Below, piece after piece: positions 1-64,000 of a stretch of 64,000 nucleotides of DNA (positions are counted from its first letter, which is position 1; the number at the start of each line of letters is the position of its first letter). Source of the DNA: Cycas panzhihuaensis (lineage: Eukaryota > Plantae > Cycadophyta); assembly GCA_023213395.1 (NCBI GenBank), contig CM041465.1, forward strand, positions 232,011,741 to 232,075,740, written 5' to 3'. The notes below the pieces were generated by a model, which had not been told where the DNA came from, ran no database searches, and worked only from the letters and a program-made list of their open reading frames with translations. Made by a program: the position numbers and the translations under genes.

Positions 1-779
1 TAAATTAGAGGACTAGAAGGATGAGGCATAAGAACCACTCAATTTGGTTATATATAATGGTACTACTAATCCATTAATTTATTTAGACTATGTTTTATAA
101 TAAATATAGAATTAAGTATAATCTAGAGTTAGATTTGATACAACATTAGAGGTAGTTTTTGAAGGGGATTGCATTTAATTAGTGGCTAACATTTAGATCT
201 TCTTGGAAGATGTATATAGATGGTATTCAATGGTTTTGGTGGAGGTTCAATTTGTAGTAGCAATAATAGCTCGATTATCTTCATAAGTTTTAAGGGAAGA
301 TAAGTCTTGTGAAGCACATATAATGTTATAAACAAGCATGGTTGAGTACAAAAATATTGACAAAATACTAGCTTCATTTATTTCTAATTACCTTAGGTAA
401 GATCCCACATGCATGGTTTATCATCTTAGAAAGAAAAAGATAAATATCTAATTAAATAAAAGTAAAGAAGCAATTCAAGAGCATTGTTAAGAACCATATT
501 ACAAAACATAAGGAACTTCTCATTTGGCATAATAGGGATGATAATGGCCATGATCACAAAGGCATTATAAAAGGTGAAAGAGCCTTATTATAAGGAAATA
601 ATTATTAATGAATTAAATGATGATGGTATTCAACAATACTTTAAGCATATTCATAGTCCCATGGGAGCCATCAAGGAAGAATCGATACACCAAAATTTAA
701 ATTAATATGATAAGGTAGATCACCTTAAATCAATTAATCTTTGTACAAATGATGATCTTAAGAATAATTTTATAGTCGA

Positions 780-3385
780 AGGATGGACTAAGGATATCAT
801 GACTAAAGCAAATGACTTATTTAAAGAATTCTAAGATGATTTTGTAAGGATATACAAGGATTTAAAAGGAATTCCTACAAATATCAAATTAATAAGAATT
901 AAATTTTAGAATAAAGCACAACTAAATAGGCAAAAGCCTTATAGGCTAAAACCTAAATATAGAAAGAAGATCCAAGAAGAAGTTCAAAAGCTAGTTATTA
1001 TGGATTATATTTACTCAATGGAAAATACATAATCGGTAATCATGGTTATCATTGTAAAGAAGAAGAATAATGAATTTTATTAATTTTAAATCTTTAAACA
1101 AACTAACAAAGAAGGATCCATTCCTAATACCATCCATGGATCAAGTACTAGAAAATATAACAAGACAAGATTTTTTTTTTTACATGTGGATTTTTGGGGT
1201 ACAATCAAGTAAAAATCATAGAGGAAGACCAATATAAAATGATATTCATTATAGACTAAGTATTATATTCATGAGGATAATCACAATAGCTTTGAAGGAG
1301 TTTATTCATAAATTTATAAATGTTAACTTAAATGTTTAGGACTCATTCCATTGAAGGATTATATTACAAATATAAGATTAATATTATAGAAATGATATGA
1401 GGTTGGTATTTCTCTTAATTTAGGCAAGTGTTAATTTTTATTTCCTTTTAGCACATTATTAGGCCATGTCATCTATCAACAAGGATTACTAGTTGACTTA
1501 GGGAAAATCTAGGTTAACTTGGACTTGTAAGTATCTACAATTTCCAATATGGTTAAATAATTCCTTCAATACATGGGTTATCATTGGAAGTTTATATGGG
1601 GCTATGCTAAAATTATTACCCTACTAGAGATATTGCTATAAAAGGATGCCGAACTTATCTAGTCAAAGGAATTATTGCTAAGATGCATTCAATGTGGTAA
1701 GGAAGAAGTTGGTTAAGACTCTAATTCTAAAATTTCTTATTTGGTCAATAAATTTTCATGTTCGTGTTGATGATCTAAGTATATCCATTGTAGTAGTACT
1801 TATATAAACTATAAAGAGGTCAATTAAGCACTAGATGATATTTTCTAGTAGAAGACTTATGTATGCTAAGAATAATTATATAATGGTTGAATATGAAGAA
1901 GTTTTATTACTATCTACTAGCAAATTTCTTCAATTTTTATATTAACCATCAAGCACTCATGTATCTCATTAGTAAGCCCATTTTGCAAGGGAGAATTAAT
2001 AATGGATCTTGTTGTTCTATGAATTTAACTTTAAAATTTTTCTCAAATGTACCAAAGTGCATATCACTATGAGCCATTTATTAAGATTTAACTTAGGAGA
2101 AGAACTAGGTAGGGTTAATGATGATTTCCCTAATATAAAATTATATAAGGTAGAAGTAATTCCTAAGGATTTCTAACAAATCATTATTTTTTGTCAAATA
2201 GGATTGGCATCATTAATATGGTCAATAACAAGAGGAAGGTTTTAGCCTTGAAAAATAGTCATTATCAATGTATTATAAGATAACTTGATAAGCTTGGCCC
2301 AAATACAATTTTGATGAGGTGTTCTCTCAAGCATAGATGAACAATGGTATTAAGAGAATCTTGTAAGGGAATCATATATGATCATTTAGTAGGAAAAATC
2401 TTAGCCAAATAACTTCTTCAATCAAATTTAGGGTGGCCAATAGTATTCAAAGATTCATATATTTGGTCTTAAAAATGTGATATTTATAAGAAGATATGTT
2501 AACTAAGTAAAGTTGACCATTTTCTCCTAAATTTAATCATCTAGATGGCATCATGTACCAAATAGTAAATTGATTTTCCTAGACTCATTAGTTTCACAAT
2601 AATAATGTATGTTATGTTATCATTATAACTAACTACACAATCTCCTAGGTTGAAGCTCAAGTGATAAGAGACTATACAATCTAAATGAAAATACTTTTGT
2701 TATTATAATTAATCTTCATATATTTTTAATATATATTACAATTAGTAAGTGATAAAGGAACTTCAACCAGGCTATAAAGAACTCAATGGATAGTTTTGTG
2801 GTTTAAGACTATAAGAGCACTCCATATTATCCAAAATATAAAGGGTTAATAAATAGTTCCAATCAGATATTATATAGAGACCTCATGAGATTTGTAATGT
2901 TGATTCATTTGATTAAGTTAATAAATTTTATGTAGTATTTTGGGTATTTTAAATACATATAGAAATTTGATCAGGTAGACACCTTTTTAGCTTATTTGTG
3001 ACATCAAATCTTTAATGCTAGCTTAATTTATCATTCTTAATCTTCAAGCATCAATAATGCCAATGTAAGGTAATGTTTAGAAGATTGACACAATTGATCA
3101 AACTAGATGAAATAAGGATACATTCAAATTAGTAATAAAAGATTATCGAGGTCCACGACAAGGCCTAGCATGATATATATCTTAAGGTCAAAAAATTTAA
3201 GGAAGGTAATAATTCCTAGTTTATGATAATAAATTTAAAGGCAAACCAAGAAACTTAAAGACCCATTGATATGAACCATTTGTTTGGAAAAGATATGGGT
3301 GAATAGGTCAATAATGAAGACTTTAAATGAAAAGTCACCACTAAACAAGGTAAATGGTAGTCGATTGTGATTGTATAATGTATAA
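780..3385 (+). pseudogene. Degenerate Ty3/gypsy pol (RT, RNase H, integrase)
   Basis: Motif remnants in gypsy order: RQKPYRLKPKY (~928), KDPFLIP (~1112), GYNQV (~1197), LGHVI (~1459), integrase STPYYP (~2816), KVNGSRL (~3346). Many stops and frameshifts. Confidence 0.85.
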
Positions 3386-3651
3386 AATTAAAACAATATT
3401 AAAAATATAAATATTTAAAAAATAAAAGAATAAACTAAAAACCCCAAAAAATAACTTACCTTTCTTACAATTTTTATAGCTAATATATCACTATTAAGTC
3501 TAAGAGAAGGTCAACATCTTGGATATAATAAATTTTATTTTTGGTAACTTATGACTAATGCCAATGCTGAGATCCTTTTCAACATAGTTTCAAAGATACA
3601 TTAAACATCATGTCAAGTTGGAATATTATTAGAGCTATAACTAAAGATAAT

Positions 3652-3978
3652 TTTTATGAACCCAACAAGTTCAATAATGTTTCTTGTAGCTAAATATACA
3701 TAAAATTATATTTAAATAACAATTAAAAAAATAACAAAGAGAATGAATAGAACTAATGAGTACTGGTCATCTTCAAAGCAAGGGTTACTCTAGGAATCAC
3801 TATTACCTATAGTTGCCTCTAAATAATTAAAGATCTAATAAATAATCCACCATATCTATTCATCACTCCTCCATGAATTAAATACTCATGAATAGGTATT
3901 GCAACCCAAGGAATATATTATTTTGCTCAATGGGATATGTTGGTTCACTAGACAGAATGTGACTTTTGGTTCGTAACT
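3652..3978 (-). repeat. 3' LTR of element A
   Basis: Aligns with 15131-15461 (shared TTATGAACCCAA, ATCACTCCTCCATG, GTGACTTTT). PPT is adjacent. Confidence 0.85.
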
Positions 3979-6900
3979 AGTCCCTCCATTCAAAAGATGC
4001 TTTGCCCATAAAGTATTAAAATCTTTTTGGAGTTAAGATCATATAATAGTGATAACAATTTTAGTTTTTGTTATTTTCTCCCTATGAAGAGAGGAGGCTT
4101 CTTAGTTAGGTTGTGTGAGAGGTGCTTCCAATATATATTTCTTATCTTTGTTCCAAATTTTCATAAATAACTTTTCATAATTTATTACAATTAAACCTAA
4201 GATTCTTAACTATTATACTCCCAAAATTATATTAACCTCTTACTTGGATTATAAACATCAATGATTAAATAGTATAATTAGACATTACTCAGGAAACTTT
4301 AGGGCATATAACACATCATGGCAAAGATTTATTTCCTATAATGGATACTTGGAATTGATTAAGTGGTATGATCTAAAGTCCTAATCACTTAGTTTCCTAA
4401 TAATTAATAAACTTATGTATACTTCCACCATTAATTAAAGCTCATAAGGTCTAAGGAGAATTTAAAACCCCCTTTATAAAATACAAAGAGATTTCAACAT
4501 TAGAAGTTATATGTGAGTCTTTTAGAGTTGGATCCTTATTAATCTATTCTTTGTTATTGGCATAGTTCTTGATATCATTTTTTGATACCTTTTGATCACT
4601 TTCCATTATATATAGTTTCTTTTGAGTATTTTTAATGGGATATTTATGATCCTTGACCCATTTTTCATTGCATTTAAAATGAGTCCCTTTCTTAAGATGT
4701 TTAATCCTAGATGGGGTCAATGGTTCCCATTTGAATTGATGGTTGCATTCTAGGATTATTGGGTTCATACCCTATTTTGAGAAGAATTATGTTAAATTTG
4801 GCCTTAACACTCTTTACTTGTAACATTTCTTATCAGAGGCTTGCAACTCCTAAAGTTTTTAACTTGTAGTAGATATTTCCTGTAAGTCCTTCAATATATA
4901 TTTCTAATAGCAGTTGACCATCTAACTTGGTGGATAACATACTTTATAAATTTGGGATTTCCTTTGTATACTACTATACCATTCTAATTTACCAAAGCGA
5001 ATGAAATTTGAAGTAATAATCCTTATCCTAAATATCTTTATACTGCTCACATATTATAGAATTAAAGAATGTCTAATTGAATTATGGGGTATTTTCATAA
5101 TTCTTACACCACTAATTAAACAATTATAGTGCCTTATTATTCAAGTGTAAGGATAAGAACATAATTATTTCTTTTTTTGAACATAGGTAGACATTGAAAT
5201 AAGTTTAATTTTTTGATATCCATACCCATACATCTTAGCTTACGTCTAGATTTTTAAAAAATTCTAACTAAACCTTCATATATTTTAGGATTGAACCTTT
5301 AGTCCCCTTGAATTCTTTTGGTAGAGTTTCTTCCCTTTTAATAAATTATGAATATCTTAATATGTTTTCTTCCTTTTTTAGGTATAGGGCCTTAACCACA
5401 TCCTTTTTTAGATGAAACATGTCTAGAGTGAGTTTATTGACTAAATTTTGTAGCATTTTCACCAAATCCTATTGTGATATTACTGTGTATATAAACTGTT
5501 AGAGATCCTTGACTTAGTTAATGAGTTTATCCACCTATTATAACATGTTTTTATGAGGCAAAGAGGTGTTGTATTATGATACTCTACCATATGATGTTAC
5601 TCTTATTGTAATTATCTCACATGTATAAGTCTAAGAGATGGGCAACCTTAATAGCTCCGTATATATGTATGTAATGTATGAATAGAATCATCATTGAGTA
5701 TTTTTAATCGTATGTTAATAAATATTCTTTGGAACTTTATCTTCTTCTTTGTCTTTTGTCTATCATTTTCTCTTTCTCTTTCTATGTTTATTAATTATAG
5801 GATTAGGTCCATAATAATTGGTATCAAAGTAGCAATTTGAGAGGTGTTGTCAAGGGTTTTAAAGGTATATTCAAGAGTATAAACATTAAAATTTCTAAAA
5901 AATAATGGAAAATTTAATACAAAATAACTCATCCTATAAATTTTGAGTGGTTGTATTATAGATTTTGCAGTGAAAGTATGAAAATTAGAGTAGATTTATT
6001 TTAGTCTACTTTTTTATCATCATATTTCTGGGATACATCTACTACCTCAACTTCAAAGAGCCATAACTTTAGCTATAAATATCCAAATGATTTTTTTTTT
6101 TTTTACTTTCTAATAGAAGTAGTTTAAAGTTAATTAGAGTTTGGAGTAAAAAGTTATAGCCATTTTACCAACAAGTACTATTATAATCCCTAAAAACCCT
6201 AGTAGTGAATTTATTTAAAAGGTTATAACTTTTGATCTAAATATCAAAATTTGATTTTGTCTTAATCATTGGAATCATATTTTAGAGGCCATTATTTTAA
6301 TCCATATTTATATATACTTTTTAGCTATATTTTTTTTCGAGATTATTTTTTTTTAATTTAAGGGTTTTATATTATACTTTTCTTGGTCGTTAGACTTTAG
6401 TTATAAAACCATTGCTCATGAGGATTGATATATATTTTTATATCAAAATTAGGGGATAGCAGGCTATAAACACCTTTAATCTCTCCTACACTTATATTAT
6501 TATGGTTATAGAAAGGCCCATGTTACGTATGTTTAATTCAGATGGGACTTTTTCCATAAAAGTTTAGGTTGAAGATATTAATGCATATTTAAAATCACTT
6601 AATAATGCCTACATGATCAATAAAGATATGACTTAAGTAGCCTTATTACATTTCCAAGGAGAGGCTTATCTTTGGTATAAGAAGTAGTATAAATCTAGTC
6701 CATTCCCTACATTTTACTTTCTAGAATTAGTTATTTGTAACAAATATGATACTTTTTGGTGGCAAGAAATACAAAACCTTAAGCAAGATAAATAGAAAAC
6801 TCACTAAATACTTGAAAGGTTTAATTGCAATGTGGGACAAGGAATTCTCCCCACTCCATAAAGTTAAGAATAATATAAGAATGATGAGGGAGAAACTAAA

Positions 6901-7699
6901 TATTAGGAGCAAGTAGAAAAATAGTTTACCACCCCACACCACCTATTATACCTAAGGACAAGGGAGAAAAGGTATCACGAATGGTTAAAAGCCAAACTAA
7001 AGTGGGATCATATCAACATCCACATTATTAAGAGCCTCAACATAATAAAATTTATTAAGATAAACTCTCAACAATTCTATACACAAGCCAAGCACAACAT
7101 TCGAGCTTAAGGTTTAAACATTACAAATATCTAGAGTGTATTAGAGGACATCTAAGGTGTATCAAAATTAACTTTAGATGGATAGATCTCCATTCCATAT
7201 ACAACTTTTCTAATGACCTTCATAAGAGCTATCGATTGAATAATAGTAATAGGAGGTAGTCACGTGTATCACTATATCAGGATGCTTCAAGGGTGAAGCA
7301 TTTTAGAGGGGAGGGCAGATTATGATCCTCTATTACACGAGGTTACTCTTATTATAATTATCCCACATGCATAAGTCTAAGAGATGGGTAGTGTCAATAG
7401 CCTTATATATATATATATATGTATGTAATGTATGAATAGGATCATCATTGAGCATTTGTAATCTTATGTCAATGAATGATCTTTGAACTTCTTTTTTTTT
7501 AATTAGGTAAAATAATAGAAGGGGTTTAAATAGGGCCCTAATCCTTTACACTAGTTATCTTTTGGTTAACAAAATAGCCATGAAAAGCCTATGGCCTAGC
7601 TTCACTCACCCTCTAAGACCATACTAACCCACCCTACCATGACAAGCCTAGTGGCTAGCTTAGATATTGCACACGAGGCATATCTTCTTTAATTAGTCT

Positions 7700-10600
7700 T
7701 ATAATCTCTTTAGGAAATTCCTCTCTCCAAATCTAGGATCTCTTATGGCTTAACCCCCAATTGGCCAACTTATTAGCTACTCCATTTTCCTCTTTGTAGG
7801 TATGTCTCACTTGTACATTCTCCCATCTCTTTAGGGCTTCCTGCATATCTGTGATTAATGCAATAGCTTTCTAATCGAGATCAACCTCATCTTTAAGCAT
7901 ATTAATAATATTTAAGGAATCCCCTTTAATAATTAGCTTTTCACAGCCTTCCATTACTGCCATATCCATCGCCCTCTACCTGGTTACCATTTCAGCTCTA
8001 TGGTTTATTTGTTGCCCATAATATTCTATAAAATCCCACTTAACTTCCTCTTTTGAATTTCTATAGATACCCCCTCCTCCAGCCTCCTTAAGGTTTTCTT
8101 TAGATGCTCCATCAAAATATATTTTCACCTAGGTCTCTAAAGGGAGAAGCCATAAATATTCTCTTCTTGGTCCTATCAATATTCTAGGCCTTACCCCTTA
8201 TTTCTCTAATATAGCACCTTTCGAATTAGGGATAAATTTGTCATCTCTAGATTTAGTATTCTCCTCAATCCCTGCCCAAATGATCCCAAAGATCTTATTT
8301 ATATCTATCTGCCTTTCTTGAAAAATCTTCCTATTTCTCTCCTTCCACATCGTTAGTGGCAAGGATATTTACCATATATGAGTCAAAGTTCTGTTATTGA
8401 AGGCACTAGTCTAGGCCAGTAGTTGATCTTTACGAGTTTTAGAGGCCACCCATTATGCATCAAATTGGGCCCACATTAGCTTCCATACATTCTTGGAATA
8501 TGAACAATAAAGAAGGATGTGTTCCATCGACTCCTCATCCTCTCGATAAAGAACACACTTGTTCACCATCGCAAATCCCCTCTTCCTTAAGTTATCCACC
8601 ATTAAGAATTTTTTTTCTTCAAACACAACCACCAAAACACTAAAATTTTAGGGATTAGCCCCAGTTTCCATACACCATCGAATATGGGGTTCTTTTGGTC
8701 TCCCCTTTGTTGGCAAATGAACAGGTATCCTTATTTTGCCAAGTAGTCCCTAAAATGGGATGAGGGCCAAAACCATTGAGTCTGCCTCCACTTTCTTAGG
8801 AATATAACACTAGGCAATCTCCTTTCTCAAGGCTTCTATATGTTCCTGATTAATATTCTCCCCTTGGAGCTCATCAAAATCTCTCCAGCTTTTGACGTTT
8901 TCTTGGGTTACCCAATAGACCTTTACCTTTGTATTATAGATCCTCTCACAGGGGGCCTATAGAGGGCCTAAGTTGGGTCATCTATTTAACTGCACATCAC
9001 CACACCTCACATCCTTCTAAAAATTTATGGTATTTCCATCCCCCAACCCCCACTATACTTCTACACGTATGTATCGAGATAGAAGCACACTTCTCCAAAT
9101 TGGAGATCCAGAGGAAACTAAAGAGTTGTTATTTAAAAATTGCCTCCCTTGGAGATACTTTTGGGACATGATTCTATCCTACAAACTACGTTCTTTCTTT
9201 TCCAATCACCACTCTAGTTTTACCATTAGGGCATTGTTAAAAAGAGATAATCTTTAGAGATTAAGTCAGCCTGCCTATTTAGGGAGGTAGACTTTCTCCC
9301 AACCCACCAAATGAATTCTATCCTTTTCCTCCACCCTAGACTAAAGAAACCTTTTTTGAATGGATTCTAGTATTAACATAACTTTGAATGGGATCTTAAA
9401 AATAGACATCATGTAGACTAAGATACTCTAAAGAGAGGTAATAACTAATCGAACCTTACCAGCCTAGCTTAAAAGAGATCCTTTCCATCCAATCAACTTC
9501 TTCTAAATCCTATCAATTATAGGGTTCCACATCTCCTTAGATATCTTCTTGATAAAAAGGGACATGCCATGATAAGTAGTAAGAAGTTTTTGAATAGGCA
9601 TATCCAAAATTTTACTTATCTTCCTCTGGACCATCTCCTTGTTATTCATAAAGAAAATGTTACTTTTATTCAAGTTAATCTTCTGATTAGTAGCTTTCTC
9701 AAACTTTTTTAGGCCCTCCTTGAACATCCTCACTTCCCTTAGAGTTACCTTACCAAGAAATATATTATCATCAATGAATTGATGATGTCTTATATTATTA
9801 ATACCAGAGGTAGGCTTAATCCCTAAAACCAGGCCCAGTCTCCTAGCCTTCTCCATTACCCTTCCTAACGTCTCTGCCAAGATTATAGAAGGATAGAAGG
9901 AGATGGGGTCTCCTTACCTCAGCCCTCTGGATCCTTGAAAAAAGCTTATTAAAATGCCATTTATGAGGACTAAGTATTGTGGTTTAGTTATGCATAACTC
10001 CATCTAATCTCTTTACCTTTCTTTAAATCCAAAAGCTTTTAAGCATTCTAGTAAGCAATCCCAAGATACTTTATCATAGGCTTTAGATAAATCTATCTTT
10101 ACGATCATACTAGGTTTTTTCCTATGATGAGTGAAGTGGACTATTTCATGGACTATAATAATGCCATATATAATTTACCTTCCTTTCACAAAACCATCTT
10201 AGTTAGGGGAGATAATCCTAGGAAGGATCCTCTTAAGTTTGCTTGTTAGGACTTTGGTTAGAATCTTATATTTCACATTGTACAAACTAATAGGATGGAA
10301 GTCCTCCATTCTCCTCACCCCATCCTTCTTCAAAATCAACACAAGAGAAGGTGGGATGCCATTCCCTTAGCATCTTTCGATTCTCATAAAATTCTCTAAT
10401 TGCATTTATTAAGTCCTCCTTGATTATATCCTAGAATTCTTGAAAAAATCTTGGGGAAAATCCATCTGATCCTACCGCCTTCTCCTTCTTCATGCCAAAT
10501 ACTACCTTTTTAACCTCCTCTATGGTGAAGGGGGCTTCTAGCATTCTAATCTACTCCTTGCCTAATAATTTAGGAATTACATTCATAAACTCCTTTATGA

Positions 10601-11854
10601 TTTCCTCATCCCAACATCCCAGCTATGTAACTACCTCCTTAAAATAATCTATCACTATGTTTTTTATTTCCTCCCCTTCATTGACTTCTTGTCTTTCTCT
10701 ATTATATAACTTACTTATTTTATTACTAGACCTACATTTCATAGACATCATATGAAAGAACTTATTATTTCTATCCCCATTCACCAACCAAAGTGCCCTA
10801 GAATTTTGCCTCCAATGGATCTCTTCCTTGGTTAAAATTTCTTCTATTTTTTTTATGAGATTTCTGTATGTCTGGTCCAACATCTAGGACCTTCCTTCCT
10901 TCTGAATCCTTATCTAAATAACCATCAACTCCCTATATATTTGATTCTTTGCTTCAAAGATGTTTCCATGGCTCTTCTTATTTGATTGTTTCACTTTTCA
11001 TTTTACCCAGTCCAATTTCTTCAAAAAATATATATCAAATAACCTACTACTAGGAACTTCCACCATTCCTTGATTAGATCCCTAAGATTTAGATGTCTTA
11101 TCCACATCATTTCAAACCTAAATGAGGTACCCATATGCTTTTTAGTAATAAAGGAGTCAAACAACAATGGTGAATGATCTGACATCATCTTCAGAAGAGC
11201 TTCCAGCTTGATGTCATTATAGACACTGGCCCATGTATAATTGATCGGCATCTAATCTAGTCTCACCTGAATATGATGGTTCCTAAGTCTCTTATTTGTC
11301 TAGGTATATTTAGCCCCTCTGAGAGGGACATCCATTAGTCTCCCTTTCTACAAAAAGGAACCCAAATCCAACATGTTATTTGACCACCCCTCCTCACCTC
11401 TTTTTTTCTTCCCAGGGGATAAGGTGATGTTAAAATCTCCTACCACAAATAAAGGCCCCTCCCAGTCTTTATGCTCTTTTAAAATTTTGTCTTATAGAAA
11501 TTTCATGCCTTCTACTTAAGTTGGGGCATATATATTAATGGCTAACCATCTTAAATTAGTCCTTCTAAAGGTAAACCAGATAGAGATAAAGTGTTCCCTT
11601 ATCCAAAAGGTCTCTCCCTACCAATTCTTTAGATTCCATATAATTGCCAAACCTCTTGAGCCTTGGGGCCCATCCAATGCTATCATTTATACTTTTCTCC
11701 ATATCTTATCTTTCATCGAAGCTCTATTCTCCTTAATCAACTTAGTTTCCTATAAGAATAAAATATCTGGTTCTATTCTCATATGAAGGTCCTTCACCAC
11801 TCTCTACTTGAAGGGGGCATTTATCCCCCTGATGTTCCACGAAACAATCCTTAT
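7700..11854 (-). pseudogene. LINE ORF2 remnant: AP endonuclease, RT, zf-RVT, RNase H
   Basis: RIVSWNIRG (~11850), SDHSPL and FRFEMMW (ORF 11021-11251), WRQNSR..WLVNGDRNNKFFH (10623-10883), HHQFIDD RT motif (9503-9880), CVLY..ESMEHILLYC (8453-8635), KIYFDGAS RNase H (~8105-8128). Confidence 0.92.
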
Positions 11855-11859
11855 CTTTT

Positions 11860-13700
11860 CCTCTTAGTCCTCTAGCTCCCCCATCCTTCTTCTTTTTGAA
11901 GCTCTTGGGCTTCATCTCTAATCCTTAATCTTAGACCCTCAGTTCCTCCTTCCTTTAGCCTTGATCAATTTGTGAGGCTGCCTCCCTCTCCCTTATCATC
12001 TTCAGAGTTGGTCTTCCCACTCTTTTATCAATCCCCACGTTAGGGCCTCTACACAACCTAGTTGCTCCTCCTAAGGGTCCTTCTCTTTAATTTTCCAAAT
12101 CCTCTCAACATCCCTAGAGCCTCTTGTCTCCCTTCGGTACTGATCCCCTCCTCTGGCCTAACTTGATCCTCTTATGGGATATCCTCTCCTTTTGCTAACC
12201 TCTTACCCTTTTAAAGATCCTCCCCTCTCTCAAAGAAGGTATCTTCGACTTCCAAATTAAAATTAAAACCAATCTTCCTTGTCTTAGTTTCCCCTTAGGA
12301 GTAAGTATGTTCCTCTGGGTCCTGAAGTGTTTATGACTTGTTTCTATTTGCCTCTTGAGATTTGCCTTCCTTGTGCTCCCCCACATCATCTTTCCTTTCC
12401 CTTAAGTATTTTTGTGGTAAATGGCTAAGTCTTCTATAAATAAAACACCTAATATTTTCCACTTCATAAATCAGAGGTTGTTCCTTACTCCATTCACCAA
12501 TTTCAATCTTCACACTATCTGGGAGTGATTTGTCTAATCTAGCCAACACATAAAATTTGGCATTGACTAATCTGCTCTTGCTCTTATAATAGAGTCAATG
12601 GCCAATAAAGGTCCAATGACTTTTGCCACCCCCTTTATTACCTCTAAGTCCCATACTTGAAGGGACAAACCCAACATCTGAACTCCAATTGGGGCTTACC
12701 TTATCACTACTACCATTGGATCGAAGTTAGGATGCCATTTTTCTAAAAATAAAGCCTTTATATTGATCATCCAAGGAGATTTCAGTAGAATCTTCATAAT
12801 ACCCTCTTAATTAGTATATTTGAACATCACAGACCCCCTAGGTAGGGTTATAACTTTAATTAGGTTCCTTAATTTCCATCTGTTTCTAATCCAACTTCTT
12901 ATTACATTTACACTAGGTGTGGGTCTTGAAAATCTGCCTACTAGGCTATTCTCTCAATATTCTATCTAGGAGCTTTTTAGGTATAGGTATTCTTATTGTC
13001 TTGTCTTGAGAGATACTAGTTATGTCACATGGGTCAGGGTCTTCATTTCTTAAGACATCTAAGTAAGATCTTTATGAAGATATAACACAAGTCTGGTTTT
13101 GAGATATAAACTCCATTACAAAATTAAAACATTATCAAGACATACCAAAGCAATCAACTAATCAACCCATATCACATCTATTACTACCACATATGATAGA
13201 AGTCTCATCCAGAGAAAGAAAAGGGTGGTTGGGGTCCTCTTCTCAACTTTTTGCGTAGCTAGTTGGACCAAGGTCTTCTATTAACTTTGGTCTATTAAAG
13301 ATCCTTTAGTTTTACTTTCTGCTCAGATATGAAATTATAGACCTCACATTTTTATCCTTCACTTTTCAACATTCTTTAAGAACAACCTACATAATCTCTC
13401 CTCCCTCTATCTCTTTGTATGTCAAAGCAATCTCTAAGGGAAGGTCCTTCTATTTGTGTATGAATTCATGATTTAGATTTGGTAGATATTCATAATCCTC
13501 CTTGGGCACAATGAGCACTCAATCTCTATATCTACATCTTTCCTCCACCTATAGGCAGACATCTCCTATTTTCTGCCTAACCTGTTTGCCCTTAAGACTA
13601 CTCCATCTCCATCTGTGAGATTAGATATCCTTAACCTCACTTCAAGCCTTCAACGTTGCCTTCTCATGGATGCTTCCTCTATTTTGCTAAATCAAGTAAA
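11860..13700 (-). pseudogene. LINE ORF1 remnant (DUF4283-like region plus decayed zinc knuckle)
   Basis: SPWMIN..LFLEKWHPNFDP (~12715-12785) and EQPLIYE...CFIYRRLSH (ORF 12331-12549). Upstream limit approximate. Confidence 0.75.
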
Positions 13701-15130
13701 GCACCTTATGAAGAGTCCTCACATCTCTCTCTATCCATCTAGAAGGTGAGACTGCCTTCCCATGCCTATCTGGTATGCCTTTGACTCCTCCCAAGATTAC
13801 TAGTAAATTCGTCCTGTGAAACCCTGGCAGAGTCATATCTTCAAACAGTTAACATGACCAAGATCATTAAGTATAATGATCTTTAGAACTTCATCTCCTT
13901 CTTTGTCTTTAGCTTATCATTTTCTCTTTCTCTTTCTCTATGTTTATTAATTACAAGATTAGGTCTATAACATGTTGTATGCTTTTTTAAGGGGAGTTTT
14001 CCCTTATTTTTATATAGTTATTTTTAAGTAGAGCTTTAGAGCATCCTTATCTCAATAATTTTACCTATTAAATTATATGCTAGAGTGAAGATTATAAAAA
14101 ATCACATAGAATTAAGAAAAGAAACTTTAAAATTAGATACTAAATGATTAAACTTTAATCATTAGAAGTTAGGTATCTAAATCTTACAAAACTTTAAAAC
14201 TTTCCTTTAATCAATTTTTAAGAGTGAATACTTAGATGATTTAGCACTAAAATATGTCGTATGGATGCTTGTTTTGAAGATAATTGAATGTAAACCACAA
14301 TGAAGTAGACAACACTAGAATTTAGATTCTTAATAGAAAGTTATCAGAGTTTATATATAGAGAAGTGCAAACATTCTGATGAAGACTAAAAAAATATCTT
14401 GAGCTCCTTCAAAATGCTGCTATTAGTCAAATGTGATTTTTCATATGACTTTGGTCTATGCTTAAGGAGTGAATTTATATATTTATGTGATCAAGTTTAA
14501 TATCCATTTGTACTATAGGAAATGAAAACTTTTAAGAGTAATATATGATTTTGGGTACCGATGATGTTATGCTTAACCAAACAATTATGACCTTTATCTC
14601 AATACGTTTTCAGTGAAATTTTGCTTCATGTCATGTCATTCAAATAATATATAACTATCACATATGAGTATAATAAGATTTTATATGCCAATTAAAATGT
14701 TATGACCTTATAAAGCACCATAATATAATAGGAACATCCTTCCTTTTATCATAATTTATCATAATCAAATGGTTTTATTTGAGATAGAGCTACTAAGTTT
14801 TAGGTGGGTCTATGTCCTACAATTTACCCATAATAGCCCAATGATCCTACACTATGATAATTACTATAGTAAAGCTCCATATAGATCTCTGAAAAAAAAT
14901 GCCCAATATAATTTGAGTTCGAGATAAGTCTCTAATGGTTGTGATGAGATCCTAAATTACCCAATATGAATTAGGATCTGTGATAGTGACAAAGTAGATT
15001 GTTAAGAGGATGGAAAATAAATTAAAAAATATAATTAGTAGCTAACAAAGGTAAATGGAAAGTGAGAGACATGAGTATGAAGTCATTTAGGTTATTGAGT
15101 TCTCTGAAATCAAGTGGCTCTAATACCATT

Positions 15131-15461
15131 TGTTATGAACCCAATGGGTTCAATAACATTGCTCACACTTAGATCTACATTGAATAGCATACTTACACCA
15201 AATAATAGTTAAAAATAATCTAGAGTTTGAATATATCTAATGAGTACTAGTCCTCTTTAAGGCAAGGTTCCTTCGGGAATCATTATTACTTGCAGTTACC
15301 TCTAAACAACTAAATCTCTAAGAAATAATCTACCATATCCATTGATCACTCCTCCATGTTTTAAATACTCATGAATGAGTGTCATATCCTAAGGGACATA
15401 TTATTTAGTTTGATATGACATGTCAATTTACCTGATAGGATGTGACTTTTAGTTCATAATG
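15131..15461 (-). repeat. 5' LTR of element A
   Basis: TGTTATGAAC...GTTCATAATG, with a PBS(Met) on the minus strand at 15117-15128. Confidence 0.85.
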
Positions 15462-18400
15462 ATAACAATTAAGATTTTCCATATGACTACAGGAAGCTTA
15501 ATTAGAGGATGAAATAGATAAGAACGTGAATATTAATAATGGGTGGCTTAAATGCCCTAATTATATGCATGATTGATGGTTGCTAAAGTTTATGATAATG
15601 AAAATTTTAAAATAATATTAGAGAATATAATGATGTTATGACATGAGTAGTTAATGTATATATGTTGCATTAGATGTTATACCTTTAAAAAGATCACATT
15701 TGCATGTGATGATTAGTTTTGATTCCCTATAGAGGAGGGAAATAAAAGCTTCAAATCAATAAATCATTTATTATGAAAAAATCTTGTTCTTGAAGGTATC
15801 TATGCTTTATAGAATATGATCTCATCTTATATGAGAAAGATTTTGATCTTCAAGTATAAGCATATTGATTTGTAGGAAAGATTTTATTTTTCATATGTAG
15901 ATTATGATTCAAAATGTTGGAAGTTATAGATAACTTACAACTATGAGCACATGATCTCCAAAAGTATATAGGAGTGGATAGGCTCGATTTGGCCTCTAAC
16001 TTACGAGGATTATCAATAAAGAACTCTTTATTTATAAAGAATGATAGGAAACCTCTACTTTCACAAGGTTTTAAATGTGAATCATGAGTAGCTTTTGCAT
16101 AATAGAAGAAAATAACACATGGATCCCATATGTGATTATCAAGATAACATAAGGCAAATGGTTTATTTTTTACCTTAATATGGCAAAGGACATTGCCTAA
16201 GAGGCTTTATTATAGTGTGATAATGGATTGTCCATATTTTATAATGGAAAATTCACCATCATACTTGAATTTATTTATGTGTTTAGACAAATTCCACTTG
16301 ATGGTAAAGATGTGGTTTTTAAAGAGAAAAAGGTGGATCACAAGGCATATATTAAAAGACATTTTCTAAGAGGAAAGAGATTTAAGTGTAAGGGCAATTA
16401 AATTAGATTACTATTTGATTTAGTACAAATGTGGAAATGATTAAAGAGAACTTTTAAATAACAAAGATTAAAATGGGTCACAATACCTTAATGTGGTAAT
16501 GAATAGAGATATAAGGTATCTTAATGAAGGCAAGACATTCCATTATCATTTGTTGCTTTTGATGATGATCATAAACTTCCATGGTGGATTTGAGCTTATC
16601 ACTCTTTCATATGGTAAAGCAAAGATGCTTATATCTAATAATTGTACTTAGATAAAAAAGCCCACAAGGGGGACAAAAACTCTCTCATTTTGGAAAGGAC
16701 TCTTGAAGAAGGTATACTGGTATATATCTCCACCTAAAGTAATTTTTATTATATTTTGATCATTCAAGAAGCATTCCTTAAGCTTATATTAAGTGAAGAT
16801 GAGACTAGCTTCCAAGCACGTCTGTGGCTTGCATTAACCACAAAGTATATTACTGACCAAACCTATACCACAATAAATCTAATTTGTAATTAAGAAGTAA
16901 TTCACAATAGTGAAAGGGATTAAGCTAGTTGATATGTTTATTTTTGAAACTAAGCTTCCTCAAGAGGATCTTGATGAGTTTAGTTCAATCTTATAGGCAA
17001 TTTAAATGCCTAAGGTTGAGCCTTTGTATTTACTAGAAGATATATCAAAGCTTTCAAAGAAAAGGCATGTTGAAGATGAAGCATTCAAGAAGGCTAACTC
17101 GATACCAATGCCATCAAAGAAGTCAAAGTTAACACAACAATGTAAGGTAGATGGATTTGAGCAATAGAAGTCTTTTTAGGCTTTTAAGGTGATGTTAACG
17201 CCCTCATATAGTTTAAAGAAGAAGAGTTCTAAGCCAAAAGAAGAGTAGGGCAAACCTAGGGTCAATAACTATTGTGTCATTATACCACAAGAATGTGTTA
17301 TTCATAAACCTATGTTATTGAATAATGAAAACATATTAGCCCAACAATTTGTGCTATTTAATGCCAATAATTCATCATTGATAAAAATTATATTATTATG
17401 TAGGAGACAGCGAGTGATAAAGGCATTGTGTTCAACTGAGCAACTTTGGATAAGGTTGTTGATGCTTGTATGGAGTTGAGCCAACACCTCAACTAGGTTA
17501 ATTAAGTTAAAGTGAATGATGAGTAGGTTAAAGCAACTATCGACAATATGAAAACAACTATTAAAAATATTAAAGTCACTACAAAACAAGTTAAAGACTT
17601 GCTAATATAATGCAATAAGGGAAAATCCCACAAATGTTGTCATCCTTATTTTGTTTACATTAGAACCACCTTTAGTTAATGTGCAGATTATTTTAATTAC
17701 TAATTAACATCTACAACAATTGATGATGGAGCAAGCAATAATATCATAAGTTGACACAACCCAAGTTGTGAATCTAGTCTTAATCAATAATGATCCTAAT
17801 GCCTATATTATACATATTACTTCCTAATTTACTTTATTTTCAATTAAAGAATTATTTCATGTATCAAATATTTGGATGCAAGAGTTGGTAATTATGGTGT
17901 CTATTAAGGATGAATGTACCACATAGTTGTGACAATAATTGCATGATACATAGTGGAGATTAAGTAAATAAAAGTTTATGGTGTCAAGTTTCCTTACCTC
18001 TACTTCACAAGAAGTTGCAACCTTGAATGCTAGCCTTTGATGATTAAAAGTTTAATATTTACAATTCATCAATACTATTTTTTACACTAATTAGATTGTT
18101 ATTATTGATATTGTTGTGAAGGCGTACGCATACGTAAAGATATAAATTAGTCTATTATAAATGTTGCATGTATGACTTTAATGACTTACTATGACACTCT
18201 GTGCAATAATGGAATGGCTTAGTATACTCCTCAAATAGATTGTAATATCGCATAAAAGGACTCCAAGATTAGTTAGCACAAGCTATACAATGCAAGATAG
18301 CACTAATTCACATTACAAGTGATGTTGAGAGAGTGTTCCAACTAACGAAGATAAAATGAGATGTAGTTCAACTAGAGGGTTCATGTGTTCATGATCAATA

Positions 18401-18867
18401 AATATGTAAATAATTAGCTAATTTATCCAAACATATGGTTGACACTTAACCATAGGTGGTGCTTTTACAAGCCAAGTTAGAAGAATTCCTTAATAAGGCT
18501 TATTATTTAATTAGTCATTTATAATTTGATTCACATATTAGGGTGGATTCAATGGATGGTTGATCAAAAGAAGGCTTACAACTTATAAAGTAAATGATTG
18601 AACAACATTTGCAAGAAGTTAACTAGGTGGCCCGTAATTCTTACAAATTAATCAAATAGTCTATGAAAATTTAGATTAAGAAGACATATGTGCCATTAAT
18701 ACCAAAAATAATATTTTCTCTTATATCTTTATAAGTACACAATTTTAATATATAAATGAGTTCATTATGATTGGGTTACTCGAATTTTTGTAAGTCCATG
18801 AGAGATGTTGAGGATTATGTTACTTTGTTAGTACTCTCAAATGAAGCACAATTAAATTTGGGAGAGA

Positions 18868-19339
18868 TGTTGGTTGCTTATGTTGACATTATTGATGTTA
18901 GTTACTTAATCACTTATTAATATTTGTTAACAAGGTCAATTGTTAATATAGGTCGATGTTGAGATGGGTCGAGTTATCAAATGACCATTCATTTTCATAA
19001 CTGATTATGTGATAGTATAGGTTGCTATAAATGCCCATTGTAATGAGATTATGAGATTGGATATATTTAGATAGATCTATAAAGCCTTATGGTTTTGTAT
19101 AGCCCTATACATGTAGTGATCTCTAGCCATGATCTAGATATTTTACAAGCATTCACTATTAGATAATGTGATTAGTAAGAGCAATTGCTTGGGTTGATAG
19201 TGGTTGGATTAATGGGATAAAGGATTGACAATGAATTGGGTGTCTTTGATATAATGCTTACTTGGATGATGATTATAATTAAGTAATTAATTGAATGCAT
19301 GGATAACACACGTACACTTAGGCGTATATTAATTCAACA
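18868..19339 (+). repeat. Candidate 3' LTR (probably of element X)
   Basis: Inverted termini TGTTG/CAACA, purine tract immediately upstream, TATA-like CTATAAAT at ~19026. No partner copy in the window. Confidence 0.55.
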
Positions 19340-20749
19340 CTTATATAAGAAAGTACAAGGTTATAACTAAATACCTTTAAGGAGATAATGACATAATCTT
19401 GCCATATCTAACTAATTTTATGAGGATTTATAAAGTAGGTTGATTTTTATAATCATCATGGTTACTCTAACTAGAAGAAGACGAATATAGATCAAATCAC
19501 AAATAAACACTTTAAGTGGGTTGGATTATAGAAGATTAAAGAGAATGGGACATTTAAAGAGTGCTAAGCAATCCCTTATAAGGACTTGTAAAGCCATAGA
19601 AGAATAGAAAATACATAAAGGTATGTCCTAAATAAGAGATATTAACTCTAAAGATTATGGTTACAAATAATACAAAAGTATGAGTAAAACATTGGGAAGA
19701 GGTGAACTAGAAGTGTAACTATTTGAAGTACCCTTATGTTAATTAAGAATAATTAATATCTTCATAGTAATTGACAATTTAAGGGTTTCAATAATAATAT
19801 TTTTAAAGGATTAAAACACAAAGATATAGGAACAAATGTAATGGCAAGAACATAAGGGCAATTGCTTCTCACTACAAACTAAGGGTTCGTTCCTAGCTTG
19901 ATTTATATACCAACTATACAACATCATAACAGGGTTAAATCAATAGCATATATCTTCTCTCGGAGCAATATAACAAGCTTGTAAGTAACTATTGATGCTT
20001 CACCCATGCACAAATACTGCCTTATATATCTATAACATACACTTCCAACTATCACACTTGATGGCAGATTTAGAGAAAACACACCCCCATGCATGCGTCT
20101 ACAAGCTTCAACATTAAGTCATCTCTCATAATGGATAGTTAACAACAATAAATGCTCTCAAAGGAAATCACCTACAATTGTATATTTACAATACTCTTTA
20201 CAAATTTAATTTTAATCATAATGGCTTAAAGATATAATTCATATATCTAGAATGGTCAAGCCCTATAATATCATTAATTATATTTTGGACTTAAAATAAT
20301 AGTGATCACATAAAAATTTTAAGCTCATTTAACAACTTGTGCATCAAGCATTCGCAATAACACCTTCTATATAATCAAGTGTTATCAACTCATAATATCT
20401 TTGACGAATTGGAGATCAACAAACTAACAAGCACATAGTTTCAAATTATCATTTAAATGCTTATAACATTATCCTTATCACTATGATCTTTAACTTGAGT
20501 CATATCGTTATCTATTATGTTTAGCATGTTTATGATCAATGCTATAACTACTCTATTTGCAAGCGTATGGTAATTAATAAAAATAGAAGTGTTTTATATT
20601 TATTAAAAAGGGCCTTTAATATATGTTCATAAGGCTTCATGTTATTGAGGACGATCCTCTCTACCATTTTGATATTGTCTCAACCCTTTGCATTAGCCAT
20701 CCATCATTTTCCTTTTAAATATGTTGTTGCATGCCTTAGTGAACATGTT

Positions 20750-21800
20750 TACCGATCTCATGGTCTCCTTTCTGTAAAATAAAATTATCACACAACATAA
20801 ATCATCTCTTTGGATTTTGAGGGTGATCTTAGACCATTCTTGTGCAGCGAAAACAAAACGTGGGCTATGGGACACTCGTCTTGTTTCCATGTTTCGCGGT
20901 ATAAATATTTGTTGCACCCGCTTAAATTTCCTCCACCTGAGCATCGAAAATGCCTCCTCAGGATGTAGTTCAGACCAATCCAACATTATTAAACCATGCT
21001 CATGGCCATGTTGCTGCGGACATAAACAAGAATGCTTTCCTCTAAAAGACTTGGGCTGTTATCAGTCCTATCAAATCAAAGGCATTGCCCAAAATCCTGT
21101 TTTATTTTGGGTTCGGCAGCTAAGGATACAGTGTCACATGATGAGAGGGCAATCTCACACCTTTCTAACAGTAACCCAGATGATGATCTTCAAGAGGGGC
21201 AGCGCAAACGAAGGCCTAAATCCAGACAATGGTTCGCCCTTCCGCCATTTCCTGCTCTCGCCGGCGATGCCCAAAGATTGCTTCGTCTTGGGAGTCCATG
21301 TGACCGTAGTTTAGGTGCTGAAGGTGGTCGAGTGACGGCAGCCATGTGGGTCGCCTATTGCTGCGCCGACGTTTCCCGGATTGTTATTCAGAAGGTCTTT
21401 CGGTTAAGACAGGCAAGTATCTTCTACATTATATACCCAATTATAAGCCTATTGGTCATTTACTTGTGAGAATACTAGTGATTCAAATTGAATACTTGTG
21501 TGTGAAATGAAACACCTGCAAAAATGTCAGTTTTTCCAGCTAGCCCTTCCTGTCATCTTCACATGGGACCCCAATTCCCTTCAAAATAGAAGCTTAACTC
21601 CCACCATGGGATCCCCCACTTAGTGTTATAGATGTTTCAATGGCTTATGAACCAAGTTTAACTCCTTCGTTTTCAGATTGTTATAGACTCCACATTAAAA
21701 GAAGAGATTTCGAGAAGCTTGAACTACGAAAAATGATAGAGACCTAGATGGTTGTTGGAGGAAACTATCCATGCAGCAGATTGATAGCCCAGTACCATCG
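20750..21800 (+). promoter_or_regulatory. CpG-retaining island; candidate promoter or first exon of an unidentified transcript
   Basis: Many CG dinucleotides (densest 21200-21410) against CG-depleted flanks. CAG|GCAAGT donor-like site at 21412/21413 and TTTTCAG| acceptor at 21676. Confidence 0.45.
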
Positions 21801-24800
21801 TGACTGTGGATTATTCACAGTTGTACAATTGTCCATGGCTTTGATGGTGTTGTGCATTGACCGGACTATGGGTCTGCTGCATTAATAGTTTGCTCCTATG
21901 ATTGCATGGGATTTGAAGTCATGACCCCTTCTTCACAATTGCCACTTGCTTGCTACTAGACCAAATCTGCTTCATCAATTCAGACTCCAGGCCACCATAT
22001 ACATTCCATTATTCCATGTGATGATAGTGGGTGAACATACCCTGTTTTACATTTGCTCTGTATGTTGACAGGCTTCATTGAGGCCATTTGATGGACCTGA
22101 TGAAGAAATGAACAAAAGGTGTATGCACATTTGCACATATGAAGGCAGGGTGTAATTCTATAGGGATTTGACATGCATGAGGTAGTTTCTGCCTGCAGAA
22201 ATGCTAAAGCATGTACCCATCCAATACTATTGAGGGTTTCCATGAAAAGGATCATCAAGAACCTAGGATCTTTTCCTTAACATTGAAGGATCCTTCCAAA
22301 TTAAAATTTTTAGTCAGTAGTCCAAATGGTAAAGACATTGTTGGCGAGGAGAGGAGACCAGTACAATCCATTAAATTACAGTTGTAGAAGGTATACCCAT
22401 TCTAAAAAAACTATTATGAGTACTCAAGAAAACTTGAAAGGGTCTCTAAGAACAATGATCTAGGGAGTTGGAAAGTGAAACAAACAAGAGGCAAGCCCTT
22501 GAGACATCAAGTCAGACAATTGCAAGAGAAGGCCTAGAACAAGACCCTTGAAGAGTAATTTGAAATGAAATCCATAGCATTATGGGATTTGTTTGTACTT
22601 TACAATGTCTATATAATATATTGAATACAGTGATGAACTACTGTCTTAAAACAAAGAGGGAGTTGTATCTACTATAAGACCACACAAGTGAATTGAATAT
22701 AACATCAATATGCAGTTAGGGTGTATTACATAAGATGTCATGAATGCTCATTAGTTGCACAAGGGGTGAGGTACAAGTTGTTTTCATAGTATTGCCTTTA
22801 AGTGACATATTCCCAAGAATTGTAACCCAAAATCTTGAAGGTTCATTTCAGAATTATAGCCATGAAGAAATGGTCTTGCTATAGAAGGCTTCTACTAAGG
22901 TGACTTGTGTAGCCAATCTTGAAATGGATCAACCCATGATGTGTCCGGGATGCTAACTATCAAACTTTGAAGGAAAGAGTTAAGCAAGGCCACATTCGAA
23001 CACCAAGGGAACTATGTGCATCTGATACTTTGATCAAGGACAATTTTCAATAACTAATCAAGTATTATGTTGAAGTGCAACACCTAGGGTAAAATGGTAG
23101 TTTGACATAGGTCGAAGCCACTTGGGTTGGATTATTCCCGATAAAGCAATGATGGCAAAGAGATTGGCAGCCAATTGTGAAATAATTGATTTCATATGAT
23201 AGCAATTATTGGAGCAGTTACAAACAATTGGCACTCCAATTTCCCAATAATTGGCTACTTCCTCTTGGGAATTATTATGAAGCCCATTGGGCAAAATGGG
23301 AGAAATAGTTTTGGAGATTAGGCAGACAATGTATACAAGCTCCTTTGTAATAAATATATCCATTGTTTTCCCTTTGCCCTAGGCTCTTCTCCTAGGAGAA
23401 GGTCCCCTCTTCTCTAAATTGTATATAAATAGAGGATTTATTTCATATATCTATTTTGTCCATAGTTCATGTTTGCATATACCTTTTGCTAATTTCTGTC
23501 AATTATGTTGGAGAATAATGTTTAATCTATGGCTAACCCATGATTATTTTAATTATTTAATTGGTTATCCCTCAAATGTTGTGCATGCTTATCTTAAAGA
23601 GGTGCACACTTGTGAAGACACTTAATATGTGAGCATTATTAAAATGTGTGTTTAGAGCTCACATCTTCATGTATTCAGATAGGCTATCTTAGAGGTTCTC
23701 CAATTTCATTAGACCTCTATGAGTTGAAATATGTTTATAAATATGTATCTTTTCTAATGCAATATATGAAGATTGATCATTTTTTCCCATTTCTATTGTA
23801 CTTTACAATGGTGCATATTTTATCTTTCTTTATCACGATATCGTAAATTTTTTTATATAATATTTTTAACATGATGTTAAAGCACTCCTGTAATTTTCTA
23901 ACATGGAATTATGTCTTGTGTGTTTGATATTCATCTAGCATGATGTCATACTCAATTTTCTAACATGGTATTAGAGCTAATGGTATGATTTTTGATGACC
24001 TTGGTTAGATCATTAGAGCCAATAATTTATTTCTTATGAAGTTCCATTTGTATGCATGACAAAGCTTGTATTTGGAATGCATCCTACAAAGTGATGAGTG
24101 TAATGACTTGTTATCTGTGCGTTTAGTGATGGTTACATGCTATAAGGATGTCATGGTTGAATTATGCATTGGTTTCTTTGATTGTTGGACACCATGGATT
24201 TCTTTGGAGCAAAGAACATAAGTAGGCATATATCTGTTGGCATGAAGATATGGGGTATTCTATCGATGTTGGAATCCTCTCATAGTTGGAGAAATCCTAT
24301 ACATCAAGTATCTTGTGGATGCATTGATTATGTTTGCTTGGAGGGTTTCAATGGATCTTATTTGCGGATTTTATGTTTGATATGATGGATAAGTATAGAT
24401 TGGGTAAGTTATGAAGTTGAGATCTTAAATTGATAGTGAGATTGTTCTAGTGGACTATGTTTATGCATGTGGTTAGCCTAAAAAATTTGCATGTAGGAGT
24501 TTTAAAGTTGGGTCCACAAGCTCAATTATATTTAATATTTTTTTGCTCAGGGGATATAACATGAATGAATGGATTAAATCTTGCAAAGTTGAGTTGTAGT
24601 TGTGAGCATGAAATGAGGCCATAGTGGCCTATTGCTGAAGAGGAGTAGCCCATGCTAGTGGGGAAGTGAGTGTTGTTAGTTCATGTAGAAGATTGTGGAT
24701 GTAGGCCTAATCACCTTGTTATGGCAAAGAGTAGTGGGCAAATGTCGACTAAATGAAGCCCACATAGTAGATTTGGAGATGCCCATGTAGATTAATGTTG

Positions 24801-27800
24801 CTAAAGTGATGATAGTTCAATAAATTTGAATGTTAGAGGCAAAGAATGACAACTGAAGCAACATAAAGTCCTTTGCAGAAGGGTGTTAGTAAATCTAGGA
24901 ATTCCCAACAACATAAAATTCATGCCTAAGCATTGTGTTGGAGTGGGCCATGGAGTGGAATGCTTGGAAAGAAAGAATATAGAAGACATGTTGAAGGCAC
25001 ATGATATTAGTAGCAGAGATTTATAACTCAAAGGATTGAGAATGAAGATGAGGGCATAAACCATGCTTGCTGAGATAATGGTTGATGAAATTTTGTTGAG
25101 GGGTCATGGTTGTGGAAGACACTGTGGATTATGTGGCTAGGAGTAGATGTGGACTGTGAGGATTGAGAGGCAAAGGATGAACTTCACGCATAAGTTGTGA
25201 AAGCACAGAGAAGAAAAGAGACGATTTGTGAAACACTACAAGGAGAAGACGTGATGAACCCACAAGGTTTCACGAAAATCAGATGCCTAACTTACCAATC
25301 TCAAGGCTCAAGTTGGAGATGCCCAGGGAAGAAAATTCTAAGAAGATGCAAGGTCATTGAGATTGCAAAGTCAAACGTTGGATGTGGATGGAAAATGCCA
25401 TTTATCAAGGATCTAAGCAGTGAAGATGTTGTGCACCCACACAAACTTAGAGAGACGGGTTGTGAGACATAGTAGATCAAATGTTGTAGTTCAGAGGGAA
25501 CCAAATTCCATAGGGCAAACTATGCTTAGAAAGTGAATGCTAAATTAGGGATTTCAATTTTGGTGTTGAAGAAACCATGTTTGATAAATTTGAATGCCAA
25601 AAATGGTGAGACAATATGTGATGAAGATGCATACCACATAGGAAGATCTGCATAAACACAGAGAAACTGAATGCAAAAGACACTGCTACAAAAACTTTAA
25701 AACAATGATGGATTTTCAATATATTTTTTATTTTTCTACAATCCACTTTTAATTTAATTAAATGTGATAGCTTTTGAAATTTGTGTTTTGGACTTCTCAA
25801 AGTTATTAGAACTCAGTCATGTGGAGGAAAAAGGTCTAACATAGATTTTAGGCCCTAACACATCAATTGAGAATTTTGAGAATACACAAGTTCAAAATTG
25901 AATTTTCTATTGTTTAAAGGTCGTCATATTACTTTTTAAACATTTTTTGTTTTGCAAATAGCAATTATGATTCTAATAGTTAAGTGCTCATTTGGAGAAC
26001 ACATTCATATGAGAAGTACATGTGGTGAATCTTCACATTTGTGAAGGAATGCAATTAGCATTTGCGATAGTTGTAAAGTGCTTCAATTTGAACCTTGCAT
26101 CTAGTTTCATCAGTTGAAATCATGTAGTGAATTCAGGTTGAGGATATTCTATGTGGATGGTTGCAGGAGTTGCAACACTATTTACTCGAGGTGAGCAATA
26201 GTTGGTTGTTGGATACTCGTGTTTTGTTAATAAAAATGGCTTGTAGGAAGACACCCAAGATAGGTTGATTACCTTGTAAGGTCATGAACCTAATGTTTAG
26301 TCTAGGTAAAGGTGAAAACAAGTTTCTTCTAAGCACTTGAAGGAGAAGATGAATAAACTCAAAGGGAAGCACACTTGAAGTAGTTTGATGAAGAAGATAG
26401 TTAGTCTAATGACATGATGTGACAAAACAAAGCAAAGATTAAACATTATGGGAGAGTGTTGGAGAATAATGTTTAATCTATGTTCAATCCATGATTGTTG
26501 TAATTGTTTATAGGTTATCCCTCAAATGTCGTGCACACTTACCTTAAAGAGGTGCACACTTGGGAAGACACTTAATACATGAGCCATTTTGAAATGTGTG
26601 TTTAGAGTTGACACTTCATGTATTTGTTAAAACTTTATAATAACACCTTCATTTCAATATATTTTTATGTACATCATGTGTATTTTGTACTTTAGGTGAC
26701 TCATATTGTAAAATTAATCATGTTTTATATTCAGGTTGGGTTTGTTGTATGTGCTGCTTAGTCAGGCAATTGTATTATTGAAAATCTTGGTGGGTTGCTT
26801 ATAAGTTAAGCCTTGCATCATTCTTTTGTACATAATTTTGGAGTATATGCAGAAGCTCTGCCATTTTGGAGCCTCACGTGGTGACTAATTTGCCTGTGAA
26901 TGATTTATCTCAGTTTTGCTCTTGTTTTTTGCATTATTGTGTTAATTTAGCATGATATTATGCTAGTAGCACACTGAATCTAGATCTTGGATGGTTTTAT
27001 CATGGTATCAAAGCTTGGATGTGCTCTGACTTGAAGTTTTTAAGAAAATATTGAAGAACAGAGGCCGGTTCCCTCATAATGGTACCCAATTTTCACTTAT
27101 TTCTCCATTTTTCTCTTAGTTCCTAGTGTATATAACAGTTTTAAGGTGAAGTGCAGGCCATCCTTAACGTGCACCAATCTCATGCTGTTGATATTCAGTC
27201 CATTTGTAGTCGTATGTGATCAAAGCTCTATTTTTTCATCAACAACGAAGGAAATAACCGGTTTCCAAGCCATTTCAACCCTAGATCGAGACAAATCTGC
27301 TTTTTTGAGCTATATCTTCCTCTCTGGTGGTGATTTGGCCTCATTCTCAGTCTGTAGGAGTCCATTCAGACAAGTTTTCTGCTGTTCAAAGCCCGTTTCT
27401 GGCTAGCTTTGTTCACGTAGCCTCCACGCACTCCGTAGCCTGTTATCACTAGTTATGAGCTCATTTTTTGTCAAAGCACCATCCATGGACTTCTTCCAGG
27501 CCTTGCGTCCCCCCTATAGCGATTTCAGATCGAAGCATTAAAGATTTATTGCATTCGGGGCCTCCGTTCCTTCGCGCAGGTCGTCTAATGCCGTGCACAG
27601 TCCGCACGCCTCAACAACTTAATTTTCATGTTTTTTCCTTTAGTTTCAACTTTAATCCTTGAAACTAAAGTGATTTTGATGTTTATTATGAATCCGAGTC
27701 ATTAGCCCCCTCAATTCGGTCATATTCATTATCTTATAACCTTGTTTTTCATTAAAAAGGGGCATATTCCAAATAACTATATGTTATTTTATATTATTTT

Positions 27801-28952
27801 TGCAAAGTAAAAAAGTTTAGATTATATTTCATAATATTTCCAGTCCATTAGCCCCTTAGTTGCATCAGTGGGTGGTTCTATGTAGTTTGCAGCCGACCGG
27901 GGCCTACTTTCTGAAGGGGCTTAAGCCCATCCTTCTCAAGATTTTCACACAACGGAGTACTTGTCACCATTTTTGTAATAACTTTGCAACTAGGAGTCTG
28001 TTTTTCCAACTGTTTCAACCATCGGAAAGGGGATTAAGAGGGCGACAACTTAGAGTTACAGGCTGCCAAAGTTGAGCTTGGTGTTTGAGCCTCTTTGAGC
28101 CTTTTTCTCATTTTTTAAAGGCCAATTTCTATTTTCTCAGAAGTTCTTTTGCTGCTTTATGCTGTTGTTAACCTTTAGTCAGTTGTCTTAATCTAGTTTT
28201 CAGGCTAATAATGTGCTTGGTGTTGGTTTTTTGTAGGTGTCACTCTTGGAATTGTAGATGTCACTCTTGGAAGATTGAAGTGGCTCTCTCTTGTGCAAGC
28301 CCACTTAAAGAGCACTCCAAACCCTTCCTTATCCTTTAATTTCTTTCATTTCCATCTTATATTTCAGTTAGTTTGTTAAAAAAGAACCTTTGTTTGTAAT
28401 AACTCACATCATAAAATCAAGAGTCACATTAAAAAAATTAACTCCCGAATTAACCACACTTATACTAGCCTTGCAAGGGGAACGATTAGGACCCCTGAAG
28501 TTACTACCCTACACACGCTCTTGGTCTACTCTACTTTGTTGAGGAAACCATTGGCTATAAGGTGTAACTGGTGGCAGGCTGAGGTGGAAAATTTCCCATT
28601 GGAGTTTGGAGACGAGGCTAGACGTGGAGGGGGTGAGTGCCTTGGTTAGTTAAGTTCTCACTACTAGATCTGTCGCTAGGCATAAGTCCGACGCAATTGG
28701 AGACACAAATTAGAGGGGTCTTAGACTTTCATTGCAACTCACGTACTGAGGTATATGGAGCCTTAAACTCACGTACTGGTATATAGGGTCCCTGGTTTGC
28801 CACTTGTAGTTAGGCACCATTAGACAGAATAGTAACTGAGAACTTTCTTGGAGATCCTTTAAATTTAGAATTCTAGATTAGTAGCCCCCTAGGTAGATTA
28901 ATACATAATTACATAAACTTTAAAGACACAAAACAAACAAAAACTTAGAAAA

Positions 28953-30017
28953 ATGACAGCACAAATGTTACTTTTTAACACCATTAAACTTAATGGCATC
29001 AACAATTTCATCCCATGGAAAAAACAAGTCAAAAATCTACTCATCATGAATAATTTTTGGGCCTATGTAAATGGAGACATACCCCTACCTAGGCCAACAC
29101 AAGACCCTAACAACCCTGACACCTTAATTCCTCCTGATCCTATAGCCTTAACTAACTTAAAAACTAAGCATAATATTGCCTTGTCCTTCCTCCACTTGGC
29201 GGTTGAAGACCAAGTGGACCAAAACATTGAAACAATCCAAACCTCTCATAAGGCATGGACCATTCTTTGTGCCCTCTATGAGAGAAACGATGAATCTAGG
29301 TCCTTGACCTTTAAAGCTCGCTTGTTTGCCATTCCTTTTACAGGCATTATTACAACCCATTTGACTGAAGTGAAGACCATTAGGAACCAATTGATAATCC
29401 TAGGTGAACCACCTTCAGATCATGACTTAATATTTAACATCCTAAACATTTTACCCATAGCATATAATAACTTTGTCTCTAAACTTCATGATAATTATTC
29501 AAAAATGGACTTCATCACCTTTGAGGGACTCTTGTTACAAGAAGAGAACATTCTCAATTGACTTGGGGTTACATCTACTTCTTACTCGGCCCCTGCCTTT
29601 GTAGCCCGTAATTCAGAAAAAAGCAAGACTGTACCAAGGATAGCTCAACAGCCTAGTCAACTCCAAAACCTTGTTCAACAATTGGACTCTCTCAACATCT
29701 CTCAAGAGCCACATCAACAGCCAACTCAGTAGCCACAACAGCCAGTTAGCTCCTCTTCTAATCTAAGTCAGTAGCCTCAGTAGTCCCAACTACAACCACA
29801 AAAGAACCAATAGAGTAGACCAAATGTCACTTGCCTTTACTGTGGAAAACCTGGTCACCTCGCTATTGAATGCAGTAGACGTCAAGTTGATTTACAGCTC
29901 TTGCAAAATCAAGGGAGCCAATCTTATGGGCCTAGTTTCCAACAAGCTACCTCATATTATCCACAAGTAGCCCTATTCTATCAACAAGGAGCACCATCTT
30001 ATCAACAAGGTGGTCCA
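28953..30017 (+). pseudogene. gag: Copia C gag (UBN2-type capsid, zinc knuckle CFYCGKPGHLAIEC, Gln-rich tail); continues at 35256
   Basis: ORF 28953-29561 (KLNGINNFIPWKKQV...AWTILCALYE). Zinc knuckle at ~29832-29873. Confidence 0.9.
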
Positions 30018-33000
30018 TGATGAAAAACAGGGCATAACTCAAACAGAGAAGAAAAGAGTACTGGATTTTATTGAGATTCAATCTCCTTAAGTATACATCA
30101 ATGATGTGATGGTTACAACTTCTAACGTAACCGATCACTCTGAGACTGCCAAGTGGCACGATCTTATATTATGACTACATTGAGGGTGGTCCTAACATGA
30201 CCCCTTTTCTTACCTAGATAAAACATTATATCTCAACACCCCCTCTTAATGTTTTATCTCTAATAATCCTATTTTGTCTCTTAAATATTTGAGCCTTTCT
30301 CTCCCAAGAGGCTTTGTCAGGAGATCTGCAACTTGCTCAGATGTGGGACAATATTCCAAGTCTATCTCTTTATTATGTACTTTTTCTCTTATGAAATGAT
30401 GATGAACTTCAATATGCTTTGTTCTTGCATGTAGAATTGGATTTTTGGTTAGCTTGATGGCACTTTGATTGTCACATTTCAAGGAAGTTGCTCATTTTTG
30501 CTATTGATCCAAGTCAAGCAGAAGTTGCCTTAACCGCATGACTTCACGGGTTGTTAACGTGGTCGCTTTGTATTCTTACGTAGAGGAGAGAGCTACTGTA
30601 GCTTGTTTCTTACTACACCATGAGATTGCTGAAGCTCCTAAGAAGAAACAATATCCAAGAGTGGATTTCCTTTGTTCTTTGTCACCGGTCAGTCGCGATG
30701 CCACGATATTTCGACTGGGTACCCCTTTAAGTATACTAACTTGAGATCTGTTGTTCCTTTGAGGTATCTTAAAACTCTTTTGGCGGCTTGCCAATGTCTC
30801 AACTTTGGATTTTGCATGTATCTGGATATTAGTCCTACTGAGTAGGATATGTCGCCCGGTGGTCATCAAATAAATCAGACTTCCAATCATTTGTCTGTAC
30901 AGGGTAACATCTACATCCTTTTCCATACTATCTGCTGTTAAGTCACAATTTGTTTCCATGGGTGTTGTGCATGGATTACAATTCTCCATCTGAAATCGAA
31001 CAAGCAGATTTTTGATGTAGTTACTTTGGGACAAGGTTATGTAGTTTTGATGTTGACCTACCTCCAGTCCCAAGTAGTAATTTAGTGGACCCAAGTCTGT
31101 CATTTCAAATTTCTGCTGAAGTTGACCTTTGATCCACTTAATTCCTTCTTCATCATTTCCAGTAAGAAGCATATCATCTACATAGACAACAATTATTGTT
31201 ATCTTGTTGTTTGTTTTTCTTATGTAGGGACTGGAGTCGGAGTTGCACCGAATGAACTTATTTTCTTCAAGAAAATGATCTAATTTGGCATACCAGGCGC
31301 GTGGAGCTTGTTTTAGACCATACATAGCCTTTTTTAATCTATAGACCAGATTCTTCTGTCCCTATTCAGCGTATCCTTCTGGTTGTTGCATATAGACTTC
31401 TTCTTCCAGCTCACCGTTTAAGAAGGTGCTTTTTACATCTAGCTGGGAGATTTTCCAACCTTGTGCTGCAGCCAAGGCTATTACTGTTCTTACTGTGTTC
31501 ATCTTTGCTACTGGAGAAAAAGTCTCATCAAAATCTACACCTGTTGTTTGAGTGTACCCTTTCGCGACTAACCTTGCCTTGTATTTTTCTATTTTACCAT
31601 CCACTCCCTTCTTTGTTTTGTAAACCCGTTTGCGCTTCTGGTGGATTTATTGGCAGGTAGTTCTACTAATTCCCATGTTTGATTCTTCTTGATTGAGTTC
31701 ATTTCATTGTCCATTGCCGCTTTCCATTCTTGATGATCTTTTGCTTCTTGAAAGTTTTGTGGTTCGACTTTGCTTAGAAGAGCTCTTGACCTTTGTCCCC
31801 GTGTTTTCTGTTCTATTACATTTCCTTCTTCAACTGTTTTGATATACCATTTTGGCAACTTTTTCTGTTTCCGTGGGTCTTCTTTCTCGATGGTGTCTTC
31901 TGATACTTGACTGGTTGATGATGGATCAGCTTGCCCTTCTTCTGAAGTGATTTCGGAATCATTTCCTTCCTGAGCTTCTTGATCTTCTAAGGTAATTTCT
32001 GACTTATTTTCTGGCTCATCTTCTTGCGTCTCTTTGTGTCTGGCAGCTTCCTGTTCGCTTTCCTTCTCATTTTCTATTATTCTAATTTGTGAGGATTCAG
32101 CAGAGTTTTCTTTGTTAAAAATGACATCTCTGCTTACATAGATTTTATTTGTTTTTGGATCTATGCATTTGTAGGCCTTTGAATTTTTACTGTAGCCTAT
32201 TAAGACGCATTCTATGCTTTTTGCATCCAATTTGGACATTTTTTTATCAGGAATATGCACAAATGCTTGACTACCAAACACTTTGAGAAGACTTACATCG
32301 GGTTTTTGTCCTGTCCAAGCTTCTTACGAGTGACATCCTTCAATGCTTTTGTTGGACTTCTGTTTATTAGGTAGCATGCTGTGCTAACTGCTTCTGCCCA
32401 ATATGTCTTTGATATTTTAGTTCCATACATCATGCTTCGAGCCATTTCCATTAGAGTTCTATTCTTTCTTTCAGCCACTCCATTCGATCGAGGGTGTAAG
32501 GAGTTGTAATCATCTCTGAATCCCTCGATCCTTGTAGTAATTTAGAAACTCCTTTGATATATATTCCCCTCCTCCATCTGATCTGATGCATTTGATTTTC
32601 GTTCCTGATTCTAGCTCTGCTTCTGCTTTAAATTCTTTAAATGTTTCAAAAACTTCTGACTTATTATGTAGGAAATATACCCAAACTTTCCGAGTGAAAT
32701 CATCAATGAAAGTTAAGAAGTATCTGCATCCATTAATTGTGAGAGGCGTAATTGGACCACAAATATCTGTATGTATCAATTCTAATTTAGACTGAGCTCT
32801 CCAAGTACTTTCTTTAAAAGGAAGTCTGTGCTGTTTGCCGAGTTGACAACCTTTACAAACAAATGTATCTAATGAAATATTAGGTAGGCCATTTACCATT
32901 CCTGATTTTTTCATTTGTTTAAGTGTATCAATTGAAAGATGCCCATACCTTAAATGCCATGCTTTATTATTAGATTTAGAAGTAGTACAAGCTTTTTCTT

Positions 33001-35250
33001 CCAGGTAAGGAAGTACATGATCTGACAGGAGTTTGTAAAGATCATTACATCTGACTCCTTTTCCAACAATTTTCCCACCTCTCTTCATATCTAGAATATG
33101 ACAATTCCCTTCTTCATCAAAAATGGTTCTCAAACCCTTTTTGCTCAATTGAAAGACAGAGAGGAGATTCATTTTTAGATCTGGTACAAACAAAACATTT
33201 CCAATTCTTTTTTCATTTCCATCCAAATTTACTGAAATAGTTCCAATCCCTTTTATATTAAGGGAATACTTGTCACCCAGTTCTACTGATTTGTCCATAT
33301 TGTAGGGATTCATGGTTTCAAACCATTCTTCCCGACTTGTCATATGTTTGGAGGCTCCTGAATCTATGTACCATATGTCTTTGTCTTTCATCTGGTAACC
33401 AATCTTTGTGATGAATGTTGTCTCTTCTTCTTCCTCTTCCTCTTCGTCCTTTTCTTTGCTGTAACCTCCAATAGGTCGTTTTCCTTTCTGAATTTCACTT
33501 CGTCTTTGTGGGCACTGATATGGATAGTGTCCACTTTGTCCACAGTAGCAGCATATGTCAAAGATTCTACAAGCTTTGGCGAAATGTCCGGTTCTTCCAC
33601 AGTTGTAGCAGACTCTGTTTTCTCTGCCGCGTCCTCGTCCTCTGGAATTTTGCCAGCGTCCTCGTCCCCGAAAGTCTGATGTTCAGCTTGGTCCTCGAAA
33701 TTGTTGTCTTCCTCTTGGCCTGAGATTCAGTCTGGACGCAAATGCATTCTCCAATTATGTCGTATTTTCATATCTTTTGTTTCTCTGTTCTTGTCTCAGT
33801 AACAAACCTATCAATTCATCAAGAGTTAATTTGTCTAACCTATCACTGTCTGTGATAGTGTTGACAATTGTGTCAAACGACTTTGGCAATCTTGCTGTTA
33901 CAATTTCCATAAGGTCTTATTCAGAAATTAGGCCTCTAGCACTTAAGAGATTATTTCTCACAGTAATAATCTTATGCATAAATTCTTCTACCTCTTCATT
34001 TTCTTTCATGTGAAGCTTGTACAACTCTTCTTTGAGTGCAATTATTCTTGCCTTATTCTTTTGTCCATATAAATTTTCCAAGTATTTCCAGATTTCAGAT
34101 GCCAGATTCAATTTTTCGACATAAACTAGGACAGAATCAGAAATTGACATTTTCAATGCGAGACTGGCCATATTATTTCTTTCAATCCAATTTCCTAGCT
34201 TATCATCACCAACTGGAGGACGTTTTTCTGTTCCTTCAGCAATTTCCCAGGCATTTTTCACCCTCAAAATGGTTTCTATCTTAATTTTCCACACATGATA
34301 GTTGGAACCAGTTAATTTTTCTGGTTCAGGCAGAGAGATGAGGGAGGAAGACATTATTTTTCAGGTCAAAAGGCAGAATTTGAAGCCTGTCAATGCAATT
34401 TGTCTGGAATTCGTCTGGAACCCTAGGTGTACGGCCGAAATGAAAAAGTACCTCAAAATCGAGGTTTCTCAGTCGCCTATCTAGATCTGAAGTCGATTTT
34501 GCAAAATCGTTTCTCAAACAGAAGAAATCTGCTCCGGAAGGAAAAACGGCAGCGAGGGCAGAAAGTCAAATTTTTGAAAAAACACTGAGAAAATCTTGAA
34601 ATAAATCTTCGAATCTGGATGCAAACTCAAGGTATTAATGCTAAGAAGGGTTTATGACTGGAAGTACCCGATATTATGAGCAAATCGAGAAGATTTCTGA
34701 GAAAACTCCTTCAAACCCGCGCGGACTGGTTTGGGCTCAATTTGGCCTCCAAAACGACCTCAAATGAATTGGCTCCAGAAGAGAAATGTCTTCAGCGTCC
34801 TCTGATCTAGCTCCTCACCAAATTTCGCTTCGATTTGACACTTCGAAAAAATCCCGTCCATACACGTCCGTACAGATCCGTACGGTTCCGTACACTAGAA
34901 AAATAATGATCTCTGACTGACAGGAAAGCCCTAACTGCCTTGTCTGCTTCTTGCACTCTTGACTGAGTTGTCTTGACAGAAGAAATTCATCAAAAAAGAA
35001 TCAGTTTAAACTGACCTACTCTGATACCATGATGAAAAACAGGGCATAACTCAAACAGAGAAGAAAAGAGTACTGGATTTTATTGAGATTCAATCTCCTT
35101 AAGTATACATCAATGATGTGATGGTTACAACTTCTAACGTAACTGATTACTCTGAGACTGCCAAGTGGCACGATCTTATATTATGACTACATTGAGGGTG
35201 GTTCTAACATGACCCCCTTTCTTACCTAGATAAAACATTATATCTCAACA
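30018..35250 (-). mobile_element. Young Ty1/copia element G
   Basis: 221-bp LTRs at 30018-30238 and 35030-35250, about 4 differences by eye. Reverse-complement PBS 35018-35029 and PPT 30239-30246. Perfect TSD GTCCA at 30013-30017 and 35251-35255. Confidence 0.97.
30246..34354 (-). pseudogene. Copia G gag-pol, broken by frameshifts
   Basis: ORFs 33917-34354 (gag), 32510-33391 (WYIDSGASKHM, integrase), 30576-31325 (YVDD RT), 30246-30482 (RNase H). Confidence 0.95.
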
Positions 35251-35639
35251 GTCCAGGCTACCATTAATAGAGACAAGGTTATCAACAAGGAGCACCGTGC
35301 CCTCCACAAGGAGCCCCTTATCCACAACAAGGAGACCCCATTTTGCAACAAGAAGCCCCCTATTTTCAACAAGATGGCCCTGTTTCATAGGAGGGAGGCC
35401 CTTACTATCCACAAGGAGGGCCATCATTTTAACCACAAGGCCAATTCTACCAACATAATTGGAATCCAAGACCTACGCAAAGCCAAAGACCACATAACAG
35501 GCAGCGGTTCCCCAACAGGAATCAAAGGAACTAGCAAAACATTCAACAATATGGAGGCAATGGGGCAGACAACTGGGATTCCTCCTCCTACAACTTGTTC
35601 TTTGCAACTCTATCTTCTCTTCTCAACTTGATGAAAATT

Positions 35640-38600
35640 CATGGCTCCTTGACTCAGGCACAACTAGACACATGATTGGTTCAGAAAAGATGTTGGAGGA
35701 GAGCTACTTAAAAAGCACCCAAACAGTCACATTTGGTGATAATTTAACATATAATGTGACCAAAATTGGTAGGGCTCTAATAGCCTTGAAAGAGTCCAAC
35801 ATCAGATACCATATCAACAATGTGTTCCTTGTACCAGGAATGAAAATGAACATGCTCTCCATTAATCAAACAGACAGGTAGAATCTAGGTGTCCTCTTCA
35901 GTCAGGGCATTTGTACACTCATATGCCATGCAACTGAAAAACTTATAGCCATGGGACATGAAGATAGTGGTTTATATAGGTTGGATGGTGTCCCCCTTGC
36001 CACTACTCAACCAAAGGAATCCTATTCAATGGCCTATACAACTCAACTTGATAAGGGGAAATATGTAATTGTTGAAGAATCCCCATGTATCTAGGAACCA
36101 GGAGAATGCTCTCATACAAAGGAAAATATAACTCCAAATAGCTCCAAAGACCAATTATGACATCAATGCCTAGGTCACTTAAATATACAAAGCTTAAACT
36201 TTATGTCTAGGCTTCCAATGGTACATGGTTTACCCAAAATCAAGAGACACAATAGCATATGTGAGGCATGCCTAAAGGGAAAGCAACGAAGAGAAAAATT
36301 CCCTTCCAAGAATTCATGGAGATCCTCAACACCATTAGAGTTGGTCCACTCAGACATCTGTGGGCCCATGTCAATCCAATCACTCAATGGGAGCTTGTAT
36401 TTCATGACCTTCATAGATGATTTCTCAAGGAAAGTGTGGGTCTACTTCCTGAGAAACAAGTACCAAGCCTAAGATAAATTCAAAGAGTTAAAGCTACAAT
36501 TAAAAATGAGAGCAGTATGACAATCAAGACCCTCAAATCAGATAATGGTGGTGAGTATATCTCCAATCAATTCAACAACTTTTGTAAGGAACATGGAATC
36601 CAACGACAATTTTTAGCACCTCACATATCACAATAAAACGGTGTAATCGAAAGGATGAACTAGACATTGGTGAACAAAGGAAAAGCCATGCTTAGTGCCG
36701 CCAATCTTGCCACCAGATTTTGGGTTGATGCAATTGCCACAACTGTATACTTAACCAATATAAGTCCCACCGTTGTGGTTATGAACATTACTCCTGAAGA
36801 AGCTTGGTCAGGTTAGAAACCAATTGTTGCACACTTGAAGATTTTTGGATGCATGGCGTATAAACTTGTTCCAAAGGAGAATAGAAAGAAGCTTGATGAT
36901 AAGAGCCTGGAATGCATCTTCTTTGGCTATGTACTTGGTTGCAAAGCCTATAAAGAGTTTGACACTGTTGGGAACCAAGCCTATACAATTCGAGATGTAA
37001 TATTTGCAGAAGGTTCACAGGACCTGAATCCACCCCAAGCATAGTTTGTAGCAAGTGCCTCTTGGACAAGTTCTAGGGCCACCGGTACCAGCTTCCTCCT
37101 ACACTCCAGGTCCTTCCATCAATTTCAGTAGCCTCTACTTCACCAACACAAGCAAGCACAACCTTGCCACCTATTTCAGTTGATGACCTTTAGGTGGAAG
37201 CCACTAGCATTCAGCCACCTCCCAAGTGGGTTCAACAATTGTTAAATGATGCTCCTCCTTCTCCCACAGCTGCCAAAAGGCCTTAAAAAATGAGACACTC
37301 CACAAATTTTTCCTTAATGGTACGTGTCCTAGAAACACCTGAGCCTTCCACGTTTGAAGAGGCAGTCAAAGACCAAATGTGGAAAGCAACTATGGATGAA
37401 GAGATGAACTCCATCATAAAAGACAACACTTGGGAGCTGACAGAATTGTCACCTGGGAAAAAGGCAATTGACTGTATATGGCTATACAAAACAAAATTCC
37501 ATACAGATGGTACCGTCGAGTGCCACAAATCTCCTCTTGTAGCAAAAGGTTTCAAACAACAGGAGGGGATTAACATGACCACATGACCACATGACCTTTG
37601 CACTGGTGGCCAACATGACCACATTCCATTTGGTTATGTCCCTAGCAGCCCAATTCAACTGCCTTATCTACCAAATGGATGTGAAGAGTGCTTTCCTCAA
37701 TGGAGATCATAGAAGAGGTTTTCTTGAAGCAACCTCTTAGTTATGTTGTTTCAGGACAAGAACACTTAGTATGCAAGCTCAAGAAAGCCCTATATGGACT
37801 CAAACAAGCACCATGTGCCTGGTATGCAAAGATTGATGCCTTCCTTAACCAACATGGATTCAATAGTTCACCTTCTGACCTAGATCTATACATTCGGGTT
37901 AGAAATAACTTGATCACAATCATAGTTCTCTATTTAGACAATCTTGCAATCACTAGCAACGATATAGAAGGCATAGCTTGGCTTCAATTAGAATTGAAAA
38001 GCAACTTTGAGATGGTAGATCTTGGGTTGCTCCATTACTTCCTTGGAATTGAAGTTTGGCAAGAACCATGCCACATCTTCCTATTTCAAAGAAAATATGC
38101 CAATGAGTTCTTACAAAGATTCAAGATGATAGAATGCAAGCCAACTCCAATTCCTATGGAAACAGGAACCAAGCCAAACTGGACGAACAAGGAAAGCCAT
38201 TCGATCCCACTTTGTACTGACAGTTAGTTGGGAGCCTCATCTATCTCACCCACACTCGACCAGACATATCATATGTAGTTGGGATCTATTCCAGGTACAT
38301 GCCACAGCCTAAAGCATCCCATTGGAAAGCCGCAACCAGGATTCTTAAATACATTCGTTGCACACATCAGTTTGGCCTTGAATACAACCAAACTGACTCT
38401 CCTATCCTGAAGGGAGACACATGTTGATGGGGCTGGTTGCCAGGACACTTGCCACTCAACTTCAAGATAGTGCTTTGACATGAACTCAACTGCAATCTCA
38501 TGGAGTTGTAAAAAGCAGCCAAATGTTGCCCTGTCTTCCATCGAAGCAGAATACAAAGCAACGGTCCATATCACAATAGAGTTGATTTGGGTTAGAAGAA

Positions 38601-38896
38601 TTTTCGCCAAGCTTGGACTTCAACAACATGCACCCACCATCCTCTATTGTAACAATCAAAGTGTGTTGAAGATGATGAAGAATCCTGTATTCCATGGTAG
38701 AACCAAGCACATTGAGGTCCATCATCACTTCATCCGTGAGCATGTTCAAAATGGAGAAGTTGATCTCGTCTATCGACCAATTGAGGACCAGGTTGTGGAC
38801 ATCTTCACCAAAGCACTCGGTAAACCAAAGTTTGAGCAGTTTCGACATAACCTCAGCATTAGAAGAAATGAAGCTGCTATTAAGGGAGGGTGTTAA
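35640..38896 (+). pseudogene. pol: Copia C pol (protease, integrase, RT, RNase H)
   Basis: WLLDSGTTRHM (~35642), LELVHSDICGP..FIDDFSRK, LKKALYGLKQAP, SWSCKKQ..FHGRTKHIE. Stops and frameshifts present. Confidence 0.95.
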
Positions 38897-39448
38897 AATT
38901 TTATAATAACACCACCATTTTGATGTATTTTTATGTACATCATGTTTATTTTGTACTTTAGGCGACCAATATTATAAAATTAATCATGTTTTATATTTAG
39001 GTCGGGTCGGCCGTATGTGCCGCTTAGTGGGCCAATTGTATTATTGGAAATCTTGGTGGGTTGCTTATAAATTAAGCCTTGCATCATTCTTTTGTACATA
39101 ATTTGGGAGTATATGTGGAAGCTCTGCCATTTGGGAGCCTCACGAGGTGACTAATTCGCCGGTGAATGATTTATTTCAGTTCTGCTTTTGTTTTTTGCAT
39201 GTTTATTCCATTATTGTGTTAGTTTAATATGATATTATGCCAGTAGCACATTGAATCTAGATCTTGGATGATTTTATTAGTATTCTCATAGGTTATCTCA
39301 CAGGTTCTTCAATTTCATTAGACCTCAATGAGTTGACATGCATTTATAAATATGTACCTTGTCTAATGCAATAAATGAGGATGGATCATTTTTTTCCATT
39401 CCTATTGTACTTTGCATTGCTGCATATTTCATCTTTCTTTATGATAGT

Positions 39449-40356
39449 TGTTATGATCCTCCACCATATGATGTTACTCTTATTGTAATTTATCCCACAT
39501 GCATAAGTCTAAGAGATGGGTAGCCTTAATAGCCCCATATATATATATATGATGTATGAGTGGGATGATCATTGTGTATTTGTAATCTTATGTTAATAAA
39601 TGTTCTTTGGAACTTCATCTCCTTCTTTATCTTTTGTCTATCATTTTCTATTTCTATTTCTCTATGTTGAATGGTTACAGGAATCAGTTCATTACAAGTG
39701 GTATCAGAGCTTTGTTCCGAAGTGGGAATTTTAAGGGAAGCTCTGATACCATGTTATGATCCTCCACCATATGATGTTACTCCTATTGTAATTTATCCCA
39801 CATGCATAAGTCTAAGACATGAGTAGCCTTAATAGCCCCATATATATGTATGTAATGTATGAGTGGGATGATCGTTGTGTATTTGTAATCTTATGTTAAT
39901 GAATGTTCTTTGGAACTTCATCTCCTTCTTTATCTTTTGTCTATCATTTTCTATTTCTATTTCTCTATGTTGAATGGTTACAAGAATCGGTTCATTACAA
40001 GTGGTGTAAGAGCTTTGTTCCGAAGCAAGAATTTTAAGGGAATTTTTTCCAAAGGGAAGGAAATTTTGACCCAAAATTCTCGCTTCAGAATGAAGCTTTG
40101 ATACCACTTGTAATGAACTGATTCCTGTAACCATTCAACATAGAGAAATAAAAATAGAAAATCATAGACAAACGATAAAGAATGAGATGAAGTTCCAAAG
40201 AACATTCATTAACATAAGATTACAAATACACAATGACCATCCCACTCATACATTACATACATATATATGGGGCTATTAAGGCTACCCATTTCTTAGACTT
40301 ATGCATGTGGGATAAATTACAATAAGAGTAACATCATATGGTAGAGGATCATAACA
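39449..40356. mobile_element. Mini-element F: three ~248-bp LTRs (+,+,-) of the M LTR family separated by convergent PBS pairs
   Basis: LTR1 39449-39696, PBS 39699-39710, reverse PBS 39740-39751, LTR2 39752-39999, degenerate PBS 40002-40013, reverse PBS 40095-40106, inverted LTR3 40109-40356. Flanks ATAGT/ACAAT. Host LTR B resumes colinearly. Confidence 0.9.
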
Positions 40357-41199
40357 ACAATATCATAACTTTTCTTGTATAATATTTTTAACATGATATT
40401 AGAGCACTTATGTAATTTTCTTACATGGTATTATCTCTTATGTGTTTGATATTCATCTAACATGATGTCAAACCCAATTTTCTAGCAAATTATGCATTAT
40501 TTCATGCTTCCTCATGGTTATCTCTATTGACTCCATTTGTATCATCCTGCCCATGTTGTTTTTAAATATTGTATCATTGGCAATATTGGTCACGTACATG
40601 CACAATCAATATGAAATCATTCAACCATCATTCCAAGCAGTCAACTAAATTACCATGCAATCATTTAATCAAACCGCAACATGAAACAAAGTAAGGTATG
40701 AGACTTGGTTGGTGTTAATAGGGGGTGTAGTTATTTGAAACAATAAGTATTGACTAAATTTTCATATAGTTAGAAAAAATATTAAAAGTTACCAAAAATC
40801 ATCTAAAATGTTTAGAATTGATATTTACTTACATACATAAAATTACTCCACCCACTAGTCTATGAATTCTTTTTTTTTTGTGCCCAAACTCAATCAAGAC
40901 CTTCTCCTTGCCCAAAATTAAAAATTATGATTATCTTTCACTTTTTAAAAATTTTGGCCCAATCAAAATCTATAAATCCTGTCAACTTGAAGTTATCATT
41001 ATGATGGAATTTGAGTTCATAATGAATTGTCCTTTTCAAGTATTTGAGGATTTTTTTTATAACAATGGAGATGTGGGCAATAGACTAGGTAGCCATCACC
41101 TAGCTTTAGGGAACCATCACCCATCTTTAAGGGACCATTGCCCAGTTTTAGGGCCATTGGTCACATGTTTACTCCATGTGACTGTCCCCTCCTTAAATA

Positions 41200-42122
41200 G
41201 AACCGGTTGGTCTAATAGGTGACAGAGGCTATGGTGATCGATCAGGATAATGAATTTTGATCCAATGAGATATTATTGCCATTTCTCAATTGCATGGAGA
41301 ATGGCCTTCATTTCTTTTGGGTAGGTTGATAACCTACACTCATGGTTTTTAAGTTTTTGGTTTTCAAAAGCGATTGAGTGTAGATTTTGCGTAAGTATGA
41401 CACCCAAGCCAAAACCTGATACGTCGCATTCTAGTTAGAATGGTTGAGAGAAGCCCGGTGTAGCCAAGACTGGAGTGGAGGACATGACTTCTTTAAGATG
41501 AATAAAGGTGTCATTAGCGGTGGGTGACCATTGGAAAGAATCTTTCTGGAGTGAATTGGTTAATGGTGTCGTTAAGGTCGCATAAATCTGAACGAACCAC
41601 CTATATAATCCAATTATCTCCAAGAAAGCACTCAACTGGGTAAGGTTTTTTGAAGTTGGCTAGTTTGTAATGACTAATATTTTATTAGGATCAATCTGAA
41701 GACCTTTAGCAGAGATAATGTGGCCATGGTATTGTAGTTCAGATTTACCGAACTCACATTTGGAGAGCTTGGTGTATAATTGGTGTTTAGCCAGAATTTT
41801 TAGGACAATCTCTAAATGATGAGTGTGAATGGCCATACCCATGCTATAGATGAGAATATCATCAAAGAAAACAATAACGAATTTCCTAAGGTATGGAGCA
41901 AACACCTTGTTCATTAGGAATTGAAATGTAGCTGGAGCATTGCACAAGCCGAAAGGTATGACATGAAATTCAAAATGGTTGTGGTGTGTTCGAAAAATAG
42001 TTTTGTGCCAATCTTCAAGTGCAATGGGGATTTGATAATATCCTGATTAGAGATCCAACTTGGTAAAGACTATGGCACCATGAATTTCGTCTAATATGTC
42101 GTTGATTCTTGGAGTGGGGAAC
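41200..42122 (-). pseudogene. Ty3/gypsy (chromovirus-like) RT-RNase H fragment
   Basis: PFGLCNAPATFQ...VFFDDILIYS (ORF 41660-41947) and TPVLATPGFSQPF. PPT-like AAGGAGGGGAC on the minus strand at ~41184-41195. Confidence 0.9.
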
Positions 42123-42659
42123 TTTTTCTTTTTTTTAAATGGTTATTTTTGTTTTGATAACATGCCTATTTTCAGAGGCCAAATGAAGGAGAGGGTCGCA
42201 CCTATTGTCTCCAAGATTGTTTTTACAAATGATCAAGGCTTTTCTATTTATAGCCTTTATTTTCTCTCTCCAACTCCTAATTTTACATGAAACTTAGTAA
42301 TATTACAATACAATGGGTATAAAACCATGGGCTAAAAAGACTCTGTAAGAGCCCCAAAAGTCCTAGTTCAGAGTGATATTAAAAGTCAATACTTTGTTGG
42401 TGAATGTGAAATAGACAGCGATTCTTCTTTCGTATTTTGCTAGTAGTTAGCATTGCACCTTTTGGTTTGTTTTTTGATAACAATATGGTCCTTCTCCCTT
42501 CTAAAGTCCACAATCTTAGGCATTTTAGTAGGACACGCAGGCTAAAACTAAATTCCCTGTAATTTTCACAATTTTGCTCCAAAACTTGTGGTATAACCAT
42601 TTAAAATTTTCATTATAGCTAAATAAAAAGGGAACAAGTCTTTCAAGAAGGACACTCAA

Positions 42660-43704
42660 CAACATCAATAATTGGCTCAAAAAGAATAATAGAAATCTTG
42701 CTTTTTACTATAATATACTAGGCCATTTCTAAAAGAATTTTTGAAAATGGCATTCTGATAAGAAGAAGAAGGAAGGCCAGTAAAAACAAGGAAGCAAATT
42801 GCCTAGTAGGACACATCTCGAAAGAATCAACTAGCTTAGCTCATAAAGGGAAAAAAACTTTTCTTAGCAACTTCATAAAATAGTTCTAGTGATGTTTAGT
42901 ATATTGATTTAGGAGCTTCTAAACACATGATAGGCAGGATTAACTTGTTTAGACATGTGGGAAGTAATGGGACATACAGTAACATTGGGAAATAACAAAG
43001 TATTAAATGTAGAAGGGATAGGTGAAATTCCATTCATTGAACCTGATGGAGAGAATTACTACATTGAGGATGTAATGCATGTGCTAAGTTTGAATAAGAA
43101 TTTGATCTCTACCAGCCAAATCAAGGACAACAAGATGAGTGTACTCTTCAAATATGGAAAGGCCACTAGTAGTGATCATGAGGGAAAAGTTATTGTAAAA
43201 GATGTAAGAGATGGTGGTCTATATAGGCTCCTAGGTAAATTTGTAAACCAAAGACCCTTATCTGCTGATGTATCATGTAAATTTTAATTATGGAATGAAA
43301 GAATAGGCCATTAGCATTATCCTTGTCTCCATTTAATGTATGAATTAAATATGGTGCATGGTTTTCCAAAATTCAAAACAACAAAAAACACCCGTGAACC
43401 TTTCATTTTTGGAAAATAACATAGGGAGAAGTTTCTAAAAGGTAAGGTTTGGAGGGCAACTACAAAGTTGTGCCTACTCCACTTAAACATTTGCGGTCCT
43501 ATGCCAACTACTTCAATTGAAGGTGCAAGATATTTCTTGACCTTTATTGATGACTTTTCAAGGAAGGTTTGGGTGTATCCCATTAAGGAGAAGTCCAAAA
43601 CATTTGACATTTTTAAGAAGTTCAAAGTGAAAATGGAGAATAAAAGTTGTTATAGGATGAAGATCTTTAAATCAGATAACGGACAAGAATCTCCAAATAG
43701 TTAA
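42660..43704 (+). pseudogene. Ty1/copia fragment (zinc knuckle, protease, integrase N-terminus)
   Basis: YIDLGASKHM (~42900), ORF 42955-43287, HLNICGPM..FLTFIDDFSRKVWVY (43468-43704). Confidence 0.88.
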
Positions 43705-44621
43705 GTTTCTCTATCACAATTGAGAGTATTTCTTGTTTTATTGTTGGAAATCAGACAAGAGTAGAATAATCACCAATAAATTTATTATGAGAGATCAACT
43801 CTACATATATACAATGATATATTGTAACTGTCATATGTCTGTTAGAGTATAATGTTTAATGTTGTATGTGTCTAAGTAAAGTGTGTCTTAGGGTCAATAG
43901 TCATAGTCTTAAGTATTGGGGTTTAAGAGTCATTTATAATATTATGTGGGAAAATAGAAGCTCATTGATTAGTTAGTTGGTGTAATGTCATTGGCTAGGT
44001 TAGAGGTAATTGTCCCACACACATTAGATCTCTTGTATGTTCTCCCACCTATTTTGTATATAAAGGTGGTTGAGGTTGTGTGTTTTATCAAGTCATCATG
44101 GAGACTCATGTTGAGTCTATGGTGCAGTAGTGTTATGATCTGATTACTTTGAGTTAATACATTTTGATCTTTGCTCATTGATGTTTTGATGTTGGTGATG
44201 AATGCTTTCCATGTTAAAATCTAACATGGTATCATAGTAGGTTATCTTGTTGTAAGAAGAAGATTGAGAGAGGAGAAGTCCATTGAAGGACAAAGCGTTC
44301 AAGCTAGGAGGTAGCTCCGTCAAGTCGGTTGGAGCTTGAATTGGAAGAGAAGCTTCAAGGCCATGTGTTGATATAAGATAGGAATTTTCTCGGGTAACTC
44401 TGTTCCTTCATTTTTATGAAGTCTTTGATTTACAAAAGGGTGACAATCTAGGATAGCGGGAAGGCGAGATTATACCTGCTGTGGTGGTTGTCCCTAGTAC
44501 TTGCATGTTGTTATGGTTGGTTGATACATACTTGGTCTTTGAACCTTTATCGTTGCCGACATATTCGCCACCGTGACTGTGTGTATCTCTTGTTGTTACA
44601 TTCCGCTTGAATTGTGGAAGC

Positions 44622-44705
44622 ACCGTTCATGTTTATGTGATGTCATTATCGTCATTACCGTTCATGTTTATGTGATGTCATCACCATTCATGTTCATGTC
44701 ATGTT
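44622..44705. repeat. Three degenerate copies of CCGTTCATGTTTATGTGATGTCAT
   Basis: Direct repeats starting at ~44622, ~44658 and ~44684. Confidence 0.75.
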
Positions 44706-45119
44706 TGTGCTCGTGCGTGGTCACATGAATTGCGTCAACCACCCCTACACTATGCAAAAAGAAATCGACCGCAATGCTGATGGTAGGGAAAAACCTTTGA
44801 AAGGACAGCGTGAGACCGGCGATAGTTAGTAACCCTATCGCAATATATCTGTTTTCTGTGCCCCTCTTCGTGCTTATTCTGCTGGACGATCTGAAGAGGT
44901 GAAGCTCCTTTTGCTTGTGCCGTTTTTTGCATTTTCTCTTTTCAGGACTACCGTATTGCTCAGGATTGTCATGGCTGGCAGAAACCGTCTACTTCGCCAC
45001 GAGCATTCGAATTAATAAACTAATTATTGCAAAACCTTATGTTTTATCTGAAATAAATAAATTGAATTGAGGGCTTGCCGGAGGTCAACAATTGCAACGT
45101 CAGCAGCAGTCGTGGAGCG

Positions 45120-45512
45120 ACCATTTCTTTAATATGAGATTGGCCAATTGCTAGAGTCCATCTCTCCAACATATCGTGAACACAGTCAGTTACAATTGGA
45201 ATCATACCCTTTAGCTATTTGGCGTGGAAAGCTCAATTGATGATTCTTCTGTTTTTTTTCATTTCTTGCCAATCGAAGTAGTAAGGCCATCTTCGGTGAA
45301 TTGACTTAAAAAAGCAGGTAAGGGAGCCCTATCATACTGGGCGAATTTCGTGGATAGAATCTCTCTGATAAGTTCAGGGTCCTTGATGTTCACTCTGGGA
45401 GTCCATCTGAACCAGTCCACAAAAACGCGGCCGTAATTATTGAGACAATGACTGTAGAAAGGGCTAACATGCGGCATTATGTTGTGACAAAGGGCCATAG
45501 GTTTTGAGCCCA
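45120..45512 (-). pseudogene. Processed cytochrome P450 fragment (CYP72 clan, N-terminal third) inside element E
   Basis: SKPMALCHNIMPHVSPFY..NYGRVFVDWFRWTPRVNIKDPELIREILS..GL..GKK*, then after a frameshift RRIIN*AFHAK*LKGMIPIVTDCVHDMLERW. Confidence 0.88.
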
Positions 45513-46789
45513 AATTAAGGTGGCATGAAATAAGGTTGCTCGACCGCCGTAGGAGATTGTGGCACTGAAAATACACTTAGACTTGGTGATGCAATTCAAT
45601 GTCGTGAATGTGGTTATCAAATCTTGTTTAAGAAGTTCTGTTGCAAGGTGCGCATATTGCTGTTCTTGTAGGGTTTCATTGTAGGGCCTTCCTTGAGCAA
45701 TAATGGTAGTAGTTGTAATTCATTATCTGCTTGGGGGAACATGAACTGCAGCTCGATTCAAGCTCAACCAGGTTTCAAGTTGTTATGGATGGACCTGCGC
45801 CGCTTGAGCCAGTAAGTTACATTTGTGGAGATTTATGTAATCTGGTCACTTGCTTTGCTTACTGCCATTGAAGTACTGTGAAGAGATTGTGCGAAGGGTG
45901 TGAAGCTTAGGATTTCGATAATAGGTGGAGGCTTTAAGGATAATAGACAGACGACATCCCATTATTGGCTTTGGTTGGATTTTTTCTCAGCTATTTCCAA
46001 TTGCTCTGATTCACAAGCTAAACGAACAGCCCATTCTTCTCTGATTGCCTTGAAATCCTTGGGAGGAGCCCTCACTAGGGTGGCAACTGCTGCATTGTAA
46101 GCCTTCGTGGCAGTGGCGGTCTGATTCAAATGTTTCTACACTTCAGAAAGTGATAGAGAAGAAGCTTTCATCTGGATTTGCACCTTCATCGTGGAGAGAT
46201 TCATGCCTCCTGAGACAATAGCATTGGTAATTTCCTACCGATCGATGTAGGGTTTAGTTGGAGGACAGAAACATGAAGCTCGCCCACTTATCTATTTAAT
46301 CAATCGCAATTGATTCATTAACATGGAGTTTAATATATTGGGCCATTGATATTTGGTATTTGATTTATCCACTATAGTACCTCATTTTAATTATGGGTTA
46401 AAATCGCCCTTGGTATGGTATATTTCTTGTTGCATAAAGTTTTTTTAAGGTATTTTCCAAGTTAGTAGATATGGTGTTTACCTTTGATAGTGATATATGA
46501 GGATGAGGTAGTGTCTCATTAGTAACATGAGGTGATTATATATTTTTGCATGTGGTTATCAATGGGCGAGTAAGGGCAAGTTTTGGGCTAGAGCTATCGA
46601 TCTCAATGTTGAAATCCATTGATTGACAGTAGGACAAGTTATTCGGTAAATATTCTTGGTTTGACATGGCTATGAAGACATAATCTTTGAGTAATGTTTT
46701 TGTGTTCAATCATACAGTATGGAGTTAAGTGAAATCATTACCTTTGTAGCAGAGAAAGAAGAATTTTGGGTAACAGGCACCAACATAGC

Positions 46790-47208
46790 TCTATCTAAAT
46801 ATGTTGGAATTAATTTTCGAATATGGAAAATTAAAATGGAATGTCTTTAGAATAAAGGGATTATGGAATGTTGTGCTTGGAAGAGTCTCAATCAATGAAG
46901 AAGGGGTGGTAACCTTCAAAAGGAAAAATAGAGTAGTTGTTGATGCAATGGTTGCAACATTCGACAAGGAGAACCTTCATCCTTCATATCACTTCCTTGT
47001 CCAAACTCTTCAAAATACCGACTCAGCTAAAGATGCCTGGAATCTACTGGTAGAAGTACATGAAAAGGGACCGGAAGAAGTGCAGAAAAGTATCAGAAGG
47101 ACAAGGAATCAAAGAAAGAAGCTGAAAAGGAAAGCCAAAAATCAACCTGATTCTAGTAAGGACAATCCTCACATAGACTCAAATGATATTCCTAAAGCAA
47201 ATGGATAG
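46790..47208 (+). pseudogene. gag: Truncated copia gag of element E
   Basis: GINFRIWKIKME followed (frameshift) by IKGLWNVVLG and DSAKDAWNLL. Confidence 0.75.
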
Positions 47209-48741
47209 GAGTCTGATGATCTTTGCTCAAAATCTGATGAAGATTTGAATTCACCAAATGACCTGAGCCTCACCAAAATTATAGGAAAGCCTACATTTGG
47301 GATTGTTGGAAGAGTGGAAGTTGAAGAACTTGAACCCCAACCTTTATAGGTATTTCTTCATGGAGACACATGCACCCTAACAGAAGTTATGGGCAATATT
47401 GTCCTAGTTTATGTTGACAGATTGGTAGCTAGAATTCAAATGATGTCAGGACATACAGTGATATGCATGTATTGGAGACTTTCTATGATTCCTCTCAACT
47501 TAATCACATCTTCTATTTTCATCCTCAAAAGAATCAAAATTGTGACAACATATCCTACAACAACACTAGAAAGTTCTTTTAAAGAAAGAAGGAGCATAGG
47601 CAGGATATTATATGATCAAAATCTTGTCTATCAAGACCATAGTATGTTTTGGATAGGCTACTTGATCATGAGGTTCAATCATATTAAAATAATGTTCCAT
47701 CTTTGTATAGCCATAATCGGAAAATATGTGCATGTAGTTATCATGGAAATCCTTATCATACTTGGTACAAAGAATTTCTTGGGTAATATGGAGAAAACAA
47801 GGCATCTTGTTAGTTCTGCACATGTAGTTGAACAGGTGAAGTTAGGAAAGGGACCACCATTATCGTTGCTCTTTTCCTTTCAAGGGGGTGATCATTGGCT
47901 CAAGAAATCAATCATCCTAGCAGACTTGGAGACAAATAAGGAGGAATTTACTCACTTTATGAAGTCGAAATCACATATAATCATATGTGATCTAGGAAGA
48001 CCACACCTTCACTAGGAACACAAGAAGATTCATCAGACAACAAATAGGAGGCAGAATGGCAAACAAGACATACAAGTTTTGCAGTGTATTGGTTGAAGAC
48101 AAAGCTTATGACATCGTCTTCAGAAAAATTCCAAGACTCGGGAAATGGAAGTTTAAACTCAAGTCAAGTCCTATGTCAACTTGTGTCAATCTTGTCAAGA
48201 TGTCCTTAGTTATTGTAGTCTTAATATTAAACATCAAGGGGAGGTGTTAGAGTATAATGTTTAATGTTGTATGTGTCTAAGTAAAGTGTGTCTTAGAGTC
48301 AATAGTCATAGTCCTAAGTATTGGGGTTTAAGAGTCATTTATAATATTATGTGGGAAAAGAGAAGCTCATTGGTTGGTTAGTTGGTGTAATGTCATTGGC
48401 TAGGTTAGAGGTAATTGTCTCACACACATTAGATCTCTTGTATGTTCTCCCACCTATTTTGTATATAAAGGTGGTTGAGGTAGTGTATGTAATCAAGTCA
48501 TCATGGAGACTCATGTTGAGTCTATGGTGCATTAGTGTTCTGATCTAATTACTTTGAGTTAATACATTTTGATCTTTGCTCATTGATGTTTTGATGTTGG
48601 TGATGAATGTTTTCCATGTTAAAATCTAATAGTGCCTGAGTGACACGTGGCAGACACTTGTCTTATGATACACAAAGAGGGGTTTTACATGATCCTCATT
48701 TACACATTCCTAGATGAAACATTATATTCTAATACCCTCTC

Positions 48742-51700
48742 TTAATGTTTCATCCTTTCAATCCTATTTTATCTCTGAGAATTAGGAAATTGTCTTTGCG
48801 AAGAGGCTTTGTTAAAATATTTGCAATTTGTTCGTTTGTTGAATAATATGTTAAATCAATTTCTTTGTTCTGCACCTTTTCTCTTATGAAGTGATGATGT
48901 ACTTTAATGTGCTTTGTTCGAGTATGGAGAACTGGATTCTTGGCCAGTTTGATGGCACTTTGATTATTGCAAAACAGGGTGGTTGACTCCTTTCATTGTT
49001 GATTTAAGTCTGAAAGTAGTTGTCTGAGCCAAACTACTTCACATGTTGCACTGACGGTTGACTTGTATCCAACTTATGTAGATGATAGAGCAATTGTAGG
49101 TTGTCTTTTGCTACTCTAAGAGATTGTTGTTGATCCAAGGAAGAAACAATAATCACTTGTTGATCCTCTTTTTTTTGTCTCCAACCCAGTTTGAGTCACA
49201 GTATCCAATTTGTTTACTTGTTCTCAATTTTGGATATATGAGTTTTAGATCAACTATTCCTTTTAAGTATCTGAGTATTCTTTTTGCTGCTTTTCGATGT
49301 CTCACCTTTGGATCCTGCATATATCTAGAAACTAGACTTACTAAATATGAGATATCAGGTCTAGTTGTGGTGAGATAGATTAGGCTACTTATCAGTTGCC
49401 TATACAATGTTCCATTGACTACAGATTCACCTTTACCTGGAGTGAGATCACAATTGACTTCCATAAGAGTGATGCAACTGTTGCTTTCTTCCATCTTGAA
49501 TTTCAATAGCAGATTTTAATGTATCTTCTCTGGGACAAGGAAATTGAATCTTCTTTTTGACCAACCTCCATCCCTAGATAGTAGTTCAATAGCCTTAAAT
49601 CCGTCATCTCAAAGCCCTTTTTCAATTGAGTCCTTATAGTGGCTATTGACTCAGTATCATTACCTGTGAGAATCATATCATCTACATAAACTATAATGAT
49701 TGTGATTAGTCCTTGTCTTTTCTTGGTGTACAAACTGGAGTCAGAGTTGCACCTGCAAAAGCCATTTTGGATGAGATATTTATCTAGCTTTGCATACCAG
49801 GCCCTTGGGGCTTGTTTTCACCCATATAATGCCTTTTTCAACCTACAAACAAAATTTTCTTTCCCATGCTGGACAAATCCTTCAGGTTGTTTCATGTAGA
49901 CTTCCTCCTCAAGTTCACTGTTTAGGAAGGCACTTTTTACATCCAACTAATAAATTTTCCAATTGTTTTGAGTTGCCAAGGCTATTACTACTCTCTCAGT
50001 GTCTAATTTGGCTACTGGTGAGAATGTCTTCTCATAATCTATTCTGGCAGTCTGAGTGTATTCTTTGACTACTAGCCTGGCCTTACATTTACTTATTTTG
50101 CCATCAACATCTACCTTTATTTTAAATACCCACTTGCAATTGACAACTAGTTTTCTTGTAGGTAAATTTACCAATTCCTAGATCTAATTTTTAGAGATTG
50201 ACTCCATCTCTTCATTGATTGCAGCTTCCCATTCCTTGTGTCCTTTTGCCTCTTCAAATGACTGTGTTTCTATGTTAGTGAACAGGGCTTGATGCTTCTG
50301 ACTTCTCATCCTATTTGTGTACACATCTCCCTTGCCTTCCTCAATGGTTTTATGATACCATTTTGGTATCCTTTTTTCCTTCCTTTTTCTTTCTTCTTCA
50401 ATCATTGTATCTATGGGAGACAATCCTTATTCTCCAATGATAGAGCTTTCATGAGATTGTGATGCCCTTTCTAAATCACCTGTCTCTATGTTTTCTGAGG
50501 TGATTCCAGAGACTCCTTCAGTAGGAGGTTCTACTTGTAAAATTTTCTTGAGCACTTATTCAATTAACTAAACTGGAGTGTCCCTTATGAGATCAACTTC
50601 ATTGAAAACAACATCCCTACTTATATAGACCTTATTTGTTTTAGGATTTATACATTTGTAGGCTTTTGAATTTCTACTGTAGCCTACCATTATGCATTCT
50701 ATGCTTTTAGAATCTAGTTTTAATCTCTTTTTATCTGGTATATGGACAAAAGCTTGACATCCAAAGACTCTTAAATTACTTACATCTGGTTTGGTTCCAG
50801 TCTAGGCTTCTTCTGGTGTAATATGTTCCAGGGCCTTTATAGGACTTCTATTTATAAGATAACTAGCTATGCAGACTGCTTTAGCCCAATAAACTTTTGA
50901 GATCTGACTATCTTCGATAATGCTACGAGCCATCTCCATTGGACTGTGGTGTGTATGGAGTTGTGAATTGTTTGCATATTCCATGTATCTTGCAATAATT
51001 CAAAAAATCTTTTAAGATGTACTCGCCTCCACCATCTGATCTGACACATTTTATTTTGGCCCCAGATTCCAGTTCAACTTCAACTTTAAATTCTTTAAAT
51101 TTGTCAAAAACCTCAGATTTGCTGTAGAGAAAATAAATCTAGGTTTTCCTAGAAAAATCATCAGTGAATGTTAGAAAATACCTAGCACCATTAATTGAGC
51201 AGGGTGTGAGGGGTCTATACAAATTAGTATGCCCCAATTCTAGCTTGCTTTGAGCTTGTCATTCATTTAATTTAAAAGGAAAATGATGTTGTTTCCCGAG
51301 CATGCAACTTTTACAAACAAGATGTTGAAATGAAATATTTGGAAGACCGTTAACCATTTCAAATTTTTGCAATTGCATCAACCTGTTTGATAAGATATGC
51401 CCATACTTCAAATGCCATAATTTATTATTATCAACATTGGTTGTAGTACATGCTTTTACAATGACAGTCATAGGATTAGAAAGTAATCTATATAGGTCAT
51501 TACTTTCTATACCTTTTGCAATCACAACTCCACGCTTTTTCATGTCTAAAATATGACAATATCTATCTTCATCAAACACAATCCCCAGCTTTTTCTTTCT
51601 AAGTTGGGAAATAGAAAGGAGATTCTTTTTTAAGCCAAAAACAAAGAGCACATTTCCAATTTTACGTATAACCCCTTTTATTTTTATTGCTATGGTGTGG

Positions 51701-52816
51701 ACCCCTTTGATATGAATAGGGTATTTGTCCCTTAACTCAACAGACTTGTTTGAGGTGTAAGGTTTTAGTAATTTGAACTGGTCTTCTCGTCTGGTCATGT
51801 GTCTTGACGCTCCAGAATCAATGTACCACATCTCCTTGTCTTCAAGACTTGTAGTGAGTGCAGCAATGAAGGGAGTTTCTTCTTTGTCTTCGTTATCCTG
51901 CTCTTTACTATAGTTTCCTGTAGGGCATTTTCCTTTTTGAATTTCAGCTCTTCTTTGTGGACATTGATAAGGATAATGCCCGATTTGTTCACAGTGGTAA
52001 TAGACATCAAAGACTCTACAACTGCTAGAAAAGTGGCCTGGTTTTTTGCAATTGAAGCACACTCTAGCTTCTTAGGGTGGAATGTTGTGTCCTTGTCCTT
52101 GGTTGTCTTGCCATCTCTCGTGAGACAAACTTCTGGTATCTAGAGCCCTAGCACAATTGCGAAATTGTCGCCTTCCTCTAGGTCCTAAATAAAGTTTGGT
52201 GACAAAGGCATCCTCCATCTCTGTTGTACATTCATATTGCTTATTTCTTTGCTCTTGTCTCAACAACAATCCTGTTAATGTATCAAGAGTCATTGTATTA
52301 ATGTGATCATTATTAGTGATTGTGTTGATTGTAACATCAAATGATTTTGGGAGCTTGCTTGCTATCATTTTGACAATCTCTTGTTCTTCTATTTTTGCTT
52401 TTGCACTTAACAAGTCATTTTTGATTAAAACAACTCTATGAAGAAATTATGAAGTTGTTTTAGTTTCTTTCATGTATAGCTTGAACAATTCTTCTTTCAA
52501 GGCTATGATCCGAGCCCTTTTTTTCTAGACATACATATTTTCAAACATTTTCCAGACTTGTAAAGATGAATTCATATTTTCAACATAAACAAGAAGCGGA
52601 TATGAAACAGAGAGTTCTAATGTGATTAATCTTGCATTATCTCTCTTCCCAACTAAGTAGGTCAATGTCATCATCAACAAGTTTTGTTTCTAAACCTGTG
52701 GCTATCTTCCATGCATTTCTGGCTCTTAGCAAAGTTTCTACTTTGATTTTCCATATATGATAGTTGGAAGCAGTAAGTTTGTCCTGATCAAACAAAGCCA
52801 AGACAATGGAAGCCAT
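48742..52816 (-). pseudogene. Copia D gag-pol remnant
   Basis: ORFs 51259-52062 (two zinc knuckles, WYIDSGASRHM), 49503-49733 (YVDD), 49153-49506. Linker RIPKWYHKTIEEG matches G's KLPKWYIKTVEEG. Confidence 0.93.
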
Positions 52817-55199
52817 TCTAAATGCAGAGAACTAGGTCTAAAACTAGAGACAGTGTCTAGTTGTACAGTTGTACCAATTTTTGTATGGAAATGAGGGTGT
52901 ATGGACTGGTATGAAATAATCCTCAAATCGAAGTATTTAACGAGAAGACTTTAGATCTGTGATTATTTTCTGGAGATGTTTTTCTGTTAGGGAGAAAATT
53001 GGCTCGAAAGCTTCAAATGGGCAGCTAAGTTTTTGAAGAAAAAATGTTTTTAATTCTTCAAATCTAGTGCATACTGGAAAAAGGGTTAAACTCCCTCAAA
53101 ATGACTTTGGACTACTTCATGTCAGTTGAAAGCGTTGTTGTCCGCACTAAGATCTACCTTTTGGCCAAGTTTCATCGAATTTTGAGCACTTTGATTTTTT
53201 GCATTTGTACAGGTCCGTACAATTTCGTACAGAATTAAATTCTGCAACCTTCGTAATCTCTTGGAGAAATCTGATTTTGTTCTTCTCCTTGAATTAACTA
53301 TGGCCTCTGAGTTCTGTTTCAAAATGACTCACACAAATTGCAAATTCTTCTTGTCAGGCATACAAGCTAACCCACCCTAATAACATGTTGGAAATTAGAT
53401 AGGAGTAGAATAATCACTGATAAATTTATTATGAGAGATCAACTCTATATATATACAATGACATTGTAACTGTCATGTGTTTGAGTGACACGTGATAGAC
53501 ACTTGTCTTATGATACACAAAGAGGCGTTTTACATGACTCTCATTTACACATTCCTAGATGAAACATTATATTCTAGCATTTACATCTAATACATTCTTT
53601 AGCTCTGACCTTGAAATTGGGCCTGTAATAGATTCACTATTAGTAGCATAAACTCTATTTATTCTAGCAACTCTCTGCCCCCATCTTCTTGTGGTTTTGT
53701 TGTATTTAACATAGAGGGATCAAAGGTTTTGAATGGAATTGTTGTGAATTATCCTTTAATATAGATAGGAATAGCTTAAGTTGTTGGGCATCTGACAAAT
53801 AATCATGGCTTCATTAAATTTGAAAAGAAGGATGTTTGGGTCTTCAAATTTCTTATCGTGGAATTGTGGGAGATTATGTGGCGTCCCCTTCATGCTTGTA
53901 GATTAATCTTCTTGATCAAATATAATTAGTAATCCAATGGATCATACTTCATCCTTATAGTATTTAACCATAGCTTGTTTCTAAATTTTCTTACATATTT
54001 CTTTGTTGGACTGCCTGAATGTTCCTTCTTTGGGCTCTACTGAAATGACTTAAATTGCTCTACTACAAACTTTCCCAATGCATCTCAATATTAGCTATTC
54101 AACCCCTAATATTTTAAAAGTTTTTAATGCCCATTTTCTTTCTATATGCCGATGGGTTTTGCTCACTAGGTTCCCAATGATGGCAGCAAAATGACCCCTC
54201 TTAAAGTGATTTTCTAACTTCAATGAGATTCCATGAAAACCAAATGAGAAAATTATGTCAAATTTAGTGTACATAAACTTACAAACTGGCAGACTAAGAA
54301 TTCACTAAACTAAGGCTATGCAACAACAATAAAAAATCTACCAACTAGTGATACTACAAGAAATCAAGCAACAATACTTTTGACCCAACAGTAGATAATA
54401 AATGGATGATGAGGCGAGTGAAAGATGGACAAGAATGGGAATTTACCATGGATTAATGGTTGTTTGGGAAGGATATGGGACCCCCCTACATAGGGATCCC
54501 TTGTAGAATTATGTGATTCAAAGGGATTGGGTAATATTGGCACTTCTAGGCCTAGGTAGGACAAATAGCTTAGGTTTGTCATGTTGGTTGAATAGCTAGT
54601 GACTATAATTGGTTTGTATTGAAAGTTATAAATCCCATCTTGAGCTTCAATTTTCATATAAAACAAAAACATTCAATATCAGATAATAGCTTAACAACAT
54701 TTTGCTTTTGTGCACGAGGAGCTAAAAGGGTGAGGAGAATAAGGTCCTCATAAGAATTGAACTTGAGTTATGTAAATGTTTGAATCAAACATTGGTGACT
54801 AAATATAAGCATCCATGGGCATTTTGAGTTTGAATGTGTTTAAGTTGTGGGTGATGGGGACTGAATTTGAGATGTTGGCTGGGATGTTGCTTGTGGCACA
54901 ACTCGAGTTACAACTTGTGTTGTAGCTTGTGGAGCAACTTGTGGTGCAACTATATGTTGTTGAGGTTTCACCACTTGTGAAGAAGGATCTGAAAGAGGAG
55001 CCTTCCTTTTCTAGTTGTATGCTCCTGTCCTTTTCTTGGTGAGGGGAACATTATTCTTCAATAAATTATCTACAATTGGCACCTCATCATTTCATAAGTT
55101 AGGAAGGTTGACAACACTTGTCTCATCAAATTCACTCGAGGAAAATGTTGGCCATGCGGTACAACCTTTTCCTCAAATTTTGGGTTTCTAAATCGTTCA

Positions 55200-55545
55200 A
55201 GACCATCAAGCACATGTTGTTGGTGCAACAATTACAAGACTACCAAATGATATATGTTATCTACTGATTTGTTGGCCTATAGACAAGGTCGATTTCACTG
55301 TTCCGCACATGCTCTCTAATGAAGTGGTGATGGACCCTAATATGCTTGGATCTTGCATGAAAAATTGGATTCTTAATCATTTTGAGCACACTTTGGTTGT
55401 CACAGTATAAGCTCTCTAAGAGTCCTCCTTAGCCATATAGCTTCACATGATGCACTAACTGCAACTTTGTATTCTACTTCTATGGAGGATATAGTAACAT
55501 TTGGTTGCTTCTTGCAACTCCATGTTACACCAACTGTTTCCTCAT
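55200..55545 (-). pseudogene. Copia RNase H fragment
   Basis: WSCKKQPNV and NPIFHARSKHIRVHHHF on the minus strand. Confidence 0.8.
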
Positions 55546-56314
55546 GGTAAACATTGATAATTTATCCTATTTTTTGAGGTCAAGCATTTTGAGCTTGAAT
55601 GTACCTATTTTCCCACATTATACTGCATGTTAATGTTTATGGGAAAAAGGATTCCATGAGATAGATTTTCCTATTGAGGGAGATCCAAGAAGTAAGAGTG
55701 GGGTGACATGCCTTCCTTTATGTACCCTTGAATCTAAGAAGCTTTATACGACCGTTTGCCCACCTATCCCCATACTAGGTATGGCCTAGATATGGGGATC
55801 TATGGATGTGGCTTGGATTTGTATCTCATATATGACCTATATCTTGGGACATATTTAAGTCGGATCCTGTCCCTGCATCGATTATTGAGGTAGTATCCTA
55901 TAGTATTCTAGCATATCCTAGAATATTTCAAGGTGATATGACTTCAACAATAAGTCTAATTTATTTATTTTTTTAATGTTTTGAAGAAAAAACATTGCAT
56001 TAAGAAAAACTGAAAAAAAGAGAGAGTAGTTTTCTTAAAAATTAAAATAAAACATTGCTTTTTCACTTTATAGGAGGGAAGACAAAAAACGAAAACACTA
56101 AATAGAAAAGTTTAAACATCGAAACTAAAGAAGAACCAAGAAAGTGGTTCTACCCAAAGCCATGGGCTAAAAAGTGCATACAATTTTGCCCAAAACCATG
56201 CATTACAGTAAATTATGGGCTGCCTAAAACAATGGGTTATTGTTTTCTACTTAAAGTGCACCTCCCTTTCACAAATTATCTCTTTTCTTTGGCATTTCAT
56301 TGTATGTTTGTGTA

Positions 56315-56565
56315 GGAGCTTGTGGGTAGTGATTTTAGCTTGCAGGCAATGGTTTTCAAGTGTGGGTAACCTCCTCTAGCTTGTGGACAGCTAGATCTGT
56401 AGGTAGCCTTCATTTGTAAGGGGGCAACTTGTTTTGCTTGTGGGCAATCTTCATTTGTAAGTGGGCATTTTGTTTATCTATTGGGCACCCTTTTTTTGCT
56501 TGTGGGTAACTTGTTCACCTTGTGGGTAGCAAAATTTTGCAAGTGGGCACAATTTTCATTTGTGT
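56315..56565. repeat. Degenerate ~21-bp minisatellite (core GCTTGTGGGYA), roughly 11-12 units
   Basis: Periodic TGTGGG[C/T]A cores separated by T-rich spacers. Confidence 0.7.
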
Positions 56566-56766
56566 TTTTGTAGATTTGGGGGTGTGGGCATGTGTTGTAG
56601 ATTGTTGGAGCCATTTAGAGGTTTTTAATTTTGATACAAGAATCTTAGCCCTCCCTCTCTGTGCCAAGATTCTTTATATTTTCCTTTTGTTTTTGTCTAT
56701 TTGGCACAAATATCTTGGTCCCCCTTATTGTGCCAAGCTATTTGCACTTCCCCCCCCCTTTTTTGT

Positions 56767-58180
56767 CCTGCTCCAATGGCATCCTCAACATTTTCAATTG
56801 CCAGTGGTTGTGGTGGAGGTGGTGACAGTGGGAAGAGTGGAGGCCACAACATCCCAATTCAAGAGTTGGATGGCTCCCTGTGGTGGAAGTATGTTGTGAG
56901 GCTCACCCCTATGGTGAAACTAAGTGGGGATATTGCTCTTGGGAATGTAGATAGTGTAAGTCTACTTTTAGTGGGTCTTATTCAAGGGTCAAATCCCATT
57001 TAATATGCAGTATTGGTATTGGGATTTAAGCATGCAATGTAATTAGTAAGTCAAGGCCACTAGATTTTTTAGGAGCAAGAAGTTGTTGCAAGAGCTAAGG
57101 CAGTAAGGAAGTTTATCGAGCAAGGGGCCTCATTGTATTGATACATCTAATGCAATGAGTCCACAAGAGAAAATAATTACATTATAATGGTTTGCTCAGT
57201 AGATCAATAATCAGTAGATCACATAACCAATAATAACTAGAGACATATTAATTAGATAGTAGAATAGTAGATAAGAGTACAAGATGGCAGATTGCCAGGT
57301 ATTGAAGTGATGAATAGGGTGGTTTAATCCATAATGAAATAAATAAAAGATCATAATGTTCTCTTGATGGCTCCCATATATATACATGCATTTATTATGG
57401 AGCCAAGTTGCCTTCTAAAACATTAATTCTTGTCTTGTTACATCTAATGTATCAGTGTCCAGGATTGTGGAGGAAGGCTGTAAATGATAGAATATGGGCC
57501 CACTCAGAAAGTTGTTTGATGTCAATGGAGGGGAGGAGGTTAATAGTAGTGTTGCATTTTGCATTTATGCGGGTGGACTCCTATTCTCTTATTCGCTCCT
57601 CATATTGTCAAGATATGGTGAGAGTAACAAATAATGGACCAAGAAGCTATGAGAGCCCTACTTATGAAAAGTTGTGAACCACCTTTGCTTGCTCGGGAAA
57701 GGATACTGATGGAATAGTGCGTGGACCCAATTTGTATAAGTTGGAACATAACAAGGGTCTCCATTATGTCTAATGGGTGGATAGATGCAACAAATAGATC
57801 ACTTCTGAATCTCATTGTGAGCTCTCCAAAGAGTGCATGATTTCTTAATGCAATTTGATTGCACTAACAAGGAGAATAACACATAAGCTATTGCAAATGT
57901 TCTCATAGACATAATTGAAACTATGGGGTTGTCGAATGTGGTGCAAGTCATTATAGACAATGCACATGCATGATTGTAGAAGCCAGATGTGACTACAACT
58001 CTGTGTGGTTCACAATTTGAATTTGGCATCGAAGGCAATTGGCACAATTCCTTGGATCAAGGAAATCTGTGATGAAGGGAAGGAGATTGAAATATTTGTG
58101 ACCATTCACGAGTAGGCATATGCAATTTTGAAGAAATTCTCACTTGGCAATATTGAATGCTGTAGAAATATGATTTGCTA
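56767..58180 (+). pseudogene. Degenerate hAT-superfamily transposase (BED finger plus DUF659-like domain)
   Basis: WKYV...WECR*CKSTFSGSYSRVKSHL..GIGI*AC (~56884-57035), VSIMSNGWIDATNRSLLNLIV (~57757), NVVQVIIDNA (~57935). TIRs not confidently seen. Confidence 0.85.
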
Positions 58181-58736
58181 TGAGAAACTAAAATAAACAA
58201 AGCATGTCAAGAGAAAAATTGACAGAGTAACAATGTAGAAGCAAAATAAAATATTAACGAAGGCTTTACACAAGTATACTGGCAAATCTTGACAAATTCT
58301 CATTGAACAAATGGAAGAAAGTACATCATAGTTATACATGTGCCCCATCAACAGTTACAAAGTAATGATACAAGAGAAAGGAGTTACAAAAAAAATAGGA
58401 GTTACAGAATGTTGGAAAAGGAGGAGCTACATTCTCACATGTGTGAGAAGACACCTCGGCTAACATAAAATGTCAAAGTTAACATTATTCCTAATGCTCC
58501 CTCATAATGCTAACTTCATTATCTTTGACCCTTAGAAGTTGTCTGAACTTGTTAATTTCTATCTGTTCAATGTTTTGGTCAACATATTTGCAACCTAGTC
58601 TTGAGTTGGATAGTGTAGTATACCAATTGTACTATATCATTTTGCACTTGCTCCCAGATGAAATGATTATGGATATCAATGCGCTTTGTCCTTGCATGAA
58701 AAATTAGATTTTTTGAGAGCTATATGGTACTTTGGT
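58181..58736 (-). mobile_element. 3' end (RNase H tail, PPT, LTR) of a copia element inserted in the hAT and interrupted by H
   Basis: LTR-like 58181-58496, reverse PPT CTCCCTC at 58497-58503, and minus-strand IFHARTKRIDI and YPTQD*VANMLTK. Confidence 0.72.
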
Positions 58737-61700
58737 TGTAGCAAATCAAATTACTCAGTCTGGCCGAGTTAGAAGCATTGTCCTAGCCGACTTAAATGTG
58801 TTATTAAAGCCAATATTTCACCTTGTCTTGGCTGATTTCTATATGGAGGCAGAATCCAATTATATAAGGGATTTAGGAACTTCATTCCCAACCAAGCTAG
58901 CACTGATTTGGTAAGATATTTTTGGCCTTTAAGGCAATAGTACTTCGGCCCTTTGGGCAACAGTAATTGGAGGCTACCTCACCTCGAAGAGGGAGCATTA
59001 TCTTAGCTCCAATACTAGACTTAACTTAGATTTAGTTACCCTATATCTGGTGATATTTTCCTCATTCATTTCCCACTTATTTTGTGACTGGGGTAGCCCT
59101 CTTTCTCATTCATTTATTGCTGCATTTATAGACATATTTTGTTATCACTTGATGTGCATTATTTTTATTTGGAGTCTTTTTCAGCTGATATTCGGGATCT
59201 AAGCAAATCTTGTCGCTATAAATGGTATCAGAGCTTCATTTTGAAGCGAGAATTCAAAGGGAAGTGGTAAAAATTAGCAATCAAATTCCCCCTCCGCGAG
59301 ACGGAAACTAGGTTGGAAAAAAGCTTCACCAACAACATAGTGAATCAGGCCCCAAATTAGATTGAGGGGATAGACAAAAAGCTAGACGAATTGAACAACA
59401 GCATAAAAATTGTTGCAGAGCAAATAAGAGGGTGGATGAAAACCTTCAAGGAGACTCCTTAGTTTCATAGATTTGAGATAATCATGGAAGAAGAAGAATC
59501 ATTGGGCATCGAGAAGCTAGGGGAATATGACACCTAGGATGAACCCATCAACCAAGAAAATCCCAACAGATACAGAGGGACAACATTTGAGAGAAGAGGA
59601 CCAAAAAACACACATACGGATCATGGACTCAAAGGAACCAAACTTTCATTGGAAAAGTCTAATCTAGATAGATCGAGGGACAATAGAAGTTGGTTACTAC
59701 AGATGGAAACATATTTTGAGGTTTATGGACTAGACAACAAGGATAAGATTTCAACAACAACCCTTCACTTGTATGGAAGGGCATTACAATGGTTCTATTG
59801 GTGGAAGAAGATCAACACAAGAGTCCAAGGATCTTGGGACTATTTAAAAAGGGGCTTGATTAATCAGTACAAAGATTCATGGAACACAGACTACTTCGCC
59901 CAACTAACGTGGCTACATCAAATGTGATCGGTACAGGAATACACAGAGCAATTTCAAGGACTTTAATGTCTTGTTTCAAAGATAATACTAGCAGAATGTC
60001 TCATGGAAACTTGCATCAGTGGCTTAAAGGGACCAATTAGATTTTGCATCAAGTCCATGAGTCCAATAAATATTCAACACGTGATTAAATTGGCCAAAAA
60101 CATCGAAGCTGAATTCAAGGAGAGCCAACCGACATTTACGCACAGATATGAGCCGAATACAAATTAGCACTAGGGGTCAAACCCAAATTAGATAAAGTCA
60201 AGTACAAAGGTGGACCTGCCATTAACAGTAAAAAATTTGAATGATATGAACGAAATATTAAGAGATGAACATCTCAAAAAGGGGACATGCTTTGAGTGCA
60301 GGGGTAAATGGAACCAAGAACACCAGTGCCCAACAAAAAAGGTGTTCATAATTAACAACAAAAACGGGGAAATCCCGAAAGAAGAAGAGATTAAGCAAGC
60401 TTCGGAAGAGGAAGCCAAAGAAGGCCAACTTTTGGAGGTGGATACCAAGCACGTGCAAATTTCATTGTAAGCCATTACAGGGTAGCAAGTCACTCCTCAA
60501 ACCCTCAGGTTCCAAGGAATGATTAAAGGAGCTTCGATGGCAATTCTGGTAAATAGTGGCAGCACCCATAATTTTATCAACTGAGCCACAACAAAGAAGT
60601 TAGGATTAGCAATCTAATCATTAAATATATTCCATGTGTCCATTGCAAATGGAAAAACTACCCTATGTGGCGGGTATGGCAAATCCGTAAATTTACAAAC
60701 TGGGGATTATCCAGTAACCACATTGATGTTTGTGATGTTGATTGGAGGTGTGGATGCAGTCTTAGGCATTCGGTGGCTGCAAATGTTGGGGAATGTAGTT
60801 ACATCCTATATGATGTAATTCATGTGCTTCTACCAGAAGGGACAAAAGTATAACCTTCAAGCACCCGCTACACCACCAGTGCAATTGGTATCCTCACACC
60901 GAATGGAGAAAATATTGAAGAAAAATCCTTTGGCATACATATTAACATGCTATAGAATAGCAGTAGAGGATGTGCCACCCAAAGTATAAGAAATCCTAAA
61001 TGAGCATAGCTCGATATTTAAGGAACCTCAAGGGCTCCCTCCCCAATGTGAACATCAACACACTATTAAGCTGGTACCGGGAGTAGCACCAGTAAACATA
61101 CGGCCATACAGACACCCGTATCACTTGAGAAAGGAGATTGAAAATATCACAAGGGAACTCTTAGCACAGGGATAGATAGCGAATAGTACAACCCTGTTTG
61201 CATCACCAGTGGTGGTGAACCCTAAAACGGACAAATCCTATAGGATGTGTGTAGACTATCAAGGATTAAACAAATTGATAGTAAAGAATTGTTATCCCAT
61301 TCTTAGGATAGATGATTTGCTCGATGAAATTCATGGAGCAAGATATTTTACGAAAATTGGTCTTAGATTTGGGTACTATTAGATCTGTTTCAAAGAAGAG
61401 GATGTTTACAAAACAACTTTTTGCACCCATGAGGGGCTGTTTGAGTTCAAAGTTATGTCGTTCGGATTGGCGAATGTCCCGACTACATTTTAAAGTACCA
61501 TGAATGCGATATTGAAACCATTATTATGAAAATTTGTGCTAGTCTTTTTTGATGATATACAACAAAACTTGGAAGAACACCTAGACCATATCAGGGCGGT
61601 CTTGATGATCTTGGAAAAACACCAAATTATATGCGAACATGGGAAAATGCACCTTTGCAAAAGAAGCATTAGAATATGCAGGGCATGTCATTACCAGGGA

Positions 61701-64000
61701 AGGGATCGAGATAGATCCAAAGAAGACACAAGTTATCGTCAATTGATCAATGCCAAAGAATGTGACAGGGATAAGAAGCTTTTTAGGAGTAGCAGGGTTC
61801 TTTTAGAAGTTTGTTAAGGGATACACCCATATTGCAACACCTCTAACAAATCTTACGAAGAAAAATGTATTTGGATGGAACCCATCAGTAGAGAAAGCCT
61901 TCAAAGACCTCAAAAGAGCAATGATTACTACACCGGTTCAAGCAATACCAGACTTTTCTCAACCATTTATCTTAGAGTGTGATGCTTTCGGATTCGGGAC
62001 TGGAGTCATTCTAATACAAGAGGGTTGACTGATAATGTATGAAAGCAGGAAGTTGAACAATGGAGAGAAGTTAAAACCAATATATGACAAAGAGATGTTG
62101 GCAATTATGCATGCGATTCAATAGTGGAGGCAATATCTTCTCATAAACAAATTCATAGTTTGAACAGACCACGACAACCTAAAATACTTCTTGAATCAGA
62201 AAATGTTATCAGACGAACAACAAAAATGGGTGAGTAACTTGCAAACATTCGATTTCAGTATTGAATACAAAAGAGGGAAAGAGAATGTCATAGCAGACGC
62301 CCTATCAAGGCTATCAGAGGAGAACAATAGGGAAATATCTCTCAATGCGGTAACAATAGCAACTGCTAATTGGACTTGGGAATTAATTGCAGAATACGAG
62401 GGCGATCCATTCTCACAGAAAGTGTTAGAAGATATACAGACCCAAAAGACGTTGAAGTTTGATCTGCATGGAGATTTGATTCTACAGAAAGGAAAGATAT
62501 TTGTCCCAACAAGGTCCAAAGTAAAGGAGGTCTTAGTAGATGAGGCCCACTCAACGCCTACAACAGGACACACAGGAATTGATAAAACCTACCGAAAAAT
62601 AAGAAATTATTTTTACTGGAAGGGGATGAAAGTAGATATCCTAAAGAGAGTATCAGAATGTGACATTTATCAACATAACAAAGGCAAATGTGTGAAAAGC
62701 TTGGGATTGTTACAACCTCTACATATCCCAACCCAAAAATAGGAAGAAATTTCTATGGATTTCATTACAGGGCTCCCATGATCAGAAGGAAAGGATGCTA
62801 TTTTCATAGTAGTGGACAAACTTACAAAATATGTGTATTTTAGGGGGACGCAAACTACAACGAAGGCAAGTTAGATTGTGGAAGTATACATGAAAGAAAT
62901 GCATCAATTGCATAGGTTTCCAAAGATCATAATTAGTGACAGAGACCTGAAATTTACTAACCATTTTTGGCAGGATCTATTCAAGTTGGCAGGAACAAAA
63001 TTACATACGAGCACTACCTATCACCCATAAATGGATGGTCAAACTGAGGCGGTAAGCAAGTGTCTAGAAGGATACCTACGAAACTTTTTCTCAGACAAAC
63101 AAAACCAATAGCACAAGTGGCTCCACTTAGCAGAATGGTGGTACAATACCACATACTATATATCAGCTAAAATGATGCCATTCCAAGCATATCTATATTT
63201 ACCTGGACAAACATATCACATGTTCAATTAATCTGTGAATAACAGGAGTAGGTAGAATGAAACAATACAAATATTAAAAGATAATCTAAATATTGCAAGG
63301 AATAGGATGAAACAACAAGCGGATGCAAAAAGAATGGAGAGGAGTTTTGAAGTAGGGGATTGGTTTTTTCTTAGACTTCAACCCTATAAACAAGTATCAC
63401 TGCAACAAACGAACAAACAGAAATTAGCATCGCGGTTTCACGGACCATACCAAGTCAAAAAAAAGATCAGGGAAGTAGTATATCGCCTACTCCTACCCCC
63501 AGAAAGCAAAATTCATGACGTCTTCCATGTGTCCTACTTGAAAAAGAAGATAGGTGAGAAGATAACTCCTCAGACAACAATTCCAAAATTAGACGAAGAG
63601 GGGAAGATGACTACCAAACTCAATGGGATTTTATGGACAAGAATGAGAGAACTACGCTCTAGAAGAATTCAGGAGTTCCTCATAAAATGGAAGACTCTAG
63701 ATGCAGAGGATGCCACTTGGGAGTCTGAAGCATGGATGCAACAACATCCTAATTTACCCATGCTTGGAGGGCAAAGCATGTTTTTGAGGGGCAGGACATG
63801 TAGTAAACCAAATTACTCCGTCTTGGCCGACTTAGAAGCATTGTCCTGGCCGACTTACATGTGTTATTAAAGCTAGTATTTCACCTTGGCTTGCCCGACT
63901 TCTATATGGAGACAGAGTCCAATTATATAAGGGACTCATGGGCTTCATTCCCAACCAAGCTAGCACTAGTTTGGCAAGATATATTTGGCCTTTAAAGCAG
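58737..64000 (+). mobile_element. Ty3/gypsy chromovirus H (Reina-like); 3' LTR runs off the window
   Basis: 5' LTR 58737-59220. PBS TGGTATCAGAGC at 59223-59234. PPT 63786-63798. 3' LTR from 63799 matches the 5' LTR. Confidence 0.95.
59430..63800 (+). pseudogene. Chromovirus H gag-pol remnant with C-terminal chromodomain
   Basis: Gag WLLQMETYF..LHLYGRALQWF, protease ILVNSGSTHNFI, RT VFFDDI, integrase zinc-binding region AHSTPTTGHTG, GPY/F motif RFHGPYQV, chromodomain EFLIKWKTLDAEDATWE. Confidence 0.93.

Follow-up and report, generated by a model that had tools for sequence, protein, structure and literature searches.

What is a PBS doing, in inverted orientation, at the position where an LTR retrotransposon would carry its polypurine tract (PPT)? 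The question is raised by a locus in a 64-kb stretch of DNA from Cycas panzhihuaensis, analysed here as a whole (the window), in which two direct LTRs of one family are separated by a very short spacer whose last 12 nt read as the 3' end of tRNA-iMet. A preliminary description had considered that the plus strand was primed by a tRNA rather than at a PPT, the pair then being a PPT-less, double-PBS mini-retroelement, or else that a tRNA end was fixed at an aberrant cDNA junction. We examined the junction, the larger cluster to which it belongs, the insertion site, the relatives of the family within the window and comparable arrangements elsewhere.

Results

Anatomy of the junction and of the cluster

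The arrangement first described, i.e. direct LTRs 55 bp apart with a PBS, 29 nt and an inverted PBS in direct contact with the TG of LTR2, was confirmed to the base (Table 1). LTR1 and LTR2 have the ends TGTTATG...CATTACA and differ at 10 of 248 sites (96% identity). The direct repeat is 291 nt long rather than 248, with a spacing of 303, as LTR2 is followed by the same AG, PBS and 29-nt leader as LTR1; the sequence downstream of LTR2 is thus the element's own. The 12 nt in front of LTR2 are the inverted PBS and not a polypurine tract, the nearest purine run (8 nt) ending 11 nt upstream. No TSD surrounds the LTR1-LTR2 pair, with ATAGT upstream and AGTGG downstream. The junction is also not that of a 2-LTR circle, in which the end of U5 lies directly or nearly on the start of U3, given that 55 bp intervene, including 29 nt of leader.

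Table 1 Features of the three-LTR cluster, of its flanks and of a relative, in window coordinates.
Feature	Position	Strand	Remark
Left flank, host LTR of a different family	39280-39448	+	87% identity to window 23671-23833
LTR1, family F	39449-39696	+	TG...CA, 248 bp
AG spacer, PBS and 29-nt leader	39697-39739	+	AG at 39697-39698; PBS TGGTATCAGAGC at 39699-39710, exact 12-nt match; leader at 39711-39739
Inverted PBS GCTCTGATACCA, sense of tRNA-iMet 3' end	39740-39751	+	abuts TG of LTR2
LTR2, direct copy, U3 terminus intact	39752-39999	+	248 bp, 0-nt gap after inverted PBS
AG, decayed PBS, ~59 nt plus-sense leader, 22 nt inverted LTR3 leader	40000-40094	+	PBS at 40002-40013, 2 mismatches
Unit 3, inverted: PBS, 2-nt spacer, LTR3	40095-40356	-	PBS at 40095-40106, 1 mismatch; LTR3 at 40109-40356
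Right flank, host LTR continued	40357-40487	+	87% identity to window 23835-23965
Relative M: 5' LTR, PBS, non-coding interior, purine tract, first part of 3' LTR	5572-7491	+	PBS at 5819; purine tract at 7305-7315

The true length of the inverted repeat is 14 bp (PBS plus TT against AA plus inverted PBS), and the terminal inverted repeats of the LTRs lengthen the helix of the resulting hairpin to ~21 bp. Folded as RNA, the region of the PBS hairpin has a free energy of -31.3 kcal/mol, unmatched by any of 200 shuffled sequences (z = -7.2). With just three exact occurrences of the PBS 12-mer in the 64-kb window, an inverted copy that lies 29 nt away and ends at the first base of an LTR is not a matter of chance. 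This inserted 12-mer has exactly the boundaries of the PBS and is flanked by 2-3-nt microhomology.

Several other searches around the junction gave negative results. A second copy of the junction was not found within the 64-kb window, and ARAGORN detected no tRNA or tRNA-like gene there. A 23-mer across the junction had no exact match among bacterial and archaeal genomes or viral contigs, nor did the general double-PBS pattern occur in the viral set; as these collections do not include plants, such blanks are uninformative. Beyond the 12-mer, the 29-nt leader showed no convincing match to tRNA-iMet in a comparison made by eye, which is a weak test. A 51-aa ORF that spans the spacer was translated and retrieved no candidates from the protein collection.

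The pair is only one part of a larger structure, a cluster of 908 bp (39449-40356) that contains three LTR modules in the order > > <, with LTR3 standing head-to-head with LTR2. Each module consists of a complete LTR, beginning at the exact TG of U3, followed by AG, the PBS and a leader of 29, ~59 or 22 nt. The 29-nt leader is homologous after LTR1, LTR2 and LTR3, and also in an element at 59223 (termed H).

The palindrome formed by LTR2 and LTR3 (39958-40150) scores up to 64 bits against models of plant miRNAs with long hairpins, for which the gathering threshold of MIR2630 is 144. These Rfam matches on the palindrome, to MIR2630, MIR2606, MIR7504 and others, were rejected as reflecting generic long-hairpin structure alone; inverted LTR pairs of this type could be miscalled as MIR genes by annotation pipelines.

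The insertion site

All 908 bp of the cluster form one insert in the host LTR. A paralogue of this LTR within the window represents the empty site: at 23833/23835, the homologues of 163 bp of left flank and 131 bp of right flank abut. Relative to this paralogous site, the joined flanks are longer by a net 5 nt, as an integrase TSD would be. The outer candidate TSD (ATAGT versus ACAAT) is poor, agreeing at only 3 of 5 positions, the empty-site reference being only an 87% paralogue. In the paralogue, the insertion target (23835-23844) is a 10-bp palindrome, ACGATATCGT, and it is because this target is itself palindromic that the flanks of the cluster resemble inverted copies of each other.

Two further observations concern the host LTR. 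Both CpGs of the target palindrome have decayed in the filled copy. In addition, the host LTR family (23860-23977 and 40380-40405) carries within its U5 degenerate motifs of the type "LTR end + PBS", e.g. ACA followed by TGATATTAGAGC.

Ages and sources of the three units

Pairwise comparison of the three LTRs gave 10, 11 and 12 differences over 248 sites. We polarised the variable sites using relative M and the leader of the element at 59223 as outgroups, which left ~6, 9 and 7 private changes per 291-nt unit. The units are therefore of nearly equal age, and the private-change counts are consistent with a near-simultaneous origin of all three.

The units nevertheless fall into two source types. 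Units 1 and 2 have four derived states in common, one at LTR site 14 and three in the leader (TTTG...C versus TTCA...T), whereas unit 3 retains at these four sites the state of the outgroups M and H. The pattern would fit two slightly different source RNAs that were packaged together, as a particle with two genomes would lead one to expect; alternatively, unit 1 could have been copied from unit 2 somewhat later.

Relatives of the family within the window

Relative M has LTRs that are 84% similar to those of family F, an interior of 1.5 kb and a 5-bp TSD, TGTTG. The preliminary description had attributed a normal PPT to this element, and rightly so, as its purine tract lies just before the 3' LTR. 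Relatives of family F therefore use an ordinary PPT. The rest of the 3' LTR of M is found at 13875-13972, a 6.4-kb insertion having split it. The two halves (7475-7491 and 13875-13892) have ~17 bp in common as a direct duplication, whose length far exceeds that of a 5-bp TSD.

The element at 59223 (58900-64000) is decayed but encodes integrase zinc-binding, SH3 and chromo domains, and is therefore a chromovirus. It has the PBS and the first ~30 nt of the leader in common with the non-coding family F, the LTRs of the two being unrelated. Judged from this common leader sequence, chromovirus H is a plausible helper, likely forming a helper-parasite pair with family F.

PBS hairpins in metagenomes

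JGI metagenome contigs were scanned for a PBS, 15-45 nt and an inverted PBS. Four loci were retrieved (L001-L004), belonging to two unrelated retroelement families. In the first family, represented in two different metagenomes (L001:3267-3376 and L004:228-337), an inverted repeat of 38 nt, composed of the U5 end and the PBS, encloses a 34-nt loop and lies ~250 nt from a copia-type protease motif. In the second (L002:6975-7565 and L003:1640-2240), three LTR-like units of ~130 nt, each with a tRNA-iMet PBS, follow each other in the order > < >, and the contig also contains a 19-bp PBS hairpin beside an (AT)n microsatellite. Scrambled clusters of similar style are thereby seen in another organism.

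At all four loci, an inverted U5 end comes after the inverted PBS, giving a copy-back palindrome like that of LTR2 and LTR3. PBS-centred palindromes thus recur across plant-type retroelements. An inverted PBS joined to the start of U3 was found at none of the four, so that the scan provided no second example of the LTR1-LTR2 junction.

Discussion

A probable chain of aborted cDNAs

We favour, with moderate confidence, an origin of the 908-bp cluster as the fossil of aberrant reverse transcription and joining in a non-autonomous LTR family, apparently a one-off accident. Every boundary of the cluster is a normal start or stop of reverse transcription: the U3 terminus in all three units, the 5' edge of the PBS and, within the leader, ragged ends. 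Of the two possibilities raised in the preliminary description, the aberrant cDNA junction is the one that fits this anatomy.

We infer the order of events and the enzymes involved as follows. Three copies of a 5' cDNA piece would have been synthesised within one particle, on two RNAs that differed slightly. Within the leader, nascent plus-sense DNA would have changed template at a microhomology of 2-3 nt (GAA versus TTC or TTT), moving to a second plus-sense molecule, which the switched strand would then have copied backwards, next to its PBS. Where the template was DNA, copying would continue through the whole LTR, yielding the head-to-head LTR2 and LTR3. Where it was genomic RNA that RNase H had trimmed to the PBS, the strand would run off after 12 nt, leaving a 3' end formed by the tRNA-sense 12-mer. 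Twelve nucleotides is likewise the part of the initiator tRNA that reverse transcriptase may read before the bulky modification at position 64. The run-off end would have been linked to the next molecule at its intact U3, through end-joining in the manner of a 2-LTR circle or through an end-to-end template jump. Finally, a single integration would have placed the chain, with a U3 terminus at both outer ends, in the host LTR. The inverted PBS would then be the run-off scar of a copy-back event and not a primer site for the plus strand.

Elements of this pathway have precedents. Copy-back palindromes centred on a PBS occur in the two metagenome families described above. For HIV and MLV, aberrant LTR junctions that retain remnants of primer sites have been described (PMC2797772). 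In plant virus-like particles, abortive strong-stop products and autointegration occur, and active elements are characterised by RNase H cleavage immediately upstream of the PBS (PMC7197481). In eukaryotes, the initiator tRNA bears a ribosyl-phosphate at position 64 (PMC7694415). In plants, this modification might block reverse transcriptase after 12 nt. The preferred pathway as a whole would nonetheless need at least two non-standard steps, which are reconstructed rather than seen directly. Against it also count the poor agreement of the outer candidate TSD and the finding that all four metagenome loci are palindromic, with no inverted PBS joined to U3.

A possible tandem duplication at the DNA level

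The cluster could instead have arisen by a local tandem duplication of LTR, PBS and leader, the 12-mer being a snap-back templated filler left by microhomology-mediated end joining or replication slippage. The 291-nt direct repeat at a spacing of 303 has the appearance expected of such an event, the 14-bp inverted repeat begins at an AA/TT microhomology, as templated insertions do, and the four derived sites set units 1 and 2 apart from unit 3. However, the duplication would have to begin at the first base of an LTR and the filler to end at the last base of a PBS, two boundaries that a repair process would not be expected to observe, and the private changes (6, 9 and 7) favour a simultaneous origin over a later duplication. 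We therefore regard this route as unlikely.

The PBS hairpin and miRNA genes

Whatever its origin, the PBS hairpin might now act like MIR1511 or MIR845, as a source of 21-22-nt RNA corresponding to the 3' end of tRNA-iMet and directed against the PBS of LTR retrotransposons. Both miR845 and miR1511 target the tRNA-iMet PBS of such elements (PMC7197481, PMC8824631, PMC9780303, PMC8215267), and their precursors (RF03728, RF00901; PMC8215267, PMC7197481) are organised like our locus, the 5' arm carrying the PBS and the 3' arm the 3' end of tRNA-iMet. Two Rfam models, MIR1511 (25.8 bits) and MIR845_1 (22.1 bits), align precisely with 39687-39761. In the core of the stem (13 nt of the 5' arm and 14 nt of the 3' arm), the sequence does not differ from the MIR1511 consensus, and the stem reaches ~21 bp thanks to the terminal inverted repeats of the LTRs.

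These scores are, however, about one quarter of the gathering thresholds (100 and 81 bits, respectively). The stem and the loop are shorter than in the two miRNA families, there is no lower stem beneath the 21-bp duplex, and the locus is embedded in nested, probably methylated repeats. Judging by model scores and stem architecture, the hairpin does not appear to be a member of MIR1511 or MIR845, and a present role as a small-RNA source seems quite improbable.

The proposed mini-element without a PPT

The headline possibility takes LTR1 and LTR2, with the 55-bp spacer between them, as a PPT-less, double-PBS mini-retroelement, in which tRNA-iMet, annealed to the minus-strand copy of the inverted PBS, primes at U3. 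On paper the scheme is coherent: the inverted PBS stops precisely at U3, as a plus-strand primer must, the 12-mer is the 3' end of the tRNA, and the leader in common with a chromovirus of the window points to a possible supplier of proteins. Several observations speak against it. The LTR1-LTR2 pair lacks a TSD, and LTR2 is followed by a second PBS and leader and then by an inverted LTR, i.e. the pair is part of the > > < cluster. All three LTRs are of the same age, only one copy is present in 64 kb, and relative M has an ordinary purine tract. In the transcript, the element's own PBS would be locked in a hairpin of -31 kcal/mol, which should hinder annealing of the tRNA. Furthermore, neither of the two double-PBS families found elsewhere has this layout.

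We thus give the mini-element very little credence, and priming of the plus strand by a tRNA at U3, as initially proposed, is unsupported at this locus, where LTR2 behaves as a 5' LTR with its own PBS and leader. The broader version of the idea fares no better: it is highly doubtful that the 303-bp unit (LTR, PBS, 29 nt and inverted PBS) founded, or belongs to, a PPT-less miniature element with descendants elsewhere in the genome. Such an element, if real, would use tRNA-iMet twice, on RNA for the minus strand and on minus-strand DNA for the plus strand.

Other origins

Although the region is repeat-rich, a chimeric or collapsed assembly join inside a repeat is very improbable, given that the 10-12 differences per 248 sites between the LTR copies are distributed as is usual for old paralogues, that the boundaries are base-exact at functional sites and that the flanks match a paralogous empty site. 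Three other origins were considered and dropped. Insertion of LTR2 as a solo LTR into an older palindrome would call for a TSD, and none is present (TACCA versus AGTGG). An inversion circle produced by autointegration would place the 3' LTR head-to-head, and not the PBS-bearing 5' LTR. An internal deletion of a full element would require the 12 nt before LTR2 to be a remnant of the purine tract, which they are not.

Comparison with known systems and implications

The locus is a rearranged LTR-retrotransposon insert, which is a known kind of structure, and its interest is modest unless the junction proves recurrent. One of the nearest types of element is the TRIM, a class of small non-autonomous LTR retrotransposons reportedly described by Witte et al. 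in 2001. The locus has in common with TRIMs its short LTRs with TG...CA ends, a 12-nt tRNA-iMet PBS, the absence of coding sequence and a leader that is also found in an autonomous element (PMC4717578). It differs from them in that the pair has neither PPT nor TSD and that LTR2 is followed by a PBS and then by an inverted LTR. Cassandra TRIM arrays likewise have tandem LTRs with a very short internal domain between them, at the beginning of which lies the same PBS; their units, however, retain a PPT and form uniform arrays, whereas our locus has two direct units only, with an inverted PBS at the position of the PPT (PMC7215508).

Another comparison is with the aberrant retroviral junctions, in which errors of primer removal or of end repair fix nucleotides of the primer site at the end of an LTR. 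The retroviral examples show PBS-sense bases after U5 or PPT bases before U3, in contrast to the tRNA-sense 12-mer that precedes U3 here (PMC2797772). The head-to-head PBSs exploited by iPBS markers resemble LTR2/LTR3 and the four metagenome loci, with PBSs that face each other at short distance. Such arrangements are usually ascribed to nested or neighbouring insertions, but here the arms meet in the leader, with no host DNA between them (PMC9245474).

Only if the junction were recurrent, with independent TSDs, would it alter what is known of plus-strand priming. The accident of reverse transcription proposed here also suggests a concrete route to hairpins with one PBS arm and one tRNA-iMet arm, the architecture of MIR1511 and MIR845. 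As a one-off, the locus is a clean fossil of the ends that exist inside a plant retrotransposon particle, namely the U3 terminus, the stop at the edge of the PBS and the variable ends in the leader, and the cluster indicates that such cDNA ends can be chained together and integrated.
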